Shown here one piece after another: positions 1-64,000 of a stretch of 64,000 nt of DNA (position 1 is the first letter of the stretch; every line of letters begins with the position of its first letter). Made by a program: the position numbers and the translations under genes. The notes under the pieces are model-generated. The model made no database searches. It saw nothing but the letters and a program-made list of their open reading frames with translations, and was not told where the DNA came from. The DNA is taken from assembly GCA_965197905.1 (NCBI GenBank), contig CBDAOB010000004.1:640001-704000 (forward strand), in the 5' to 3' direction. The DNA comes from Candidatus Latescibacterota bacterium. GTDB lineage: Bacteria > Latescibacterota > UBA2968 > UBA8231.

Positions 1-661
1 TGAGCAGCGGTTCTACTGCTAGCGACAGCCAGAACGTCATACCCTCGTAGTCATCGATAAGATGCCCGATATGTGCACGATTTTCCGCGGCCCTTTCTTC
101 GTTGTCGAGGTACAATGGTGAAGGTATGTAGCTGAATTTGAAGCGCACAATCTGAGTCGCGGGCCACAGGTTGTGGACGAGCGGCACACTGGCGCCCACG
201 CTGTTGGCAACGAAATCCGGGATGCTGAATCCCCATTGATCGAAATGAGCGTCCCGCATTTCGACTTCGAGCAACGCCACCCAGCTCGTTGCCGTTCCCA
301 GCATCGCGGCCGTGCGAGGTGTGAACCCGCTCCAGTGGAGCGATTCGGTAAGGGTTTGAGCGAGCACCGCGCCTCCCATAAAATGGCCCCACTTGTCGAG
401 GTTGAGGTAGGTGTCGCCCCCCCAGTCGTTGATCCAACGGATCTCGTCCTGTTTCTGACCTTGGTACCAAGCTCGGTCCACGTAACGGTAACCCAGATAA
501 CGAAAGGTGGCGGCCCCGCCTGCAATCAACGCGATCCGGTCGAATCGGACTGCCTTTTTGACGAGGGACCCGTCGTTGTCGGGGTTGCCATCCGGGACGT
601 CGGCAGAAGCGCCGCTAAGAAAGATGGAGAATATGACGATAGTGAGAATGGCTGGGGACAT
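1..661 (-). CDS. DUF2279/YfiM-like membrane or periplasmic protein (partial, runs off window start)
   Basis: Not in the ORF track because it has no stop in the window. Manual translation from ATG at 661: MSPAILTIVIFSIFLSGASAD...AWYQGQ...NDWGGDTYLNLDKWGHFMGG...LLEVEMRDAHFDQWGFSIPDFVANSVG...RFKFSY...IDDYEGMTFWLS. The DKxGH, GFSxxDxxAN and DDYEGxTFWLS motifs are typical of this family. Confidence 0.75.
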   Translation of the reverse strand, partial: MSPAILTIVIFSIFLSGASADVPDGNPDNDGSLVKKAVRFDRIALIAGGAATFRYLGYRYVDRAWYQGQKQDEIRWINDWGGDTYLNLDKWGHFMGGAVLAQTLTESLHWSGFTPRTAAMLGTATSWVALLEVEMRDAHFDQWGFSIPDFVANSVGASVPLVHNLWPATQIVRFKFSYIPSPLYLDNEERAAENRAHIGHLIDDYEGMTFWLSLAVEPLL

Positions 662-837
662 GAGCCGATCGGGTGGAACCACCGCGATATGTAGCGAGTC
701 TTTGTGTAGCAGAGATATTGGCGGTGTGTTACTTTTGAGAAAATCTTGGCCGTGATTGGCCACGGGAAGAACGTCGGGGGAAGTATACGACAAAGGAACG
801 AGCCATACAAAGTGGACGGCTTATTGCAGATGCTCTA

Positions 838-2615
838 TGAATGAGTCAGAGACGCCGTCCTCAACCGCAGAAGTCAAGCGTCGGCGACGCCGGCAGAAAG
901 CTCCTGTGGAGGAGGTGGGCGAGACCCTTTCTCCAGCTGCCCTTCGCGCCCCCACTCCGGCTCAAGCCGACCGCCGCCGACGGATGTGGCCGCGGTGGAA
1001 TCTGGAGAGCCTATCCTCGCTGGGTCTGACGCCCACCTTCAGAGCGTATATCTTCGTCGGCAGCATCGTAGCAATACTCGCTTTCCTGTTGTACAACGAA
1101 TCGATAATCCGTGAGTTTCGCGACGGCGAACGCGGTCGCGTGAAACTGTATGCCGATTTGTACGCGTTTGCCGCCTCACCGCTGGCCACCGGAGAACAAA
1201 CCGAGCTGATCTTCCGGGAAGTACTGACCAATCCCCGGGGCGATTTCCCGATCATATTCACCGACTACAGGGGCGAAATACTCAACTGGAAAGGCGAAGG
1301 GCTTCCCGAACCGAACGACCACTCCGTTACCGCGCAGGAAGAGCTGCGCTCCGCGATCAAGAAGATGGACGCGAAGAACGCCCCTATCCCTTTCGAGATT
1401 TCAGCCACCTCCCTTGGCAAGTTGCTCCACGATTCCAGCAACATGATCGTTCTCGACAGTAACAATCGGGTCGTCGCCTGGCGCGGCACGGACCTGCCAG
1501 CTGAGGAGGATTCTTCCACCGTCGCACTTGGTGTTGTGCAGCGGCTGAAACTGAAGCTGGCGGCGGAGAGCGAACCGCTGGAGTTCGAAATCGGGTCGAA
1601 CGGGCGCAGCTACGTTCACTTCGACGGGAAAGATCTGATCGTCACCGACACGCTCAACGAGGTAGTCGCCTGGCGCGGCGACAACCTCCCTGCCACGGGC
1701 GATTCCACCGCGACCGCGGTGCAGACCGTTGCCGAAGCGGTGCGCCGGATTGCTTCAGATCATGCACCCCTTGCGTTCGAGATCACGTCAACCTATCGCA
1801 ACTTCATTCACTACGGCGATTCTCATTTGCTCAGCCGCATTACCCTGGCGCCCTTCATTCAGATTGGCGTGCTGTTGCTGTTCCTGCTCATCGGCTACGT
1901 CGGGTTTCGCAACATCCGTCGCAGTGAGCAGCGTTCCATCTGGGTCGGAATGGCCAAAGAGACGGCCCATCAGCTTGGGACACCCCTTTCCTCCATTTCA
2001 GGTTGGTTGGAGTTGATTCAAAGTGAAATCGATCTGAATCGGGATTCGCCCGAAAGATTGGAGCAGATTCGCCGCATGATCGGCGAAATGCAGAAGGACA
2101 TGGGGCGTCTCGGCAAGATCGCTTCCCGATTCAGCCAAATAGGATCGATCCCCGAGCTAAGATTGGCGGACGTGGGAACGGTTTTGGAGGAGACCATTAC
2201 CTATTTCCGTGACCGCGGACCGCAGTTCGGCAAACATCAGATCCGCATCGATCGTGGAGATGAGCTGCCAGCAGTGCCGCTGAACGCCGAGCTAATGAGC
2301 TGGGTTTTCGAGAATCTGTTCAAGAATGCCATGGACGCCATCGGCCGCAAACCGGGAGAAATCGAAGTCCGCGTTCGGCCCGCTGATGGCGACAAGGGTG
2401 TCAATATCACTTTTCAAGACAACGGATGTGGAATCTCCGCGGAGAATGTGAGTAGAGTATTCGAACCCGGGTTCAGCACGAAGAAGCGCGGTTGGGGCCT
2501 GGGATTGGCATTTGTCAAACGCATAGTAGAGGAGTATCACAAGGGGAAAATAGCCATCGCGAGGAGTACACCGGACGAAGGTACGGTGATCGAAATTAAC
2601 TTGCCCCCGGGCTAA
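838..2615 (+). CDS. Membrane sensor histidine kinase with triplicated extracytoplasmic unit
   Basis: Two TM segments, H-box AKETAHQLGTPLSS, N-box ENLFKNAMDA, G1 DNGCG, F-box FEPGFSTK, G2 GWGLGL. Start taken at ATG 838; the ORF extends upstream to 756. Confidence 0.93.
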
Positions 2616-2638
2616 CAACCGAAAGGTTCATTTCTCCA

Positions 2639-4198
2639 ATGGAAGCAACCAAACGCAGAATTCTCTGGGCCGACGACGAAATCGATCTCTTGCGCTCCCA
2701 CCATCTCTTCCTCGACGAGAAAGGTTTCGCGGTAACCCCGGTCACCAACGGTGAAGATGCCATCGCTCTCATGCAGAACGAACAGTTCGACATCGTCCTG
2801 CTGGATGAGATGATGCCGGGATTGGACGGCCTGTCGACCCTTGAGCAGATCAAAGGCCTCGATCCCAACGTCCCGGTTATCATGATTACCAAGAATGAAG
2901 AAGGGCGATTGATGAACGAAGCCATCGGCCGCCGCATCGACGACTATCTGACCAAGCCGGTCAACCCGAGTCAGATTTTCCTGGCATGCAAGAAGATTCT
3001 AGACGCTCGGCAGATTCGCCAGAGTCAAGCGGGACAGACGTACGTTTCGAAAGCGAGCCAGATAAACGCGTGGCTAGGCGAAAAAATTACCTGGCAGACG
3101 TGGATCAACATCCATCGCCTCATTTCCGAATGGGAGATAGAGATCGCTCACCTGGGTGATCGGCAGTTGAACCAAATGATCGAGGATCAGAAGAAGGAGT
3201 GCAATCACGAGTTTGGGCGCTTCATCGAACGCAACTACGTCAATTGGGTTCAGAGCGAGGAGGACTCTCCGCCCCTTTCCGTCGATATCGTCCCCGAATT
3301 CGTACATCCGCTGCTGGAGCGCGGAAGGCAGGTGTTCTTCATCGTAGTCGATTGTCTGCGGCTCGATCACTGGATGATCATGGAGCCGCTTCTATCCGAG
3401 CTTTTCAACATTAAACGCTCGTATCACTATTCCATCATACCGTCGGCCACGCCCTTCTCGCGCAATTCAATCTTCAGTGGGTTGTTCCCGAGCGAAATAG
3501 AGCAGAAATATTCGAATATCTGGCAATCGGCGCAGGACAACGAGCACAGTCTGAACCGCCACGAACATCAATTTATCGACGATCAACTGGCCGAGCTGGG
3601 GTTGAAGCTCAAGTCAACCCATTATACCAAGGTTCTGGACGTCAACGAAGGAAACAATTTCGCTCGGCGTGTTCCGTCACTGAACAGCGTGCCGCTGGTC
3701 TGCGTCGTTTACAACTTCCTCGACATGCTGGTTCACGGTAGAGCCCAATCCGACCTGCTGAAGGAGATCGCTCCCGATGAGGGTGCGTTCAGATCGCTTG
3801 TGCACTCGTGGTTCGAACATTCTTCGTTGTATGCTGCCTTGCAACAGATCGCGCAGTTGGACGCTACTGTAGTTGTGACTACCGATCATGGCGCCATTCG
3901 CGGAACCAGGGCCAGCGTCGTGCATGGTGATCGGCAGACCTCCACAAATCTGCGCTACAAATATGGCAAGAATCTGCGTTGCGATAAGAAAGAGGCCGTG
4001 TTCATCGACGATCCGCCGCAGTTCGGTTTGCCGCAGCTGGGGCTGGGATCGACCTTCGCTATCGCCAAAGACGACTTCTACTTCGTCTATCCCACCAACT
4101 TCAACGAGTATCAGCGCCAGTACAAAGATAGCTTCCAACACGGTGGCATATCGCTGGACGAGCTCATTCTTCCGGTCGCTATCTTGGACCCGAAATAG
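2639..4198 (+). CDS. PorX-like response regulator (REC + PglZ/alkaline-phosphatase-like domain)
   Basis: REC motifs ILWADDE, LLDEMMPG, ITK, YLTKP. PglZ-like motifs VVDCLRLD, SATPFSRN, NFLDMLVH, TTDHG, SFQHGG. Lies directly upstream of tsaE. Confidence 0.88.
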   Translation: MEATKRRILWADDEIDLLRSHHLFLDEKGFAVTPVTNGEDAIALMQNEQFDIVLLDEMMPGLDGLSTLEQIKGLDPNVPVIMITKNEEGRLMNEAIGRRIDDYLTKPVNPSQIFLACKKILDARQIRQSQAGQTYVSKASQINAWLGEKITWQTWINIHRLISEWEIEIAHLGDRQLNQMIEDQKKECNHEFGRFIERNYVNWVQSEEDSPPLSVDIVPEFVHPLLERGRQVFFIVVDCLRLDHWMIMEPLLSELFNIKRSYHYSIIPSATPFSRNSIFSGLFPSEIEQKYSNIWQSAQDNEHSLNRHEHQFIDDQLAELGLKLKSTHYTKVLDVNEGNNFARRVPSLNSVPLVCVVYNFLDMLVHGRAQSDLLKEIAPDEGAFRSLVHSWFEHSSLYAALQQIAQLDATVVVTTDHGAIRGTRASVVHGDRQTSTNLRYKYGKNLRCDKKEAVFIDDPPQFGLPQLGLGSTFAIAKDDFYFVYPTNFNEYQRQYKDSFQHGGISLDELILPVAILDPK

Positions 4199-4204
4199 TC
4201 CGCC

Positions 4205-4669
4205 ATGCCCGACGACGGTTCGGTGCTGACCGGTTCGCCCGAAGAGACCCAACAACTGGGCCGGGAACTCGCCGCCGAGCTCGTCGCTGGTGATGTGATA
4301 GCACTCACCGGCAACCTGGGCAGTGGCAAGACCTGTATGATTCAGGGTATCTGCCGGGGACTTGGGGTCTGCGATTACGTAAACAGCCCCACATTTGTGC
4401 TCGCAAACGAGTACGAGGGAATCCTAGGCGGACAGCCCATAACGGTTTTTCACCTGGATCTTTACCGTCTCACCCGCAGAACGGAGCTTGAAGATCTGGG
4501 CGCGGAGGAGTATTTTTACGGGCAAGGCATCTGTCTGGTAGAATGGGCTGACCGGGCAGAGGGCCTTTTACCCCTGAACCGACGGGACGTGCAGCTCGAA
4601 TACCTGGGTGATGACCAGCGACGCGTTACTGTGAAACACCTGACTCCCCGATCGTCTCCACAGACATAG
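4205..4669 (+). CDS. tsaE: tRNA threonylcarbamoyladenosine biosynthesis ATPase TsaE
   Basis: GNLGSGKT Walker A, VNSPTF, HLDLYRL, LVEWAD. Confidence 0.95.
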   Translation: MPDDGSVLTGSPEETQQLGRELAAELVAGDVIALTGNLGSGKTCMIQGICRGLGVCDYVNSPTFVLANEYEGILGGQPITVFHLDLYRLTRRTELEDLGAEEYFYGQGICLVEWADRAEGLLPLNRRDVQLEYLGDDQRRVTVKHLTPRSSPQT

Positions 4670-4683
4670 GGACTGTCGATAGT

Positions 4684-5493
4684 TTGCGACGGTCCCGCTC
4701 CCTGTTTTCGAAAAGAACATCGCACTTGAAATCGACGATCTTCCAAAGGGTCGCGACCTGCCTACCAGTGCTGGTCGCGATCTCGGGACTGGCAATCGCT
4801 CGTCCGTTGGCCGCGTCAGAGCTGTTCCGCCTGATCGATAGCCCGACGGCCGGCTTGGTGAGCAAGGGGCGCTTCGGTCTGGACCTGCGGTTGTTTCCGA
4901 ACGGCGGTCTCGCCGCGGCTATACATGCTGGTGCGTTAGAGCGACTGACCATCGGCCTGGCGTTTGGCGGCGAGCAGATCATCGGCAATCGCTCGATTGA
5001 GTGGTATCCTCGGCTCGAGGCTAGCATACGCTATCGTTTGATCGAGGAGAGCACCCTGCTTCCTGCGGCGGCGGTCGGCTATGAAACCCAAGGCTACGGA
5101 TCGCATCAAAACAAGAGATACCAAATCAAGTCGAAGGGTTTGTTTCTGGCACTCAGCAAGAACTACGCTTCTGGCCTCGGCCAGTTCGCCGTTCATGGGG
5201 GCCTCAACTTGAGCAGGGAAAACGAGGATGGCGACGAAGACCTGTCGGGGTGGCTCGGACTCGACAAGAGCATGAACGACGAGCTCGTGGTTGTTGCGGA
5301 GTATGACTTCGCCTTCAACGACAACAGCCGCCAATCGTTGGGTTCAGGTGACGGGTATCTGAACAGCGGAGTCCGGTGGAGCATCATCCCGCAACTGACA
5401 CTGGGATTCTATCACAAGAACCTACTGAAGAGTGGGGTGCGTGGAACCGATTTGAGTCGCGAGTTGTCTGTTCTCTACACGGAAGGATTTTAA
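4684..5493 (+). CDS. Outer-membrane beta-barrel protein (YjbH-like)
   Basis: Signal-like N-terminus, LIDSPTAG motif, amphipathic strands, C-terminal F. Start uncertain (TTG 4684 or 4726). Confidence 0.6.
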   Translation: MRRSRSLFSKRTSHLKSTIFQRVATCLPVLVAISGLAIARPLAASELFRLIDSPTAGLVSKGRFGLDLRLFPNGGLAAAIHAGALERLTIGLAFGGEQIIGNRSIEWYPRLEASIRYRLIEESTLLPAAAVGYETQGYGSHQNKRYQIKSKGLFLALSKNYASGLGQFAVHGGLNLSRENEDGDEDLSGWLGLDKSMNDELVVVAEYDFAFNDNSRQSLGSGDGYLNSGVRWSIIPQLTLGFYHKNLLKSGVRGTDLSRELSVLYTEGF

Positions 5494-6809
5494 TGACGCT
5501 GGTATTCGTTCTCGTCCTGGTCATGACCTGCGGTGCCGTCGGGGGTCAGGAACGCCTGATCGGCAGTTTCTCTGGGCCGGGCGTGCGTGCCATGGGCATG
5601 GGCGGAGCGTACATCGCCATTGCTGACGACTTTACTGCGACCTTTTGGAATCCCGCGGGACTGACTCAGATCAAAAATAAAGCGGTCTACGCGGCGTTCC
5701 TGCGCAACTCGTTTGACAACGAAGCGCACCGGCAGGATTTCAACCGGACGCAAAGCGAGGTGGAAAACACCAGTTTCGGATCGCTGGGGGTGGTCTACCC
5801 CTACCCTGTCTATCGTGGCAGTCTCGTATGGGCTGCCGGGTTCAACAGAACCAACGACTTCGATTCGGTAATTCGCATCCAGGGCTTCAGCGGAATCGAT
5901 AGTCTTCAGGTGGACAACACCTTCAGCCACGAGGGGCAGCTGGGGGCCATAGCGCTTGCCGGCGCGATCGATGTATCGCCGGCCGTGGCGCTCGGGCTGA
6001 CGATAAACCTCTTATCAGGTGAAGACGAGAATATTCGCGAGTTCACGTGGGAGGACACCGAAGATTATTACGTCGAGCGAAAATGGGTTGCTCGTGACGT
6101 ATTCCTGGATGACTACGACACCTCGTTCAGCACCACGCTTGGGGCCCACGTTCGGTCCTCGGCGGAGAATCCAAAGGTTCGATTCGGCGCCACCGTAACC
6201 ACGGGATCGACACATAACATCAGTTATTCATTCAAGGCGGTACCGGATGGGGGTTTCAACCTGATCGAATACGATGACGGGAGCGATCCCGATACCAACC
6301 TGAACGTCATCGAGGACGACTCCTACAAGATCTCATTGCCGTTGCAGTTCGGGGCCGGCGTTGCCGTCGAACCACAACCGGGCGTTTTGCTGTCCCTCGG
6401 TGCGCAGGTGGCCGAGTGGTCACAGAGCGACTACAAAGGCCGCGACGAGGATGATTTGCGGGCGAATGCCACATTCGATACCCAGTACGAGGATGTAATC
6501 CGCTACCACATTGGGGTTGAGTACATGGTCCCCCAGGTAACGCTCGATCTGCGCGCTGGCTTCTATACCGACCCGCTGCCATTCGTCGGACCGAGGAATG
6601 CGGAGCTCAGCGTAGACCCGGACACCAATCCCCTCATCATCGTCAAACAAGACCGGCGTTATTTCACCCTGGGAGCTGGAATGCTCTTCGATCGTGTACT
6701 TCAAGTAGATCTCGCTTGGACCAGAGGTAGTTTCGAGCAAGTTGAAGGTATCGACAGCGAGAAGAGCACGGTGAGCCGCTTCTTCGTCTCGGGTGGATAT
6801 CAATTTTGA
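5493..6809 (+). CDS. OmpP1/FadL-like outer membrane transporter
   Basis: GVRAMGMGGAYIAIADDFTATFWNPAGL hatch motif, C-terminal YQF. ATG overlaps the upstream TAA (TAATG). Confidence 0.82.
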   Translation: MTLVFVLVLVMTCGAVGGQERLIGSFSGPGVRAMGMGGAYIAIADDFTATFWNPAGLTQIKNKAVYAAFLRNSFDNEAHRQDFNRTQSEVENTSFGSLGVVYPYPVYRGSLVWAAGFNRTNDFDSVIRIQGFSGIDSLQVDNTFSHEGQLGAIALAGAIDVSPAVALGLTINLLSGEDENIREFTWEDTEDYYVERKWVARDVFLDDYDTSFSTTLGAHVRSSAENPKVRFGATVTTGSTHNISYSFKAVPDGGFNLIEYDDGSDPDTNLNVIEDDSYKISLPLQFGAGVAVEPQPGVLLSLGAQVAEWSQSDYKGRDEDDLRANATFDTQYEDVIRYHIGVEYMVPQVTLDLRAGFYTDPLPFVGPRNAELSVDPDTNPLIIVKQDRRYFTLGAGMLFDRVLQVDLAWTRGSFEQVEGIDSEKSTVSRFFVSGGYQF

Positions 6810-7031
6810 GTCGATAATACGTAACATACTGTAATTACTTGTTTTAGAAATATTTTGTCCGGAAACGAGAAAATTTAACTGACACCGACTATAGATTTGT
6901 TTGACGGTTGACCCGAGTTTTGTTAATTATAGCTTTGAGTTGAAAAACCGAAATAAGTACATGGAACCGAGTGCCGGTTTCTTGTGTTCTACATAGTGGA
7001 GCAGAAGATGCCATCGAGAAAGTGGGGAACC

Positions 7032-7748
7032 ATGAAATCGAAATCACTGATAACGTGCCTCGTATCTGCCGCGTTTGTGTTGAGTGGTTGTTACACCACG
7101 CTACATGGGCCGCGTATGGCGACGGATGTTGCCTCACAGGAAGAGGAAGCGTACGCCGACTGGGATGAGAACAATGTGCGCTTGAGCCGCTTCCAGGGTA
7201 ATGTCGATCCATGGAACGACTTCTATTATCCAGAGCCCAATGGCTACGGGCAGGGAGCGTATGGCGCCCTTGGTGGGTATGGAGGTTTCCCGATCTTCGG
7301 GTACGATTCCCGCAACGGTCTCTACGGCGCCGGCGGAGGGCCCGGAGGTTATTCGCCTTATGGTTCTGCCTACGATCCGTACAATGGATACGGTGGTGGG
7401 CCGTACGGATACGGCGCGGATCCCTACTACTACGACTCTGGCGGTGCTTACATCCCGCCGGGCTACGAGTTGGTGACAATCTCCGAGCTGGATCAGCTGA
7501 GGGCAGCGCAGAACTCGCTGTCGACGCCATCCGCGCCCACCTCCGACCTCGATGCACTCACCCTGAGGCGGGAGAAGCAACGAAAACGCGATTACGTTTG
7601 GGAGCAGCGCGCTACCCCGACCCGTTCGGCGCCACCGAAAACGGTCAGAACGGCACCCGCGGGATCGACAGGAGAGGCGTCGTCGTCCTCGTCCAAGACA
7701 ACATCCGGGAAATCGAGCGGCAAGCCAAAGCGCCGCGGCGGTCGCTGA
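7032..7748 (+). CDS. Gly/Tyr/Pro-rich lipoprotein
   Basis: Lipobox VLSG-C after MKSKSLITCLVSAAF; GY-rich low-complexity middle; basic tail. Confidence 0.7.
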   Translation: MKSKSLITCLVSAAFVLSGCYTTLHGPRMATDVASQEEEAYADWDENNVRLSRFQGNVDPWNDFYYPEPNGYGQGAYGALGGYGGFPIFGYDSRNGLYGAGGGPGGYSPYGSAYDPYNGYGGGPYGYGADPYYYDSGGAYIPPGYELVTISELDQLRAAQNSLSTPSAPTSDLDALTLRREKQRKRDYVWEQRATPTRSAPPKTVRTAPAGSTGEASSSSSKTTSGKSSGKPKRRGGR

Positions 7749-7769
7749 TCGAATCGACTACAAGAGGAT

Positions 7770-7810
7770 AAAAAAAGGGCGGTGGAGCAAGCTCCACCGC
7801 CCTTTTTCTT
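7770..7810. terminator. Bidirectional rho-independent terminator
   Basis: A-run, then inverted repeat GGGCGGTGGAGC / GCTCCACCGCCC, then T-run, lying between convergent genes. Confidence 0.9.
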
Positions 7811-7829
7811 GTACCGGATATAGCGTCGT

Positions 7830-8522
7830 CTAGTCGCCGCTGATCTCGAATTCCCGCTGTTGCACCCGGGGAGGGGGCGCCACCAAAAACAGAAACCTGC
7901 GAACCGAAGTCCCTACGGTCGTCAGGAGCTGGCGCTCCGCCTGGTCGGAACCGCCGCCGAAAAGCTGGAGCTGAATCGGCTGGAAGTTGCGCTGCTGACC
8001 CGAACGGCGCCACACCTTGCCGGTGTGCAGATTGACCAGGCTCAACTGTATTTCCACGTTCATATCCATAGCCGGGTTCGGACCGAGAGCACCGCTATAA
8101 GGCGACGGCGTCACCGGCAGCATACGCGTCTGTAGACCGTTGAGTTCCACGTATACCATCGCGTCGATATTCATCTCTTCCCGGAAAGCGGTCCGCATTT
8201 CCTCGGTGTAGACCCGTCCCGAGTCGAGCTTAGTCTCCTTGAAATGCCAGATAATCTCATCCTGTGACACTACGGTGGTTTCCCTCATATTGCTGAGGCC
8301 GCGAGCCATCCCATCAGCCAACCGCGCCATCACCTTTTCGATGTCCAGTTGCCGAAATGGTTCGATGTTGGTTATGCAGAGAATCCCGATCCGCTCCACG
8401 TCCTCGAGAAGTGGCCGCAGAACCGGATTCGGCCTGGACGGGGCACGAAATTCAACGGTCTTGAAGCCGCCCGGGGTGGCACATCCGCACCAGAGCAGCA
8501 GGCACGGAATGACAATCTTCAC
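7830..8522 (-). CDS. Putative lipoprotein
   Basis: Probable GTG start at 8522 (VKIVIPCLLLWCGC-ATPG, lipobox-like). The longer ORF to 8957 overlaps the Omp85 gene and is not credible upstream. Confidence 0.6.
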   Translation of the reverse strand: MKIVIPCLLLWCGCATPGGFKTVEFRAPSRPNPVLRPLLEDVERIGILCITNIEPFRQLDIEKVMARLADGMARGLSNMRETTVVSQDEIIWHFKETKLDSGRVYTEEMRTAFREEMNIDAMVYVELNGLQTRMLPVTPSPYSGALGPNPAMDMNVEIQLSLVNLHTGKVWRRSGQQRNFQPIQLQLFGGGSDQAERQLLTTVGTSVRRFLFLVAPPPRVQQREFEISGD

Positions 8523-8542
8523 AGAATGGAGTGAGAGTCGGA

Positions 8543-11500
8543 TCAAAAGCTCTGACCGAAACTGAAGTGAAAGCGGTAGTCGGAGTAGTTGCCCTGAAGA
8601 TCGGTTTGTTTCGCCCATTCGAGGTTCATTGGCAGGATGAAATAAACCATCAATCCGAATCCGACACTTGCGCGCAGGTTCCTTTTGCCGAGCGGTTCGA
8701 ATTGAGCATGGGGATCGTAGAGCGGCCACAGGTTGATTTCGTCCCCTTCGTTCCAGGCGGTCCCCATGTCGAGAAACGCTGTACCGTCGATGGCCGGGAT
8801 GACGAAGGATCCGGGCCAACCGAACGCGATGCCGCGGATGAACGGAACGCGCAGTTCGGCGTTCATCAACGCCACTCGGCTCCCCTGCAATTCGGACCAC
8901 CCGTACCCGCGCAATGGTCCGGTGTTCAGATTGAACCCCGCGTAGAATGGCTGCCACCAGGCTGGGCCGCCGAGATTGTAGCGCAGGGAATTGCGCCCCA
9001 GCGATCCGACGCCGGAGAATCTCGTGCCGAGCACCGACCAGCGGCCGAGGCGAAAATAGTGACGATAGTCGAGCTCTACATGGGAGAAGGATCGGCTATC
9101 TGCGGAAATATCCAGGGTGCGGCCGGCTGAAAGGAAATAACGCTTCCCTGCAGTCGGGCCCAACAGGCCGTAGGTGATGGAATCGTGCACGTACGCCGCT
9201 TTCAACAGGTGGGTACTGGTCGAGAGAACATCATCTGTTTGGGGGGTTCGACGCAGGCCGGAATAAACCTCCTCTTCCCTCTCGCCGACGAAGGTGTAAT
9301 TGAAATCAACCCGGCGATAGATATCGACGGGATAAGACATGTCCAGGATTACTCCGCGCTGCGAGCTCCTGACGATATTTCCACCGGCTCTTCCGAACGG
9401 ATCGCTGCTGAAGAACTGGTTCCAGTTGAACACCGCGGCGCTGTAGGTGGGTCGTCCGCCATAATACTGGTAGGAGCCGGCGAAATTAAAGTCGTTGCTG
9501 ATGTCCTGTGACGCGACGTAGTCGGTATAGAGAGCGAGGAAGTGATTGCCCAGCAGGTCACTCATGCTGAGTTGAGCGACAGATGAGAGAAATCCTCCCG
9601 ATGAATACCCCATCTGAAGGCTCACACCTTCGAATTCGAGCTTGGGAACGTATCGCCGTTTCGTCAGCTCACCCGTGGGGTTCTGTGCGGCTTCGAGCCC
9701 CGGTTCATTCTCGGCAGGCAACGTCGTCGCGGGACTGCCCGTACTATTCTCCAGCTGCGCGACACCCTGCGACATGTCCGCCAGGAGTACCGGGACGCTT
9801 TCGGCGGTGCCGGTCCGATTGCCCCCGTCGGCGCCGTCGCCTCTTTTCGAAAAATGGGCGCTGCTGGTCGCCATCGCGGTAGTATCGGCTGCTTGATACG
9901 CAAGCTGGGGAGTCGGTTCGTCACCGTGTTGTGGCACCCCCTCTTCACCCTTGGCGCGCGCAAGAAGGTCGCTGTGGGTGCGTTCCAGCTCCGGTCCGTC
10001 GGGGATGTCCATCCGGTACAACTCTCGTTTCCCCTGGTAGTAGGTGCTGAAAACAACCTGCTGACCGTCAGGAGAAAGATCGGGACTCATGATTCCACTG
10101 AGCGTCCGAGTCAACCGATACTCGCGACCACTGTCCAAATCGAAGACAAACAGATCGTTGATCTTGTCCCGCGTGGACACGAAAAGAAGCTTCTTCCCGT
10201 CGGGAAACCAACGAGGCCACATATCGTCGGTGGGCGATTGAACAACGGTGCGAGTTTTCCCAGTTTCGAAATCGTAGACCTTTACGTCGAACTGACCTTC
10301 ATGTTTACTGCAATAGGCGAGGTATCTTCCGTCGGGTGAAAAAGCGGGGTGATCGTCTCGCTGCGGGGTACCCGTAATCTGCGTCAGATCTCCACTGGAA
10401 ATATCGACTGTGTAGAGATCGCTTTGGCCGTAGCCGCTGCCCACGAATACGATTCGCTGGCTTTCGATGTCGAAGTCCAGCGCTTCGATGACCTCCAGAC
10501 CCTCGAAATCGATCTGCCGTTTCAGCTTCTTATCGTACAGCTCCCACAGCAGTATTTGATCCCGGGAACCCTTCTTGGCTACGAAGGCGATGGTGTGTCC
10601 GTCAGGCGCCCATGCCACCGTGCCTGAACCGAACGTCAGGTGGTCGTAGTCCGCAGCATGCATCCCGGTGGTGACCCGTTCAACCAGCGATCCGTCCCGC
10701 AAGCGGATGATGTCCACATGCTGTTCGATCGCATCGGAGGAGAGCACCGCCAGCATGTCACCGCTGAGGGACCACTTGGGCGCAGCATACGATTGGTACG
10801 GATTGTCAGGTTCGGCGACGCGTTTGCCGATTTCGGATATGTAATCGCGAGACTGGAGCAACGGCCAGTACTGTTTGCGCATATGTGCGGACCAACGCTC
10901 GTGGAGATCGCCCATATCGAGGCCCACCAGTCGCTCGAGAAGCCTGTCAGAGTCATTCTGACTATCCCAGAGTCGAAGAATGCGACTGATCTTCTCGGGC
11001 CCGTAGTTGTCGGCGATATACTCCATCAAGCTGTGGCTCTGTTTGTATCCCAGAAAAACGTTGCCGGTGCCCCACGCTGCGTTCATCACTTCAAGCGGAA
11101 TGAGCTGGTCAGTTAGAACGGCGTCGCGCAGCACCATCTCGTCGATGGTGTTGCGGCCCGGCGTGGTATACTCGGCCTGCCCCTCCATAATCCAGGTGGG
11201 CGGCGCGCTCAACGGGTTGGACAGGCGTTTGATGGGACCCTTGTAGAGAATGTCGTATTGGAAGATGTGGGTCAGCTCGTGCACCAGGACATTGCGGAAC
11301 TCGTCGAGGTCACCGGAAAACGGAATCACCATTCTATAGCGGAGCGGCTCGGCGAAACCGGCGACACCCGGGGGCAGGAATTCGTGAATGATGTTGGTTT
11401 GCTGAAACTCGTAGTGCGACTTGAAAATTACGACGGGAGGGCGGTGAGAGAGATCGTGATGGAGAATCTCACTGATGTGATCGTACCCCTCCTCCAAATA

Positions 11501-11740
11501 GGCGATGGCCTGCTCGGCGAGATCGTGAAACTCGGGCTCGTAGTAGAGATCCACGTGCTCGCTCTCGAGAATCCACCAGTCGAAATCCTTGTATCGTACC
11601 TTGTTCTTGCCGAACCCCTGCTGCAGTTGGGAGGTGAGAATGTCCTGCGCCGCGGCGGGACCGACCTGCACCAGGCCCGCAACGAGAATGGCGACAGCAA
11701 GAGGCGCGATGACACGGCTTGCGATCTTCTCAACAGTCAA
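8543..11740 (-). CDS. Peptidase-MA-like / TolB-PD40 propeller / Omp85 (BamA/TamA-type barrel) protein
   Basis: Signal peptide, FGKNKVRY, HELTH...WIMEGQAEY zinc-peptidase motif, PD40 repeats (PAFSPDG, PRWFPDG, PDLSPDG), barrel with LRGY and NAELRVP, C-terminal FGQSF. Confidence 0.85.
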   Translation of the reverse strand: MTVEKIASRVIAPLAVAILVAGLVQVGPAAAQDILTSQLQQGFGKNKVRYKDFDWWILESEHVDLYYEPEFHDLAEQAIAYLEEGYDHISEILHHDLSHRPPVVIFKSHYEFQQTNIIHEFLPPGVAGFAEPLRYRMVIPFSGDLDEFRNVLVHELTHIFQYDILYKGPIKRLSNPLSAPPTWIMEGQAEYTTPGRNTIDEMVLRDAVLTDQLIPLEVMNAAWGTGNVFLGYKQSHSLMEYIADNYGPEKISRILRLWDSQNDSDRLLERLVGLDMGDLHERWSAHMRKQYWPLLQSRDYISEIGKRVAEPDNPYQSYAAPKWSLSGDMLAVLSSDAIEQHVDIIRLRDGSLVERVTTGMHAADYDHLTFGSGTVAWAPDGHTIAFVAKKGSRDQILLWELYDKKLKRQIDFEGLEVIEALDFDIESQRIVFVGSGYGQSDLYTVDISSGDLTQITGTPQRDDHPAFSPDGRYLAYCSKHEGQFDVKVYDFETGKTRTVVQSPTDDMWPRWFPDGKKLLFVSTRDKINDLFVFDLDSGREYRLTRTLSGIMSPDLSPDGQQVVFSTYYQGKRELYRMDIPDGPELERTHSDLLARAKGEEGVPQHGDEPTPQLAYQAADTTAMATSSAHFSKRGDGADGGNRTGTAESVPVLLADMSQGVAQLENSTGSPATTLPAENEPGLEAAQNPTGELTKRRYVPKLEFEGVSLQMGYSSGGFLSSVAQLSMSDLLGNHFLALYTDYVASQDISNDFNFAGSYQYYGGRPTYSAAVFNWNQFFSSDPFGRAGGNIVRSSQRGVILDMSYPVDIYRRVDFNYTFVGEREEEVYSGLRRTPQTDDVLSTSTHLLKAAYVHDSITYGLLGPTAGKRYFLSAGRTLDISADSRSFSHVELDYRHYFRLGRWSVLGTRFSGVGSLGRNSLRYNLGGPAWWQPFYAGFNLNTGPLRGYGWSELQGSRVALMNAELRVPFIRGIAFGWPGSFVIPAIDGTAFLDMGTAWNEGDEINLWPLYDPHAQFEPLGKRNLRASVGFGLMVYFILPMNLEWAKQTDLQGNYSDYRFHFSFGQSF

Positions 11741-12699
11741 CGTTCAGCCCTCCTGCTCCCGTTTCCCATCGATGGGTGCCCCTCACCGCTTCCCTCATCT
11801 GTCGTTGGCTCGGGATCCGCCGGGGTGACGACCGCCGCCGAATCGGGACTGTTCACCTGGTCCATGTCGAAAATTTCTATGCGGCCCAGACTGTCCGGAA
11901 CGGCTCGCCAACGCCGCTCGAGAAGATCGATATTACCGCGGTAGCGACGTTGCTTCGGATTCAACGCGTAGGCGCGACGGTACGCGTCCAGCGCCTCCTC
12001 CTCCTCGCCAAAATGTTCGTAAACGATACCGATGTTGTTGTAGAGGCTGGCAGAGGAGGAATCCTGCTCAATGGCGTGCTCCAAATGGGTACGGGCCTCT
12101 TTCCAAAGTCCGTTCTCTACACACCAGAAGGCGTATTCGTTGATCTGCTTCACGCTGCCTTGTTGTCCCTTGGTCCGCAGTATGCGGGCAGACTTGGTTG
12201 CCACCCGGGTTGGGGCCACAGGTTTCGTCGCGACGCTCTCAGATGCAGACTGCTCCAATTTATCGGGTTCCTCTACCAGTTCTGTTTCGTCAGCTGTATT
12301 CGAAGCCTGGCCAACGGGGGCTCGTTGGGTCACCTGCTGCGTTGCAGTTGAATCCGGACGGATTCCTTTGGCGTTTTCTCGCGGTTCACCGTCTAGCTCC
12401 GCCGCCACGATCTCCGCCGCGGGATCCGCTGTGGGGGCCGGTTGTGTGTCTGCAGCTGCGGTCGAGCCAGAGGGCGGCGTCACTTCGACGGCGGAACTGT
12501 CTGGCGCGTTTAACGCCGGGTCTGGACCCGCTGCCGCGTTTTCCTCTGCTCTCCCCGTCCCTTGGACATTCTGAGCTTGGGCAGGGTTCCCGTTGTCGAG
12601 CTCCGGCACGGGATGGGGATGCCGGCGGATGAGCTCCAAACAGCCGCTGGCAACCAGACCAGTGATGACACAGGGAATCAAGACGCGAGACGCAATCAA
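11737..12699 (-). CDS. TPR-containing lipoprotein
   Basis: Lipobox VASG-C, acidic/Pro linker, TPR helices (LYNNIGIVYE...ALDAYRRAYALNP). Confidence 0.75.
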   Translation of the reverse strand: MIASRVLIPCVITGLVASGCLELIRRHPHPVPELDNGNPAQAQNVQGTGRAEENAAAGPDPALNAPDSSAVEVTPPSGSTAAADTQPAPTADPAAEIVAAELDGEPRENAKGIRPDSTATQQVTQRAPVGQASNTADETELVEEPDKLEQSASESVATKPVAPTRVATKSARILRTKGQQGSVKQINEYAFWCVENGLWKEARTHLEHAIEQDSSSASLYNNIGIVYEHFGEEEEALDAYRRAYALNPKQRRYRGNIDLLERRWRAVPDSLGRIEIFDMDQVNSPDSAAVVTPADPEPTTDEGSGEGHPSMGNGSRRAER

Positions 12700-15503
12700 T
12701 TGAGCCCTCTTTCCCTCCAGATTTCAGCCGCTTTCAACGCCGAGACGTTGCGGACGAGCAGCTGGTTGTCCAGCAGAACAGCCAGATCATTCGGAGCTAT
12801 ACCCAGCGAGTCCCTCTTGGCTTGTCCTTGCTCAAGGAGCAGCAGGCCGGTCCCGTCTCCTGTGTCTTCGACCAACGATGTAGCTTCAATTTGGGCGGCG
12901 GCGGCGGCCTGTCGCCAGTCGTAGGTTGCCCTCTGCGCCAACGCCTTGTTGCTGGCTCTTAGATAGAGGGTAAACCGATTCGGTCGCGAAAGGTTCAACA
13001 CGGCCCTGCGTTCCAGCTCTTCGCGGTCTTCTGCAGGCAGGGAAGGCGGCACGACGTATTGGATCTTGAGATCGACGCCCTCTTGTGCAAACGCGTCGAC
13101 GAACTCCAGGTCAGCGGGAAATTCCCCAAAAGGCAGAAACACGTCGATACGGTCGACGTGTCGCGGACGTAAGAACCAGACGCTTTTTTGGGAAATCCTG
13201 CTGTTCACCACGAAGTCCCCCCCTACCTGATCGACCATTCGGCGCAGCCTGGGAAACCGTGGGCTGCTTGAAAAAGCGTTCGATAAAATATAGGTGGGGA
13301 ACATCGTAACACCATACTGTTTAACGAGTTTTTCACCTTCCAGATCGTCTCCCGAGACGTTTTTTACATCTACCTGGGGGAACAGCTTCATCGTCGAACG
13401 CAGGAAATCCCCGGTGTCGCATTGCCGGCATGCGTCGCTATTGAGCACCGTTAGCGTGAAATCGGCCGGTTCCAGGTATTCGCATTGAGCATTTGAGGAG
13501 TTTGGGTTGCTGCACAGAGCAACAAATCCCGGTCGGTGGGGGCAATCGGCATCAGTGCCGCAATCGGGGATCTGCTGGCACAAGGACGCGTCTACGCCCT
13601 CCGCGCAGAGGTATCGCAGCAGGCTCACTGGTTCGAGGCTCCCCTCATATTCCGTTCCGTCCAGATGAACCGTGGGAGAAACATTTACACCCAGTTGATT
13701 CGCCATACCGATGTTTTCCCGTAAGAGCCGCTCTCCCTCGGGCCCCTTGGCTGCCTGTTCCAGCGCTTCTCCGTCGATTTCGAGCGCCTCGGCGCATGCG
13801 GTCCAATCCCCCGCCGGCCCCTGGTTGCTGCGACAGAGGACGTAGGGGATAAAATTCGCCGGAGCTTCCGACCGCAATACGAGCTGGCGGCGGCTCTCGT
13901 CGATCTCATTCTGTCCGTGCAGACTGAGAAAGGGGCCGTCGCCACTGGAAGTAGATTTTTCGCATCCTTGCCGATTCGAGGCACGGGATCCAATGGAAGA
14001 TACACGTTCGGACAACACCCCAGGTTCCGCGGCGAGATCGGCGATGAAATGCAGGTTCAATCGCAAGTGGTTTTTGAGCTGTTCCGCCAAGGGAAGCAGC
14101 AATGATTCTGCGCGCATGCCGTACGGGCACAAGCTCATCACGAAAAGGTCCAGCACTACTGGATCGGTGCGGTTCGCCCAGCGCTTCGGCCGCTCCTCAC
14201 CCGAATACGGAATCGATCGGCGGTGATTGATCTTGCCGACAAACTCCTCGTCGTGAGTACTGAATTCCGGGCTCATCTCTGGGGTGTGGCACTGCTGGCA
14301 GAATCGAGGACCGACGTCGCGCCGGATGTTCGTCGCCAATGGCCTGGAGATATGGCGCGACCCGGGGCCGTGACAGACCTCACACTGCACTCCGTCGAGC
14401 ACCGGGCTGCGATCGCCGATCTGAAATCCGGACTCGTACCCGAATCCGGTGGTGTGGCAACTCACGCAGTCGGCGAAGAACTGTCGGTTCCGTTGTTGCA
14501 GGGTCGCGTAGGCCACAGCGTGCAGCGAAGCCGACCAGTCATCGTATTCACGTCGATGGCACGGGGCACACGACTCAACTCCTGCGTAGGTCAGGTCGGG
14601 TTTCGATTCCAGGCCGTTCTCAGGCCCAACCCGAGGATCCTGGTCTGCGTGGGGCGCCGAAACCGACCGGTAGAATTCGTCGATGATGTGCTGCACGGTC
14701 GAGAGGACGGGAAGCTCCGCGCCCACGGGAAGCTGCATCACTTCTCCTGCATGTAACCCGACGGCTGATGAGCCCCGGAGATCGATGCGGCCTACGTGAG
14801 TTCCTTTTGAGCGCGCTGAGACCAGCTTCGCTTGCCCGATCCGTGTCTCATCCGGTCCGTGATGACCGACGATGAGGTCAACCGTTGGTAACTGCTGTGC
14901 AAGTTCACGATTTCGTTGCCGCCCGAGGGCACTGAGAACGATGGTGAAATCAACGGCCCCCATGGACTCGATCTGCTGGCGCAATCGGGTCAACGGAGCG
15001 TCGAACAGAGTCCCGTCCTCTGGCGCGACGCCTAGAATGCCCAACCGCCATTCCCCGCGTTGAAGAACGCGATGGGGCGAAATGGAAACACTCGCCGCGC
15101 CGGCTTTCAGGTTGGTCGAAACCAGCGGTAGTGCGAACGGTCTTGCCGCGTCGTAGAGAAACTCCGCTCCGTATGAGAAGTCCGAACTGCTGACGTTGAT
15201 GGCATCGTAGCCAAGCTCGCCCAGTGCTTCCGCGTAGGTTTGCATCCTGGGTTCGTCGCGCTCCTCCCCCGCTTCGAAGAAACCCCCTGCGTCGACCAGA
15301 ACTAGCGACGGGTCGTCGGCTCGAAGCCGAGTCAGCAACGCGCCTCGCCGCGCTACGCCCCCGAGCTGGCCCTCCTGACAGCCGCACACCTCCAAATAGG
15401 CACGGGCGTCACCGGTAAAACAGATACCCAGCTCGCCGTCAGTGGCGAAGGCGACGGCGGTCGCCCAGCACAGGATTCCAAAGAAAAGTGATAGTCGTTT
15501 CAT
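12696..15503 (-). CDS. Secreted fusion: UshA/5'-nucleotidase-like domain + tetraheme cytochrome c + thioredoxin-like domains
   Basis: Start at ATG 15503 (ATGA overlap with the upstream stop) and signal peptide. FTGD...CGC...GGVARR, VDAGG; four CxxCH motifs (CAPCH, CVSCH, CEVCH, CQQCH); DLFVMSLCPYG and SPT thioredoxin-like motifs. Confidence 0.8.
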   Translation of the reverse strand: MKRLSLFFGILCWATAVAFATDGELGICFTGDARAYLEVCGCQEGQLGGVARRGALLTRLRADDPSLVLVDAGGFFEAGEERDEPRMQTYAEALGELGYDAINVSSSDFSYGAEFLYDAARPFALPLVSTNLKAGAASVSISPHRVLQRGEWRLGILGVAPEDGTLFDAPLTRLRQQIESMGAVDFTIVLSALGRQRNRELAQQLPTVDLIVGHHGPDETRIGQAKLVSARSKGTHVGRIDLRGSSAVGLHAGEVMQLPVGAELPVLSTVQHIIDEFYRSVSAPHADQDPRVGPENGLESKPDLTYAGVESCAPCHRREYDDWSASLHAVAYATLQQRNRQFFADCVSCHTTGFGYESGFQIGDRSPVLDGVQCEVCHGPGSRHISRPLATNIRRDVGPRFCQQCHTPEMSPEFSTHDEEFVGKINHRRSIPYSGEERPKRWANRTDPVVLDLFVMSLCPYGMRAESLLLPLAEQLKNHLRLNLHFIADLAAEPGVLSERVSSIGSRASNRQGCEKSTSSGDGPFLSLHGQNEIDESRRQLVLRSEAPANFIPYVLCRSNQGPAGDWTACAEALEIDGEALEQAAKGPEGERLLRENIGMANQLGVNVSPTVHLDGTEYEGSLEPVSLLRYLCAEGVDASLCQQIPDCGTDADCPHRPGFVALCSNPNSSNAQCEYLEPADFTLTVLNSDACRQCDTGDFLRSTMKLFPQVDVKNVSGDDLEGEKLVKQYGVTMFPTYILSNAFSSSPRFPRLRRMVDQVGGDFVVNSRISQKSVWFLRPRHVDRIDVFLPFGEFPADLEFVDAFAQEGVDLKIQYVVPPSLPAEDREELERRAVLNLSRPNRFTLYLRASNKALAQRATYDWRQAAAAAQIEATSLVEDTGDGTGLLLLEQGQAKRDSLGIAPNDLAVLLDNQLLVRNVSALKAAEIWRERGLN

Positions 15504-16810
15504 CGCGGTCGGTTGCGCCATCGCGAATAGGTGGGATAAGCCATCAGCAGCAAGAAAAACGGGGCGAACTGGATCCATTTGACCCAGACATTCTCGACCC
15601 ATATACCCGTCGCGCTGTAGACGGCGATCGCGTTGTAGGACACGAAAACGGCAGCACTTAGAAACGTCCACCCAGGCACTGGAAAAAGGACCTGAAACGG
15701 CAAGATCCATAGGAGGTACCAGGGATGCAGAACCGGCGACAACAACAGGTTCGCGCCCACAATCGTCGCCGCGGCACGGAATGGGTCACGGTAGCGCACA
15801 TACGCCCAGACTAAGGCACCCAATAAGAGTCCGCCGCAGAGCAATTTGGCATCGTAGAGGGCGACGTCGTCCGGATCCAGTCCGGGTTCTTTGATGGCTG
15901 CGTAGAGCAAGGAGAAAACGGCATCGTTAAAGCGCCATTTTGCCAGGAAGATCTGCAGACCGGAGAAGATATCCCGGCCAGCGTCGGCGAAAAGAAGAAG
16001 AGCGACCGCCGTCCCGACGGGAAACCAGAGTAGGGGAAGGCGTGATTTCCATTCGCGCCAACGAGAATCTGCGTCACGCCACAGGATCGGAAGAACGAGG
16101 ATCGGGAGCAGCTTGGCCATGAAAGCGGCGGCCAGACCCCAGGCGGCCGCCGTACGCTGCCGACGCGTCAGTAAGTACAGGGAACTCAACAAGAGGAAAA
16201 CTCCGAAGGTATCGAGATGCCCACTTCCCGCGACCTCGAAGACCGGGAGCGGATTCCACGCATACAACACCACTCGCCGGGGGTCCTCGCCGCAACTCTG
16301 CAATATCCTGACCAACAACAGGATGATCGCGCAGTCGAAGGTCGTGAAGATCGCCTTCATCATGAAGACCGTCGGGGAAACGGCGCAGGCCAGTCGAAAC
16401 AGAATCTGACTCACGGGCGGATAGATCGTCGAGATCTCTTTGTGGTTGATATGCTGCCACGCCTCGTTTCGCAGGAAGAGCAACTCTTCGCTCTCCGGCG
16501 GATGGAGATATGGATTGATGCCGGCTAGCTGCACCCTGCCATCCCACAGATAGCGGTAGAGATCGTCCGAAAGCGAAGGCTCGGTCGGCAACAACGTCAG
16601 GCGGAACAGCAGCGCTGCCGCCACAATCCATCCCACCTTCCATTGAACTCCTCTCCAGACAGCCCTGGAAGCGATCAGATATATGCAGAAAGCAAGGAAA
16701 AGGGCGGACCAGAATTCGGGCATCCGCTGTTTCAGGTCGCCCAAGTAAACGAAGAAGACCAGGGCGGCTTCCATTCCCAGCGCCAGAAACGCGAAGCGGA
16801 TGTAAATCAC
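15500..16810 (-). CDS. Polytopic GT-C type (GT87-like) membrane glycosyltransferase
   Basis: LSDDLYRYLWDG, GINPY, TIYPP, YAWNP, SGHLD and HPWY motifs; many TM helices. Confidence 0.75.
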   Translation of the reverse strand: MIYIRFAFLALGMEAALVFFVYLGDLKQRMPEFWSALFLAFCIYLIASRAVWRGVQWKVGWIVAAALLFRLTLLPTEPSLSDDLYRYLWDGRVQLAGINPYLHPPESEELLFLRNEAWQHINHKEISTIYPPVSQILFRLACAVSPTVFMMKAIFTTFDCAIILLLVRILQSCGEDPRRVVLYAWNPLPVFEVAGSGHLDTFGVFLLLSSLYLLTRRQRTAAAWGLAAAFMAKLLPILVLPILWRDADSRWREWKSRLPLLWFPVGTAVALLLFADAGRDIFSGLQIFLAKWRFNDAVFSLLYAAIKEPGLDPDDVALYDAKLLCGGLLLGALVWAYVRYRDPFRAAATIVGANLLLSPVLHPWYLLWILPFQVLFPVPGWTFLSAAVFVSYNAIAVYSATGIWVENVWVKWIQFAPFFLLLMAYPTYSRWRNRPR

Positions 16811-17301
16811 CGGGTCACTCGCCGTGCTCCGGTGTACCTGTTGACGAAATACGGGTGGGCCATTTCGGTGATCGTGCCACCGCGGCTGGCGCTTGCATGT
16901 GCAAAACGGCCGTCTCCGACGAAGATACCCACGTGTGACACCCCCGGTCCCGAATAGGTGTTCTTGAAGAATACCAGGTCACCCGGTTTCAGATCCTTTT
17001 TCTTCACGATTCTTCCCACCTGAAACATCTCTTTGGAGGTTCTTGGAAGCTCGATGCCGTAGGTCTCGCGAACGATGGCACGGGTGAAGGCTGAACAGTC
17101 CATCCCGGAGCGGGTCGTACCGCCCCATTGATACGGAATCCCGAGATAGGAATCGACTACCTTGCCCAGGTTCTTGCCGCCCCGTTTTCGCTTTTGGAGC
17201 TCAGAGACCACCGCCTCCTGGCCCCCGGATGAAGTGTAGCGCGGAACGGGAGTAATCGAGCCGCACGAAACACCCAGAACCCATAAGATAAGGGCGATCA
17301 C
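16807..17301 (-). CDS. NlpC/P60 family cell-wall peptidase lipoprotein
   Basis: YLGIPYQWGG, GMDCSAF, LKPGDLVFF, SHVGIFVG, FAHAS. Confidence 0.92.
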   Translation of the reverse strand: MIALILWVLGVSCGSITPVPRYTSSGGQEAVVSELQKRKRGGKNLGKVVDSYLGIPYQWGGTTRSGMDCSAFTRAIVRETYGIELPRTSKEMFQVGRIVKKKDLKPGDLVFFKNTYSGPGVSHVGIFVGDGRFAHASASRGGTITEMAHPYFVNRYTGARRVTR

Positions 17302-17470
17302 ACCAGGGTTCGCATGCCTGAGACAACCGCTTGCGGTCCGAATGACGGCGGCCTACCTTCTCGCGCAGGACTCGGGGTCAGCTACAACGCTGCGCGGGGT
17401 TCGATACGGGATCTGGGCTGCGGGGAAGAATTCGTATTTCCTAAATATACACAGTGTTGCAGGTGAAATC

Positions 17471-18019
17471 ATGTCAGACGAGGTGGAATATTCCACGTTA
17501 GGCGCCGGATGCTTCTGGTGCGTCGAAGCGGTTTTTCAGAACCTCAAGGGCGTAGTCAGCGTGGTTTCCGGTTATGCCGGGGGCCATGTCCCTTCGCCTT
17601 CCTATCAACAGATCTGCTCCGGAACTACCGGCCATGCCGAGGTCGCCCGGGTAGGGTTTGATCCGAAGATCCTGGAATTCGCGGAAATCCTCCACGTTTT
17701 CTGGCGCACCCACGATCCCACGACCCTCAATCGCCAGGGGAACGACCAGGGCACCCAGTACCGATCCAGCATCATGTATCATTCGGAGGGGCAGCGGTTG
17801 GTGGCGGAGCGATCCAAAGCTGAAACCGACGCGTCCGACCTGTGGTCCGACCCGATCGTTACCGAGATCGTGCCGCTGGATCAGTTCTACCCGGCGGAGT
17901 CGTATCATCAGAATTACTACCGATCCAACCCGAACCAGCCGTACTGCCAGGTGATCATTGATCCGAAAATCAGAAAGCTGCGCGCTGAGTTCAGCGATCG
18001 GTTGGCGGATCCGGCCTGA
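17471..18019 (+). CDS. msrA: Peptide-methionine (S)-S-oxide reductase
   Basis: GAGCFWCVE, GTTGHAE, HDPTTLNRQGND, FYPAESYHQNYY. ATG at 17471 with an AGGTG RBS. Confidence 0.96.
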   Translation: MSDEVEYSTLGAGCFWCVEAVFQNLKGVVSVVSGYAGGHVPSPSYQQICSGTTGHAEVARVGFDPKILEFAEILHVFWRTHDPTTLNRQGNDQGTQYRSSIMYHSEGQRLVAERSKAETDASDLWSDPIVTEIVPLDQFYPAESYHQNYYRSNPNQPYCQVIIDPKIRKLRAEFSDRLADPA

Positions 18020-18052
18020 GGTACGACGCGGACAGGGTTGGCACGCGGGTGA

Positions 18053-18313
18053 ATGACCGTGGCTGGCAAGGACGTTCGCACTATTTCCATTCATTGCGCC
18101 GGTTGCCGTTCGCTGCTTTACAAGTACCGCAAAGGCGGCCGCGGAGGCCTGGTGAAGTGCAGGCCCGAGCGGATCGTGGAGGATCGAACCAAGGGTGATC
18201 TGAAATGCCCGGACTGCGGCAGTGAGTTTGCTCGTTTCAAGATGATGGGCGGTCACCCTGCGCACAAAATCATTCAAGGCAAGGTGTATACCAAGGGCAT
18301 GTCGCGAAAGTAG
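18053..18313 (+). CDS. Small zinc-ribbon protein
   Basis: CAGC and CPDC pairs in a basic 86-aa ORF that fits the gap between msrA and the aminotransferase. Confidence 0.65.
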   Translation: MTVAGKDVRTISIHCAGCRSLLYKYRKGGRGGLVKCRPERIVEDRTKGDLKCPDCGSEFARFKMMGGHPAHKIIQGKVYTKGMSRK

Positions 18314-18384
18314 CCCATCGACGGCTCAATGGTTCGTTTGGCTTTTGAAGAAGGCAAACGGCCACGCATGACGAAAGGCAACCA

Positions 18385-19719
18385 GTGAAATCCTCGCACG
18401 ACAACATCTTTCATCGCGCCCGGAAGACGGACTGGCCCGTTGTCTCGCACGGAGACGGGGTCTACATCTTCGATACGGAGGGCAGGAAGTACCTCGACGC
18501 CTGCGCCGGGGTCCACGTGGTCAGCATCGGTCACGGCGTTGCCCGAATTGCAGAAGCGATGAAGAAACAAGCCGAAAAGATCTGCTTCCCGTATGGGCGG
18601 TTCCTTTCCGAACCCCAGATCGATTTGGCTGGCCAGGTTGCTCGCATGGCACCCGGAGACCTGTCTCGAGTCTTCTTCGTATCCGGCGGTTCCGAGGCAA
18701 CCGAGGCGGCAATGAAGATGGCGCGGAAATACCATGTAGAGAACGGAGATCACGGCAAATACAGGGTGATCACCAGATGGCAGAGTTGGCATGGAAATAC
18801 CATCGGTGCCCTCTCCATGTCGGGTCGCTCCGTGTGGCGCAACGACTACGCGCCGTACCTGCTCGACTTTCCGCACATCACTCCTCCCATTCCGTACCGC
18901 TGCCCCTATTGCAGCGAGCGGAACGAGTGCCAGCTGAGCTGCGCCGAGGAGCTGGAAAGAACAATAAAGCAGGAGGGGAGCGAAAACATATCCGCTTTCA
19001 TCGCCGAACCGGTGTTGGGCACCTCATGTGCCGGCGTCGCCCCGCCACCGGAGTATTTTCGCATTGTGCGCGAGATCTGCGATCGCCACAACATTCTGTT
19101 TATCGTAGATGAGGTAGTTACCGGATTCGGGCGCACCGGACTGGACTTCGGCATACAGCACTGGGATGTGACGCCGGACATCATTGCCACGGGCAAGGGC
19201 CTCAGCAGCGGTTATACCCCGATCGCGGCCACCATAGCCAGCGAGAAGGTCTACGACGCGATCTATCGCGACAACGACGCTTTCGTTCACGGCCACACCT
19301 ATGGCGCCAACGCGCTTTCCTGCGCCGTGGCCCTCGAAGTGCAGAATTACGTGCGCGAGCACGATCTCGTAGCGCGTTGTCGCAGGATGGGTGACCTGAT
19401 GCTGGAACAGATGAAACCTCTTGAAGAGCTGCCGATGGTGGGCGAGGTGAGGGGGAAAGGGCTTCTTATCGGGGTCGAATTCGTTGCCGACAAAGCGAAA
19501 CGAACACCGTTTGATCCACAGATCGGACTGACGGGGAAAATCGTCAATCGCTGCATGGAAAAGGAGGTGCTCATTATGCCAGGCGCTCCGGGACTCATCG
19601 ATGGCGTCGAGGGCGATCACATTGCCCTCAGTCCCCCGTTCACGATTACCGAGGAGGAGATCGCGCATACGGTGGCGGTAGTGCGCGACAGCATTGGCGA
19701 AATCGCCAGTGAAATCTAA
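18385..19719 (+). CDS. Class III PLP-dependent aminotransferase
   Basis: SGGSEATE, SWHGNT, FIAEP, DEVVTGFGRTG, PDIIATGKGL, HGHTY. Confidence 0.93.
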   Translation: MKSSHDNIFHRARKTDWPVVSHGDGVYIFDTEGRKYLDACAGVHVVSIGHGVARIAEAMKKQAEKICFPYGRFLSEPQIDLAGQVARMAPGDLSRVFFVSGGSEATEAAMKMARKYHVENGDHGKYRVITRWQSWHGNTIGALSMSGRSVWRNDYAPYLLDFPHITPPIPYRCPYCSERNECQLSCAEELERTIKQEGSENISAFIAEPVLGTSCAGVAPPPEYFRIVREICDRHNILFIVDEVVTGFGRTGLDFGIQHWDVTPDIIATGKGLSSGYTPIAATIASEKVYDAIYRDNDAFVHGHTYGANALSCAVALEVQNYVREHDLVARCRRMGDLMLEQMKPLEELPMVGEVRGKGLLIGVEFVADKAKRTPFDPQIGLTGKIVNRCMEKEVLIMPGAPGLIDGVEGDHIALSPPFTITEEEIAHTVAVVRDSIGEIASEI

Positions 19720-19745
19720 CCTGAAAGACCGCTGCGAATCCCACG

Positions 19746-20285
19746 ATGGCTGAAGCGACCGCAAAGATTGGAATCTTGACGGTGTCCGACCGTGCCAGTC
19801 GGGGCGAGTACGAAGACCGGGGTGGACCTGCGATTCGGGAGTACTTGGAGGAGATCCTGACCTCACCGTGGACCGCAGTGCCGCGAGTGATTTCTGATGA
19901 TCAGGACCTGTTAGAGTCGGCGTTGACCGAGCTCTGCGACACCGAATCGTGTTGCCTGATCATCACCACCGGCGGAACCGGTCCCGCGGAGAGGGATGTC
20001 ACTCCAGAGGCGACGGAAGCGGTGTGCGGCAAGATGATGCCCGGGTTCGGCGAACTGATGCGCAAGGTGTCGCTGGAGAAGGTGCCCACCGCGATCCTGT
20101 CGCGGCAGACTGCCGGCATTAGGGGACAGGCGCTCGTCGTCAACCTGCCCGGTCAGCCCAAAGCGATTCGGGAGTGCCTGGATGCGGTGTTCCCCGCTAT
20201 CCCATACTGCGTCGATCTGATTGGCGGACCGTATCTGACCACCGATGAAGACCGGTTGGCTTGTTTCAGACCTAAGAAGAAATAG
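19746..20285 (+). CDS. mog: Molybdopterin adenylyltransferase
   Basis: ILTVSDRAS, TTGGTGPAERDVTPEAT, PGFGELMR, AILSRQ, NLPGQPK. Confidence 0.95.
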   Translation: MAEATAKIGILTVSDRASRGEYEDRGGPAIREYLEEILTSPWTAVPRVISDDQDLLESALTELCDTESCCLIITTGGTGPAERDVTPEATEAVCGKMMPGFGELMRKVSLEKVPTAILSRQTAGIRGQALVVNLPGQPKAIRECLDAVFPAIPYCVDLIGGPYLTTDEDRLACFRPKKK

Positions 20286-20293
20286 GAGAATCG

Positions 20294-21284
20294 ATGAGCC
20301 CTTCATCGAGCGGAACCATCCCGGTCTACGTTGGTACCTACACGCACAGGGAGAGTGTGGGCGTCTACGTCTACACCCTCGATCTGCAGTCCGGAAAGCT
20401 GGAGTACCATTCCGAACTTGCCGACATTGAGCAACCTTCTTTCCTGGGTTTGAGCCCTGACCAGCGCCACCTCTACGTCATCAATGAGCTCGTTCCCAAC
20501 GGCCAGCTTACCGCTTGTTCCATCCATGAGTCCAGTGGCAAGCTCGAGCAGTTGAATGTCCAGAGCACCAGGGGTTCGAGTCCTTGTTACGTCGTAGTGC
20601 ATCCCAACGGCCGTTTCGCCCTGGTATCCAACTATCTCTCCGGTACCTTGACGGTGCTGCCGATCGAGCCGGATGGCAGCCTCGGCCCGGTGATTGACGA
20701 AGTGCAGCATGAGGGTTCGAGTGTCGATCCAGAGAGGCAGAAGGAGCCCCACGCCCACGCGGCGGTGTTGGATCCTGCCGGCAACTTCGCATTCGGGCCC
20801 GATCTTGGAATCGATAGGGTCATGATCTATGAGTTTGACGCGGATACCGGAAAGCTGACGCCTGGCGAGCAGCCGTGGGTGGAATCGGAACCCGGGGTTG
20901 GGCCGCGGCATTTGACTTTCCACCCATCCGCGAAGTTTGCGTACCTCATCAACGAGCCGGGTTCGACGATGAGCACCTTCACTTATGAAGGTACGAGCGG
21001 GGGACTGAAGCAGATTCAGACGTTGAGTACCCTGCCCGACGATTTCGACGGGACCAACCACACTTGGCATGCTCGAACGGGTGCAAGTGGTATCCACCAA
21101 AGGCAGCTCACCGCGCAACTTCGCCATCGATCCTTCCGGTGCATTCCTCCTGGTAGCAAATCAAGAAACGGATTCCATCGTGTCCTTCAGACGGGACGAC
21201 GATTCCGGAATGCTCAGTGAAATTGGGCATGCAGTCGAGGTTTCCATGCCGGTATGCCTGAAGATTGCTTACACAACCTCATAG
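20294..21284 (+). pseudogene. Lactonase family (6-phosphogluconolactonase-like) beta-propeller with internal deletion and frameshift
   Basis: YVGTYT, SNYLSG, PHAH, DLGID and GPRH in the frame from 20294. The C-terminal blade (PRNFAIDPSG..LLVANQ..PVC) is in another frame (21069-21284). The usual xSNRGHDSI-type blade is missing at about 21060. Confidence 0.8.
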
Positions 21285-21291
21285 GTGACCC

Positions 21292-21585
21292 ATGGGTATC
21301 TTCGGAAAACTGTTTGGCGGCTCTTCAAAGGAGAAACCTGCCGGTGAAGCGGCGCAGCTCCGCAAGATGTTGGAATCGTCCAAGGGGCAAACCCAGAAAG
21401 ATCTGACGCGGGACGCAGCACCCAAGGAGGCGGTCCAGTATGTCTACCGCCAGCTCAAACAGGGTGTGCCACCGGATGAGCTGCAGGCCGATCTCGTCGG
21501 CCGCGGTTTCGCCGCCGAGGTGGCGGACAGCTACATAGATCTGGTACTCAAGACCATGTTCAAAGGGAAGGGAACCAGGGGCTAG
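21292..21585 (+). CDS. Hypothetical protein
   Basis: MGIFGKLFGG amphipathic N-terminus; fits the operon spacing with an AGGTG RBS. Confidence 0.7.
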   Translation: MGIFGKLFGGSSKEKPAGEAAQLRKMLESSKGQTQKDLTRDAAPKEAVQYVYRQLKQGVPPDELQADLVGRGFAAEVADSYIDLVLKTMFKGKGTRG

Positions 21586-21598
21586 GTCCCACTCGAGA

Positions 21599-22663
21599 AT
21601 GAACGGCAACCAACCACGGGCGTGGGGCGAAATAGACGGTCAATCGGTCTTCCTGTGGACCCTCCGAAACAGCGCCGGGCTGTGCGCAAAAATCACCAAC
21701 TACGGCTGCATTCTGAGCGAGATGCGCATTCCCGACCGCAGCGGCGGATCTCGCGATGTCGCCCTGGGATTCGACAATCTGGACGGCTACCTGTCGGACC
21801 ATCCGTATTTCGGCGCCATCATCGGTCGCGTCGCCAATCGCACCTCGGGGGCCCAGTTTCAACTGGACGGAGTGACCCACAAGATCAGCGCCAACAACGG
21901 CAACCATCATGTGCATGGAGGATTCAAAGGCTTCGACAAAAGGGTGTGGACCGCCGTTGAAGAGGCGACAGACTTGCTGACCTTGCGCTACCATAGTCCC
22001 GACGGCGAGGAAGGGTCTCCGGGCGCGGTGACCGCACGCATCACCTACAAGCTGACGCAGAGAAACGAGCTTCGTATCGATTATTTCGCCGAAGCTCGGT
22101 CTCCGACGGTCGTCAACCTGACCCATCACGGCTATTGGAATCTGGGAGGTCATGACGGGGATACGGTGTTGGGTCACGAACTGCAGATGGCGGCCTCCAG
22201 CTTCACGGACGCGGATGAGGACCACACCTCGACCGGAGAAGTGCTACCGGTCGAAGGCACGGCGTTCGACTTCAGAGCGCCAAAGCGGATCGGTGCCGAC
22301 ATCAGCCGGATAGAATTCCCCGGAGATGCGGATCCGCTCGGGTACGATCTGAACTTGGTGCTCGACCGCTCGGGTGGTGGGCTGCAAACTGCTGCGAGCG
22401 TCAGAGACCCACATTCGGGTTGTGCCATGGAGCTTGAGACCACCAAGCCGGGGTTGGTCCTTTACACCGGGAATTACCTGGACGGCACCTGCGTCGGAAA
22501 GGGTGGGGTGCCCTACGTCAAGCAGGCCGCGTTCTGCCTCGAAGCGCAACACTTTCCTGACGCGGTGAATAGAGGCGGTTCATTTGGTTGGCCCTCGGTG
22601 GTTCTGCGCCCTGGAGAAACTTACGACCATACGGATCTGATTCGGTTTTCCGTGACGCCATAG
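21599..22663 (+). CDS. galM: Aldose 1-epimerase
   Basis: YFGAIIGRVANR, HGG, NLTHHGYWNL, YTGN, FCLEAQHFPD. Confidence 0.92.
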   Translation: MNGNQPRAWGEIDGQSVFLWTLRNSAGLCAKITNYGCILSEMRIPDRSGGSRDVALGFDNLDGYLSDHPYFGAIIGRVANRTSGAQFQLDGVTHKISANNGNHHVHGGFKGFDKRVWTAVEEATDLLTLRYHSPDGEEGSPGAVTARITYKLTQRNELRIDYFAEARSPTVVNLTHHGYWNLGGHDGDTVLGHELQMAASSFTDADEDHTSTGEVLPVEGTAFDFRAPKRIGADISRIEFPGDADPLGYDLNLVLDRSGGGLQTAASVRDPHSGCAMELETTKPGLVLYTGNYLDGTCVGKGGVPYVKQAAFCLEAQHFPDAVNRGGSFGWPSVVLRPGETYDHTDLIRFSVTP

Positions 22664-22670
22664 GCAAGCG

Positions 22671-23312
22671 GTGACCTTGAGCAACTCGACCGCGCTTCCC
22701 AAGCTGCGCCAGCTCCTGGCGCAGCGTCCCCCGCAACTCCCTCCTGGCTCGCACGAGGAAACGGCCGCCGTCGCCATGCTGCTTCGCGATGCCGGATCCA
22801 ACCTGCAGGTGCTGTTCATTGAGCGCATCGAACGAGAAGGCGACCCCTGGTCAGGACATATCGCCTTTCCGGGGGGTCGTCTTCGAGATCGCGCAGAGAC
22901 GCTTCGGGCAGCCGCGGAACGGGAGACCCGGGAAGAGATCGGCATCGATCTCGGCGAGGCCGATTATCTCGGCCGCCTTGACGACCTCTCCGGCACTACC
23001 CTTGCGGTTCAGGTAGCCGGCTTCGTGTATCTCCTCACGCAATCGGCACCACAGGGAACATCGGATCGAGAATCGCTCGAGACAAACCTCACCTTGAATC
23101 ACGAGGTGCGGAGCGCGTTCTGGATAGATTTGAAGGATCTGGTGGATCCTCGTCGCCACCTTCATTCCCACTTTCCGATCGGCGGCCGGCAGCTGTTGCA
23201 GCCCGCCATTGAGATGGGCACGGATAGGCCGCTGTTATGGGGCTTGACCTACCGCTTCGTCATGCAGGTCGTCCAGGGATTGGGGATCGAGATTTCGGGT
23301 GTCACCTCATGA
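22671..23312 (+). CDS. Nudix hydrolase, CoA pyrophosphatase-like
   Basis: DPWSGHIAFPGG, Nudix box AAERETREEIG, LWGLT. Confidence 0.88.
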   Translation: MTLSNSTALPKLRQLLAQRPPQLPPGSHEETAAVAMLLRDAGSNLQVLFIERIEREGDPWSGHIAFPGGRLRDRAETLRAAAERETREEIGIDLGEADYLGRLDDLSGTTLAVQVAGFVYLLTQSAPQGTSDRESLETNLTLNHEVRSAFWIDLKDLVDPRRHLHSHFPIGGRQLLQPAIEMGTDRPLLWGLTYRFVMQVVQGLGIEISGVTS

Positions 23313-23432
23313 CATCAGAAAGCTCTAGCTCCGTCTTGTGGTTGGCCGAGAGTTTTCTTGCCAAATTGACAAAGCTTGCCGCCGTACGGAGATTGATCGC
23401 AGACAGGCCAACCATCGGGAGATCCATAGGAA

Positions 23433-24401
23433 ATGCTCGCGAAACAGATCGTACTAGGCGTTCTCACCACCCTCTTCGCGTTGTCGGCAACCTGCGCCGC
23501 CGGCACGGATAAATCCAATCAGAAAAAAACCATCCCCGAGCTCTTCAAGATGACGCGGCCGGCGGTAGCCACGGTCCTCGCCACCGAGTACAAGCGACGG
23601 AGCAAGACCACGCATCAGGGCAGCGGTTTCTTCGTCAGTGGGGATGGGCGTTTTGTTACCAACCATCACGTGATTCCGGACAACGTCTACTCCGCGAAGA
23701 TAAAATTGTACAAAGGCTCGGAGTATTCGATCAAGGAGGTGCTTGCCCGCGACGAGGAAAAAGACCTGCTGCTGGTTGCTGTGGACATCCCTGCAGATTC
23801 GGTTCGATACCTGGAGGTCAATGCGGCCGTGCCCGAGATCGGTGAAGACATTCTGGTAGTGGGCAGCCCCAAAGGACTAGACCAAACCGCCACCCGGGGA
23901 ATCGTGTCGTCGGTACGCCGGGATTCAACCCACGGCAAGGTAATTCAGATCGATGCGCCAATCTCGCCGGGATCCAGCGGCAGTCCCGTGCTGGGGATGG
24001 ACGGTACCGTCGTCGGCGTGGCGACTTTCAAGAAGGATGGCGAGAATCTCAACTTCGCGATTCCGGGAGAGAGCCTGATCGAGTTAATGCAGACGATCTC
24101 CGAAACCAGCTCTCTGGCCGAATACGGGGATCCGTTCGACGACCTGATGATGGTGAAGGCTGGTGTGCAGGAAATGATGACGCAGGAGGTGGGAACGCTT
24201 GATTCGAATCAGGTGGCGGTGATCAGCCACATCTTCGAGGTTCCAGGGGAGAGCATCAGCCGGTTTCGCTGGGGTCCTTCGGTGGCGGCGCCGCCGCACC
24301 GGCTGGCGGGGACCATATGGTACACCATATGGTACGAGCAGGACGACCAGAAGCTAAGCAGCACGGTGAGGATCGATTCGACGGGCAGCGTGATCGAATA
24401 G
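23433..24401 (+). CDS. Secreted trypsin-like (S1C) serine protease without PDZ domain
   Basis: Signal peptide, GSGFFV, TNHHV, KDLLL, IQIDAPISPGSSGSP, LNFAIP. Confidence 0.88.
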   Translation: MLAKQIVLGVLTTLFALSATCAAGTDKSNQKKTIPELFKMTRPAVATVLATEYKRRSKTTHQGSGFFVSGDGRFVTNHHVIPDNVYSAKIKLYKGSEYSIKEVLARDEEKDLLLVAVDIPADSVRYLEVNAAVPEIGEDILVVGSPKGLDQTATRGIVSSVRRDSTHGKVIQIDAPISPGSSGSPVLGMDGTVVGVATFKKDGENLNFAIPGESLIELMQTISETSSLAEYGDPFDDLMMVKAGVQEMMTQEVGTLDSNQVAVISHIFEVPGESISRFRWGPSVAAPPHRLAGTIWYTIWYEQDDQKLSSTVRIDSTGSVIE

Positions 24402-24408
24402 GGTTGCG

Positions 24409-25440
24409 GTGGATGCTGGAGATAAACAGTCGATTGGCGATCAGGGTCTCGAAGTAACGCAGCTGGGTTTAGGAGGGACCTCCTACGCCAATATGTACTC
24501 GGCAGTCACCGAGCCGGTGGCCGTCGACACTATCAGATCCGCGTTTGATGCCGGCATTCGTTATTTCGATACCGCCCCTTTGTACGGATTCGGGCTCAGC
24601 GAATCCCGCCTCGGGGCCGGCCTGGAGCATTTGGATAGAGCAGAGTGTGTCGTCTCGTCCAAAGTAGGCTACACTCTGGTACCTCGTGGCACTTCCGAGC
24701 CACCTGTGGAGATCTTCGTAGACACTCCCCCGTTGGCGAGCGCCTTCGATTACTCCCGCGATACCATCCTTAGATCGATCGATGAGAGCATGGAGCGCCT
24801 GCATCTCTCGCGCATCGATCTGGTTTACGTTCACGATCCCGACCGCTGCATCAGCATCGACCTCAACTTCGATCCCAATCAAGAAACCGACTATCGACAG
24901 GTATTGGATGAAACCTTTCCCGCACTTGCCGAATTGCGCAGTCAGGGTGTGATCGGCGCCCTAGGCGTCGGCATGAATCAATGGCAGATGCTCTGTGATT
25001 TCGCCCGCGCCGCCGATTTCGACTGCTTCCTGTTGGCGGGGCGTTACACCCTGCTGGAACAGAATTCGGTTACCGAGCTGTTGCCGCTATGTCAGGAGAA
25101 GAAAATCCGCATCGTCGTTGGCGGCCCTTACAATTCCGGTATACTCGCTTCCGGCCCGGTGGACGGAGCCTACTACAATTATGCGACAGCACCTCCCGAT
25201 GTCATGAAAAAAACCCGGGAGATCGAGGCCGTCTGCCAGCGCCATGGAGTAGCCTTGGCCGCCGCGGCCTTGCAGTTCCCGTTCGGCCACCCCTCCGTAG
25301 CCTCTGTCATTCCAGGCGCCCGTGCTGTCGCCGAGCTGCAGGAAAACGTGGCCCATTTTGCAACGGAGATCCCTTCTCAGATGTGGCAGGAGCTTCAGGA
25401 ACTGGGTCTGCTTCATCCGGAGGCGCCACTTCCGAGGTGA
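24409..25440 (+). CDS. Aldo/keto reductase (aldose dehydrogenase-like)
   Basis: YFDTAPLYGFGLSE, SSKVG, VYVHDPD, LAGRYTLL, GGPYNSG. Confidence 0.9.
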   Translation: MDAGDKQSIGDQGLEVTQLGLGGTSYANMYSAVTEPVAVDTIRSAFDAGIRYFDTAPLYGFGLSESRLGAGLEHLDRAECVVSSKVGYTLVPRGTSEPPVEIFVDTPPLASAFDYSRDTILRSIDESMERLHLSRIDLVYVHDPDRCISIDLNFDPNQETDYRQVLDETFPALAELRSQGVIGALGVGMNQWQMLCDFARAADFDCFLLAGRYTLLEQNSVTELLPLCQEKKIRIVVGGPYNSGILASGPVDGAYYNYATAPPDVMKKTREIEAVCQRHGVALAAAALQFPFGHPSVASVIPGARAVAELQENVAHFATEIPSQMWQELQELGLLHPEAPLPR

Positions 25441-25515
25441 CGCCTGGCTCGCAGGGCCACGTCTTTGAACTATCACACTCTTGTAATTCTTTCGAAACCG
25501 ACATCGAGGTGAATT

Positions 25516-26466
25516 GTGGAATTGCGGCGCCTTCTGGGCACTGAACTCGACGTATCTCCCATCTGTTTCGGCATGATGTACGGCAGCGATGCGAGGAAAG
25601 ACCCGGAGCTGAAGAAACAAGCCCTGCGTCGTGGCCTTGAGTCCGGCATCAATTTCGTCCATTCCTGTATGGAGTACGGCACATGGCCGGTACTGGCCGA
25701 CGTCCTTGACGATTGGCCCGAACGCAAGCAGCTGGTCCATGCCATCAAGATGATTCTGCCCGAAGATGAAGACAACAACAGATTCTACCCGGACAAATTT
25801 CGGCGGCGAGTGGACGACCATTTGACCGCCCTGCGCACAGACCGGATCGACATTCTCCAGTACCAGTGGCGAGTCGCTCCTGGAACCGATATACCACCCC
25901 TGGATCTGTTCCGTCGCGTGATCGACGATGTAGTCGCTACTTTCGAGACCTTGCGAGACGAAGGCAAAGCCGGCTATTTGATGGTATTTCCCAACGCCTC
26001 CTGCAAAATGGAGGTTATCGAAACCGGTCACTTTTCGGGCATGATTGCGGTGTGCAACCTCGCCCGTCTGGATTTCGGCGCCCTCTACACCGAGCTGGAA
26101 CGGCGCAATATGGGGCTGTTGGGGTTCAGCCCTTTGCAGGGAGGCAGTCTCACCGATCGCCACGACCGTCATCCCGTTGGGGAGAGCGGTGACCGCCGCA
26201 GCGGCGAGTTCTACGAAGTGGAGTACAAGAAGCGGGAACGGATCGTGGCCTGTTTCAGGGACGAGATCGGTCCTTCGATGACGAGTTTTGCGTTGCGGGC
26301 GCTGCTGTCGACTCCGGTGATGGGCAGTCTGATCGCGGGTATGAGCACCGCCGACCAAGTGGACGAGATCGTGTCAGCGGTGCAGCAACCGGCACTGCTT
26401 CCCGACATCTTCGAGCGCGCTGTGGAGTTGTGGCACAACGAACTGGAGCCGCTGGAACGCCCGTGA
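25516..26466 (+). CDS. Aldo/keto reductase, divergent
   Basis: VSPICFG, GINFVHSCMEYG, LRTDRIDILQ, FSPLQGG, IAGMST. Confidence 0.8.
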   Translation: MELRRLLGTELDVSPICFGMMYGSDARKDPELKKQALRRGLESGINFVHSCMEYGTWPVLADVLDDWPERKQLVHAIKMILPEDEDNNRFYPDKFRRRVDDHLTALRTDRIDILQYQWRVAPGTDIPPLDLFRRVIDDVVATFETLRDEGKAGYLMVFPNASCKMEVIETGHFSGMIAVCNLARLDFGALYTELERRNMGLLGFSPLQGGSLTDRHDRHPVGESGDRRSGEFYEVEYKKRERIVACFRDEIGPSMTSFALRALLSTPVMGSLIAGMSTADQVDEIVSAVQQPALLPDIFERAVELWHNELEPLERP

Positions 26467-26474
26467 TGGCGTAG

Positions 26475-27563
26475 TCAGGTCAGCAACCGCGGGTACGAGG
26501 TCAGCTGCACCAGTCCCAGCTCAGTGAGGTGGTAGTTTTCCTCCAGCCGGATTCCCGCCCTCATTTCTTCCGAATACAACCCCGGTTCCATCGTAAAGAC
26601 ATCCCCCACCTCGAAGGTAGCGTCGTAGTTCGGGTTGAGCTCGGGGGGTTCGTGAGGCAAGAGACCGATGCCGTGCCCCAGATGGTGCACCATACCTTCG
26701 TAACCGGCTTGCCTGAATATGTCGTCGGCGATTTGATACAACTCGTGGGCTCTTGTCCCTGGTCTCACGGCGGTCTCCAGCACCGGAAAGAGGCCGTCGA
26801 TCGCCTCCCACGCCTTCTGTTGAACCTCGCTCGGCTGCCCGTCGACGGCGAAGGTCCGGCAGTTGTCGGCGTGATAGCCGTGAAGACTGGGTCCCGCATC
26901 GAGGATGTAAAGTTCGCCTGCCTGCATGGTGCGCCGCCGCGCCGCGCCGCCCCTGTCGTTGGCGCGATAGTCGTTGCCAAGATGCTCCAGATCCTCCCCC
27001 GCCCTTTTGGTAGCTTCTTGCCGGATATATCCGAACACCTCGATCTCATCCGCTCCGGGACGAACCGCCTCCTTCGCCGCATCATACATTGCTGCGGTGA
27101 TGCCGATAGCGCCGCGAATCGCTTCAACCTCGTCATCGTGTTTGTTCTTGCGCAGCCGCAGGATGAACGGGGTTATGTCCCGCGCGTCGCTTCCGGCCAG
27201 GGCGAGGATGCAGCCGACGCCGCCTCCCATATCCACACCCAAAGAGCCGACGTTGGAGACGCTCAGGGCCAATTTCTCGGCCACCATCTCGTACTGACGA
27301 TTGTGCATGGTGGCCAAAAATTCGGTCTCGTAGGCAACAATCTTGTCAGCGGCGACCTCCACGTCCGCGTCGGCAGCGACAAGCGTGACTTCACCGTTGG
27401 CGCGTATAAGGGCAGCGGCGGCGTGGTTGAGGTTGTGAAGCCAGCCGGTGAAATAGTAGACGTGTGGCCGGCGCGAAACGATGGCCCCGTCCAGCTCGTT
27501 TTGATGGAGAACCTCGATCAGGCGCTGCTGTCGCGCACGACATCCTTCCACTGTGAGTTTCAC
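26475..27563 (-). CDS. M24 family Xaa-Pro peptidase
   Basis: ILDAG, GYHADNCRT, HHLGHGIGL, HEPP, TMEPG, GIRLEEN. Probable GTG start at 27563. Confidence 0.9.
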   Translation of the reverse strand: MKLTVEGCRARQQRLIEVLHQNELDGAIVSRRPHVYYFTGWLHNLNHAAAALIRANGEVTLVAADADVEVAADKIVAYETEFLATMHNRQYEMVAEKLALSVSNVGSLGVDMGGGVGCILALAGSDARDITPFILRLRKNKHDDEVEAIRGAIGITAAMYDAAKEAVRPGADEIEVFGYIRQEATKRAGEDLEHLGNDYRANDRGGAARRRTMQAGELYILDAGPSLHGYHADNCRTFAVDGQPSEVQQKAWEAIDGLFPVLETAVRPGTRAHELYQIADDIFRQAGYEGMVHHLGHGIGLLPHEPPELNPNYDATFEVGDVFTMEPGLYSEEMRAGIRLEENYHLTELGLVQLTSYPRLLT

Positions 27564-27648
27564 TCGGCGTCCCTTCTTGTCAATCGGCCCTTCCCGGCCC
27601 ACGGGTATGTACCATTGTTGCCTAACCTGCCACGGTCTCGGTGGGGCA

Positions 27649-28728
27649 TCAGGTGTAGCGATCGTATCCAGCGTTTTTCTTCAGCTGCTCCATCACTTCC
27701 TTGACCCGCTGGGACTGGGACCGGCTGCACACCAACAGCGCGTCCTCGGTATCCACCACCACCAGATCCTCTACGCCGACCAGCGCCAGGAGTTTTCCCT
27801 TGGGGCCATAGACGATGTTGTTCTTCGCATCCAGCTTCAACGCCTCGCCAGATATCAGATTGCCCTCCTCGTCCGTCGGCAATACGTCGGTGAGCGCCGC
27901 CCACGAACCGATATCCCCCCAGTTCATGACCGCCTCGAGCGCCACTACCTTGTCGGTTCTCTCGATCACTTGATTGTCGATGGCGCCGGCGGGAAGCTGA
28001 GGATACTCTCTCGCGATGATCTCCGCTTCCTGGTTTGAGACCGCAGCTTCTTTGATACGCATCAGGACCTCGTGCATCCGCGGCTCGAAGCGCGAGATCA
28101 GATCCAACATGGTCGCCGCCTTCCATACGAACATGTTGATATTCCACAAATATTGTCCGCTTTGCAGATAGGTGCGAGCACGAGCCTCATCCGGTTTCTC
28201 GGTAAACTGCTCGACATGGTAGACTGGCTCCCCCGCAAACTCGCCAAGCTCGGGACCTTTACGGATATACCCGTACCCCGTCTCCGGCCGCGTGGGTCTG
28301 GCGCCCATAACCAGCAGCTGATCTCCATGGGTGTTGATGGTTTTTTCCGCAACCTGAAGCAGGCGGCGGAACTCATCCGCCCTGCCGATGAAGTGGTCCG
28401 ATCCCAGACTGGCCACAGTACAACCCGGAAACCGCGCTTCCATCAATGCGGATTCCAACCCGATCGCCGGTCCGGTGTTGCGCAGCGCCGGCTCGATGAT
28501 GAGATGGTCCTCGGGCAGATCGGGCAACTGCTCGCGCACCAACCCGGCCATCTCCGTTCCCGTGGAGACGAAGATGTCGTCGCCCACCGCAATGGGGCCG
28601 ATCCGCTCCACCGCCTCCTGTAGCATGGTACGATCTCCCGCCATGGCGTGGAACTGTTTCGGTCGATGAGAGCGACTGTAGGGCCAGAGCCGAGTGCCGA
28701 CACCTCCGGCGCGAACTACAAATTTCAT
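27649..28728 (-). CDS. manC: Mannose-1-phosphate guanylyltransferase
   Basis: AGGVGTRLWPYSR, PKQF, EPALRNTG, SDH, ETGYGYI, FTEKPD, WGDIGSW. Confidence 0.88.
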   Translation of the reverse strand: MKFVVRAGGVGTRLWPYSRSHRPKQFHAMAGDRTMLQEAVERIGPIAVGDDIFVSTGTEMAGLVREQLPDLPEDHLIIEPALRNTGPAIGLESALMEARFPGCTVASLGSDHFIGRADEFRRLLQVAEKTINTHGDQLLVMGARPTRPETGYGYIRKGPELGEFAGEPVYHVEQFTEKPDEARARTYLQSGQYLWNINMFVWKAATMLDLISRFEPRMHEVLMRIKEAAVSNQEAEIIAREYPQLPAGAIDNQVIERTDKVVALEAVMNWGDIGSWAALTDVLPTDEEGNLISGEALKLDAKNNIVYGPKGKLLALVGVEDLVVVDTEDALLVCSRSQSQRVKEVMEQLKKNAGYDRYT

Positions 28729-28739
28729 GTGTTCTCCGA

Positions 28740-29726
28740 TCAAGCGGGCGCCGCGAGAAGATACTCGAGACGCTCCTCATCCAGTGGAGCGACGGCGAAC
28801 CGTCGACCGGCCGGAATTAGATAAGTATCTGCCGGTCTCAGAACAAAATGGGTCTTCTCCCCTCGCAACTGGGCGGTGCCGCGAACCAACGTCAGGGCTC
28901 GAAATCTGGCTTGAGAGCGGAATTTAGCCGCACCCCTATACAGATCGAGTCGAAAGTGGTCTCCGTCGACCAGGCACTCCTGGGATGGCCCCGACTCGTC
29001 GCCGTGCCGGGTCACCCGCGCCGGATCGGAGTCGTAGTTGGTCACCGCCAACGCCTGATCCAGGTGAAGTGCGCGGGGGAGTCCGTCCACCCCCACCCGC
29101 CCATAATCGTAGATGCGAAAGGTTAGATCGCTATTCTGCTGGACCTCGTAGAGCATGACCCCCCCGCAGATGGCGTGGACCGTGCCCGGTGGCGTTTGCA
29201 CGAGATCGCCCTCCCGAACCCTGACGTATTTCAAGAGATTCTCGGCGCAACCACGTTCGACCGCGTCACGCAGTTTTTCGGCGTCGACGCGCCGCCTGAA
29301 CCCGTGCGCCACCCGACCCCGCTGCGAGCCCAAAATATACCAGGCTTCCGCCTTGCCGAAATCACCAAGGTTATTACAGCGAACGTAGGTATCGCCAGGA
29401 TGGACCTGCACCGACAGGTCTTCATGGGCATCGATCAGCTTGACCAACAAGGGGAATTTGCCGCCGTAACGCTCCCATGCGCGGAGTCCCAACAATTGCT
29501 CGCGGTAGGTTGCCGTCAATCGCGAGACCGTCCAACCCTGAAGCGGACCGGCCGCAACCACGCTTTCATGGCCGGGGACGGCCGACAACTCCAGCGATTC
29601 ACCGATAGGTTTGTTCTTGGGAAGTGGTCTGGCGTAGGTGAGCTCTAATCGACGCCCGCCCCAGACGGTTTCGCGCAGATGGGGTTTCATCGGCAGCAGA
29701 TCCATCAAGCTGGGGTGGTTGCTCAT
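28740..29726 (-). CDS. manA: Type I mannose-6-phosphate isomerase
   Basis: VWGG, FPLLVKLIDA, LSVQVHP, GKAEAWY, PGTVHA, EVQQNSD, RALH. Confidence 0.88.
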   Translation of the reverse strand: MSNHPSLMDLLPMKPHLRETVWGGRRLELTYARPLPKNKPIGESLELSAVPGHESVVAAGPLQGWTVSRLTATYREQLLGLRAWERYGGKFPLLVKLIDAHEDLSVQVHPGDTYVRCNNLGDFGKAEAWYILGSQRGRVAHGFRRRVDAEKLRDAVERGCAENLLKYVRVREGDLVQTPPGTVHAICGGVMLYEVQQNSDLTFRIYDYGRVGVDGLPRALHLDQALAVTNYDSDPARVTRHGDESGPSQECLVDGDHFRLDLYRGAAKFRSQARFRALTLVRGTAQLRGEKTHFVLRPADTYLIPAGRRFAVAPLDEERLEYLLAAPA

Positions 29727-29832
29727 AGATACCGGGTGAATCTCAGATCTGTGTGGGATGGGCTCGGAAGCGGTCCAGACTCATCCTGCAAAGATAGAAC
29801 CCCGCGATTTCCATTACCAACAGACCAAATCG

Positions 29833-31302
29833 CTACCTATTCTGTACCAACTCGTCGTTGTGCCAGTACCCCGACTTAGACTTCCCACTTGCCCGGTAGA
29901 TGGTGCCAGGGCCCTCCTTATATCCGTCGAACCACTGACCGACGTAGCGGCTTCCATCGGGCCAGGTGTAGGTGCCCTGTCCGTGCATGGCCCCTTCCCA
30001 CCAGTCGCCGGCATAGCGGTCGCCGGAGGTCCAGGTGTAGACCCCGTATCCATGTTCGTGGCCGAAGCGGTACTCGCCCTCGAAGCGGTTGCCATTCTTC
30101 CACATGAAAACACCGCGGCCATGTCGCTTCCCCTCCCGCCATTTGCCTTCGTAGCGGTTCCCGTTCGTCCAGACGAAACTGCCCTCTCCGTGGACCTTGC
30201 CCTCGGCCCAATCGCCGGTGTAGTAGTCCCCGGCTGCCAGCGTGAACGTGCCTTCCCCGTGGCGCTGGTCGTTTTGAAAGGCGCCGACGTAGGTGTCGCC
30301 ATTGTGCCAGGTGTAGGTGCCCTGCCCATGCAGCTTGTCATCCCAAAAATCCCCCACGTATCGATTCCCGTTGGACCACACGAAGATCCCCTTGCCATCG
30401 CGTTTTCCCGAGCGATAGCTGCCCTCGTAGCGATCGCCTGCGACGGTAGTAAACACCCCCTTGCCGTTCGATTTGTCGTTGCGCCATTCGCCGTCGAACT
30501 GGTCGCCGTTGATCCAGGTAAAGTGACCTTTGCCGTAACGTTGGTTCTCGCGCCAGTTTCCAACGTATTGATCCCCATTGTGCCAGGTAAGCGTACCCTG
30601 TCCATGGCGGTTGTCGTCGCGCCAGTCGCCTCGATATTCGTCGCGGTTGGACCAGGTCAGGGTACCGCTACCGTATCGCCGCCCATTGCGCCACTCGCCG
30701 GCGTACGTCTCACCGTTGGTCCAGGTAAAAATGCCCTGACCATGGGGTTGGTCGCTGCTCCAAGTGCCCTCGTAGGTGTCGCCGTTGTTCCACCAGTAAC
30801 TTCCCTGACCGTGGCGCAGGTCGGCATACCACTCCCCCCCATAGCTCTCACCCTGCGAGTTCTTAAATGTGCCCTCGCCGTGACGCTGTCCCAACCGCCA
30901 TGACCCGGAATACTCCGAACCGCTGACGTATCTGCGTTGTCCGTTGCCATGGGGCAACAAGCCGGTCTCGGCGGGGGGTCGCAGGCGGATCTCGCCGATG
31001 TAAGTTCCCTGCTCTGCCCAGACGACGCGGAATTCTCCCACCGCTTCCCCCTCTTCGAAGCGGCCGCTTGCTTCTTCCCCTTCTGGCAGCCAGCGATACG
31101 TCCCGGTCCCGTGGGGCAAACCGCGGACGAACTGGCCCTCGTACTCCTGCCGATTAAAGTAGAGCAACTTCCCAGCTCCGTGAGGCTGGCCGTCCTGGGT
31201 CTCGCCGCGATATTTCCCTTCCGGAAGGGTGAGGTGTTCTTCAGCTTCCAGAGGCGCACCTAGAATTAGCCCCAGCAGTGGAGCCCATTTCCACGTTGAC
31301 AT
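29833..31302 (-). CDS. Secreted MORN-repeat protein
   Basis: Signal peptide from ATG 31302, followed by a long tandem run of 23-aa YxGxWxxxxxHGxGxxxWxNG units. Confidence 0.92.
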   Translation of the reverse strand: MSTWKWAPLLGLILGAPLEAEEHLTLPEGKYRGETQDGQPHGAGKLLYFNRQEYEGQFVRGLPHGTGTYRWLPEGEEASGRFEEGEAVGEFRVVWAEQGTYIGEIRLRPPAETGLLPHGNGQRRYVSGSEYSGSWRLGQRHGEGTFKNSQGESYGGEWYADLRHGQGSYWWNNGDTYEGTWSSDQPHGQGIFTWTNGETYAGEWRNGRRYGSGTLTWSNRDEYRGDWRDDNRHGQGTLTWHNGDQYVGNWRENQRYGKGHFTWINGDQFDGEWRNDKSNGKGVFTTVAGDRYEGSYRSGKRDGKGIFVWSNGNRYVGDFWDDKLHGQGTYTWHNGDTYVGAFQNDQRHGEGTFTLAAGDYYTGDWAEGKVHGEGSFVWTNGNRYEGKWREGKRHGRGVFMWKNGNRFEGEYRFGHEHGYGVYTWTSGDRYAGDWWEGAMHGQGTYTWPDGSRYVGQWFDGYKEGPGTIYRASGKSKSGYWHNDELVQNR

Positions 31303-31403
31303 CGCTCGGTTCCCCGGTATATCTTTCCGCCCGAAAGGGTCTATATTCGGTAAATAACAGGATTGCAGAAAGCTGTCCACACTGAATCAGACAGATCGAT
31401 ACC

Positions 31404-32234
31404 ATGAAGTACATAATGTTTACCAAACATCTGGAAGGTCTGGACCTGGCCGGCATCGCCGGAGCTCTGAACTCCGTGGGCGTTGAAGGGGCTGACTTGT
31501 GCGTGCGTGAGGGCTATCCGGTCAGTCCGGAGAACATCCAGACCGCCTTGCCGGACGCCGCCCAGCAGCTCGCCGACGAGGGCTTGTCGCTGCCCATGGT
31601 GACCGGACCGGGGGAGCTCACCCGACCGGACCTGGACTATGCGGACGAGTTTTACGGGGTTTGCGGCGAGGTGGGGGTCAAACATATCAAGATCGGGTAT
31701 TGGCAGTGGAACCGAGAGCAGCACTACTGGGACCAGGTGAGCGAAATCCGGCAGCAGCTGGAAGGGTTCCAGAAGCTGTCGGAGGAACATGGCGTGCAGA
31801 CCGTCGTACACACGCACTCCGGGACCAACATGGGGCTGAATAGCTGCTCGGTGATGGACCTGGTGCAGGACCTGGACCCGTCACTGGTGGGAGTCTTCCT
31901 GGACACCGGTCATTTGAGCCTGTGCGGCGAGCCGATTACCATGGCCCTCGACATCGTCAGAGATTACCTGTCGGTGATGGCATTCAAGGATATGATCTGG
32001 GAGAAGCGAACGGTGGGCGGCGAGACGGTATGGAAATCTCGGGTCGTGCCCATGGGCCAGGGATATGTGCACTGGGCAGAGGTCTTGCGCGGACTCGAAG
32101 CGGCCAGCTTCGAGGGCCACGTCAGCTTCCACAGCGAATACTCCGGGCAGCCGACTAAGCGGGTGGTGGAGCTGGCCCGCACCGACGTCGAGTTTATCGA
32201 CGTTACCTTGACCGGCGAGGAACCTGCGATCTAG
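31404..32234 (+). CDS. Sugar phosphate isomerase/epimerase (xylose-isomerase-like TIM barrel)
   Basis: GADLCVR, VHTHSG, FLDTGH, AFKD, VPMGQG, SFHSEY. Confidence 0.85.
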   Translation: MKYIMFTKHLEGLDLAGIAGALNSVGVEGADLCVREGYPVSPENIQTALPDAAQQLADEGLSLPMVTGPGELTRPDLDYADEFYGVCGEVGVKHIKIGYWQWNREQHYWDQVSEIRQQLEGFQKLSEEHGVQTVVHTHSGTNMGLNSCSVMDLVQDLDPSLVGVFLDTGHLSLCGEPITMALDIVRDYLSVMAFKDMIWEKRTVGGETVWKSRVVPMGQGYVHWAEVLRGLEAASFEGHVSFHSEYSGQPTKRVVELARTDVEFIDVTLTGEEPAI

Positions 32235-32399
32235 CGGCCCGTGGCAAAAAGCCATTTGGGCTGCGGCCGGCTCTTGCAGCCGACCCCTTCGCTGTGCTCG
32301 GTCACCGCATCTTTCTGATGCGTCTTACTCTCACGCCTTGATCTCGGCCGCAATACGTCGGCCTCGCTCTTCAAAGCGCCTTTCACCACCGGCTGCTAG
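32231..32399. mobile_element. MITE-like non-autonomous element flanked by CTAG
   Basis: CTAG at 32231-32234 and 32396-32399. Imperfect terminal inverted repeats of about 22 bp, nested internal inverted repeats, no ORF. Confidence 0.65.
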
Positions 32400-33037
32400 G
32401 GCAGCTGCGCCGTCTCTACCTTGATGTAGTTCCCCGGAAACAACCTTCCTTCGACACTAACACCCTTGAAATGGGAACCCTGTCCCAGAAACAGGGCAAT
32501 CCCCTGGGGATCGGGCAGATAGTGATAGAGACTCCCGTCCTCTGCCTCCAGGTGATGCAAGTGTCCAAGCTTGCAGCTGTGCGGCAGATCGGCCACGTCT
32601 AGTCCACACTGACACTTGTTGGTACCAGCCAGGGTAATCTGCAACCCCGGGTCAGCGCGCAATCCCGCCAGATCGAGGTCCAGGGAAATCGTGTCCGATC
32701 TCTTCAGCTCGGCAATGTGCAGCAAGGCCCCACGCTTGAGCAGCTTCCCGGTGACGTGGACGACCGAGCCGGCCTGTAAATCCCCCAGCTTTTCGTCGTT
32801 TTCGGGAGTTTCGAGGAAGGAGTAGAGCCCACCAGCGGTGGCCAAGGCGCGGCCCGCGATGCCTTCCTTCTGGTCAGCGCCACCCTTGCTCGTGGCAGCG
32901 TGGAAGAACATCTCCATGTCGACGATCACCCCACCCTCGGCGAAATCGGTACTGACAGCGTTTCCGGCATCTTTGGTTGCCGCGCTGGCGGCTGTGAGTG
33001 GCAACATCATTCCGAGCAGTATTCCCCGTGCATTCAT
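32396..33037 (-). CDS. Secreted hypothetical protein with Cys/His cluster
   Basis: Signal peptide MNARGILLGMMLPLTAASA; CQCG...HSCKLGHLHH motif; GAGG RBS before ATG 33037. Confidence 0.7.
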   Translation of the reverse strand: MNARGILLGMMLPLTAASAATKDAGNAVSTDFAEGGVIVDMEMFFHAATSKGGADQKEGIAGRALATAGGLYSFLETPENDEKLGDLQAGSVVHVTGKLLKRGALLHIAELKRSDTISLDLDLAGLRADPGLQITLAGTNKCQCGLDVADLPHSCKLGHLHHLEAEDGSLYHYLPDPQGIALFLGQGSHFKGVSVEGRLFPGNYIKVETAQLP

Positions 33038-33217
33038 GACATCCTCTTGGTCGCGATAGTTCGTTCGGTAAAGGTGTGAGGTGAATATCACATGTTTGAT
33101 CCTTTTTGCCAACGACTCGTGAAGCACCTCGGATCAGAATCGCTGCATCGTCCGTCGACCCACCTCTGAGATCCTCGACCTATCTGGTTACAACGCCGGA
33201 AAGGTACGGTCTTTGCG

Positions 33218-34447
33218 ATGATTCTCTCCGGAGAAAACGCCAATCACACAGACAACAGACCTCAGGGCATAGTGATATCTAGAGAGGATCCGGATCAGCA
33301 CCAGATTGTTCTCAGCGGCAAGGGGTTTCGGTTTGTCCGCGGTTTTCTCGGACTGATCGTGCTTCTCGCGGTCGTACTCGTCATCTCCACTCTCGTCATG
33401 AGTTGGAAGTTCGGTATGAACGTCACTGTTGAAGGAAAAGGTGTGGTAGAACCGGTTGACCGCCTTTGGGTCAAGGCACCCCTCAACGGACTCGTTGAGC
33501 GGATCCTCGCCAGGCAGGGTCAGCTTGTTGCAGAGAACGATACCGTGGTCGTGTTGGATACCACGGAACAGCTCGCCGAGATCCGGAAGTTGCAGAATGA
33601 CTTGGAGATCAACCGGAGCCGCAGACTGGAGCTAAAGCTGGAAATCGATCAGGAGGGCAGGGTAGGTGCTGCCAATCTACGAGGCGCGCATACGGACCTG
33701 GCGCGGGCACGGATGGAACTAGCACATGTACTCGCCGAGCAAAGATTGAGCTCGAATGGCGCAGCGATGTTCGCCAGAAAACCGATGGAAGAGCTTATCC
33801 CGGTTCAGAAGAGCCAGGCTCGGCTCGATAAGGCGTTGGCTGACTTGGACCTAGCGAAGAAACGGGGTTTCGTCGATCGCCGAAATCAGGAACTCGAAAC
33901 TCTTTTCAAACTGGGCGAAAAGCTGCGTCACGAGCTCGAAACCATCGCTCGAAGGATCGAGCGGAGCACGGTAACCGCAGGAATTGCCGGAGTGGTGCTC
34001 ACCGGTGATTTGTACCGACGGGTAGGCGACCGCGTGGTGGCTGGAGAGACCATTCTGGAGATCGCCAAGCTCAACCACTGGCAGGCCGAACTTGGAATTG
34101 CCGAACACGACATTCCACGGGTTAAGCCCGGCCAACGAACGCTTCTATACGTAAACGCCTTTCCTCACCTGGAGTTCAAGATATTCGAAGGGACCGTCAG
34201 CCACGTTCCCTCGGCCCCTGGTCCGGCCGTCGCCGGAGTGTCAGAAGGGTATCCGGTGAAAATTGGCGTAAAGAACCCACACGTTACCGATGGAATTGCG
34301 AAATACCGATTAGTTCCGGGAATGCGGGTGGAAGGATCCATCGTCGTGGAGCGCGCCCGGATTCTGGGAATCTTGTGGAAGCGGCTCCTGAAAGCGAGCG
34401 GGAAGCTGGAGAAGAAGAATGAACTTCAACTGCTGGACCCAGTATGA
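33218..34447 (+). CDS. HlyD-family periplasmic adaptor / secretion protein
   Basis: Single N-terminal TM, GKGVVEP, VKAPLNG lipoyl half-motifs, long coiled coil, DIPRVKPGQ, LVPGM. Confidence 0.9.
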   Translation: MILSGENANHTDNRPQGIVISREDPDQHQIVLSGKGFRFVRGFLGLIVLLAVVLVISTLVMSWKFGMNVTVEGKGVVEPVDRLWVKAPLNGLVERILARQGQLVAENDTVVVLDTTEQLAEIRKLQNDLEINRSRRLELKLEIDQEGRVGAANLRGAHTDLARARMELAHVLAEQRLSSNGAAMFARKPMEELIPVQKSQARLDKALADLDLAKKRGFVDRRNQELETLFKLGEKLRHELETIARRIERSTVTAGIAGVVLTGDLYRRVGDRVVAGETILEIAKLNHWQAELGIAEHDIPRVKPGQRTLLYVNAFPHLEFKIFEGTVSHVPSAPGPAVAGVSEGYPVKIGVKNPHVTDGIAKYRLVPGMRVEGSIVVERARILGILWKRLLKASGKLEKKNELQLLDPV

Positions 34448-36159
34448 GCAACTTGCTTCGCATGGTGTCGTTGTTGAAGCCATACTGGCGCTACCTTGGT
34501 CAGTCACTTGTCGTCGGAATATTGATCATGATGCTGCAGCTGCCGGGACCGTACATGACCAAAATCCTCGTAGACGATGTCTATCCGCAAGGTGACGAAT
34601 CACTCCTCTGGTGTATCCTGATCCTGGGATCCGTCATGACGATGGGGCTCGGACTCACCAATCTTTTGAGCGGATACTTCGGACAGTTCGTAGGCGTTCA
34701 CATGGGACTCGATTTTCAATCACGGTTCTATCGACACATTCAGTCCCTCGATTTCGGATTCTTCGACCAGCGGGAGACCGGAGCTATCATCTCCAGATTC
34801 GACGACATGTACCAGTCGATCACAAGTGTTATTCAGATAGTCAACTCGTTCGTCATGAACCTGCTGCAGTGCCTCATTTTTCCCCCGATCCTCCTGTTGA
34901 TCAATTGGAAGTTGGCGCTGGTAAGCATTGCCGTCCTGCCTCTCGACACCATTCTCGTGGTAACCACGAGAAAATACTTCAAGAGTCTGTCGGAACGCTT
35001 GGCTCAACGGTCCGCTGAATTGAATGCGCGCCAGTATGAATCGCTCAATGGTATCCGAGCAGTACAAGCGTTGGGGTTGGAATCGAGCTTCTATGTGAAA
35101 ATGGTCCATCTATTGAGCGCGGTGACAGACCTGCAACTTCGATCGGCTCTCTTGCAGGGAGGCACGAACTTCGTTGCAACGAGCATAAGAGCAGGCGGCA
35201 CATTCGCATACGGAATCTACGGATGGACCCAGGTTCTGGAGGGCCATCTTTCGCTCGGTTCGTATCTCGCATTCTCCGGCTATGTAGGATTCTTGTACGG
35301 ACCCATCGGGAATCTCGTAGGGCTTCTCGGACGCGTCGAGGTAACCCTCGTCCACGTAAATCGGTTTCTCGAGTTGTACGACCTGCGCCCATCCATATAC
35401 GACGAGCCCAACCAGAAACGGCTGGGAAGAGTGCGTGGACAGATTTGCTTTGAGGGCGTGAGCTTCTCCTACGATGGCAGGACGATGATCTTGCAGGAGA
35501 TTGGGCTCACCGTGCCCTCCGGATCGACACTCGCCCTCGTTGGTAGAAGCGGAACGGGCAAGTCGACCCTGGCCAAACTGGTCCCACGATTCTACGATCC
35601 AACGTCCGGCACTGTTACCGTCGACGGCGAGGACGTTCGCAACGTCCGTCTGAAATATCTGAGGGAAAACGTCACCTACTCGCTGCAGGGTAACAACATT
35701 TTCCATGGAACGGTGTTGGAGAATCTGACCTTTGGGCGTCCACTGTCGGAAGCCACCGTAAAAGAGGCAGCCCGCAAAGCACACATCCACGATACCATTG
35801 CTGCGCTGCGCGATGGATACGAGAGCCACGTGGGTGAACAGGGTGTGCAGCTATCCGAGGGAGAGCGGCAGCGCCTGGTGTTGGCGAGAATCCTGTTGCT
35901 CGATTCGCCCATCGTTATCCTCGATGAACCGACCTCGGCGCTCGATATGGAATCCGAATACCTCGTTCACGAGGCGCTCGGCAATCTCAAGAGAGATCGC
36001 ACCCTGATCGTTATCGCCCACAAGATTTCGACGATTCGAAGTGCGGACGAGATCGCTGTTTTGGACGGAGGAAGAATCGTAGAGAGGGGGGATCACAGCC
36101 AGCTGGTGAAGGCAGATGGATTGTATTCTCGGATGAACCAACTATCGGCAACGTTGTAG
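34444..36159 (+). CDS. ABC exporter (TMD+NBD), no C39 peptidase domain
   Basis: TM domain begins at the N-terminus. Walker A GRSGTGKS, signature LSEGERQR, Walker B IVILDE, H-loop IAH. ATGA overlap with the HlyD gene. Confidence 0.93.
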   Translation: MSNLLRMVSLLKPYWRYLGQSLVVGILIMMLQLPGPYMTKILVDDVYPQGDESLLWCILILGSVMTMGLGLTNLLSGYFGQFVGVHMGLDFQSRFYRHIQSLDFGFFDQRETGAIISRFDDMYQSITSVIQIVNSFVMNLLQCLIFPPILLLINWKLALVSIAVLPLDTILVVTTRKYFKSLSERLAQRSAELNARQYESLNGIRAVQALGLESSFYVKMVHLLSAVTDLQLRSALLQGGTNFVATSIRAGGTFAYGIYGWTQVLEGHLSLGSYLAFSGYVGFLYGPIGNLVGLLGRVEVTLVHVNRFLELYDLRPSIYDEPNQKRLGRVRGQICFEGVSFSYDGRTMILQEIGLTVPSGSTLALVGRSGTGKSTLAKLVPRFYDPTSGTVTVDGEDVRNVRLKYLRENVTYSLQGNNIFHGTVLENLTFGRPLSEATVKEAARKAHIHDTIAALRDGYESHVGEQGVQLSEGERQRLVLARILLLDSPIVILDEPTSALDMESEYLVHEALGNLKRDRTLIVIAHKISTIRSADEIAVLDGGRIVERGDHSQLVKADGLYSRMNQLSATL

Positions 36160-36204
36160 AAAGACCTCGGGGAGCTGATCGACACCACATCAAAGGAGAG
36201 AGCA

Positions 36205-36564
36205 ATGAGAACGTTGATTAAACGAAGGCCGAAGTCTTATAGTGGAATGGACTGCAAGGTTAGTGCCTATGGATCTGAGGATGGAGGATTCTTGGGCTCG
36301 ATGAGAGCTCTGGCTGACAGCGTCTTCAGCGGTGGGACTGTGGCTACGGACACCTTCAGCGTAGGTGCCGTTAGCGCACACTACACGGTCACTTCTCCAA
36401 TCAAGATCACGCCCACGAGTGCTACCTTTTCGGGACCTCTTCCCGTAAGTGTCGGAGTAAGCATAGCTCCGTCCACGACAAGCCAAGGTCCAACTCCAGG
36501 ACCAGATAGCTCGATAAACGGGGTAGGGACCTATAGTGCAGTCGCCGACGAAACCCGGCGTTAA
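36205..36564 (+). CDS. Putative precursor peptide / secreted substrate (basic leader ending VSAY, Ser/Thr/Gly/Pro-rich core)
   Basis: Strong RBS AAAGGAG 5' of the ATG. It is the only small non-enzyme ORF between the exporter and the proteases. Leader MRTLIKRRPKSYSGMDCKVSAY. Confidence 0.65.
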   Translation: MRTLIKRRPKSYSGMDCKVSAYGSEDGGFLGSMRALADSVFSGGTVATDTFSVGAVSAHYTVTSPIKITPTSATFSGPLPVSVGVSIAPSTTSQGPTPGPDSSINGVGTYSAVADETRR

Positions 36565-36702
36565 TCGAAGTAAATCTTGGCTTATTGAAGACTGATTGAA
36601 CGGTGTCGAAGCTCCTCGAGGTCGGTCTTAGGTTGTCGACAGTGACGTAAAGTGGGCGCGGCTAGACTTCTGAGAACACTCAACTGCAGCGAGAGACCGA
36701 GA

Positions 36703-37452
36703 ATGGCGAGAAGTGTGAGTTGGCCGAAAGATGTGGACATATCCTTCCTTCGTGGAATGGTACTGCTGGTGGTCTTGTTCTTCGTGCCGCACCTAGTTCT
36801 TGACGCCTCGTTCAGAATGGGATTTCCAAACAACGTGGCAACCGTCAAGCACAGTATCGAGATGGCCCTCATCTATACTGTAGTCCTCGCAGTTGTTCTA
36901 GTTACGCTGAAGCTAGTTGGCCAGATCTCCATCGTGCCCTTCTTGCAGGTGAAGACTCTACTGCCTTCGGAGTTACTCGTTTGCGTATCCTTTGCAGCCT
37001 TGTTCGGCTTCTTTCAATTTTATGCTAGCGTTCCGTACGGAAGGCTGCTTCCAGATGTAGACTACATTCTTTTCTTTTTGGCGGGGCTCCTGGTACACTC
37101 TGTGCTATGGCCTCTGATTGAAGAGGTTATTTTTCGAGGTGTCGCGTTCGTCGCGCTGTTCAACTATAGCAAGAGCCGCCTCACGGCGTACTTGGGATCG
37201 ACCTTCCTGTTTACGATCTTCCACGCGCCTTCTCTTCCGAATCTCTTCCTTCACGCAACTACGGGTCTATCGAACGCACACCTGATCCTCATCGTCTCCT
37301 TCTCGTTTTTTGCAGCCTTTATATATGAACGGACGGGGAAACTCATGCTGTGCGTGCTGGCCCACGGTGTCGTCAACGGCATGGAGTTCCTTGGTGTCAT
37401 TGTTGGTTACATAGTCGATTTTCCGCTTCCAGAGGACGGACCGGGCAACTAA
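36703..37452 (+). CDS. CPBP (Abi/CAAX type II) intramembrane glutamic protease
   Basis: EEVIFRG, FTIFH and AHGVVN motifs; polytopic. Start uncertain (GTG 36652 or ATG 36703). Confidence 0.88.
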   Translation: MARSVSWPKDVDISFLRGMVLLVVLFFVPHLVLDASFRMGFPNNVATVKHSIEMALIYTVVLAVVLVTLKLVGQISIVPFLQVKTLLPSELLVCVSFAALFGFFQFYASVPYGRLLPDVDYILFFLAGLLVHSVLWPLIEEVIFRGVAFVALFNYSKSRLTAYLGSTFLFTIFHAPSLPNLFLHATTGLSNAHLILIVSFSFFAAFIYERTGKLMLCVLAHGVVNGMEFLGVIVGYIVDFPLPEDGPGN

Positions 37453-37453
37453 G

Positions 37454-39397
37454 ATGTCGAACGCTTTTGCTGGTCTCACTGGCGCCGGCACCAGAGTCGC
37501 GGTAGTCGATAGCGGGGTCGACTTCTCCCATCCGAAAATCGATGGCGCTCCATCGGGAGTCGGACTCCGATACGACGGGGGAAGGGTCGTCGAATCCGGC
37601 AACTTCGACGACGTTGTGGGTCACGGCACCGCGTGCGCCGGAATCGTAAGGAAAAGAGCTCCCGAAACAGACCTGATATCAGTCCGAATATTCGACACTT
37701 CACTGCAAACCCACGGACACAACCTGGTTGCCGCGATACGGTGGTGTCTCGAACACCACATCGATGTCGTGAATCTAAGCCTTGGAACGACCGACCTAGA
37801 TTTCCGGGATGTCCTTTTCGATGCCTGTCAAGAGGCGTTGGACGGCAAGGTACTGATCGTCGCAGCTCACAACAATGAAGAACAGGAGAGTTTCCCAGCC
37901 GTGTTTTCGAATGTCATCGGCGTCACTGCAGGTCGATTTTCCGATTCCAAAGCATACCGCTATCGACCGTTGAACCGCGTTGAATGTGTAGCTCATGGTG
38001 ACCTGCAGCGGGTCTGCTGGTTGAACTCGCGGGAGCTGCTCGTACGGGGGACGAGCTATGCAGCCGCCCATGTTTCGGGGATCGTCGCTCTGCTTCGCCA
38101 GGCCCATCCCCACTGTGACCTGAGTCGGATTCGTGAAGTTCTGATGAGACACGCGGCTCGGAAAGACAGCACCGTTTCAGAACGGGAAGACACGTTACCC
38201 CTGCTCGACGCCAGAAGAATCGGAAAGCGGATCCATCCTGTTCGTGTAGAGCTTCAGCCCATAAAGGCTGCGCTTTACCCGTACAACAAGGAGATGCACG
38301 CTTTCGTGCGTTATCCCGAGCTGATCGATTTCGAGGTTACAGGAGTCGCCGATCCTGCCGGCAAGGGCCTCGTGGGAAAGGATGCGGGTGAGGCGATCGG
38401 TGTCGGCGCGACGGGTGTACGCATCGCATCGCGACTCATCGACGCTCTGACGGACGCAGACACCTTGATTCTGGGATATGTCGACGAGCTGGGACGCATC
38501 TCAGGACGCGACTTCCTGCGTGAATCAGTTCAGACCGCGCTAGACAACGGCCTGAACGTATTCAGCTTCGTCCCGCTCCCGTTTGAGGGTTATGAGGACC
38601 TGCACCATTCGGCGCGAATGAAAAACCTGAAAATCACCTATCCCTGGGTTGCCCCAGACGCGTTACAAACCGCCATCGAGGATCCCAACAGATATGATCG
38701 GGTCCAGATCCCTGTGCTGGCAGTATGCGGCACCGGTCCCCAACAGGGCAAATTTACAGTGCAATTGGCGCTGCGCAGATCCCTATTGAGTATGGGATTC
38801 CGGGTGGGTCAACTGGGAACCGAACATCACAGCGAGCTCTTCGGTTTTGATGCGGCGTTTCCCATGGGTTATGCCTCTCCCCTGGCGATGCCGGTACAAC
38901 TTTTTGTGCCCTTTCTCGATTTCACAATGCGGGAGATCGCGCACGTCGGTAAACCTGATATCCTCATTGCCGGCTCGCAATCCGGCACGATACCGTATGA
39001 TATCGGTCTTCCGGACACACATACCCTGGCATCCATCGCTTTTCTTTTCGGTGTCAAACCGGATGGCTGCGTGCTTGTTGTGAACTCCATCGACTCTTAC
39101 GCCTATATACGCGACACCATAGCCGCCATTAAGGCCTTGGCCAAGGTCCCAACCGTGCTGCTGGCCATGAGCGACAAGGAGAAGAATGTTCAGAGCGCGT
39201 ACGGTCGCACGTGGATAAAACCCCGACAGTTGAGTAGGACAGAGATTTCGGATCGCCTGCGAAATTTGGAGGATAGCTTCTCGCTACCTGCTTTTGAGAT
39301 ATCGGATGGACACAGCCAACGCAGCATGACAGATGCGATAGTAAAGTACTTCACAGAAAGCGGTCCTGAGGATCCATGTCTGACAGCAGCGGCCTAA
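37454..39397 (+). CDS. S8 subtilisin-like protease fused to DUF1611/TIGR04066-like domain
   Basis: Catalytic triad VVDSG, HGTACAG, GTSYAA; no signal or pro-peptide. The C-terminal half has YPYNKE, GTGPQQGKFTVQL P-loop-like motif, GQLGTE, GSQSG and PDGCVLVVN. Confidence 0.85.
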   Translation: MSNAFAGLTGAGTRVAVVDSGVDFSHPKIDGAPSGVGLRYDGGRVVESGNFDDVVGHGTACAGIVRKRAPETDLISVRIFDTSLQTHGHNLVAAIRWCLEHHIDVVNLSLGTTDLDFRDVLFDACQEALDGKVLIVAAHNNEEQESFPAVFSNVIGVTAGRFSDSKAYRYRPLNRVECVAHGDLQRVCWLNSRELLVRGTSYAAAHVSGIVALLRQAHPHCDLSRIREVLMRHAARKDSTVSEREDTLPLLDARRIGKRIHPVRVELQPIKAALYPYNKEMHAFVRYPELIDFEVTGVADPAGKGLVGKDAGEAIGVGATGVRIASRLIDALTDADTLILGYVDELGRISGRDFLRESVQTALDNGLNVFSFVPLPFEGYEDLHHSARMKNLKITYPWVAPDALQTAIEDPNRYDRVQIPVLAVCGTGPQQGKFTVQLALRRSLLSMGFRVGQLGTEHHSELFGFDAAFPMGYASPLAMPVQLFVPFLDFTMREIAHVGKPDILIAGSQSGTIPYDIGLPDTHTLASIAFLFGVKPDGCVLVVNSIDSYAYIRDTIAAIKALAKVPTVLLAMSDKEKNVQSAYGRTWIKPRQLSRTEISDRLRNLEDSFSLPAFEISDGHSQRSMTDAIVKYFTESGPEDPCLTAAA

Positions 39398-39690
39398 CAC
39401 TTCGAGTAAAGACGACCATTGTAGTAGCTCTAAAACTCGAAATCGAGCCGGATCAGATAGCGGACGACGAGATCCTTTTTGAAGCGGGATTGGGGGTGGA
39501 CTCCGTCGCCATGATGGAACTCATCGTCGCCCTTGAAAACGAATTCGAGGTAGAATTCAGTGATGAGCTGATACGTATCGAGAACTTCGAATCCGTAGAT
39601 TCGATCGTTAAGTTGCTTGTTCCACTTTTGGAAGATTCCAGGATGGAGAAGGAGCCATGTTCCGCTCAAACCCAAAACGAGAATTTCTAA
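39376..39690 (+). CDS. Stand-alone acyl carrier protein
   Basis: Acidic small protein with LGVDSVAMMELIVALENEF phosphopantetheinylation motif. Confidence 0.92.
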   Translation: MSDSSGLTLRVKTTIVVALKLEIEPDQIADDEILFEAGLGVDSVAMMELIVALENEFEVEFSDELIRIENFESVDSIVKLLVPLLEDSRMEKEPCSAQTQNENF

Positions 39691-42380
39691 ATATTGAGTT
39701 GATGACAGACCCGGCGGCCAGAGATTGCCTCGAAGACATCCTGGCGTCTGTGATTTCCTGGTGGGGGCGTCGGTACGAACTGATGTTTGCGTCATCCTGG
39801 AGTTTCGATTTCAAACCGGGCCCAGGCGAGTTGGTGGGCCCCCGCCTTGATGCGGAGATATCCCCTGCCCTGGATCTGTTGGAGACTCACCATGGTATAA
39901 GAGTATCATTTGGAACGAGGCCGGTCGGGACCGACCTGTTTGCACTCGTTTTGAAGGAGATCCGCGGCGGACGTCCTGTCCTTCTCAGCCGAAGCCACCG
40001 CTCCGTGGCTGATCCTGGCTCAATCCCGCAGTTCGTCCTAGTCCTTGGATTTGACTATCTCCGCCAGGTCCTGTTCTATCGAGCCGCGGATGTGCGGGGC
40101 GCAACTACCCGGCAGGAAGGTTCCGTGCATGCCTTGCCACACAAAGAGCTGGGAGATTGGTCCGGTCCACACGCCACCTTTTCTGTCGGTGGCAACGGTG
40201 CAGCCACCTTGGATTGGCGACAGATTCTGCGGGATGCTGCTTTGCGGTTTCACGATCGCGATGGATCCGAGCACCGCTTCGTGATGATGGCGTCGTTTGC
40301 TCGGGAGATCGGCAGCATGGACATCAAAGCCGAGATACATGGGCATCAGAATCGGTATTGGGTGCCGCTTTTCTATAACCTCCGTCGAATTTCCCAGGGC
40401 CGTATTCAATTTGCATCGCTACTAAGGTTTCTCGAAGCACGATTCGATCTGCGGGAGATATCGGAAATATTGAGCGACTTCCAGAATGCGGGTCGCTCAT
40501 GGCAACTGGTTCGCAGTCTGATGATTAAATACTCACTGACTGTCGACGATCGTGCCTTGCTGAATCGAATCTCCACGCGAATTCTCGATATTGCAACAAC
40601 CGAGCAACAGCTAGCCGAAAAACTCATCCTGCTTGTCGACCGCGATAGATCCCGCGTAAGGAGCGATACGGCAAAACCGCCCGCACGTGATGAGCAGGAG
40701 ATGCGCACTGTTTCATCCATTCCCCGCCAGGAGGAAGGTTATGTCGCACCTCGATCGGCAATCGAGATATGCCTCGTGAGGATTTGGGAGCACGTGCTGG
40801 GGATGGAGAAAGTGGGTATTCTGGATAACTTTTTTGAGCTTGGGGGCGACTCACTGCTCGGCTTGAAGATCCTTGCCCAAATGCACAGAGCTGGATTGGA
40901 GATTGACGCTGGACAGATATACCAGCGTCAAACCATCAAGGAATTGGCAGCCGTGACCGGGATGAATACCTGCAGTGATACCGCTCAAGACCCCGAGACC
41001 GGTTCGATGCCCTTTCTTCCTCTACAGTACAAAGGCATTTCGGAGGATGGTCCCAACTACGGACTTGAAGGCGCTGTCAAATTCTACGCTCCGACGGTTC
41101 ACCATCTGACATCCGATCAGCTTGATCAGGTTGCCAATCGGCTGATGGCTCATCACGACGCTCTTCGGCTTCGATTCCCCCGTAATTTCGAGGACCGGCG
41201 CCCGACATTCTGTGAAACCTCGAGCGACTCTAGATGTTGGCAGTGGATCGACCTATCCGACGACCATCATTTGGACAGATCGGACATCCTGGACAGCGCT
41301 CCGGAGAAGGCGCGTTCTGTCATCGATCTGCACACCGGTCCTCTATTCGTGCTGCTGTATTTAAAAACGCCGTCGCACATGAAAAATGTTCTATGCATGT
41401 GCATCCATCACGTCGTTTCCGACGCCATCTCCAATGGAATTCTGGAAGAAGACATTCTGTCCCTTGCAGGTCAGGCAGCGGGGCACAGGAAGTTTCGTTT
41501 ACCTCGCAAGACGACCTCGATTAAGCAATGGTCCCACATGTTGTCCAACTACGCGCGATCTCCCGATACAAGAGAGGTCGACTATTGGAAGTGCAGACCA
41601 TGGGGCAAGATTCGCCCGATCCTGCCGGATCGCTGCGATGAGTCGTCAGTCGATCTTGGGAAGCTAATCACGGCCGATTTGACCGTGGGCGAGCGGATGA
41701 CCCGATCGCTTTTCAGCACCTGCCGGACGCTGAGCATTACCATTCACGAACTCTTGATAACCGGCCTGGCCAGAACCCTCGCCGGCTGGAGCGGATCGGA
41801 TGTGGTTCTCATAGAGCACATACATCACGGCAGAGATCCCGTTTTCGAAGGCACGGATTTGTCGCGAACCGTCGGTTTCTTTTCGCTCGAGGTTCCCGTG
41901 GTCCTGGAGTTGCCCGCGGCCAGCGGTCCCGAGGCCTTGCTCCAGGCAGTTTCCTCACAGATCCGCAACCTGCCGGCAAAAGGCATTGGCTACAGCCTGC
42001 TTCGTTACCTTTCGAAAGAGGAAGATATCGTCCGGTTCCTTGAGTCTATTCCTACCTATCAGGCGCGGTACAACGCCGTGATCGAACCCCATCTGGGCGA
42101 TCAAACGGCGGCTTGCGAAACCGATGGAAGCTGGGACGTCGAGTACTACGAAACTTCGATCTCGCCAGCCCGAATCGGTGCGACGTCATTCACCCTGGAA
42201 AACAAGCCGAGAATGGAGAAGAGGTGTCTCGTTCTGCCTCTCAGATTCGGACAAAAAGGACTCTTCTACAAGGAGACCGTGGCAAGAGTGGTCGACTCCT
42301 ACACGGACTGTCTGGAAAGATTCGCGGGACTTGGCCATGGTTTTCAATCCATGAAACCACGACTCAGAGAATGTGCGTGA
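39657..42380 (+). CDS. BtrH-like domain + PCP + condensation/epimerization-like domain (NRPS-like, no adenylation domain)
   Basis: N-terminus DCLE...YELMFASSWSF...GRPVLL...VLVLGFD resembles BtrH-N. PCP: YVAPRS..E..L..IW..VLG...DNFFELGGDSL. C/E motifs: HHDALRL, HHVVSDAIS, HGRD, LSRTVGFFS, PAKGIGY. RBS AAGGAG. Confidence 0.8.
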   Translation: MFRSNPKREFLNIELMTDPAARDCLEDILASVISWWGRRYELMFASSWSFDFKPGPGELVGPRLDAEISPALDLLETHHGIRVSFGTRPVGTDLFALVLKEIRGGRPVLLSRSHRSVADPGSIPQFVLVLGFDYLRQVLFYRAADVRGATTRQEGSVHALPHKELGDWSGPHATFSVGGNGAATLDWRQILRDAALRFHDRDGSEHRFVMMASFAREIGSMDIKAEIHGHQNRYWVPLFYNLRRISQGRIQFASLLRFLEARFDLREISEILSDFQNAGRSWQLVRSLMIKYSLTVDDRALLNRISTRILDIATTEQQLAEKLILLVDRDRSRVRSDTAKPPARDEQEMRTVSSIPRQEEGYVAPRSAIEICLVRIWEHVLGMEKVGILDNFFELGGDSLLGLKILAQMHRAGLEIDAGQIYQRQTIKELAAVTGMNTCSDTAQDPETGSMPFLPLQYKGISEDGPNYGLEGAVKFYAPTVHHLTSDQLDQVANRLMAHHDALRLRFPRNFEDRRPTFCETSSDSRCWQWIDLSDDHHLDRSDILDSAPEKARSVIDLHTGPLFVLLYLKTPSHMKNVLCMCIHHVVSDAISNGILEEDILSLAGQAAGHRKFRLPRKTTSIKQWSHMLSNYARSPDTREVDYWKCRPWGKIRPILPDRCDESSVDLGKLITADLTVGERMTRSLFSTCRTLSITIHELLITGLARTLAGWSGSDVVLIEHIHHGRDPVFEGTDLSRTVGFFSLEVPVVLELPAASGPEALLQAVSSQIRNLPAKGIGYSLLRYLSKEEDIVRFLESIPTYQARYNAVIEPHLGDQTAACETDGSWDVEYYETSISPARIGATSFTLENKPRMEKRCLVLPLRFGQKGLFYKETVARVVDSYTDCLERFAGLGHGFQSMKPRLRECA

Positions 42381-42392
42381 TCTTGCCGCCGC

Positions 42393-43247
42393 TCAGTCGA
42401 GGTTGGGGAGCGTCGGATTTATGGGTCTCACAGCCCTGTGATCAACCCGTACCGGGTCGGCCATCGCCTTGAACTCCTTGCAGAATGCCACCAGGTGTCC
42501 TGCGGCGGCATCCAGCATGGCCTTGCCTTTCTCGGCGGTAGCCAGGGTTGGCGCGCCGGATACCCCGTTCGGGGTACTGCTGCTGGTCCACTTGATCATT
42601 TTGATCGGACCCCAGCCTTTGGCCAGGTCCACATAGAGGTACTTGGACCCGTCTTCACCAGCAGCCCCACCGTAGTGATCCTCCGCTTTATCCATCTGCA
42701 CACGCTCCGGCGCAATGTGCAAGTATACCGAGGTCTCGAGTTCGCAAGCGTGCGCTGCGCCGCCCATCCCCGAATCGCGAACGGCTTCGAACTCCTCGGC
42801 AACCAGGTTGGTCCACATGGTGGAAGCGACCATCGCCTCGGTCTCCAGGGTGGCGCGGCGGGCGATGAACTCACACAGATGTTCGTTCGAGCCGTGGCCG
42901 TCGACGATCATGATCCGCCTGAAGCCGGCGTAAGCGACGCTCTTGCAGACATCGAGGCAGTATTCGATGAAATGCTCGTAGGTGACGTGTACGGTGCCGG
43001 GAAAGTCCTGGCCATGCTCGTTGTAGCCGTACGGAATATTCGGCATGACGAGAAGGTTCCTTGGGTCGCGGCGTGCAGCTTCGAGCGAAACCTCGGTCGC
43101 CAGCAGGTTGTCGGTGTCTAGAGGCAGATGATGGCCGTGTTGTTCGGTGCTGCCTATGGGCAGCAGGATCACCTTCTCGGCCTCAGTGGCTTCATTGATC
43201 TCGGGCCAGGTGAGATGTTCGTAGTGGATTTTGTTTAGTGCGCTCAT
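42393..43247 (-). CDS. Creatininase family amidohydrolase
   Basis: LPIGSTEQHGHHLPLDTD, FPGT, DGHGSN, HACELETS, NGVSG. Confidence 0.9.
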   Translation of the reverse strand: MSALNKIHYEHLTWPEINEATEAEKVILLPIGSTEQHGHHLPLDTDNLLATEVSLEAARRDPRNLLVMPNIPYGYNEHGQDFPGTVHVTYEHFIEYCLDVCKSVAYAGFRRIMIVDGHGSNEHLCEFIARRATLETEAMVASTMWTNLVAEEFEAVRDSGMGGAAHACELETSVYLHIAPERVQMDKAEDHYGGAAGEDGSKYLYVDLAKGWGPIKMIKWTSSSTPNGVSGAPTLATAEKGKAMLDAAAGHLVAFCKEFKAMADPVRVDHRAVRPINPTLPNLD

Positions 43248-43315
43248 AGTGAGACAACACCGTCGTCCAAGAATGTCGCAGTGATGTATTTCAAACAATC
43301 GGGGAAATCAGCAGG

Positions 43316-44287
43316 CTATTCCTCCCAGACACCCATCTTCGAATACTTCTCGACCCGCTGCCGCACAAGCTCGTTCGCGGAGATCGGACGCAGCTCGGCA
43401 AGCGCCTCCTGGATGAGACGCTTCACGTTGCCGGCAGCCTCGTCGTAGTTGCGGTGGGCGCCACCGAACGGCTCGGGCACGATCCGGTCTATGATGCCCT
43501 GGTCCTTCAGGTCGGGAGCAGTCAGTTTCAGCGCATCCGCCGCTTCTTCTTTGCGGTCCCGTGTCTTAAACAGGATCGTGGAGCAGCCCTCGGGGGCGAT
43601 GACACAGTACCAGGAATTCTCCATCATTAGGATGCGGTCACCGACGGCCATTCCCAATGCCCCGCCACTGGCCCCCTGACCGATGATCGCCACGATGATC
43701 GGCACCGGCAGGTGGGACATCTCGAAGAGGTTCCGCGCGATCGCTTCTGCCTGACCGCGTTCTTCCGCTTCGATCCCGGGGTAGGCACCCGAGGTATCTA
43801 TCAAGTTGATGAGGGGGCGTTTGAACTTCGCCGCCATCTGCATCAGACGTAACGCTTTGCGGTAGCCTTCGGGATGCGGCATGCCGAAATTTCGAAACTG
43901 CCGCTCCTCGGCGGTGCGACCGCCCTGCATGCCGATGACCATCACCGGTTCTCCCTCGAGGCGCGCCGGACCGCCTACCACGGCGTGGTCGTCGCCGAAC
44001 GCCCGGTCGCCGTGGAGCTCGGTGAAGTCGGTGAAGATTCGTTCCATATAGTCGAGGCTGTACGGCCGCTGCGGATGCCGCGAGATCTGCACCCGTTGCC
44101 AGGGGGAAAGATCGGTGTAGACCTCCTGGCGCATGTGCTCGACCTTCTCTTCCAGGCCCTTCATCTCCGCGCTCAGGTCGAGCCCGTCCACCTTTGACGT
44201 CTGCTTTTGGATGTCGGCGATCTTCTCTTCCAGCTCGACGATCGGCCGCTCGAAATCCAGGTAAAATGCGTCGTTGTTTTCGCTCAT
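43316..44287 (-). CDS. accA: Acetyl-CoA carboxylase carboxyltransferase alpha subunit
   Basis: LDFERP, RHPQRPY, LHGDR, NFGMPHPEGYRKALRLM, GAYPG..AEERGQ. Confidence 0.97.
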   Translation of the reverse strand: MSENNDAFYLDFERPIVELEEKIADIQKQTSKVDGLDLSAEMKGLEEKVEHMRQEVYTDLSPWQRVQISRHPQRPYSLDYMERIFTDFTELHGDRAFGDDHAVVGGPARLEGEPVMVIGMQGGRTAEERQFRNFGMPHPEGYRKALRLMQMAAKFKRPLINLIDTSGAYPGIEAEERGQAEAIARNLFEMSHLPVPIIVAIIGQGASGGALGMAVGDRILMMENSWYCVIAPEGCSTILFKTRDRKEEAADALKLTAPDLKDQGIIDRIVPEPFGGAHRNYDEAAGNVKRLIQEALAELRPISANELVRQRVEKYSKMGVWEE

Positions 44288-44352
44288 AACTCGGTCTCGG
44301 GTGTTTTACTGCCTGATCTTATATATAGACACCGGATCCTGAATCCTGTTCG

Positions 44353-45570
44353 CTAACTAAGGCGCCCCAGTGCCTCAGCCATGCGATCCATGCCTTCCGC
44401 CAAGATTTCCATGGAGGTAGCGTAGGAGATGCGGATATGTTCCCGAGTGCCGAAGCCGGCGCCGGGGACGCAGGCAATGCGCCCCTCCTCCAGCAGATAC
44501 TCGCACAGGCTCATGGAGTCACCCACCTTCCAATCACCGCAGGAGCGACCGAAATGACCGGAAAGATCGGGATACACGTAGAAAGCGCCCGCAGGCGTCG
44601 GGCAGTCGACGTCAGGCATATCATTCAAACGCCCCACGACGAACCTCCTGCGTTCGTCGAACGCCTGCAGCATTTCGGCGAGGAAGTCCTGCGGACCGTT
44701 GAGAGCTTCCACCGCGGCCCGTTGGGTGATAGATGAGATCTGCGTCAGCTCCTGACTTTGCACCTTGTTCATCCCGGCAATGATCGGCGCCGCCGCGGCT
44801 GCATACCCTACCCGCCAGCCGGTCATGGCGTGGGATTTGGACAACCCGTTCACCACGATGGTCAGATCTTTCATGTCGTTACTGATGGAGGCGATGGAGT
44901 GATGCTCGGCGCCGTCGTAGACCATCTTCTCGTAGATCTCGTCGCTGATAACGTAGATAACGTGTTCCACCAGTACCGCAGCCAGCGCGGCCAGCTCCTC
45001 TCGGGTATAGACCGCACCGGATGGATTGGATGGAGTACAAAGAAAAAGCAGCTTGGTATTGGGAGTGATCGCCTTGCGCAGTTCCTCGGGCGTCAGCTTC
45101 AGACCATTTTCCGCGTCGGTTTCCACCACCTTGGGAATCGCGCCCACGACTTTGGGCTGCTCGAGGTAACTCACCCAGTATGGAGTTGGAACGATGACCT
45201 CGTCGTCCGGGTTGAGCATGCTCAACAGCGCCACAAAGATCGTGTTCTTTGCCCCGTTGTTGACCGTGATCTGCTGTGGCGCGTAGTCCAGCTCGTTGTC
45301 CTCCTTGAGCTTGCGCGCGATCGCCTCTTTCAGGGGCAGGATCCCCGATCCGGGGGAATCGTATTTGGTGAACCCTTCCTCGATGGCCCGAATCCCCGCC
45401 GCTTTGATGTTGGCCGGCGTATCGAAATCCGGCTCCCCCGCCGCCAGCGCTATCAAATCGATTCCCTCCCGCTTCATCGCCGCCGCGCGAGCGGAGATCG
45501 ACATGGTGATCGATTCCTGCATCTGCTGCACGTTGCGAGACTGGGGAAGGCGGCTTGATCGAACAGTCAT
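44353..45570 (-). CDS. Class I/II PLP aminotransferase (aspartate aminotransferase-like)
   Basis: AGEPDFDTP, PYWVSY, PSNPSG, SDEIYE, SKSHAMTGWRVG, HIRISYA. Confidence 0.92.
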   Translation of the reverse strand: MTVRSSRLPQSRNVQQMQESITMSISARAAAMKREGIDLIALAAGEPDFDTPANIKAAGIRAIEEGFTKYDSPGSGILPLKEAIARKLKEDNELDYAPQQITVNNGAKNTIFVALLSMLNPDDEVIVPTPYWVSYLEQPKVVGAIPKVVETDAENGLKLTPEELRKAITPNTKLLFLCTPSNPSGAVYTREELAALAAVLVEHVIYVISDEIYEKMVYDGAEHHSIASISNDMKDLTIVVNGLSKSHAMTGWRVGYAAAAAPIIAGMNKVQSQELTQISSITQRAAVEALNGPQDFLAEMLQAFDERRRFVVGRLNDMPDVDCPTPAGAFYVYPDLSGHFGRSCGDWKVGDSMSLCEYLLEEGRIACVPGAGFGTREHIRISYATSMEILAEGMDRMAEALGRLS

Positions 45571-46772
45571 GTGGTGTACTCAGCGTTGATGCGCACGTAG
45601 TCGTAGCTGAAATCGCAGGTGTAGATCTCCGCTTCACTCGCGCCGCGACCCAACTCAATTTCGATCGGGATGTCCGATTCTCCCATCGCTTCGATCAGTG
45701 CCTCCTTGTCGAACTCGATGCCGGCGCCGGCGCCGTAGATCGGCACACCGCACAGGTCCACCCGCACCCGATCGGGGTCGATCTCCACCCCGGAGTACCC
45801 AACCGCACATAGAATGCGGCCCCAGTTTGGATCGCGACCGAATACTGCCGTTTTCACCAGGTTTGAATTGGCCACCGCCAGACCCACCTGACGCGCCTCT
45901 ATCTCACTTTTAGCCTGGCGCACTCCGATGGTGACCAATTTGGTGGCCCCCTCACCGTCGCGGGCGACAGCACGGGCAAGCTGCCGACAAACGGTCTCGA
46001 ACGCCCCGGTGAACTGCTCCAACTCGGAGGCATTGGCCGCGGCAACCTCGACCCGGCTGGCTCCGTTAGCCATGGCGATCAGCGTATCGTTGGTGCTCAT
46101 ATCTCCGTCCACGGTGATGCCGTTGAAGGAACGGTTCACCGCGCCCACCAGCAACTTCTGGAGAAGCCCGGAATCGATCGCCGCGTCGGTGTTCACCAGT
46201 GCAATCATGGTAGCCATGTTAGGAGCGATCATGCCGGCCCCTTTGGACATGCCCCCGATGCGCACCGGTTTGCCGCTAAGCTCCAGTTCGACGGCGCAGT
46301 GTTTGGGCACCGTGTCGGTAGTCATGATCGCTTCCGCCGCATCGACGCCGCCGGATTCCGAGAGTGTCTCGGCCACTTTGGGAATGCCCGTTGCAATCGC
46401 CGACATTGGCAGCGGCACTCCGATAACGCCGGTGGAGCAGACCAGAACCTGCTCGGGCTCGATACCGAGAGCTGACGCGGTGTCGGCGCACATCGCCTCG
46501 GCATCCTCGCGACCTCGATCGCCGGTACAGGCGTTGGCATTTCCGCTGTTCACGATCAACGCCTGGGCACGGCCGTCATTAAGGTGATGCCGGTCGACGG
46601 CGATCGGCGCCGCCTGCACCCGGTTGGTGGTATAGACCGCGGCGGCCTGGGTTTCGGACGGCGAATAGACCAGGGCCAGATCCTTCACGCCGTTGTCCTT
46701 TATGCCGGCGTGGATGCCCGCGGCTTTGTACCCGGCGGGTGAGGTCACGCTGCCATCTGTTAGCTCTTTCAT
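45567..46772 (-). CDS. argJ: Glutamate N-acetyltransferase / ornithine acetyltransferase
   Basis: NSGNANAC, STGVIG, AIMTTDT, KGAGMIAPNMATM, DGDMSTND, DGEGATK, DPNWGR, INAEYTT. Confidence 0.96.
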   Translation of the reverse strand: MKELTDGSVTSPAGYKAAGIHAGIKDNGVKDLALVYSPSETQAAAVYTTNRVQAAPIAVDRHHLNDGRAQALIVNSGNANACTGDRGREDAEAMCADTASALGIEPEQVLVCSTGVIGVPLPMSAIATGIPKVAETLSESGGVDAAEAIMTTDTVPKHCAVELELSGKPVRIGGMSKGAGMIAPNMATMIALVNTDAAIDSGLLQKLLVGAVNRSFNGITVDGDMSTNDTLIAMANGASRVEVAAANASELEQFTGAFETVCRQLARAVARDGEGATKLVTIGVRQAKSEIEARQVGLAVANSNLVKTAVFGRDPNWGRILCAVGYSGVEIDPDRVRVDLCGVPIYGAGAGIEFDKEALIEAMGESDIPIEIELGRGASEAEIYTCDFSYDYVRINAEYTT

Positions 46773-46782
46773 CGTCTTTTCG

Positions 46783-48381
46783 TCAGGATACTTGCTTCTG
46801 GTGGAGCGCCTCCACCTGTGCCGCATCCCGCATCAGTTTGTAGTGCAGACTGTCTGTCAGGGCGATCCAGCTGGCTTCGATGATATTCTCGGACACCCCC
46901 ACGGTTCCCCAGACCTCGCGGCCGTCGGAAGATTCGATTAGCACCCGCACACGGGCAGCGGTTCCATCGGTGCCGGAAAGCACCCGTACCTTGTAGTCCT
47001 CCAGGTGCACTTGGCGAATGCTTGGAAACTCCTGTTCCAGTGCCTTGCGCAACGCCCGGTCGAGAGCGTTTACCGGCCCTTCCCCTTCGCCGACGGTGTG
47101 GTAGACCCGGTCGCCGACCGCCACCTTTACGATCGCCTCCGAAGCATCCTCGCCGGAGCCGTTCCGATTGATGGTGCGAAAGCTCACCAGCTCGAACAAG
47201 TTCTGGTAGCTTCCCATGGTTCTTCGGGCCAGAAGTTCGAAGGAACCCTCCGCCGCTTCGAACTGGTATCCTTGATTCTCCAGACGTTTCACCGCCCCCA
47301 GGATCTCTACTACCATCGGATCCTTCTTGTTCAACCCTGGGAAGACCCGGTCCAGCTTGGTAACCACAGTGCTGCTGCCCGACTGGTCCGACACGAGAAA
47401 GCGCCGTTCGTTGCCCACCAGCTCGGGGTCGCAATGCTCATAGCAGCGCGGATGTTTGGTCATCGCGTCTATGTGCACGCCTCCCTTGTGGGCGAACGCA
47501 CTTTCCCCGACAAACGGCTGCCGGTGATCGTGATAGACGTTGGCGATCTCGCTCAGGAAGCGGGAGAAGCCCATCAGCTCGGCCAGATGTTCGTCGCCGA
47601 TGGTGGTGCGATTCAGCTTCAACTCCAGGTTGGGGATCACTGTGCACAGATTGGCGTTGCCACATCGTTCTCCCAGTCCGTTGAAGGTCCCTTGGACCTG
47701 TAGCGCTCCCAGCTCCACTGCAGCTATGGTGTGTGCTACCGCCATGCCGGCATCGTTGTGGGTGTGAATGCCGAACGGAATTTCGATCTGCTCGATGGTA
47801 GCGGCGATGATGGCGGAGAGCTCCGAAGGCAGGGTTCCGCCGTTGGTTTCGCACAAAACGAGGATCCGGGCCCCGCCCCTTTGCGCCGCTTTGAGGGTCT
47901 CAATGGCGTACGCCGCGTCGTCTTTATAACCGTCGAAGAAGTGCTCGGCGTCGTACACCACCTCGCGACCGTTGCCGGTCAGAAATCCGACCGAATCCTC
48001 GATCAGATTGAGGTTCTCCTCCCGGGTAGTCCTGAGCGCAGCCTCCACGTGCAGCGTCCAGCTCTTGCCGAACAGGCAGACGGTATCGGTTTCGACCTGG
48101 AGCAGGGTGTTGAGGGTTGCATCCTCTTCGGGGGGCGTGATTGCTCTCCTGGTGCTGCCGAAAGCGGTTACCCGAGCACTCAATCCGAGCTTCTTAACAT
48201 CGCGAAAGAAAGCCAGATCCTTAGGATTGGTCGGATTGGGCCAACCCCCTTCGATGTAATGAACGCCCAGCGCGTCCAACCGGCGGGCGATCAGCAGCTT
48301 GTCCTCACCGGTGAATGCTATGCCTTCCGCCTGGGCACCATCGCGCAGGGTCGAGTCGTAAACTTCTACAAATCCATCCAT
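46783..48381 (-). CDS. cimA: Citramalate synthase
   Basis: DSTLRDGAQAEG, IEGGWP, FGKSW, YDAEHFFDG, ETNGG, GERCGN, FAHKGG, YQFEAAEGSFELL. Confidence 0.92.
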   Translation of the reverse strand: MDGFVEVYDSTLRDGAQAEGIAFTGEDKLLIARRLDALGVHYIEGGWPNPTNPKDLAFFRDVKKLGLSARVTAFGSTRRAITPPEEDATLNTLLQVETDTVCLFGKSWTLHVEAALRTTREENLNLIEDSVGFLTGNGREVVYDAEHFFDGYKDDAAYAIETLKAAQRGGARILVLCETNGGTLPSELSAIIAATIEQIEIPFGIHTHNDAGMAVAHTIAAVELGALQVQGTFNGLGERCGNANLCTVIPNLELKLNRTTIGDEHLAELMGFSRFLSEIANVYHDHRQPFVGESAFAHKGGVHIDAMTKHPRCYEHCDPELVGNERRFLVSDQSGSSTVVTKLDRVFPGLNKKDPMVVEILGAVKRLENQGYQFEAAEGSFELLARRTMGSYQNLFELVSFRTINRNGSGEDASEAIVKVAVGDRVYHTVGEGEGPVNALDRALRKALEQEFPSIRQVHLEDYKVRVLSGTDGTAARVRVLIESSDGREVWGTVGVSENIIEASWIALTDSLHYKLMRDAAQVEALHQKQVS

Positions 48382-48396
48382 GATAACCCGCTGATC

Positions 48397-49455
48397 TCAG
48401 GCGTCTGCGACAGCTTGTGCCACCAGATCGCCCACTTCCGCGGTAGAGTATCCCATCCGTCCAGCGCCCATATCTTTCAGTTTCCCGAGCACCTGGACGA
48501 TCGCATTCTCCATTAAAACTGCCGCCTCGGTCTGGCCCAGGGTATCCAGCATCAGCTGGGCGGCCGCGATCGCCGCCATCGGATTTATCACGCTTTGCCC
48601 GGTGTATTTGGGCGCCGAACCGCCAATCGGCTCGAACATGGATACGCCTTCGGGATTGATATTGCCGCCGGCAGCGATGCCCATGCCGCCTTGAATCATG
48701 GCGCCGAGATCGGTGATGATGTCGCCGAAGATGTTATCGGTGACGATGACGTCGAACCACTCCGGGTTTTTCACCATCCACATACAGATCGCGTCCACGT
48801 GGGCGTAGTCCCGTTTGATATCGGCGTAGTCAGCCTCGCCCACCTCATTGAAGGTGCGCTCCCACAAATCGAAAGCGAAGGTGAGCACGTTGGTCTTGCC
48901 GCACAGGGTCAAAGTCTTGTCCCGATTGCGCCGACGGCAGAAGTCGTAGGCGTAGCGCACACAGCGCTCCACTCCTTTGCGGGTGTTGATCGACTCCTGA
49001 ACCGCGATCTCATCCGGCGTGCCCTTCTTGTGAAAACCGCCGGCACCGGTATAAATGCCTTCCGTGTTCTCGCGCACTACCACGAAATCGATCTCTTCCG
49101 GTCCCTTATCCGCCAGGGGCGTTGGAACGTTCGGGTAGAGTTTGACCGGACGCAGGTTGATGTACTGGTCGAGCTCGAAGCGCAAGTGCAGAAGAATGCC
49201 TTTTTCAAGGATGCCCGGCTTGACGTCGGGATGCCCGATCGCTCCCAGAAGAATGGTGTCGAACTGCCGCAGATCGCCGACGGCGGATTCGGGCAGCACC
49301 TCGTTGGTGCGCAGATACCGATCGCCACCGAAATCGAACTCCTCTGTCTCGTACTTGAATCCCGTCTTTTCCGCCGCGACAGCGAGAACCTTGAGTGCCT
49401 CGGCGATAACCTCGGGGCCGGTGCCGTCACCCGGCAATACCGCGATCTTAGTCAA
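48397..49455 (-). CDS. leuB: 3-isopropylmalate dehydrogenase
   Basis: [43 protein letters not shown] start with a GAGGAGG RBS. Confidence 0.94.
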
Positions 49456-49493
49456 TCTTTCCTCCTCAATAATGTCGCGCCTGCAGGCGCTGT

Positions 49494-50090
49494 TTATTTA
49501 AAAGCTGTAACGTAGGGCAGTTTGGCGGCCGCATCGTCGATGGCGACACCGGCCTCGAGCAATTGACCCAGGGCATCCCAGGTTCCGCTCAGCAGCTGCT
49601 CCCGGGGCCCATCAGGAATCGTCCCTCGGACCTGGCCGCCTTTGAACGCGATGGTTTGACCGGCAAGGTCGATGGCGACCTCCTGCTGGGGATCCTCATC
49701 GATCGAATCCATGAGCGCCGACACGTCCGCGCCGCTGGCGGTCAAGCAGGGCAATCCAAGGGCGAGACAATTGCCGAAGAAGATCTCGGCGAACGATTCC
49801 GCCACGAATGCGTTTATGCCCCAGCGCATCAAGGCCTGCGGCGCATGCTCTCGCGAAGAGCCGCAACCGAAATTCTGATTGGCCACCAGAATCGATGACC
49901 CCTGGAAGCGCTCCTGGTCGAACGGGTGATCTCCCTGGGACCGTTCGTCCTCGAAGGCGTGGGGGCCGAGGTGTTCGAAGGTCACCGTGCGCAGAAAGCG
50001 CCCCGGGATGATCCGGTCGGTGTCGATGTCGGCGCCGCGTACGACTATCGCCTGTCCTTCTATCTGAGTTCTCTTGCTGTCTGTTGTCAT
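49494..50090 (-). CDS. leuD: 3-isopropylmalate dehydratase small subunit
   Basis: DIDTDRIIP, NFGCGSSREHAPQAL, SFAEIFFGN. Confidence 0.96.
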   Translation of the reverse strand: MTTDSKRTQIEGQAIVVRGADIDTDRIIPGRFLRTVTFEHLGPHAFEDERSQGDHPFDQERFQGSSILVANQNFGCGSSREHAPQALMRWGINAFVAESFAEIFFGNCLALGLPCLTASGADVSALMDSIDEDPQQEVAIDLAGQTIAFKGGQVRGTIPDGPREQLLSGTWDALGQLLEAGVAIDDAAAKLPYVTAFK

Positions 50091-50118
50091 CGTTCCTCTA
50101 CAGTTAACGTTTCGTTGA

Positions 50119-51522
50119 TCAGTTGAGCATTCCGCGCACGTCCACCACTTCTCCGCTCACGGCGGCTGCCGCCACCATAGCCGGACTCATGAGCAGCGTG
50201 CGTCCAGTTGGAGATCCCTGCCGCCCCTTGAAGTTTCTGTTGCTCGATGAGGCGCACAGCTCGCGACCCTGAAGCTTGTCCTGGTTCATGGCCAGGCACA
50301 TGGAGCAACCGGCGCCCCGCCACTCGAAACCGGCCTCTTCGAACACCTCGTGCAAGCCTTCGGTTTCAGCCGCTTGACGCACCTTCTTGGAACCGGGCAC
50401 TACCAGCGCCCTGACGCCGGGGGCTACCTTGCGGCCCTTGGCGACCCGTGCCGCCTCGCGGATGTCGGACAGACGACCGTTGGTGCACGAACCGATGAAG
50501 GCCACGTTGATCGGCGTGCCCACCACCTTTTGGCCGGCATCGAACTCCATGAACCGCATCGCCTCCTCGACATTCGAGCGTTCCGCTTCGGGGAACTCCG
50601 TTACCTCTGGAATTGTGCCGTCGATCGGCACCGATTGGCCCGGGGTAATGCCCCACGTCACCGTCGGGGCGATCTCCTCACCCGCAATCTCGAGTTCGTC
50701 ATCGTACACAGCATCGCTGTCGGAGGCCTGCTGGCGCCACCAATCGACCGCACGATCGAATCCAGCCCCGTCAGGCGTGTAGGTCCGACCCCTGAGATAG
50801 TCAAAGGTCGTTTGGTCCGGATTGATATATCCTACCCGGGCACCCCCTTCGATAGACATGTTGCAGATCGACATACGCTCTTCCATGGTCATCTTTTCGA
50901 TGACCTCGCCGCCGTATTCGTAAGCGAATCCCACACCGCCTTTTACACCGAGTTCCCGAATGATCTCCAGGATAACGTCTTTGGCGTAGACTCCAGGCCG
51001 CAGGGTGCCGGTTACGTTGATTCGTCTCGCCTTGAGCCGCGACATGGCCAGGCACTGGGTGGCCAGCACATCGCGCACCTGACTCGTGCCAATGCCGAAC
51101 GCGATGGAGCCGAAGGCCCCGTGAGTGGAGGTGTGGCTGTCGCCACAGGCGATGGTCATGCCGGGTTGGGTCAAACCCAGTTCCGGTCCGATCACGTGCA
51201 CGATACCCTGGTTCTCGTGGTTGATGTCGAACAGCGGCACCTGGAACTCGCCGGTATTCGCCTCGATCGCCACCGTCATCTCCTCGGCGAGATCGTCCAC
51301 GAACGGCCGCTTCGCCAGGTCGGTGGGCACGATGTGATCTACTGTTGCGAAGGTGAGATCCGGGAACCTGACCTTCAGGTTGCGCTCGCGCAGCATCTCG
51401 AACGCCTGAGGGCTCGTTACTTCGTGCACCAGATGCAGACCGATAAACAATTGGGTCTGACCGGACGGCAATTCACGCACCGCGTGGGTCTCCCAAACCT
51501 TTTCCAGCAATGTCTTTCCCAT
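50119..51522 (-). CDS. leuC: 3-isopropylmalate dehydratase large subunit
   Basis: [46 protein letters not shown]. Start ATG 51522. Confidence 0.97.
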
Positions 51523-51523
51523 T

Positions 51524-53071
51524 TTACACCGCCTGTTCCTGCAAACGACTGACACGCACCGCCATTCGGTTGAGTGCATCGATGTACGCCTTGGCGCTCG
51601 CCTCGATGACGTCGGTGGAAACGCCACGTCCTTTGGTGATTTCTCCGTTCTCGGTCACACGCACGGTCACTTCTCCCATCGCCTGGCTGCCGCTGGTCAC
51701 CGCGCGAATGTTGTATTCATCAACTTTGACCGAACGCCCCACTGCTTTTTCGATGGCGCGATAGGCAGCGTCCACGGGGCCATCGCCCCATGCCGACTTC
51801 TGCACGTGCTCGCCGTCGATGCCAAGCCGAACAGTAGCCGACGGCACCGTGCCGGTGCCACTGACTGAATGCAGATAATCGAGGCTGTACTTCTCCGGCG
51901 CGTGGCGCAGCTCATCTCCGACGATTACCATGAGATCCTCGTCGTACACCTCTTTCTTCTTGTCCGCCAACTCCAGAAAACGTTCGTAGGCTGACTCCAG
52001 TTCATCCGCAGCCAGCTCGTACCCCAGCTCTTCCAGACGGTGGCGGAGGGCATGACGTCCTGAACGAGCCGTCAAGACGATCTCGGTGTCGTCCAGGCCG
52101 ATGGCGCAGGGGTCGATGATCTCGTAGGTCTCGCGTCCTTTCAGCACTCCGTCCTGGTGGATGCCAGAGCTGTGCGCAAACGCATTGCTGCCGACGATGG
52201 CTTTGTTCGGAGCCACGACGATGCCCATGGAACGGCTCACCAGGCGGCTGGAAGCGATGATCTCCCGCCGCTCAACTCCAGTCCACAGATCGAAATAGTC
52301 GCGTCGCGTCGCGATCGCCATAACGATCTCCTCCAGGGAAGCGTTGCCCGCCCGTTCGCCCAGGCCGTTGACGGTGCACTCAGCTTGCCGGGCACCGGCC
52401 TTTAAGGCCGCGAGGGTGTTGGCTACCGCCATGCCCAGATCGTCGTGGCAGTGTACGCTGATGATCGCATTGGAGCTATTGGGCACTTCGTCGAGAATCG
52501 CGGCAATTAGGGCACCGAACTGTTCGGGCACCGCGTATCCGACGGTATCCGGCACGTTGATGGTTGTGGCGCCGGCGGCGATGGTTGCTTCGATCACCTC
52601 GTGCAGGTATCTCGGATCGGTGCGAGCCGCATCCATGGGCGAGAATTCCACGTCGCCGCCGTATGACTTGGCCAGCTCCACGGCGGCCACGGCCATCTTG
52701 AGCACTTCCGCCTCGCTCTTTCGCAGTTGTCCTTCGAGATGAATCTTCGAGGTGCCCACAAAGGTGTGAATGCGCGATCGCGGAGCGCCTTTGAGCGCCT
52801 CACCAGCACGATCGATGTCCTTCGCCAGGACGCGGGCCAGTCCGCATATCGTCGGGCCCTCCACTTCTTGGCCGATGCGCCGTACTGCCTCGAAGTCATC
52901 GTTGGAGGAGATGGGGAATCCCGCCTCGATAACGTCCACCTGAAGCTTTGCCAGCTGCTGTGCAACGGTAAACTTCTCTTCTACCGAGAGCGTAGCGCCG
53001 GGGGTCTGTTCGGCATCGCGCAGAGTGGTGTCGAAAATGATGATTCGGTTTTGATCCTTCTGGTCCGTCAT
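51524..53071 (-). CDS. leuA: 2-isopropylmalate synthase
   Basis: [49 protein letters not shown]-terminal regulatory domain. Confidence 0.96.
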
Positions 53072-53241
53072 TTTGGTTTTCTCTCTGGGAAAGGCCGGAC
53101 TTCCGAGATCACTTGCAGATGGAACGGTCCGGCATGCTGCTCCATCTGCCGGCTAAGTTCGAGTTCGATCGACTCGGACGCCTCGTTAAGGGCGGGTTCC
53201 ATCTGCATCACCCCCTTCCGGGATTGGTATTTAGTGCCCTG

Positions 53242-54234
53242 CTACTTCGTGTCCAACCAGCTCATCATGCCGCGCAGCTTGGCGCCGACTTCTTCGATGA
53301 GGTGTTCTTGATCCTGCCGCTTGCGAGCATTGTACACCGGCCTGCCCACCTCGTTCTCCTGCAGCCACTCCTTGGCGAAGGTCCCGTTTTGCACCTCGCG
53401 GAGGATTTTTCTCATTTCGGTGCGGGTCTCTTCGGTGACAACGCGGGAACCGCGGGTCAGGTCGCCGAACTCGGCGGTGTCGGAGATCGACGAACGCATG
53501 TTGGCGATGCCGCCCTCGTAGATCAGGTCGACGATCAGCTTTACCTCGTGCAGACACTCGAAGTAGCAGATCTCCGGCTGATATCCGGCTTCCACGAGCG
53601 TATCGAATCCAGCGCGAATCAATTCCGTGATCCCACCGCAAAGCACCGATTGCTCGCCGAACAGATCCGTCTCCGTTTCCTCACGGAAGGTGGTGGTGAT
53701 GACACCGGCGCGGCCGGCGCCGATCCCTTTGGCGTACGCCAATCCGAGGTCGTGAGCACGGCCGGTGGCATCCTGATAGACCGCCAGAAGGCTCGGAACA
53801 CCGCCCCCCTGCTCGTACACCCGGCGCACCAGATGTCCCGGACCTTTGGGGGCCACCATGAAGACGTCAACGTCGTCGGGGGGAACCACCTGCTGGAAAT
53901 GGATGTTGAACCCATGGGCGAAAGCCAGAGCGTTTCCGGCTTGCAGATTCGGTTTGATGTCTGCCTCGTACACCCGGCGCTGTATCTCGTCGTTGATCAA
54001 GATCATGATAATGTCGCCGGCCTTGGCGGCGTCGGCGACGGTCATGACCACGAGGTCCTCTTTTTCGGCCGCAGCGCGACTAGCGCTGCCTTCGCGCAAG
54101 CCGACCACCACCTTGACACCGCTCTCTTTCAGGTTCAGGGAGTGGGCGTGACCCTGGCTGCCGTAACCGATTACCGCAACCGTCTTGTCGCTCAAGAGGT
54201 CGAGATTGGCGTCGCCATCGTAGAACATCTGCAT
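53242..54234 (-). CDS. ilvC: Ketol-acid reductoisomerase (NADP+)
   Basis: [45 protein letters not shown]. Confidence 0.98.
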
Positions 54235-54366
54235 CGTGGGGATCTCCTGTTTTTGTGTGCTAGTCAGCAGTGATTATGGACATAGTTTTATGACCGCCTG
54301 TGATTGCTTCTCAGAGGCTTCGTTCGATTCTCGATTGTTGGAAAAAAACTAAGAGGAAACGAAGCC

Positions 54367-54492
54367 CTAGCTGAGAAAGCCGATAATAAGCAGAAGGGCT
54401 GGTCTAACTGGCAGGACGCGCAGAGAGCCGGTTCGTCGGCCGCGCGGAGCGACCGGCAAGGAGGAATCGATGTTGTTGGCCCGAGACTGCAT
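54367..54492 (-). CDS. Putative ilv/leu operon leader peptide (41 aa)
   Basis: Manual translation MQSRANNIDSSLPVAPRGRRTGSLRVLPVRPALLLIIGFLS*, with tandem CTT CTG CTT ATT ATC codons. Lies between the promoter and ilvC. Confidence 0.7.
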   Translation of the reverse strand: MQSRANNIDSSLPVAPRGRRTGSLRVLPVRPALLLIIGFLS

Positions 54493-54542
54493 TTGCTTCA
54501 AATCTTTACGGTTCAATTAGTTATCCGGCTCAAGAATAGAGA

Positions 54543-54571
54543 AATATAGAACCGGATTTTGGACATGTCAA
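54543..54571 (-). promoter_or_regulatory. Sigma70-type promoter for the leader-ilvC-leu operon
   Basis: Minus strand TTGACA-17 bp-TATATT, about 50 bp upstream of the leader ATG. Confidence 0.75.
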
Positions 54572-54762
54572 GAGTTGTGCGATCCTCCATCCTATCGGCA
54601 TTTCCGCTTCGATCTTCACCCAGTCCGACCGAGACTCCGGATGCCCAGATTGGCCCGATACCTGATCGGCTTTAGATTTGGTGCCGCAAAGATCGTGTTC
54701 AAGCCGTCATTCAGCCGCTTCCGACCTTCCCGTTTCGCACAGGTGCCGCCGGCCTCGACCGA

Positions 54763-55758
54763 ATGTCAGATTCCCTGGAAATCGCTGAAATCGCCGACGC
54801 CGAAGCCTGGGACGAGCTTGCGCGCAACGGTGTGGGAGGGTCGGTGTTCGCCACTCGCCCATGGCTGGAAAGTGCCCAACATGCGACAGGTGGAGCGTTG
54901 CGTTGTTTTGGATGTTTGAAGAGCGGTCGCCTGGTGGCGGGATTGTCGGGCATGGAGCGTAGCGGGGGTGGTCTGAAACAGCTGGCCACACCAGTGCTTA
55001 CGCCCCACGGCGGTTTGATCTACCAGCCGATCGAGGCGAAGAGCCCCGCCAAGCTGGAAGCGGACCGGAACCGCGCCACCGAGCTATTGCTGCACCACGT
55101 GTCGCAGCGGTACCATCACATCTCTCTGAGTCACGCTCCCGAGATCGAGGACCTCCGACCGTTCAGCTGGCTCGGCTTCGCGTCCCAGGTGCGATACACT
55201 TATCGCATAAATATCGCCAACCTGGAAGACACCTGGGAAAAGCTGGAGCGTCGCACCCGCGGAGTTATTCGCAAGGCGGAGGAGACCGGGTTCGAATTCA
55301 AAGAAACCGGTAACACAGAGTTGATACGGAGTCAGTACGAGCGGGTCTATGAGAGAAGCAACGAGCCGGCGCCGGTGGATCCGGCTGTGGTAGAACGTTT
55401 CGTGGGCAAGGTGCTGGATGACGGGCTCGCCCGGGCCTTCGTCATCGAAGCATCGGGCGAGGTTGCTTCGGTGGTCGTCTTCGTAAACGGCTTCGATACG
55501 GCCTACGCGTGGGTGGCAGGCCAGAATCCCGACTACGCCGCCAGCGGGGCCACCTCACTACTCTACTGGCGCTTCTTCGGACATACTGAGCTCGAGCAGT
55601 TCGACTTCGTTGGGGCGAACATGCCATCCATCGCCCTTTTCAAGCGCGGGTTCGGGGGCGATCTGACCTCCTACTACGCCGTCGAGCGATATCGCAGCAA
55701 GTGGGCCAGGGCGGCATTCGCCGCCCGCCGGTTCTCCCTTCGTTTGTTTGGCAGGTGA
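54763..55758 (+). CDS. GNAT/FemAB-like acyltransferase
   Basis: VRYTY, RRTRGVIRKA, SGATSLLYW, FDFVGAN, IALFKRGFGG. Confidence 0.8.
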   Translation: MSDSLEIAEIADAEAWDELARNGVGGSVFATRPWLESAQHATGGALRCFGCLKSGRLVAGLSGMERSGGGLKQLATPVLTPHGGLIYQPIEAKSPAKLEADRNRATELLLHHVSQRYHHISLSHAPEIEDLRPFSWLGFASQVRYTYRINIANLEDTWEKLERRTRGVIRKAEETGFEFKETGNTELIRSQYERVYERSNEPAPVDPAVVERFVGKVLDDGLARAFVIEASGEVASVVVFVNGFDTAYAWVAGQNPDYAASGATSLLYWRFFGHTELEQFDFVGANMPSIALFKRGFGGDLTSYYAVERYRSKWARAAFAARRFSLRLFGR

Positions 55759-55802
55759 GTCAGGTCTACCAGGCCCTCAAGAAACCTCCGGTTCACGATA
55801 GG

Positions 55803-56577
55803 TTACATCGGCCACATAAGACCCGCCATAATTCCGCCGTCGACATAGAGTACTTGGCGCGTCATAAAATCGGAAGCGGGGGAGGAGAGAAATACGGCGG
55901 TTCCAACCATGTCCTTCGGGGGCACCCAATCGGCCCGCAGGTGTAAGCTGGTGCACCCAGTCCTTCATCTTGGGGTCGTCCCATAACTTTCGATTCATGT
56001 CGGTCACTATGAATCCCGGACCGATGGCGTTGACCTGAATGTTGTACGGCCCCCATTCCGCCGCCAACCCTTTGGTCATCTGGCCGATCGCTCCCTTGCT
56101 ACCTCCGTAGACGGATATCTTCGGCACCCCGATCCCCGTCGTCAGCGAACCAATATTGACCACCTTGCCTCGACGGCGTTCGATCATTCCCTTGCCCACT
56201 TCCCGGCAGAGGAAATACGCCCCCTTGTAGTTGGTATCGGTGATCTGGTCGAATTCCACCTCGGTGATCTCTTCGATCGGCTTGCGGATATTGGTGCCGG
56301 CGACATTGAACAGGATGTCTATGGGTCCTAGCTGTCCTTCGACCTCGCGTACGGCATTGGGAATCGCGTCGATCTGGCTGATGTCCAACTCTTGCGTAAT
56401 CGTTTTGCCACCAGCGCCGGCGATCTGCGTTGCCACCTTTGTCAATGCATCCACACTCCGCGAGGCCAGAGCAACCGCTGCGCCGGCGTCGGCCAGACCG
56501 CGGGCAATCGCGGCACCGATCCCCCGGCTGGCACCGCTAACGAGTGCTACCCTGCCCCCGAGATCGAAAAGTTTCAT
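55803..56577 (-). pseudogene. SDR oxidoreductase (gluconate 5-dehydrogenase-like) with one-base frameshift near the 3' end
   Basis: SGASRGIG, NVAG, YGGSKG, VNAIGPG. Removing one base from the G5 run at 55918-55922 restores GAPKDMVGTAVFLSSPASDFMTRQVLYVDGG, ending at stop 55803. May be a sequencing error rather than a true pseudogene. Confidence 0.8.
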
Positions 56578-56583
56578 TCGTCC

Positions 56584-57592
56584 CTACTCTCCTCTCAGTT
56601 CCTTCGCTTTTGCAAACGCCCGTTCGCTCTGCTCCACCAGGTTCAGATGCGCGCTGACGTGGCCCAGCCAGTACCAGCTGTCGGCATGGGACGGATCGTG
56701 CTGCACTGCCTCCTTTAATACGGGCAGTGCCTCCTCCAGTCGCTCCAGCTTGATGTAGGTGACCGCCAGATCATGCGCCGCGTCGGCGTCGGATGGGTCC
56801 GCCTCCAGCGCTTTCGCGTAATACCGTATCGCCTGCTTAAATTCCTCCCGCAACCAGTGAATGCGTCCGACGTTTGCGAGCACCGCTCCGTTCCCCGGGT
56901 CGACCTCGAGCACGCGCAGAAAAATCTCCAGCGCTTTCTGATCCTGCTGTGAAAGCGAATAGGCATTGGCCAGTGTGATCAGGGCGTCTTCGTTGTCGGG
57001 ATTGCCCGAGAAACCGCTGCAGGTGCTCAGCGGCCTCCCCGTACCGTTGTCCGTTGTAGTGGAGCTGCCCGATCAGTAAAGACAGCTCCAGATCTTCGGG
57101 ATCCAATGCACGAGCTTTTTCGTACGCCTGGATGGCCTCTTCAACTCGCCCTGCTCGCAAGTAGCTGACCCCCAGGTTTTTCATCGATGGCACCCGCTTG
57201 GGATCGATGATCGTGGCGTCTTCGAACTCCTCGATAGCTCTAGCGTAATCTTCGGTGTTGATCGAGCCGACCCCGCGGTTGTAGCTCTCGACCCAAAACT
57301 CCTCGCGCGAGAGTGCCACCTTCGGCTCCCACTCTGCGTCCAACGTGATCGCTGCACCATACTCGGTGTTCATGCGTCCGAACTCACCCGACTTTCCGTA
57401 GGCAGATCCCAGATAGAACCGCGCCTCGGCGTTTTCGGGTGTCGCCTCAACCGCCAGCTCCAGCTGCTTTAAGGCGTTGGTCCAGTCGTCCTGTTGAATA
57501 TAGATCTTGGCCGAACTCAGATTCTTCGTCTGGCAGCTCGAGAATAGGACCATGGCGACGAGAATCAGCGCAGCGACAGGCAAGCTGTTCAC
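56584..57592 (-). pseudogene. TPR lipoprotein split by a frameshift near 57005
   Basis: Lipobox LFSS-C, SSAKIYIQQ, serial TPRs. The repeats continue as GNPDNEDALITLANAY... in a different frame to stop 56584. May be a sequencing error. Confidence 0.75.
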
Positions 57593-57597
57593 CTTGT

Positions 57598-59034
57598 TTA
57601 ATTCCACAGTTTCGGCAGTTGGTGTATCAGGGTGATCCAGGAGAAATAGCCGAAGAATCCGAGCGCCCAGAGCATGGTGAGAAAACGCACTGGACCCATC
57701 GCGATCTTGCCTTTGAGTACCCGCTTGTTGGTCCACAACAACAGCACCGAATAGAGCAACATCACACCGCCATTCATGCACGCACTGAGGACGAGGAGCA
57801 CCAGCGGCTGGTTGAGGTCGGAGAGCATGATCAGGCAGCCAAGCAGGATTTGCGCCCACAACAGGGCGAAGTAGAGCCGGCTGTCCGTCCACCGCTCGTT
57901 GTCGCGGAGCCAGTTGACCTTGATGATACCGGTCGAAATCCGCGCGCAGGCGTCCACCACGCCCAGCTCGGTGGTCAAGAGAATGGCGATCCCCATCCAG
58001 TTGAAGAGGCGCTGGAAACCGATGCCGAAATGCTCGCCGATATAGATGCCCTCGGCGCGAACGAAATCGAAGCCCGCACCCAGCTCGGTGGCGCCGCGTG
58101 AAGTGCTGTAGGAAATCAGCGACAGCAGGATCAAGGACAGCACCGCCAGCACGTAGAAGGAGACGATATGCTCCAGGTTGGCAGCCCTCCACCATGCCTT
58201 CCACCGTCCCATGTTTTCTTCTGTGTGCTCGAAATGGTACCCGATGTCGGCAACCACCTCGTCTTCACCGGTCAGCGGGCTTGTAATTCGGCCGATGAAC
58301 CGCCCCATGCCGTAACCCTTGTCGCGCACGAAATCGCTCTGGGCCAGGTTCATGGAACCGCCGGCACCGGCAAACGCGATAGCTCCCAACAGTAGCGGCA
58401 GTTCGATGTCGGGGGGGATGTAGCCGAAGTTTACGGTGCCCTTCAACATGGCCACCACGTGTTCGGCCTTGACGATGAGCGCGACCAGCACCACCAACAG
58501 CACCACGACTACCGCCACCAGAGCGCTCTGGATGATGAATACCGTCCGGTACACTACCGGACCCAAGGTCAGGGCAAGGCCGACGACGATAAGACCGGCG
58601 ATGGAATAGATGACACGGGCACCCTCGTCGCCGCCGATTTCCCACGACAGCATAGTCGCAGCCCCCGATGCCCACCCTGGCCAGACCCACGGCACGACGT
58701 TGCAGAGCAGGAAGATCCAAGCCCAGTGTTTCCAGAGCCGGCAAAACCCGGTCACCGCGGTTTCACCCGTTGCCAGCGTCCAGCGTTCGATCTCCATGTT
58801 GATGAAGAACTGAGTGGTGACGCCCAGCATGCAGGCCCAGAAAACAACGAAACCGAAGCGGTAGGTTATGTGCGGCCAGAGAATGAACTCGCCGCTCCCG
58901 ATGGAAAGCCCCAGCAGCAGAATGCTGGGCCCGATCAGCCGCACCCAGGAAGGCGCGTCGGGAAGATCGCGGTAGGTGGGCGCCGGAAGGTTGTGGCTGG
59001 GTATCAGTTCGTGAGGAACGGACCTATCTGTCAT
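57598..59034 (-). CDS. Nramp-like (APC superfamily) membrane transporter
   Basis: IGPSILLLGLSIGSGEFILWP, RWTLATGET, about 11 TM helices. Confidence 0.8.
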   Translation of the reverse strand: MTDRSVPHELIPSHNLPAPTYRDLPDAPSWVRLIGPSILLLGLSIGSGEFILWPHITYRFGFVVFWACMLGVTTQFFINMEIERWTLATGETAVTGFCRLWKHWAWIFLLCNVVPWVWPGWASGAATMLSWEIGGDEGARVIYSIAGLIVVGLALTLGPVVYRTVFIIQSALVAVVVVLLVVLVALIVKAEHVVAMLKGTVNFGYIPPDIELPLLLGAIAFAGAGGSMNLAQSDFVRDKGYGMGRFIGRITSPLTGEDEVVADIGYHFEHTEENMGRWKAWWRAANLEHIVSFYVLAVLSLILLSLISYSTSRGATELGAGFDFVRAEGIYIGEHFGIGFQRLFNWMGIAILLTTELGVVDACARISTGIIKVNWLRDNERWTDSRLYFALLWAQILLGCLIMLSDLNQPLVLLVLSACMNGGVMLLYSVLLLWTNKRVLKGKIAMGPVRFLTMLWALGFFGYFSWITLIHQLPKLWN

Positions 59035-60130
59035 ACGCTCCTTCTTTCCATGCCACCAACGGATGTTTTCGCTGGCGCATCGGAAACTCTACTCTGGCGC
59101 CGGTGATTTGCGATTCGTAGGCGCCCAATATCATTTCCAATGCCGCGATTGCATCGCGGGCCGAAGATAGCGGCTCGCCATCGTTTTCGATCACATCGAT
59201 GAGGTCGAGAACCGCCCGACGGTTACCGGCCTCTTGAAAATTCTGATCTTCGACGCCATCGAGCGGCTGCCATTTCTTGGCGGAATCCTCTGGAACCAGC
59301 GCAGGATACGGATAGATCGTGGCCACCGACCCGGCACTGGTCAACATGATTCGACCTTCGCTTCCAATGATCTCCCAGCCAAACAAGTGCGGCCGGCCCG
59401 GTTGGTCCTTTCTGGAATCGAAGAAACCGGCGGCGCCGCTTTTAAAAGCGTAGTAGCAGTTTATGCAGTCTCCGGCAATCAGCTCCAGCGGCTCGGTAGC
59501 TTCTCGGGCGTCGCCCTGTTCCAGCTCATGCCCTTCAAAGGTTACGTGAGCGCTCATCCAGTCGACATCGCCAGCGAGGAATCTCATGCCGTTCAACAGG
59601 TGCGTTCCCAACACAATCATATCTTCGCCGCCCCCGCGAGCATCCTGCTTTCCGTGGGCGTGGATGGCATTGAGGTTCCCGATTCTCCCTTCGTCGATGG
59701 CTCGTTTAGTACGTTGCAGCCCGTCCACGTGGACGGCTTGATGGGCTACGGCGATCTTCTTGCCGGCGGCATCCGCTGCGCGCACGATCTCGTCCCCTTC
59801 CTGGAGGTTTGAAGTCATTGGCTTCTCACAATAGATGTCCGCCCCAGCTTCGAGACAGGCCATCACCATCTCCAGGTGCCGGCCGGGCCAACGCGGGCAG
59901 ACAGAGGCCAGATCGGGTTTCTCTTCCTTGAGCATCTCTTTGTAGTCGGCGTATGCCCGCGGCACGCCGGCGCTCTCTTGTGCTTGCTTGCGCCCCTCCT
60001 CATCCTCATCCGCCAGGGCTACGAAATCGATGGTCTCCAGATCCTGAAAGGGCTTGTGAAGGCCATGTCCGAATCCACCGGCGCCCGTGCTGCCAATAGA
60101 AACTGCTCTGTAGACTTTGCTGGAAGGCAT
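59024..60130 (-). CDS. Gfo/Idh/MocA oxidoreductase
   Basis: YADYKEML..EKPD, CEKP, GGGEDMIVLGTH. Confidence 0.9.
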   Translation of the reverse strand: MPSSKVYRAVSIGSTGAGGFGHGLHKPFQDLETIDFVALADEDEEGRKQAQESAGVPRAYADYKEMLKEEKPDLASVCPRWPGRHLEMVMACLEAGADIYCEKPMTSNLQEGDEIVRAADAAGKKIAVAHQAVHVDGLQRTKRAIDEGRIGNLNAIHAHGKQDARGGGEDMIVLGTHLLNGMRFLAGDVDWMSAHVTFEGHELEQGDAREATEPLELIAGDCINCYYAFKSGAAGFFDSRKDQPGRPHLFGWEIIGSEGRIMLTSAGSVATIYPYPALVPEDSAKKWQPLDGVEDQNFQEAGNRRAVLDLIDVIENDGEPLSSARDAIAALEMILGAYESQITGARVEFPMRQRKHPLVAWKEGAYDR

Positions 60131-60270
60131 CTTGTCTCTCCGTGAAATTTTAGCCTGAAAACTGGGGCTTCAATCTAATAACTAGCGATTGGAGCAGCCA
60201 GTCTGCCCCGGCGGACGTCGCTGCTTGCTGCCCTAAGGACAAAGGGGCATCTTCTCCGACGGAGCACGGT

Positions 60271-61014
60271 TTGAAACAATCATTGTCCCTCCGTTCTATA
60301 TTCGACCAGCTGTTCGAAGCGTTTGGGCCTCAAGGGTGGTGGCCGACAACGCCAACCGGTGATGTTCGTCCGCACTACTATCCGGGGGAAGGGTCGCGGC
60401 ACCTGGAAGAGAATGAGCAATGGGAAATCGTGGTAGGGGCGATGCTTACCCAGAACACCTCGTGGCGCAATGTGGAGTCCGCCTTGACCGGTCTGTGGCG
60501 GCAAGGTTTGATGGATCTCCATGCCATGGGTAGTGCTCCCTTGGATCACCTTGCGGCGACAGTGCGCCCTTCGGGATACTTCAACCAGAAGGCCGCGCGG
60601 CTGCAGAACATCGCTGCTTACATCGAAAAACGGCACAATGGCAACATAGCCGATTTCCTTCGCCTTTCGACGCAAGACCTGCGCACAGAGCTTCTCTCGT
60701 TGAACGGGGTCGGCCCGGAGACCGCGGATTCGATACTGCTCTACGCGGCTCAGGTGCCCCGTTTTGTGATAGATGCGTATACGCGGCGAATACTCGGGCG
60801 CTTGGGCGTCGTGGAGCCAGAGGTCCAGTATGATGAACTCCAGACCGAACTTGAAAGCAAACTCCCCAGGGAACACGAGCTCTACAACGAATTCCACGCT
60901 CTGCTGGTGAAGCTGGCGACCACCTCGTGCACAACGAACCCAAAGTGCCAATCGTGTTGCTTAAATGACCAGTGCACCTATTTCAAGAGTGAGTACGTGG
61001 AGAAGGCTGGATGA
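60271..61014 (+). CDS. Endonuclease III-related HhH-GPD DNA glycosylase
   Basis: GPQGWWP, GAMLTQNTSW, PSGYFNQKA, LLSLNGVGPETADSILLY, VIDAY, C-x6-C-x2-C-x5-C Fe-S motif. Confidence 0.9.
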   Translation: MKQSLSLRSIFDQLFEAFGPQGWWPTTPTGDVRPHYYPGEGSRHLEENEQWEIVVGAMLTQNTSWRNVESALTGLWRQGLMDLHAMGSAPLDHLAATVRPSGYFNQKAARLQNIAAYIEKRHNGNIADFLRLSTQDLRTELLSLNGVGPETADSILLYAAQVPRFVIDAYTRRILGRLGVVEPEVQYDELQTELESKLPREHELYNEFHALLVKLATTSCTTNPKCQSCCLNDQCTYFKSEYVEKAG

Positions 61015-61745
61015 GCCGGCGACGTCAGTATTTGATCGGTGAGGTTGTCGTTGTGTCCGCATTGTGCCTGGCGTTGACGCGAACATCGCTGGCCCAGACG
61101 CTTGAGTACGATCCGTATTACGTTCTGCCAGGAGCGGCAGGGGTGGGCGGAGTGGATGTGGTATTCGCGGGGCGTGATGTTGGTGATCTCGCGGCTGCGA
61201 GCTCGCTCGATCTCTCCGCAAAGTATTCTATCACTGATAAGGTGGAAGTGGGGGCGCTGGTTCGCTCTGGCGTGCTGGACAAGGGGTTCGATTCCATCTC
61301 GGCCGTGACACTGGGGGCGAAGTACGGTTTCTCGACTGAAGTTAACTCGGCGACCGTGAATCTTGCCCTTCCTGTGGGGGACATAGAGGAGCTTGGTGTC
61401 TCAACGGGATATATGTACACGAAAGCGGTGGGTGGTCTCAGCATCAACAGCATGTTGTTGCTGGGCTGGCTGAATGCTTACAACGGGGGGAGCGGCGTTG
61501 CCATAAAAGCGCTCGTCGAGCCCACGAGACAGGTGTCGCAGATAGTGATGGGTTATTGCGACCTGATCATCGCCACGCACTCGGATGATCTAGTGGATGA
61601 GTTAGCCATCGATCTCCTTCCCAACGTCGACATATTGAAAGGGGATCGGATGGCGGTGAACCTGGGCGTACGGTTCGGAATTGCCGGAAAGCGCAAGCAG
61701 GAAGAGGTGGGATTGCTACTGGCTTTCCTTGCCATCCTACAATAA
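61011..61745 (+). CDS. Putative outer-membrane beta-barrel protein
   Basis: Signal peptide and alternating hydrophobic strands (LSAKYSITDKVEVGA, TLGAKYGF). ATGA overlap with the upstream gene. Confidence 0.55.
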   Translation: MSRRRQYLIGEVVVVSALCLALTRTSLAQTLEYDPYYVLPGAAGVGGVDVVFAGRDVGDLAAASSLDLSAKYSITDKVEVGALVRSGVLDKGFDSISAVTLGAKYGFSTEVNSATVNLALPVGDIEELGVSTGYMYTKAVGGLSINSMLLLGWLNAYNGGSGVAIKALVEPTRQVSQIVMGYCDLIIATHSDDLVDELAIDLLPNVDILKGDRMAVNLGVRFGIAGKRKQEEVGLLLAFLAILQ

Positions 61746-61746
61746 G

Positions 61747-61778
61747 AAAAGGGCATCAGAGCCAGCGCCCTGATGCCC
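61747..61778 (-). terminator. Rho-independent terminator
   Basis: GGGCATCAG / CTGATGCCC stem preceded on the + strand by AAAA (U-tract on the minus strand), lying between convergent genes. Confidence 0.6.
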
Positions 61779-62179
61779 TCTGTCGCTCGCGGCGGTTTAC
61801 TTTCCGTTTTACTCTCCACCGAAGGAGTAATACACGTTGACTCCCATCCAATCACCGGCCAGGTCGTAGTCGATCTCGGCCGCTATGGCGCCTTTCTGCA
61901 CGCCCAGCCCCGGCGTCCCCTTGATTTTCGTTTCGTCATCGTCGATGGTACCGAAAGGCCCCAAGTCCAATTCCGTAGAAATGATGTAAAGGGTCGTATC
62001 GAATTTGCCGTATAGGCGAAACGCGCTGGTGCCAAACTGGTACTTGTATCCGGCGAACGCCCCTATTGCCGTGGCGCTGGCAATATCTTCTGGAAATGTG
62101 AGGAACACGAGACCTGCGCGGCCAGGTTTTCCTTTCACTTTCTTGTTGATGCTGACGGCGCCACCGAATCCGGTGCTCA

Positions 62180-62654
62180 GTGAACCTCCACCCGCATAGC
62201 GGGTGGCCTCAGGTTGCCCCCCAAAGGGGGGCGATCACATATCGGAAAGCCCCGATGGGGCTGTCTCTCGTTGCTACTCCATTCCCAGGTCGAGCTGGCG
62301 CTTCTCCTGCTCTTCCTGATGCCGGATATACGCTCGAACCGTGCGCTCATCCAACCCTACTGTGCTCACACAATAGCCCCGCAACCAAAAATGCATCCCC
62401 TTCACACGCCGCGCCTGCATCAACTCCCAGTGAATCCGAACCGCACTCTTACCCTTCAAGAAGCCGATCACAAACGCCAGGCTGAACTTAGGGACCACCT
62501 TCAGACACATATGCACATGGTCTGGCCGCAGGTTCCCTTCCAACAGTTCCACACCCCGTTGGCTTCCCGAGGAGGAAAGAGCCTATCGTATTTCTCACCG
62601 GGTCGGTAGAACCTCCCCGGGTCCACCGCCAGAGGCGGGGGGCTTAGACCAATA
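62180..62654 (-). mobile_element. Internally deleted IS200/IS605-family element (475 bp)
   Basis: Subterminal hairpins CCGCC-TCT-GGCGG and CCACCCGC-TAT-GCGGGTGG, right end TTCAC, inserted after TTAG with no target duplication. Contains a tnpA fragment. Confidence 0.88.
62274..62552 (-). pseudogene. tnpA: N-terminally truncated Y1 (HUH) transposase
   Basis: PDHVHM HUH motif, GFLKGKS, FWLRGYCVSTVG, YIRHQ catalytic Tyr. The N-terminal YHxVxxPKYR segment is absent. Confidence 0.88.
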
Positions 62655-62956
62655 CTAAATCGCCAAAGTCGCCGACCGGCAAGGCCATTCGCGGCGATAC
62701 AGAAATGACCAGACCATCGCTGTTGTTGGGCACCATCAGCCCACAGAAAGCAATGACCACGAACAACGTGGTGATTCTTTTCATGCTAATCCCTCCCTAG
62801 TGGATTTGAAAACTTTCGCAACCTTGCTCTGAACGAAAATTGCGGGACAGTTCGGGTTGACGCAAGGGAAATCTGCGACGCTTGAGCCCTTGCGAGTTCC
62901 GCATCCAGCGAGCTATGCTGAAATGCATAACTGTCGTGGAGGAAAATCCAGAAGCA

Positions 62957-64000
62957 CTACTCGTGTACGAAACGGGGATTTCCGAAGCCGTCGTTGGTCA
63001 CGTGGCTGCGGGCGGGAATCTCTCCCTTTTCGGGAATGACCAGGTCGAGCTCGGTGTAATTCTCGACGATGGTGCCGTCCCCGATGCTTACTTCGGGACC
63101 CAACCGCACCTTTCCAGGGATGCGATCGCCGCTCTTGACGGTGGCGATTACCACCGACGAGCCGATGTGGCATCGCGGTCCGACCTCAACAAATCCGCGC
63201 ATTTCGGCGTTGGGGCCGACGACGCTGTTGTCGCCGATCTCTACGGGTCCGAACAGACCGGCGTCGGTGCCTACGAAGACGTTGTTCCCAAGTATCGGAT
63301 GTCGGTGCTGAACCTTCGTACTCAATCCCCCCAGGGTGCAAGGCAGGAGGTGGCAGCCGCTGCCGATAATACCCGTCTGGCCTGTGGTCATTCCGCGGTG
63401 GGGGTGGTCTAGGAAGTTGGCATCACCGATCGAGGTCTCGGGATGTAGGTCGGCCTGATAGTATCTACCCCCCAGCTCCGAAATCGCGCGCGGCAGCAAA
63501 GGCACCGGTAAGCGATTGATCTGTGGTGCTCCATCGACCTCGCCCTCGCGGGTAAGGGCGTGGGCAATGTCGTGGTAGAGCAAGACCCGCCAACCCGGGT
63601 AGGTGCTCATTACCAGCTGCATTTGGTAGTCGAATACGAAACTGCAGCCGAGCTCTGAAAGATAGCGGCTGTAGTGCGACTGATCTCTTTGTTCGATGGC
63701 GCGTTCGAGTTCCTGGGACAGATCGAGGCGTGCGAGGTGATCCGCCGGCAAACTGCAAGCTTGAAGAAGATAGGCGTCCCACACCGAAGGATCGCGGAGC
63801 GAAGCAAAGCGGTTCCAACGTGCACGCTCTTTCAGGGAAGGCAGATCCCAGAGCAGCGCGAAGCCCGACATCAAGGCCCTCTCTTCAACCCCATTAGTAT
63901 CGTCCACGGCCAGCAATGACTGCGCGATCATGGCGTACAACTGATCCGCGATCTCTTCGACCACCTGCTCCAGACTGATTTTCTCCCTCAGGGAAAAGGC
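62957..64000 (-). CDS. Serine-acetyltransferase-like left-handed beta-helix protein (partial, starts beyond window)
   Basis: TYPG, DLHPETSIG..NFLDH, CTLGG, RHPILGNNVFVG hexapeptide repeats. The frame is open to the window end. Confidence 0.7.
   Translation of the reverse strand, partial: AFSLREKISLEQVVEEIADQLYAMIAQSLLAVDDTNGVEERALMSGFALLWDLPSLKERARWNRFASLRDPSVWDAYLLQACSLPADHLARLDLSQELERAIEQRDQSHYSRYLSELGCSFVFDYQMQLVMSTYPGWRVLLYHDIAHALTREGEVDGAPQINRLPVPLLPRAISELGGRYYQADLHPETSIGDANFLDHPHRGMTTGQTGIIGSGCHLLPCTLGGLSTKVQHRHPILGNNVFVGTDAGLFGPVEIGDNSVVGPNAEMRGFVEVGPRCHIGSSVVIATVKSGDRIPGKVRLGPEVSIGDGTIVENYTELDLVIPEKGEIPARSHVTNDGFGNPRFVHE

Follow-up and report, generated by a model that had tools for sequence, protein, structure and literature searches.

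A Latescibacterota gene cluster combining a leader-bearing small protein, an S8-DUF1611 fusion and a free acyl carrier protein: a candidate line for peptide maturation and export

The window analysed here is a stretch of 64,000 nucleotides from a Candidatus Latescibacterota bacterium. Seven ORFs, all co-oriented on the + strand, were located at positions 33218-42380. Their coordinates matched those of the initial annotation, as did its description of overlapping or nearly touching genes: three junctions overlap (by 4, 22 and 34 nt) and one is separated by a gap of 1 nt. All Pfam domains named for the cluster proteins scored over their cut-offs. The genes and their parts are as follows:

33218-34447, +, HlyD gene: HlyD-family periplasmic adaptor, 409 aa (HlyD_3, 47.3 bits over 22.2)
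34444-36159, +, ABC exporter gene: permease plus ATPase, 571 aa (ABC_membrane at residues 23-287, ABC_tran at 350-498)
36205-36564, +, small ORF, 119 aa
36205-36270, +, leader, residues 1-22 of the small ORF, with a basic start and a V-x-A-Y end
36271-36564, +, likely core, 97 aa, of no known family
36652-37452, +, CPBP gene: Rce1/Abi-type intramembrane protease, 266 aa (Rce1-like, 54 bits over 22.4)
37454-39397, +, S8-DUF1611 gene
37454-38176, +, S8 subtilisin-type domain (Peptidase_S8, 95.6 bits; triad Asp19, His57, Ser201)
38264-39397, +, DUF1611 / TIGR04066-like domain, Rossmann plus P-loop, a predicted transferase
39376-39690, +, ACP gene: free acyl carrier protein (PP-binding, 41 bits; attachment site Ser43 kept)
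39657-42380, +, BtrH-like-PCP-C/E gene
39657-40661, +, BtrH/CtaG/CcbD-fold domain (Cys24 kept; Gln125 at the His position)
40773-40952, +, peptidyl carrier domain (PP-binding, 42 bits; Ser399 kept)
41103-42380, +, Condensation-family domain, epimerase type (Condensation, 117 bits)

All seven genes are under purifying selection (dN/dS 0.10-0.26). The lower GC content noticed by eye in the initial annotation was borne out by calculation, at 0.543 for the cluster versus 0.593 and 0.601 in the 10-kb flanks; GC was as low in 23 of 727 genome windows of equal size. The low-GC island, with the cluster, is absent from a same-genus genome. Contigs from public runs covered the stretch in all 30 bins in three of four runs. 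Signals for promoters, terminators and repeats did not rise above those of shuffled sequence, and no repeats were found at the cluster boundaries. Selenocysteine in homologues was considered and rejected; the flags for an internal TGA were the genes' own stop codons. Pfam detected no adenylation domain, ligase, synthase or PPTase in the cluster, and no acyl-loading family was found among the 48 scanned of 60 recurring neighbour families. The whole genome encodes only three carrier domains and one PPTase, and none of its 12 AMP-binding matches is close to the cluster.

The annotated pairing of HlyD with an ABC exporter was confirmed. The HlyD protein has one N-terminal membrane anchor, a hydrophobic stretch at residue 43, and scored 86 bits with TIGR01843, below the cut-off of 208. 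The ABC exporter (dN/dS 0.11) has no C39 peptidase domain and no match to any peptidase family in Pfam. Both proteins score below the type I secretion cut-offs, and the 17 TolC-type matches of the genome all lie outside the cluster. The CPBP protease is an accessory gene, with CPBP families occurring in 23 and 4 of 97 loci, possibly with a role in self-protection.

A purine-rich site lies upstream of the small-ORF leader. The small ORF has four homologues, at 71-98% identity, and a dN/dS of 0.10 against a relative (genome G002). Its core is 30% Ser+Thr, with no Cys, one Lys and a pI of 4.6, and an ESM Atlas search with the ORF gave no usable match. The leader, by comparison, is of a recurring kind: it has 22 residues and ends in V-x-A-Y, and leaders like it are found on unrelated cores beside the S8-DUF1611 fusion. 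Across 54 leaders, V or I occupies position -3 in 51, Ala position -1 in 50, and Tyr is conserved in 47. A leader HMM found 47 leader ORFs, spread over 36 of 79 loci and every one on the S8 strand, a count that is partly circular because the HMM was trained on those loci. A hold-out HMM built without window-type leaders ranked the small ORF first of the 127,954 frames in its genome (15.7 versus 9.7 bits), at a whole-genome E-value of only 0.08. The leader pattern gave 18 matches in 13 of 20 held-out loci (6,044 frames), versus three in the whole genome from which the window comes. Neither HMM nor pattern found a leader ORF in 31 of the 79 loci, where flanks are 8 kb or less, and the HMM scores Bacillus precursors at only 3-4 bits. 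The cores behind the common leader are mutually unrelated and about 25 to 140 aa long, so that only the leader and the N-terminus are common; this fits chemistry at the cut end. A conserved leader with a variable core adjoining the enzymes is expected of a RiPP-type precursor system and is present here. Judged by sequence, the small ORF is likely a ribosomal precursor, a proposal of the initial annotation now supported by the recurrence of the leader family beside S8-DUF1611, and the leader likely serves as recognition and cleavage site.

The S8 and DUF1611 domains share a single ORF in 74 of 79 loci. The ACP is present in 67 of the 79 (52 of the 56 that are full-length) and adjoins S8-DUF1611 and leader ORFs across phyla; a BtrH-like gene is present in 48 (42 of 56 full-length) and absent from 31. 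The PCP-C/E fusion occurs in two of the 79. The invariant kit is the precursor, S8-DUF1611 and a Ser-bearing ACP. The initial annotation had staked its reading on S8-DUF1611, ACP and BtrH genes co-occurring with a similar small ORF and exporter elsewhere; this check was run and the reading survived it. Its description of a diderm variant free of radical SAM chemistry held in part: no radical SAM gene was found among the seven cluster genes and three neighbours scanned, but 20 of 80 metagenome loci combine the module with a radical SAM enzyme, and it is joined by DUF692 on Bacillus plasmids and by arginases in other bacteria. A tree was also built; its long branches meet, and it was excluded as a basis for origin or order of events. 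The S8-DUF1611 domain is encoded in 74 of 151 sampled genomes of the phylum and the fusion profile is matched by 829 protein clusters; the module may thus be a main natural-product route of this uncultured lineage.

The S8 protease of the initial annotation has an intact triad, invariant across 58 aligned homologues, and lacks both a signal peptide and a hydrophobic N-terminus. The closest S8 model is QhpE (NF049966; 146 bits, below the cut-off of 165). According to the available part of the source, QhpE works in the cytoplasm as a leader peptidase, ahead of ABC export (PMC7876137). It too is a signal-less subtilisin, whereas the present cluster lacks qhp genes and has the additional DUF1611 domain.

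Pfam assigns Peptidase_S8, DUF1611 and DUF1611_N to the fusion protein, and TIGR04066 matches the DUF1611 half over the whole profile (E 5e-38; 131 bits against a cut-off of 200). A structure model of this domain (pLDDT 86) gave VIA Z scores of 28.9 to 2g0t, 28.6 to 2obn and 23.9 to DgcN (7xrj; rmsd 4.2, 305 aligned), with the next fold at 15.1; Foldseek returned the same top three entries. A PDB sequence search with the domain alone gave weak matches only, and with an alignment reached 2g0t at 1e-6. As modelled, the DUF1611 half shares the fold of DgcN, an N-acetyltransferase by the title of entry 7xrj and the sole named enzyme of this fold. The two-domain architecture is the same (Z 24-29 over 7xrj, 2g0t and 2obn), whereas identity is 15-20% across these entries and 15-17% to DgcN itself, the motifs differ and the window domain is fused to a protease. 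The DgcN model NF041892 had no match to the window protein, and scored 16.7 and 23.2 against a cut-off of 480 in two homologues. The substrates of DgcN are acetyl-CoA and D-glutamate. The P-loop residues Gln-Gly-Lys are lost in four DUF1611 domains (loci L111, L112, L125 and L126), none with a Ser-bearing ACP nearby, a link that is based on two lineages. Ten loci with intact DUF1611 motifs have no ACP; 13-17 kb of sequence is available in five of them.

As annotated, the free ACP keeps its attachment serine. The residue is kept in all 69 aligned ACPs of the locus set and all 55 from the metagenome loci (124 of 124 over both Ser-type sets); the scan pattern for the metagenome loci itself selects an intact P-loop, which was therefore excluded as evidence there.

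We read the cluster as a maturation and export line, to which we give slightly less than an even chance. The S8 domain would likely cut the leader at the V-x-A-Y motif, leaving a core of 9,523 Da if the cut falls after Tyr22 or 9,686 Da if before it. As a predicted second step, the DUF1611 domain would transfer an acyl group, which would need a source outside the cluster, from the ACP serine to the freed N-terminus. The capped product of 97 aa would then leave the cell through HlyD/ABC and a TolC-type channel encoded elsewhere, and may have an antagonistic or signalling role.

The acyl transfer could instead follow butirosin and lincosamide logic, with the DUF1611 P-loop domain loading the ACP as a ligase or transacylase, a BtrH-fold protein passing the acyl or aminoacyl group on to the peptide, and PCP and C/E adding a second step. 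The N-terminal 335 aa of the BtrH-like-PCP-C/E protein have no Pfam match, and a PDB sequence search with this domain gave no matches; ESM Atlas features assign it to BtrH_N/DUF4872 at 0.95. Its model matches AziU3, CtaG and CcbD (TM 0.55-0.66), with the papain-like domain and helical bundle of the BtrH/CtaG/CcbD transferases. By PDB entry titles, the nucleophilic Cys is C11 in CtaG and C19 in CcbD, and CcbD was solved with a PCP; the accessible text of PMC10318531 describes BtrH as an ACP:aminoglycoside acyltransferase. Cys24 is invariant in all seven fusions and aligns with the Cys of Cys-His copies; PCP Ser399 is invariant in all seven as well. The frequency of BtrH-like genes among full-length loci and the existence of copies with both Cys and His also favour this logic, which would account for the absent loader, as do the invariant P-loop Lys and a likeness of the DUF1611 fold to ATP-dependent enzymes (Z 13-15; dethiobiotin synthetase, Z 15.1). 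Against it, the column of the catalytic His holds Gln, Arg or Pro in the window copy and all other fusions, by sequence alignment rather than superposition; the commonest stand-alone type lacks the Cys; and many loci have no BtrH-like gene at all. What we take to be the acidic Mg-ligand column of related ATPases reads Gly-x-Gln in the DUF1611 domain here. The condensation domain has an intact HHxxxD and a weak TIGR01720 score (28 bits against a cut-off of 74); Ile722 replaces what is presumably the second catalytic Glu of the consensus, a column with Ile or Met in all seven fusions. We consider this logic unlikely, if a serious contender. The initial annotation's acyl transferase role for the BtrH-like-PCP-C/E protein is thus the less likely one; we read the protein as an add-on of this lineage, possibly a second carrier or non-catalytic partner. 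The DUF1611 half is the likelier transferase, because the BtrH-like-PCP-C/E protein is rare and lacks the His of its fold while the DUF1611 half is modelled with the fold of DgcN.

The initial annotation had placed the cluster near the clostridial CLI_3235/CcpM system through TIGR04065, TIGR04066 and TIGR04069, but none of these profiles reached its cut-off. TIGR04069 gave 18 bits on the window ACP (cut-off 70). TIGR04065 had no match at E<=1 among 20 leader ORFs, the window ORF included, and none in the genome of the window; control genomes, too, fell below its cut-off and so gave no positive control. The cluster is a relative of that system, not a member. As far as the accessible text goes (PMC10731318), the two have in common a TIGR04066-like protein, an adjoining ACP-like gene, an S8 protease and an ABC exporter, and the leader of the C. 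pasteurianum precursor (L111) also ends in Ala-Tyr. In the present cluster, by contrast, S8 and DUF1611 are fused, the ACP has its Ser and the domain an intact P-loop; no radical SAM enzyme is encoded, the long core is devoid of Cys, and a HlyD adaptor occurs. The clostridial CLI_3235-type precursor scores only 1.6 bits with the leader HMM, which gives no leader link.

Similar in gene content are the flm/ohk 'DD(I/V)LF' RiPPs, for which Table S2 of PMC12703449 gives a 638-aa S8 protein (FlmH), an ACP-like gene, a holo-ACP synthase, an ABC exporter and a condensation-domain gene. From length and synteny, we infer that FlmH is the same S8-DUF1611 fusion; an FlmA/FlmE-like locus (L121) carries S8-DUF1611, ACP and a V-x-A-Y leader. 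The window lacks the FlmE radical SAM enzyme, peptide arginase and DD(I/V)LF tail that are present in L121, L122 and L127. In its available part, that paper studies only the arginases and describes both the sites of cleavage and the products as unknown.

It is also conceivable, though we rate it as rather improbable, that no acylation takes place: S8 would remove the leader, an unmodified bacteriocin-like or signalling protein would be exported, and DUF1611 and ACP would act as leader-binding scaffold or regulator. The clostridial relatives keep the pair despite ACP-like proteins without Ser (two of two) and an eroded P-loop, and the SacP23 cluster product was, by the title of PMC10731318, active after heterologous expression. 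No acyl-loading gene recurs, and CPBP, TPR, thioredoxin and MauE neighbours suit plain secreted toxins. Set against this are the unbroken conservation of the ACP serine in the two Ser-type sets, a residue which the second carrier here also keeps, the nearly invariant DUF1611 motifs and the flm holo-ACP synthase. A chance union of two modules, in which carriers and BtrH-C/E synthesise a small acyl-amino acid that has nothing to do with the small protein, is very improbable: BtrH, CtaG, CcbD and AziU3 act on small molecules by their titles and the low-GC island is of mixed parts, but the ACP gene overlaps the S8-DUF1611 gene and accompanies fusion and leader ORFs across phyla, and substrate-activating or tailoring genes are absent.

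Returning to cleavage followed by ACP-dependent acylation, we tentatively extend it, as possible rather than probable, to S8-DUF1611 fusions at large. These would form a new class of RiPP enzymes that cut and cap within one protein, through a leader peptidase and an N-acyltransferase that has the DgcN fold and depends on an ACP. A short (about 20-residue) V-x-A-Y leader would suffice for any cargo of 10 to 140 residues, and the Ser-less CcpM cassette would have arisen from the module by decay. In goadvionins, lipolanthines and lipoavitides, leader removal is followed by N-terminal acylation by GNATs, of which GdvG takes ACP-bound acyl groups (PMC13647313; 10.1101/2023.10.25.564083, both as far as available). 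Those systems have GNATs and fatty-acid or polyketide genes, whereas the present cluster has neither.

Literature searches on TIGR04065/66/68/69, CLI_3235, CcpM, DUF1611/DgcN, BtrH/DarH, QhpE, FlmR/OhkR and acylated RiPPs found no published account of S8-DUF1611 chemistry; some were swamped by unrelated words, and subscription papers and bioRxiv supplements lay mostly outside coverage. Searches pairing BtrH with RiPP and ACP, or combining RiPP, ACP, S8 and DUF692, likewise gave no description of the fusion's chemistry, and the papers found assign no function to TIGR04066-like proteins and ACPs in peptide clusters. The present cluster reduces the system to a minimum of precursor, one fusion enzyme and one ACP, with a predicted cleavage motif. 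Should the proposed capping hold true, ribosomal lipopeptides could be reached without a GNAT, and small proteins could be acylated at their N-termini with a portable tool. Acylated ribosomal peptides and small proteins would then make up a large family, so far unrecognised, in about half of the sampled genomes of the phylum, and other phyla would carry the module too, with radical SAM, DUF692 or arginase partners. The leader pattern already yields dozens of unannotated precursors.

The seven forward-strand ORFs reported by the initial annotation were all found where it had placed them, and the cluster they form is real, intact and widespread. The features of the window discussed here are as follows:

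33218-42380 (+): the cluster, encoding HlyD, an ABC exporter, a small ORF, CPBP protease, S8-DUF1611 fusion, ACP, and a BtrH-like-PCP-C/E protein
36205-36564 (+): the small ORF, 119 aa, with a 22-residue leader and a probable 97-aa core
42393-43298 (-): creatininase-family gene at the cluster border
29833-31380 (-): 515-aa protein with Gly/Tyr-rich repeats that, by eye, resemble MORN repeats

Pfam recognized HlyD, an ABC exporter without C39, CPBP, S8 fused to DUF1611, ACP, and PCP with a condensation domain; three of the ORF junctions overlap, by 4, 22, and 34 nt, and another is a 1-nt gap. The lower GC content, earlier judged by eye, was borne out by calculation (0.543 in the cluster vs. 0.593 and 0.601 in the flanks), with 23 of 727 windows of the same genome as low. 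Purifying selection was observed on all seven genes (dN/dS of 0.10-0.26 against the congeneric genome G002), the small ORF having the lowest ratio (8 non-synonymous and 23 synonymous differences). At position 36884, within the CPBP gene, one contig of run X3 carries a one-base insertion, either a strain variant or an error. A second congeneric genome, G001, is 89% complete; in it about 0.9 kb separates the left flank from remnants of the right-flank gene, and no match to S8-DUF1611 was found; the cluster is thus a variable island. The creatininase-family gene at the cluster border (also L134:2955-3293; L numbers denote loci outside the window) is present at this empty site in G001 only as fragments.

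Recurrence of the gene set elsewhere, on which the earlier proposal had been staked, was observed: S8-DUF1611 recurs with ACP, BtrH-like, ABC, and leader ORFs across 79 related loci (by record title, 66 Ca. Latescibacterota, 10 with Gemmatimonadota-type names, 1 Cytophagia, 2 without group). These loci are not independent, and the scan patterns had been derived from close relatives. S8 and DUF1611 form a single ORF in 74 of the 79, and an ACP was seen in 67; 55 loci have a long ABC gene, 48 a BtrH-like one, 27 an HlyD gene close by, and 2 the PCP-C fusion. A neighbor survey (48 of 60 recurring families scanned) placed one CPBP family in 23 of 97 loci, another in 4, and one radical SAM family in 5; variable neighbors encode thioredoxin, MauE, rhodanese, TPR, GNAT-like, and glycosyltransferase proteins. 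Of 151 genomes from the phylum, 74 have the DUF1611 domain, with up to 7 matches each, and 829 of 8,000 scored candidates matched the fusion profile at 1e-30. The earlier proposal was of a variant free of radical SAM chemistry; outside this lineage, the module also occurs in distant metagenome contigs, where 20 of 80 loci carry a radical SAM motif.

Several related arrangements were also observed. A Bacillus plasmid (L110:5856-12761) encodes ABC, Ser-ACP, two 44-aa precursors, S8-DUF1611, DUF692, a partner protein, and a His-only BtrH-like gene; the fusion lies beside DUF692 on six plasmids. A 210-aa family (L074:8030-8659 and 13 further loci), absent from the window and without a Pfam match, lies between ACP and a Cys-His-type BtrH-like gene where examined. 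In another subtype (L113-L119, L123, L124), leaders end in Gly-Tyr, cores are Cys-rich, and accompanying genes encode thioredoxin, MauE, rhodanese, and beta-propeller proteins; some members also have a gene for a radical SAM enzyme, a sulfotransferase, or a UDP-sugar dehydrogenase.

Judged by its sequence, the small ORF encodes a precursor-like protein. It has four close homologues only, and no known family was found in Pfam, other profile models, or ESM Atlas. Small ORFs adjoining homologous S8-DUF1611 genes have the same N-terminus, which is basic at its start, with Leu-x-Lys, and ends in V-x-A-Y; the cores that follow are unrelated, spanning short Cys-rich peptides, hydrophobic Gly/Ala-rich helices, and acidic proteins of 100-140 aa; this leader family is newly defined here. 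An iterated HMM recovered 47 leader ORFs in 36 of 79 loci, a partly circular count, all on the enzyme's strand; it also recovered one in the window's own genome. When rebuilt minus the two window-type leaders, the HMM put the window ORF at the top of 127,954 frames (15.7 vs. 9.7 bits, E 0.08). In 20 later loci, a loose pattern fixed beforehand matched 19 of 6,044 frames vs. 32 of 127,954 genome frames; a stricter pattern, composed after those loci had been seen, gave 18 matches in 13 loci (one duplicating a training sequence) vs. 3 in genome frames. HMM and pattern combined marked 48 of 79 loci, one by a false match on the opposite strand; of the 56 full-length loci, they marked 41. Among 80 metagenome loci, many of them short, the strict pattern marked 8, each on the same strand as the enzyme; a version loosened after inspection marked 16. 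In 54 leaders, V/I occupies -3 in 51, Ala -1 in 50, and Tyr is present in 47. At L080:2-1513, L084:281-1599, and L098:2-1551, 3-4 precursors lie in tandem; their leaders are almost identical, and their hydrophobic cores diverge. At L020:13015-14599 and L022:6491-8320, arrays of small proteins with CxxC pairs and membrane helices, possibly conferring immunity, adjoin the precursor; the one scanned had no Pfam match.

The S8 domain lacks a signal peptide, and its triad is invariant in 58 homologues. Subtilisins have an established P4-P1 preference, and V-x-A-Y fits such a site, although the cut may instead fall before Tyr. The nearest model is QhpE (146 bits, under the cut-off of 165), a subtilisin-type peptidase described as removing a 28-residue leader in the cytoplasm ahead of ABC export (PMC7876137, consulted in part). 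The DUF1611 domain matches TIGR04066 throughout, at a score under the cut-off; its model (pLDDT 86) aligns with two DUF1611 structures and the N-acetyltransferase DgcN at Z 24-29, and with P-loop ATPases at no more than 15. Almost no variation is seen in its P-loop, Gly-Thr-Glu, and Gly-x-Gln-Ser-Gly motifs. A new class of acyltransferase is a plausible prediction. The literature searched, with incomplete coverage, gave no account of S8-DUF1611 chemistry, and a text search for the leader motif found no mention of it. In the portions consulted, known N-terminally acylated RiPPs are acylated by GNATs (PMC13647313; 10.1101/2023.10.25.564083).

The most economical reading is that the S8 domain would cut the leader from the precursor, the DUF1611 domain would cap the new N-terminus from the Ser-bearing carrier, and the capped product would be exported, because the cores have only the leader and cut end in common, and because what stays constant is a peptidase fused to an acyltransferase-fold domain, together with a carrier that keeps its active Ser. 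Precursor, cleavage and export by themselves are highly probable; the full sequence of cutting, capping, and export falls slightly short of an even chance, as the activity is predicted from sequence and fold, likeness to DgcN is low, and no loader is visible. The window's genome encodes three carrier domains (two in the cluster), one PPTase, 12 AMP-binding matches elsewhere, and, also elsewhere, TolC-type genes.

Alternatively, DUF1611 might load the ACP and the BtrH fold perform the transfer, a reading we give perhaps half that credence. Residues 1-335 of the last protein are BtrH-like (ESM Atlas 0.95, 10 of 10 named matches agreeing), and the domain model (pLDDT 80) resembles AziU3, CtaG, and CcbD at TM 0.55-0.66. 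All seven fusions keep Cys24 and have Gln, Arg, or Pro in the His column; stand-alone copies have Cys and His, or His alone. This N-terminal domain is common to 5 database proteins only (498-1,588 aa). Epimerase domains carry a motif with Glu; the C/E domain keeps HHxxxD and has no such Glu. Somewhat less probable again is a scaffold role for DUF1611 and ACP, with no acylation. Against such a role, the ACP copies of two sets retain the Ser throughout (69 of 69 and 55 of 55). Among 102 DUF1611 domains, intact motifs accompany an ACP in 80; in another 10 the motifs are intact and no ACP was detected, 5 of these being on loci shorter than 11 kb. Motifs deviate beside an ACP-like gene in 10 domains and without one in 2. 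Gln-Gly-Lys is lost in four, two clostridial with Ser-less ACP-like genes and two without ACP, a suggestive association of eroded P-loop with missing Ser-ACP in two lineages only. L125:8287-11307 and L126 keep a leader ORF beside an S8-DUF1611 with eroded motifs, and no ACP was detected within either locus; a glycosyltransferase gene follows in L125. An unrelated small-molecule pathway is improbable. Returning to the cut, capped, and exported product, its role in antagonism or signalling is a guess based on the CPBP gene and variable cores.

The cluster is clearly related to the clostridial CLI_3235/CcpM cassette, with which it had been compared, and adds a new variant to the peptide cassettes of TIGR04066 type; it does not match the former in precursor model, Cys-rich core, radical SAM, or TIGR04069. 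The SacP23 authors, in the sections consulted, take the TIGR04066 protein to be a possible immunity factor and the ACP to be a modifier of unspecified kind (PMC10731318). For the published flm RiPP cluster, an S8 of 638 aa is listed along with genes for an ACP-like protein, a holo-ACP synthase, and a condensation-domain protein, its cleavage sites and products being given as unknown in the sections consulted (PMC12703449). Three loci (L121:6635-10685, L122, L127) combine an FlmA-like peptide (NF052472 28.3 vs. 30) with FlmE-like radical SAM, S8-DUF1611, and ACP, the latter two loci also having peptide arginase-like genes. All three come from the window's class; the published list of FlmA-type precursors comprises Bacteroidetes only.

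Follow-up and report, generated by a model that had tools for sequence, protein, structure and literature searches.

Introduction

What kind of product is made from a small gene whose first 22 codons resemble the leader of a peptide precursor and whose remaining codons specify a protein-sized stretch with no cysteine? We study this question on a 64,000-nucleotide stretch of a Candidatus Latescibacterota genome (the window), in which an initial annotation had read the ORF at 36205-36564 as a precursor with a leader of the CLI_3235 type and a small protein as cargo. The CLI_3235/CcpM system of Bacillota, of which the SacP23 cluster is an example, combines a TIGR04065 precursor with TIGR04066, a TIGR04068 radical SAM protein, a TIGR04069 ACP-like protein and an S8 protease. 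This parent TIGR04066/DUF1611 peptide maturation system is already catalogued in NCBIfam; in the literature that we could search, which lay mostly outside the subscription journals, we found no paper establishing the chemistry of the system and none describing a form that lacks radical SAM and has protein-sized cargo. Our best reading, to which we give about an even chance, is that the window ORF is the precursor of such a form: an operon of the CLI_3235/TIGR04066 lineage, free of radical SAM, in which a leader would direct the maturation and export of a folded mini-protein.

Substitution patterns mark the small ORF as a coding gene

The ORF and its parts are as follows, with residues after the predicted cut counted from +1, so that Glu25 is Glu+3.

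36193-36198, + strand: ribosome-binding site (RBS) AAGGAG, 6 nt 5' of the ATG, identical in the L022 orthologue
36205-36564, + strand: precursor ORF, 119 codons, ATG start; the first 22 residues are the leader, followed by a 97-residue core
36205-36270, + strand: leader, residues 1-22; basic L-x-K-[RP] block, variable middle, V-x-A-Y end (here V-S-A-Y)
36268-36279, + strand: Tyr22-x-x-Glu25 motif across the predicted cut
36289-36327, + strand: amphipathic helix, residues 29-41; conserved hydrophobic i/i+3/i+4 pattern, helix in both low-confidence models
36337-36465, + strand: conserved beta-rich domain, residues 45-87; alternating hydrophobic faces, strands in the models (pLDDT about 47)
36469-36564, + strand: variable S/P/G-rich tail, residues 89-119, and stop codon

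The composition is as first described: the RBS is strong, the 22-residue leader is basic (charge +5), and the 97-residue core (charge -3) has no cysteine and consists to 62% of S, T, G, V and P, with Ser and Thr making up 30%. The sole cysteine of the ORF, at leader position 17, is unconserved when the orthologue and relatives are compared. No Pfam or NCBIfam model matches the 119-residue ORF.

The evidence for translation comes from a second genome of the same genus (G002, locus L022), where the orthologue is 94% identical and gene order is kept. The two cores differ by 20 synonymous and 4 non-synonymous substitutions (dN/dS 0.059, p 1.6e-9 by Fisher's test); of the other five frames over the core, four lie at dN/dS 1.0-4.6 and one antisense frame at 0.20. 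In this comparison every operon gene shows purifying selection (dN/dS 0.11-0.26), with the core below every one of its neighbours, and the leader, at 0.30 on few sites, is freer than the core. As judged from this pattern of sequence evolution, the ORF at 36205-36564 is a real protein-coding gene. Contigs of four runs, of which X1 may be the source of this DNA, span the ORF, and the differences listed are substitutions with no indel inside it; no RNA data set was listed as containing it. Promoter and terminator scans gave signals at or below chance, and scans of metagenome contigs found no locus.

The core is a conserved small domain by its alignment

Profile searches, reaching down to about 30% identity, give a cargo family of 22 sequences (about 20 of them distant relatives), found in 4 of 168 genomes of the phylum. 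Every member has the leader, Glu+3, the amphipathic helix, the beta-rich region and the variable tail. Within the beta-rich domain D49, T50, S64, P65, G77 and G84 are invariant, and in distant relatives residues 23-88 keep 31-57% identity against 5-52% for the tail. On this alignment evidence the core is a conserved small domain and not a hypervariable peptide. Two AlphaFold2 models, the second built with the 22 sequences, both place a helix and strands here, at pLDDT 46.6 and 46.8.

Searches for a known fold ended without a match. Foldseek with the first model returned nothing at E 0.001, a result that is not meaningful at a pLDDT of about 47; Pfam gave no match below E 0.016 for any of the 22 family members, and the ESM Atlas held no usable match for the core. 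That no fold or toxin family can be recognised in the core counts against our best reading. Comparison with other cargo groups did not show homology (hhalign 1.6% for the G004/G020 precursors and 5.7% for the L114 group, with no BLAST link), and a 3493-aa Calx-beta repeat protein (E 4e-4) was set aside, since its match probably reflects composition. Of 7998 candidates none is a longer, fused form of the cargo, which is weak evidence.

A packed operon with protease, carrier and exporter

The precursor is the third gene of a packed run on the + strand, with gaps of -4, 45, 87, 1, -22 and -34 nt between successive genes. Its neighbours in the run are:

33218-34447, + strand: HlyD-type membrane fusion protein (MFP); Pfam HlyD_D23/HlyD_3
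34444-36159, + strand: ABC exporter; its only domains are ABC_membrane (23-287) and ABC_tran, with no C39 peptidase
36652-37452, + strand: CPBP/Rce1-like intramembrane protease, putatively for immunity or second processing; PF02517, E 2e-14
37454-39397, + strand: fusion of an S8 protease with a DUF1611/TIGR04066-like domain, 647 aa, predicted cytoplasmic; P-loop-like motif in the DUF1611 part
39376-39690, + strand: acyl carrier protein (ACP), serine intact (Ser43)
39657-42380, + strand: 907-aa fusion of a BtrH-like domain (about 1-335), a PCP (373-432) and an epimerisation-type domain

The ORFs of 33218-42380 include no radical SAM match. The operon (33001-42000 of the window) has a G+C content of 0.52-0.57 per kb against 0.58-0.62 in its flanks, which fits its patchy presence among relatives. 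Two ORFs on the opposite strand lie upstream: a 243-aa ORF (32396-33127, - strand), divergent from the operon, with no Pfam match, a predicted signal-like N-terminal stretch and a Cys/His motif, for which an ORF of similar size occupies the same place in L022; and a 515-aa MORN-repeat protein with 15 scored repeats (29833-31380, - strand).

The S8 catalytic residues D19, H57 and S201 are invariant in 24 of 24 aligned homologues, and with the Asp already at residue 19 there is no room for a signal or pro-peptide in the S8 domain. TIGR04066 aligns with the DUF1611 part over positions 2-360 of its 361 (131 bits), a clear homologue below the cut-off of 200. An alignment of homologues, from which the Firmicute and proteobacterial rows L134 and L142 are left out (A9), contains a near-invariant G-T-x4-G-K-x-T motif in the DUF1611 domain. 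The closest named relatives of this domain are in Candidatus Latescibacterota genomes, and its profile matches PDB 2G0T (E 3.7e-9) and, weakly, 7XRJ (E 0.0046), which we take to be the glutamate N-acetyltransferase DgcN. The CPBP protein carries EExxxR, FxxxH and AHxxxN motifs, and the ACP serine is kept in 51 of 51 aligned carriers.

The 907-aa protein had been read as supplying a condensation domain. Its last domain does have a PF00668 match and an intact HHxxxD. Together with the PCP, however, it aligns with PCP-epimerisation didomains, at 185 bits to the first PvdL stretch with TycA and GrsA next, as against 24 bits to a true C domain of PvdL. By best solved relatives and by motifs the domain is of the epimerisation type, and the test for an amide-forming C domain did not bear out the condensation reading. 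At the catalytic Glu position it has Ile (Met in G004 and G020). The BtrH_N/DUF4872-like domain at the N-terminus has an Atlas score of 0.95, measured on part of the protein.

How the carrier would be charged is a weak point. A carrier-loading enzyme is not evident in the operon, and no NRPS adenylation domain exceeds the TIGR01733 cut-off in the host genome, both of which count against our best reading. The genome encodes one phosphopantetheinyl transferase, three carrier domains (two in the operon) and one condensation-family domain.

The cargo also occurs in split cassettes

In two further genomes the parts of the operon are separated. G032 has the order MFP-ABC-precursor-CPBP about 1 Mb from its S8-DUF1611/ACP genes, and a leader ORF was not found next to the latter; G144 has ABC-precursor-CPBP on one contig and MFP-S8-DUF1611-ACP, with no precursor, on another. 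These complementary halves support a functional link that acts in trans. Because they add up to the operon minus the 907-aa gene, they also show that this gene is not needed next to this cargo. Fusions of the 907-aa type occur in 6 of the 168 phylum genomes and were not found in G032 or G144; four of the six adjoin S8-DUF1611 and a Cys-free core about 100 aa long, and two (G097 and G109) are in regions without an S8-DUF1611 match. At L150 the fusion is near a 1573-aa protein with two carrier domains.

At four loci (window, L022, L174 and L175) a CPBP gene comes after the precursor. Across 34 precursor regions, which are kin and not independent, CPBP accompanies 15 of 20 long cores against 1 of 14 short ones, and the window-type MFP 16 of 20 against 0 of 14; other MFP types occur beside short cores.

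One leader recurs on unrelated cores

If the leader is a recognition element, it should recur where the processing enzyme recurs. A search with S8-DUF1611 through 61 related genomes gives many full-length homologues, often several per genome, and we examined 60 regions around the strongest of them (two of these regions overlap and share one gene), with a motif scan and then with profiles. Small ORFs with a strong RBS and M-x-x-L-x-K...V-x-A-Y are present in 42 of the 60 regions, mostly in Latescibacterota; a look at small ORFs next to TIGR04066-like genes had been proposed as a check on the leader. The first 32 leaders were chosen by eye from 65 motif matches, and another set of 68 loci holds further leader ORFs. 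Within the window's cargo family K6 and Y22 are invariant in 20 of 20 members and A21 is present in 19.

The cores behind the leader differ widely. Among 76 leader ORFs they are 25 to 138 residues long and form 33 groups without a BLAST link, and the same leader elsewhere carries helical, Cys-rich and acidic cores. In 49 of the 76 the core is at least 75 aa long and in 33 of these it is Cys-free, so that the leader with a long Cys-free cargo, first described for this single ORF, is a recurring type. RiPP precursors in general combine a conserved leader with variable cores next to a dedicated protease, and this pattern is found here with the S8 triad intact.

How strongly the window leader stands out depends on the comparison set. 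With a profile of 31 leaders, the orthologue left out, the ORF ranks first among 37,622 RBS-anchored N-termini of the genome (20.1 bits, the next at 11.4). With a stricter profile of 20 leaders less than 35% similar (the 12 most similar left out), it scores 5.6 bits, lies outside the top 9 and is equalled by 9 of 5000 shuffles; this sharp fall once similar leaders are left out counts against our best reading. The suggestion that the genome might hold further copies of the leader found no support: 301,650 starts yielded none (E 1.4 for the best of the others), with a profile that included the window leader and so tests only for further copies.

An ACP is beside S8-DUF1611 in 49 of the 60 regions, and a BtrH-like gene is present in 31. 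In the other 11 regions no ACP was found, several of them still with a leader ORF, a point against our best reading. Taken as a whole, gene context strongly supports the view that the leader would be the recognition tag of the S8-DUF1611 system.

Some regions depart from the common layout. At L030, L040, L054, L058, L064, L065 and L074 no leader ORF was found near S8-DUF1611/ACP, and these are candidate enzymes for distant precursor cassettes. G060, G047 and G045 have three to eight S8-DUF1611 genes per genome, with differing cargo types, and some S8-DUF1611 regions add GNAT, glycosyltransferase or TPR genes.

A glutamate beyond the predicted cut

Conservation does not end at Tyr22. Glu+3 is present in 20 of 20 members of the window's cargo family and in 61 of the 76 leader ORFs, and is the majority residue in 24 of the 33 unrelated core groups. 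Later leaders were found with profiles that took in these positions, and the unbiased figure is therefore that of the 32 leaders picked blind to +3: Glu+3 in 23, whereas only 27 have it of the 581 genome N-termini that share the V-x-A-Y-like motif. Counted in either register, Y-x-x-E is present in 72 of 84 leader ORFs, in 597 of 33,030 genome controls (1.8%) and in 1 of 17 TIGR04065 members; the 12 leader ORFs without it count against our best reading.

The residue at +1, on the other hand, varies among Ser, Glu, Gly, His, Asn and Asp across the 76 leader ORFs, which also counts against our best reading. Gly+1, offered initially as the acyl acceptor, is present in only 4 of 20 family members, so that the proposal is not supported on this point. 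Since +1 is variable whereas +3 is Glu, the recognition element would span the predicted cut as V-x-A-Y-x-x-E. Some leaders (..I-Y-G-Y-E, ..V-Y-A-Y-E) allow two cut registers, a further point against our best reading.

The register is ambiguous at L061, L062, L063, L066 and L068, where there is no ACP, the leaders end I-Y-G-Y-E and the cores are short and contain Cys. Three loci (L073:14588-14911, L075:1428-1751 and L076:3615-3938) have Cys-free 85-aa cores without Glu+3, no ACP was found there, and their DUF1611 is more diverged (30-34%). They hint that Glu+3 and the carrier were lost together, and being near-identical they count as one event.

Likeness to CLI_3235 and other known systems

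The leader had been called CLI_3235-like, and this stands for the motif, L-x-K...hydrophobic-x-A-Y/F, and falls for membership of TIGR04065. At the TIGR04065 cut-off of 26 bits neither the ORF nor any of 43 leader ORFs matches, and a search of the genome at E 10 gives nothing. We collected 17 true members above the cut-off, which come from 7 of 300 Clostridia-class genomes; their leaders read M-K-K-L-G-K-K...T-V-E-A-Y, with 3-7 Cys each and mostly Cys at +2/+3 instead of Glu. An HMM of these 17 leaders gives the window leader -1.5 bits (rank 7534), which counts against our best reading, and in a two-block motif matrix with free spacer, built from the same members, the ORF comes 54th of 37,622, with 33 of 60 leader ORFs among the top 0.1%. 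The view of the ORF as a leader-plus-cargo precursor of a TIGR04066-like cluster is borne out, and its leader motif is that of the 17 true members. From the sequences compared, the leader would work like a CLI_3235 leader and probably shares its origin, and the protein is not a member of the family.

At the level of the cluster, the leader pattern L-x-K...[VIL]-x-A-[YF], a TIGR04066-like domain, a carrier, a subtilase and an ABC transporter are shared with the CLI_3235/CcpM system. Unlike that system, the operon lacks the TIGR04068 radical SAM protein, has a canonical ACP serine, has S8 fused to DUF1611 and has Glu at +3; its core is 97 aa, Cys-free and predicted to be folded, against about 30-55 aa and Cys-rich; and it adds genes for the HlyD-type MFP, CPBP and BtrH-PCP-epimerase, with all three NCBIfam models below cut-off. 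The operon ACP scores 18.1 bits against TIGR04069 (cut-off 70) and better as an ordinary ACP. The one studied product of the CLI_3235 family, SacP23, is described in PMC10731318 as antibacterial, blocked to Edman degradation and lighter by 1 kDa than expected from loss of the leader alone. In this lineage, then, processing can involve more than a single cut, which counts against our best reading.

A related precursor at L080:6635-6793 (+ strand), of the FlmA/DD(I/V)LF type (NF052472, 28.3 bits, cut-off 30), has a V-x-A-Y leader and lies among genes for radical SAM, S8-DUF1611, ACP and an S41 peptidase. The cleavage site of DD(I/V)LF/FlmA precursors is stated as unknown in PMC12703449, which also names selidamides, and the L080 sequence suggests one for this orphan family. 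The window protein is unlike this family, with no NF052472 match, no DD(I/V)LF end and no arginase or radical SAM partner.

Three other comparisons bear on what the operon might do. Butirosin BtrI/BtrH perform carrier-to-amine acyl transfer, and DgcN is a glutamate N-acetyltransferase. The operon resembles the first in its stand-alone ACP adjoining a BtrH-like domain (BtrH_N also occurs in neighbours of homologous regions) and the second in the DUF1611 fold relatives 2G0T and 7XRJ; it differs from both in that the group would go to the N-terminus of a protein instead of an aminoglycoside or free glutamate, and it has no BtrJ-like loading enzyme. Lipolanthines, lipoavitides and selidamides are N-acylated RiPPs, and leader-directed acylation of a ribosomal peptide would be the outcome here too; unlike these, the operon has no GNAT, FabH-like, PKS or lanthionine synthetase gene and its cargo is protein-sized. 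Type I-secreted bacteriocins and microcins can have CPBP (Abi) immunity proteins. The order of ABC, MFP, small cargo and CPBP genes is like theirs, whereas the leader ends A-Y with no double-glycine, C39 is missing and a separate cytoplasmic S8 would cut the leader.

Proposed mechanism and its alternatives

Our best reading can be divided into steps of unequal strength. That the ORF makes a conserved, translated protein (from sequence evolution) and that its leader would be the tag of the S8-DUF1611 system (from gene context) are jointly very probable. The cytoplasmic S8 domain would then probably cut after Tyr22: subtilisins prefer a hydrophobic residue at P4 and an aromatic one at P1, and V-x-A-Y is conserved. 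Somewhat short of an even chance is the next step, in which the DUF1611 domain would move a group borne by the holo-ACP onto the N-terminal amine that the cut exposes; the BtrH-like domain could act as a shuttle without being essential, and Glu+3 would position the N-terminus. The last and weakest step, which we hold tentatively, is that the 97-aa product would leave through the ABC-MFP exporter and act outside, where a membrane-active antibacterial role is the likeliest and the CPBP protein would confer immunity.

We favour this reading because of the dN/dS values, the packing of the operon, the leader on 33 unlinked core groups and its presence in 42 of 60 regions; because of the S8 triad, the ACP serine, the BtrH-like gene and the matches to 2G0T and 7XRJ; and because of the Glu+3 enrichment, the complementary halves in G144, the association of long cores with CPBP and MFP, and SacP23 as an antibacterial, Edman-blocked product.

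The main rival is that Glu25 is the residue that reacts, which we regard as unlikely. The N-terminus would be trimmed to Glu25 and its alpha-amine acylated in the manner of DgcN, or DUF1611 would activate the Glu25 side chain for an ATP-dependent amide or ester, for example to a carrier-borne amine or to Tyr22. The excess of Y-x-x-E over genome controls and TIGR04065 members, the near-invariant G-T-x4-G-K-x-T motif and the homology to 7XRJ all speak for it; yet a conserved P3' residue can be a mere protease-recognition element and is absent in 12 of 84 leader ORFs, while the match to 7XRJ, which would be DgcN, is weak. Next comes cutting and export with no covalent modification, in our view improbable, where the leader would only route the cargo to S8 and the exporter, and the ACP, BtrH-like and PCP-epimerase parts would be passengers or serve another product. 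In G032 and G144 the same cargo family lies in cassettes made up of (MFP-)ABC-precursor-CPBP alone, the BtrH-PCP-E fusion was found in six genomes that do not include these two, and 11 regions have no ACP found, as this would have it. But G032 and G144 both hold S8-DUF1611 with ACP elsewhere, the ACP accompanies S8-DUF1611 in 49 regions with its serine kept, and purifying selection acts on all operon genes.

Acylation of the N-terminal Gly or of Ser/Thr hydroxyls of the core by a condensation domain, as first annotated, now appears very improbable: the PF00668 match, the intact HHxxxD, the high Ser/Thr content and the invariant T50 and S64 would suit it, but the domain aligns with PCP-epimerisation didomains, Gly+1 is in the minority in the family and two genomes that carry this cargo did not yield the fusion. 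About as improbable, finally, is a cargo that is a structural or adhesive beta-rich subunit, polymerising or oligomerising after leader removal, or a pro-peptide or inhibitor acting in trans on the pro-less S8. A core more conserved than the enzymes, strictly alternating hydrophobic strands with invariant Gly and Pro, and monomer models that stay below pLDDT 50 even with 22 sequences are what such a subunit or inhibitor would predict; against this, the helical, Cys-rich and acidic cores behind the same leader are more like competing toxins, and a CPBP gene follows the precursor in four loci. In subtilisin pro-peptides the corresponding motif is at the C-terminus, unlike the A-Y near the N-terminus of this precursor.

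Beyond the best reading we can formulate a more general, and somewhat unlikely, version: a leader-programmed acylation and secretion pathway in which any polypeptide of 25-140 residues behind L-x-K...V-x-A-Y-x-x-E would be cut by S8, given a carrier-borne acyl or aminoacyl group by a DUF1611 that reads Glu+3, and exported. Latescibacterota would use it, in cis and in trans, to deploy unrelated mini-protein effectors, and the helix/beta family of the window would be an unknown fold or a pore-forming oligomer.

Discussion

The locus adds to the catalogued system evidence of selection, a defined cargo family, the Glu+3 element, split cassettes and an epimerase-type reading of the 907-aa gene. With radical SAM and cysteines gone, the carrier serine usable, and protease, DUF1611, carrier and one precursor in a single operon, the role of DUF1611 and the carrier on the peptide becomes directly addressable by co-expression, and the conserved Glu+3 is a concrete residue for mutation. 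If a DUF1611 enzyme does read Glu+3, this would be a chemistry undescribed for RiPPs, and a leader tolerant of unrelated protein-sized cargo would be a tool for site-specific N-terminal modification of proteins. For the organisms themselves, the locus points to a little-studied bacterial pathway that may trim, probably modify and export protein-sized products, and the cargo set would be a so far unexplored reservoir of mini-proteins secreted by members of an uncultured phylum.
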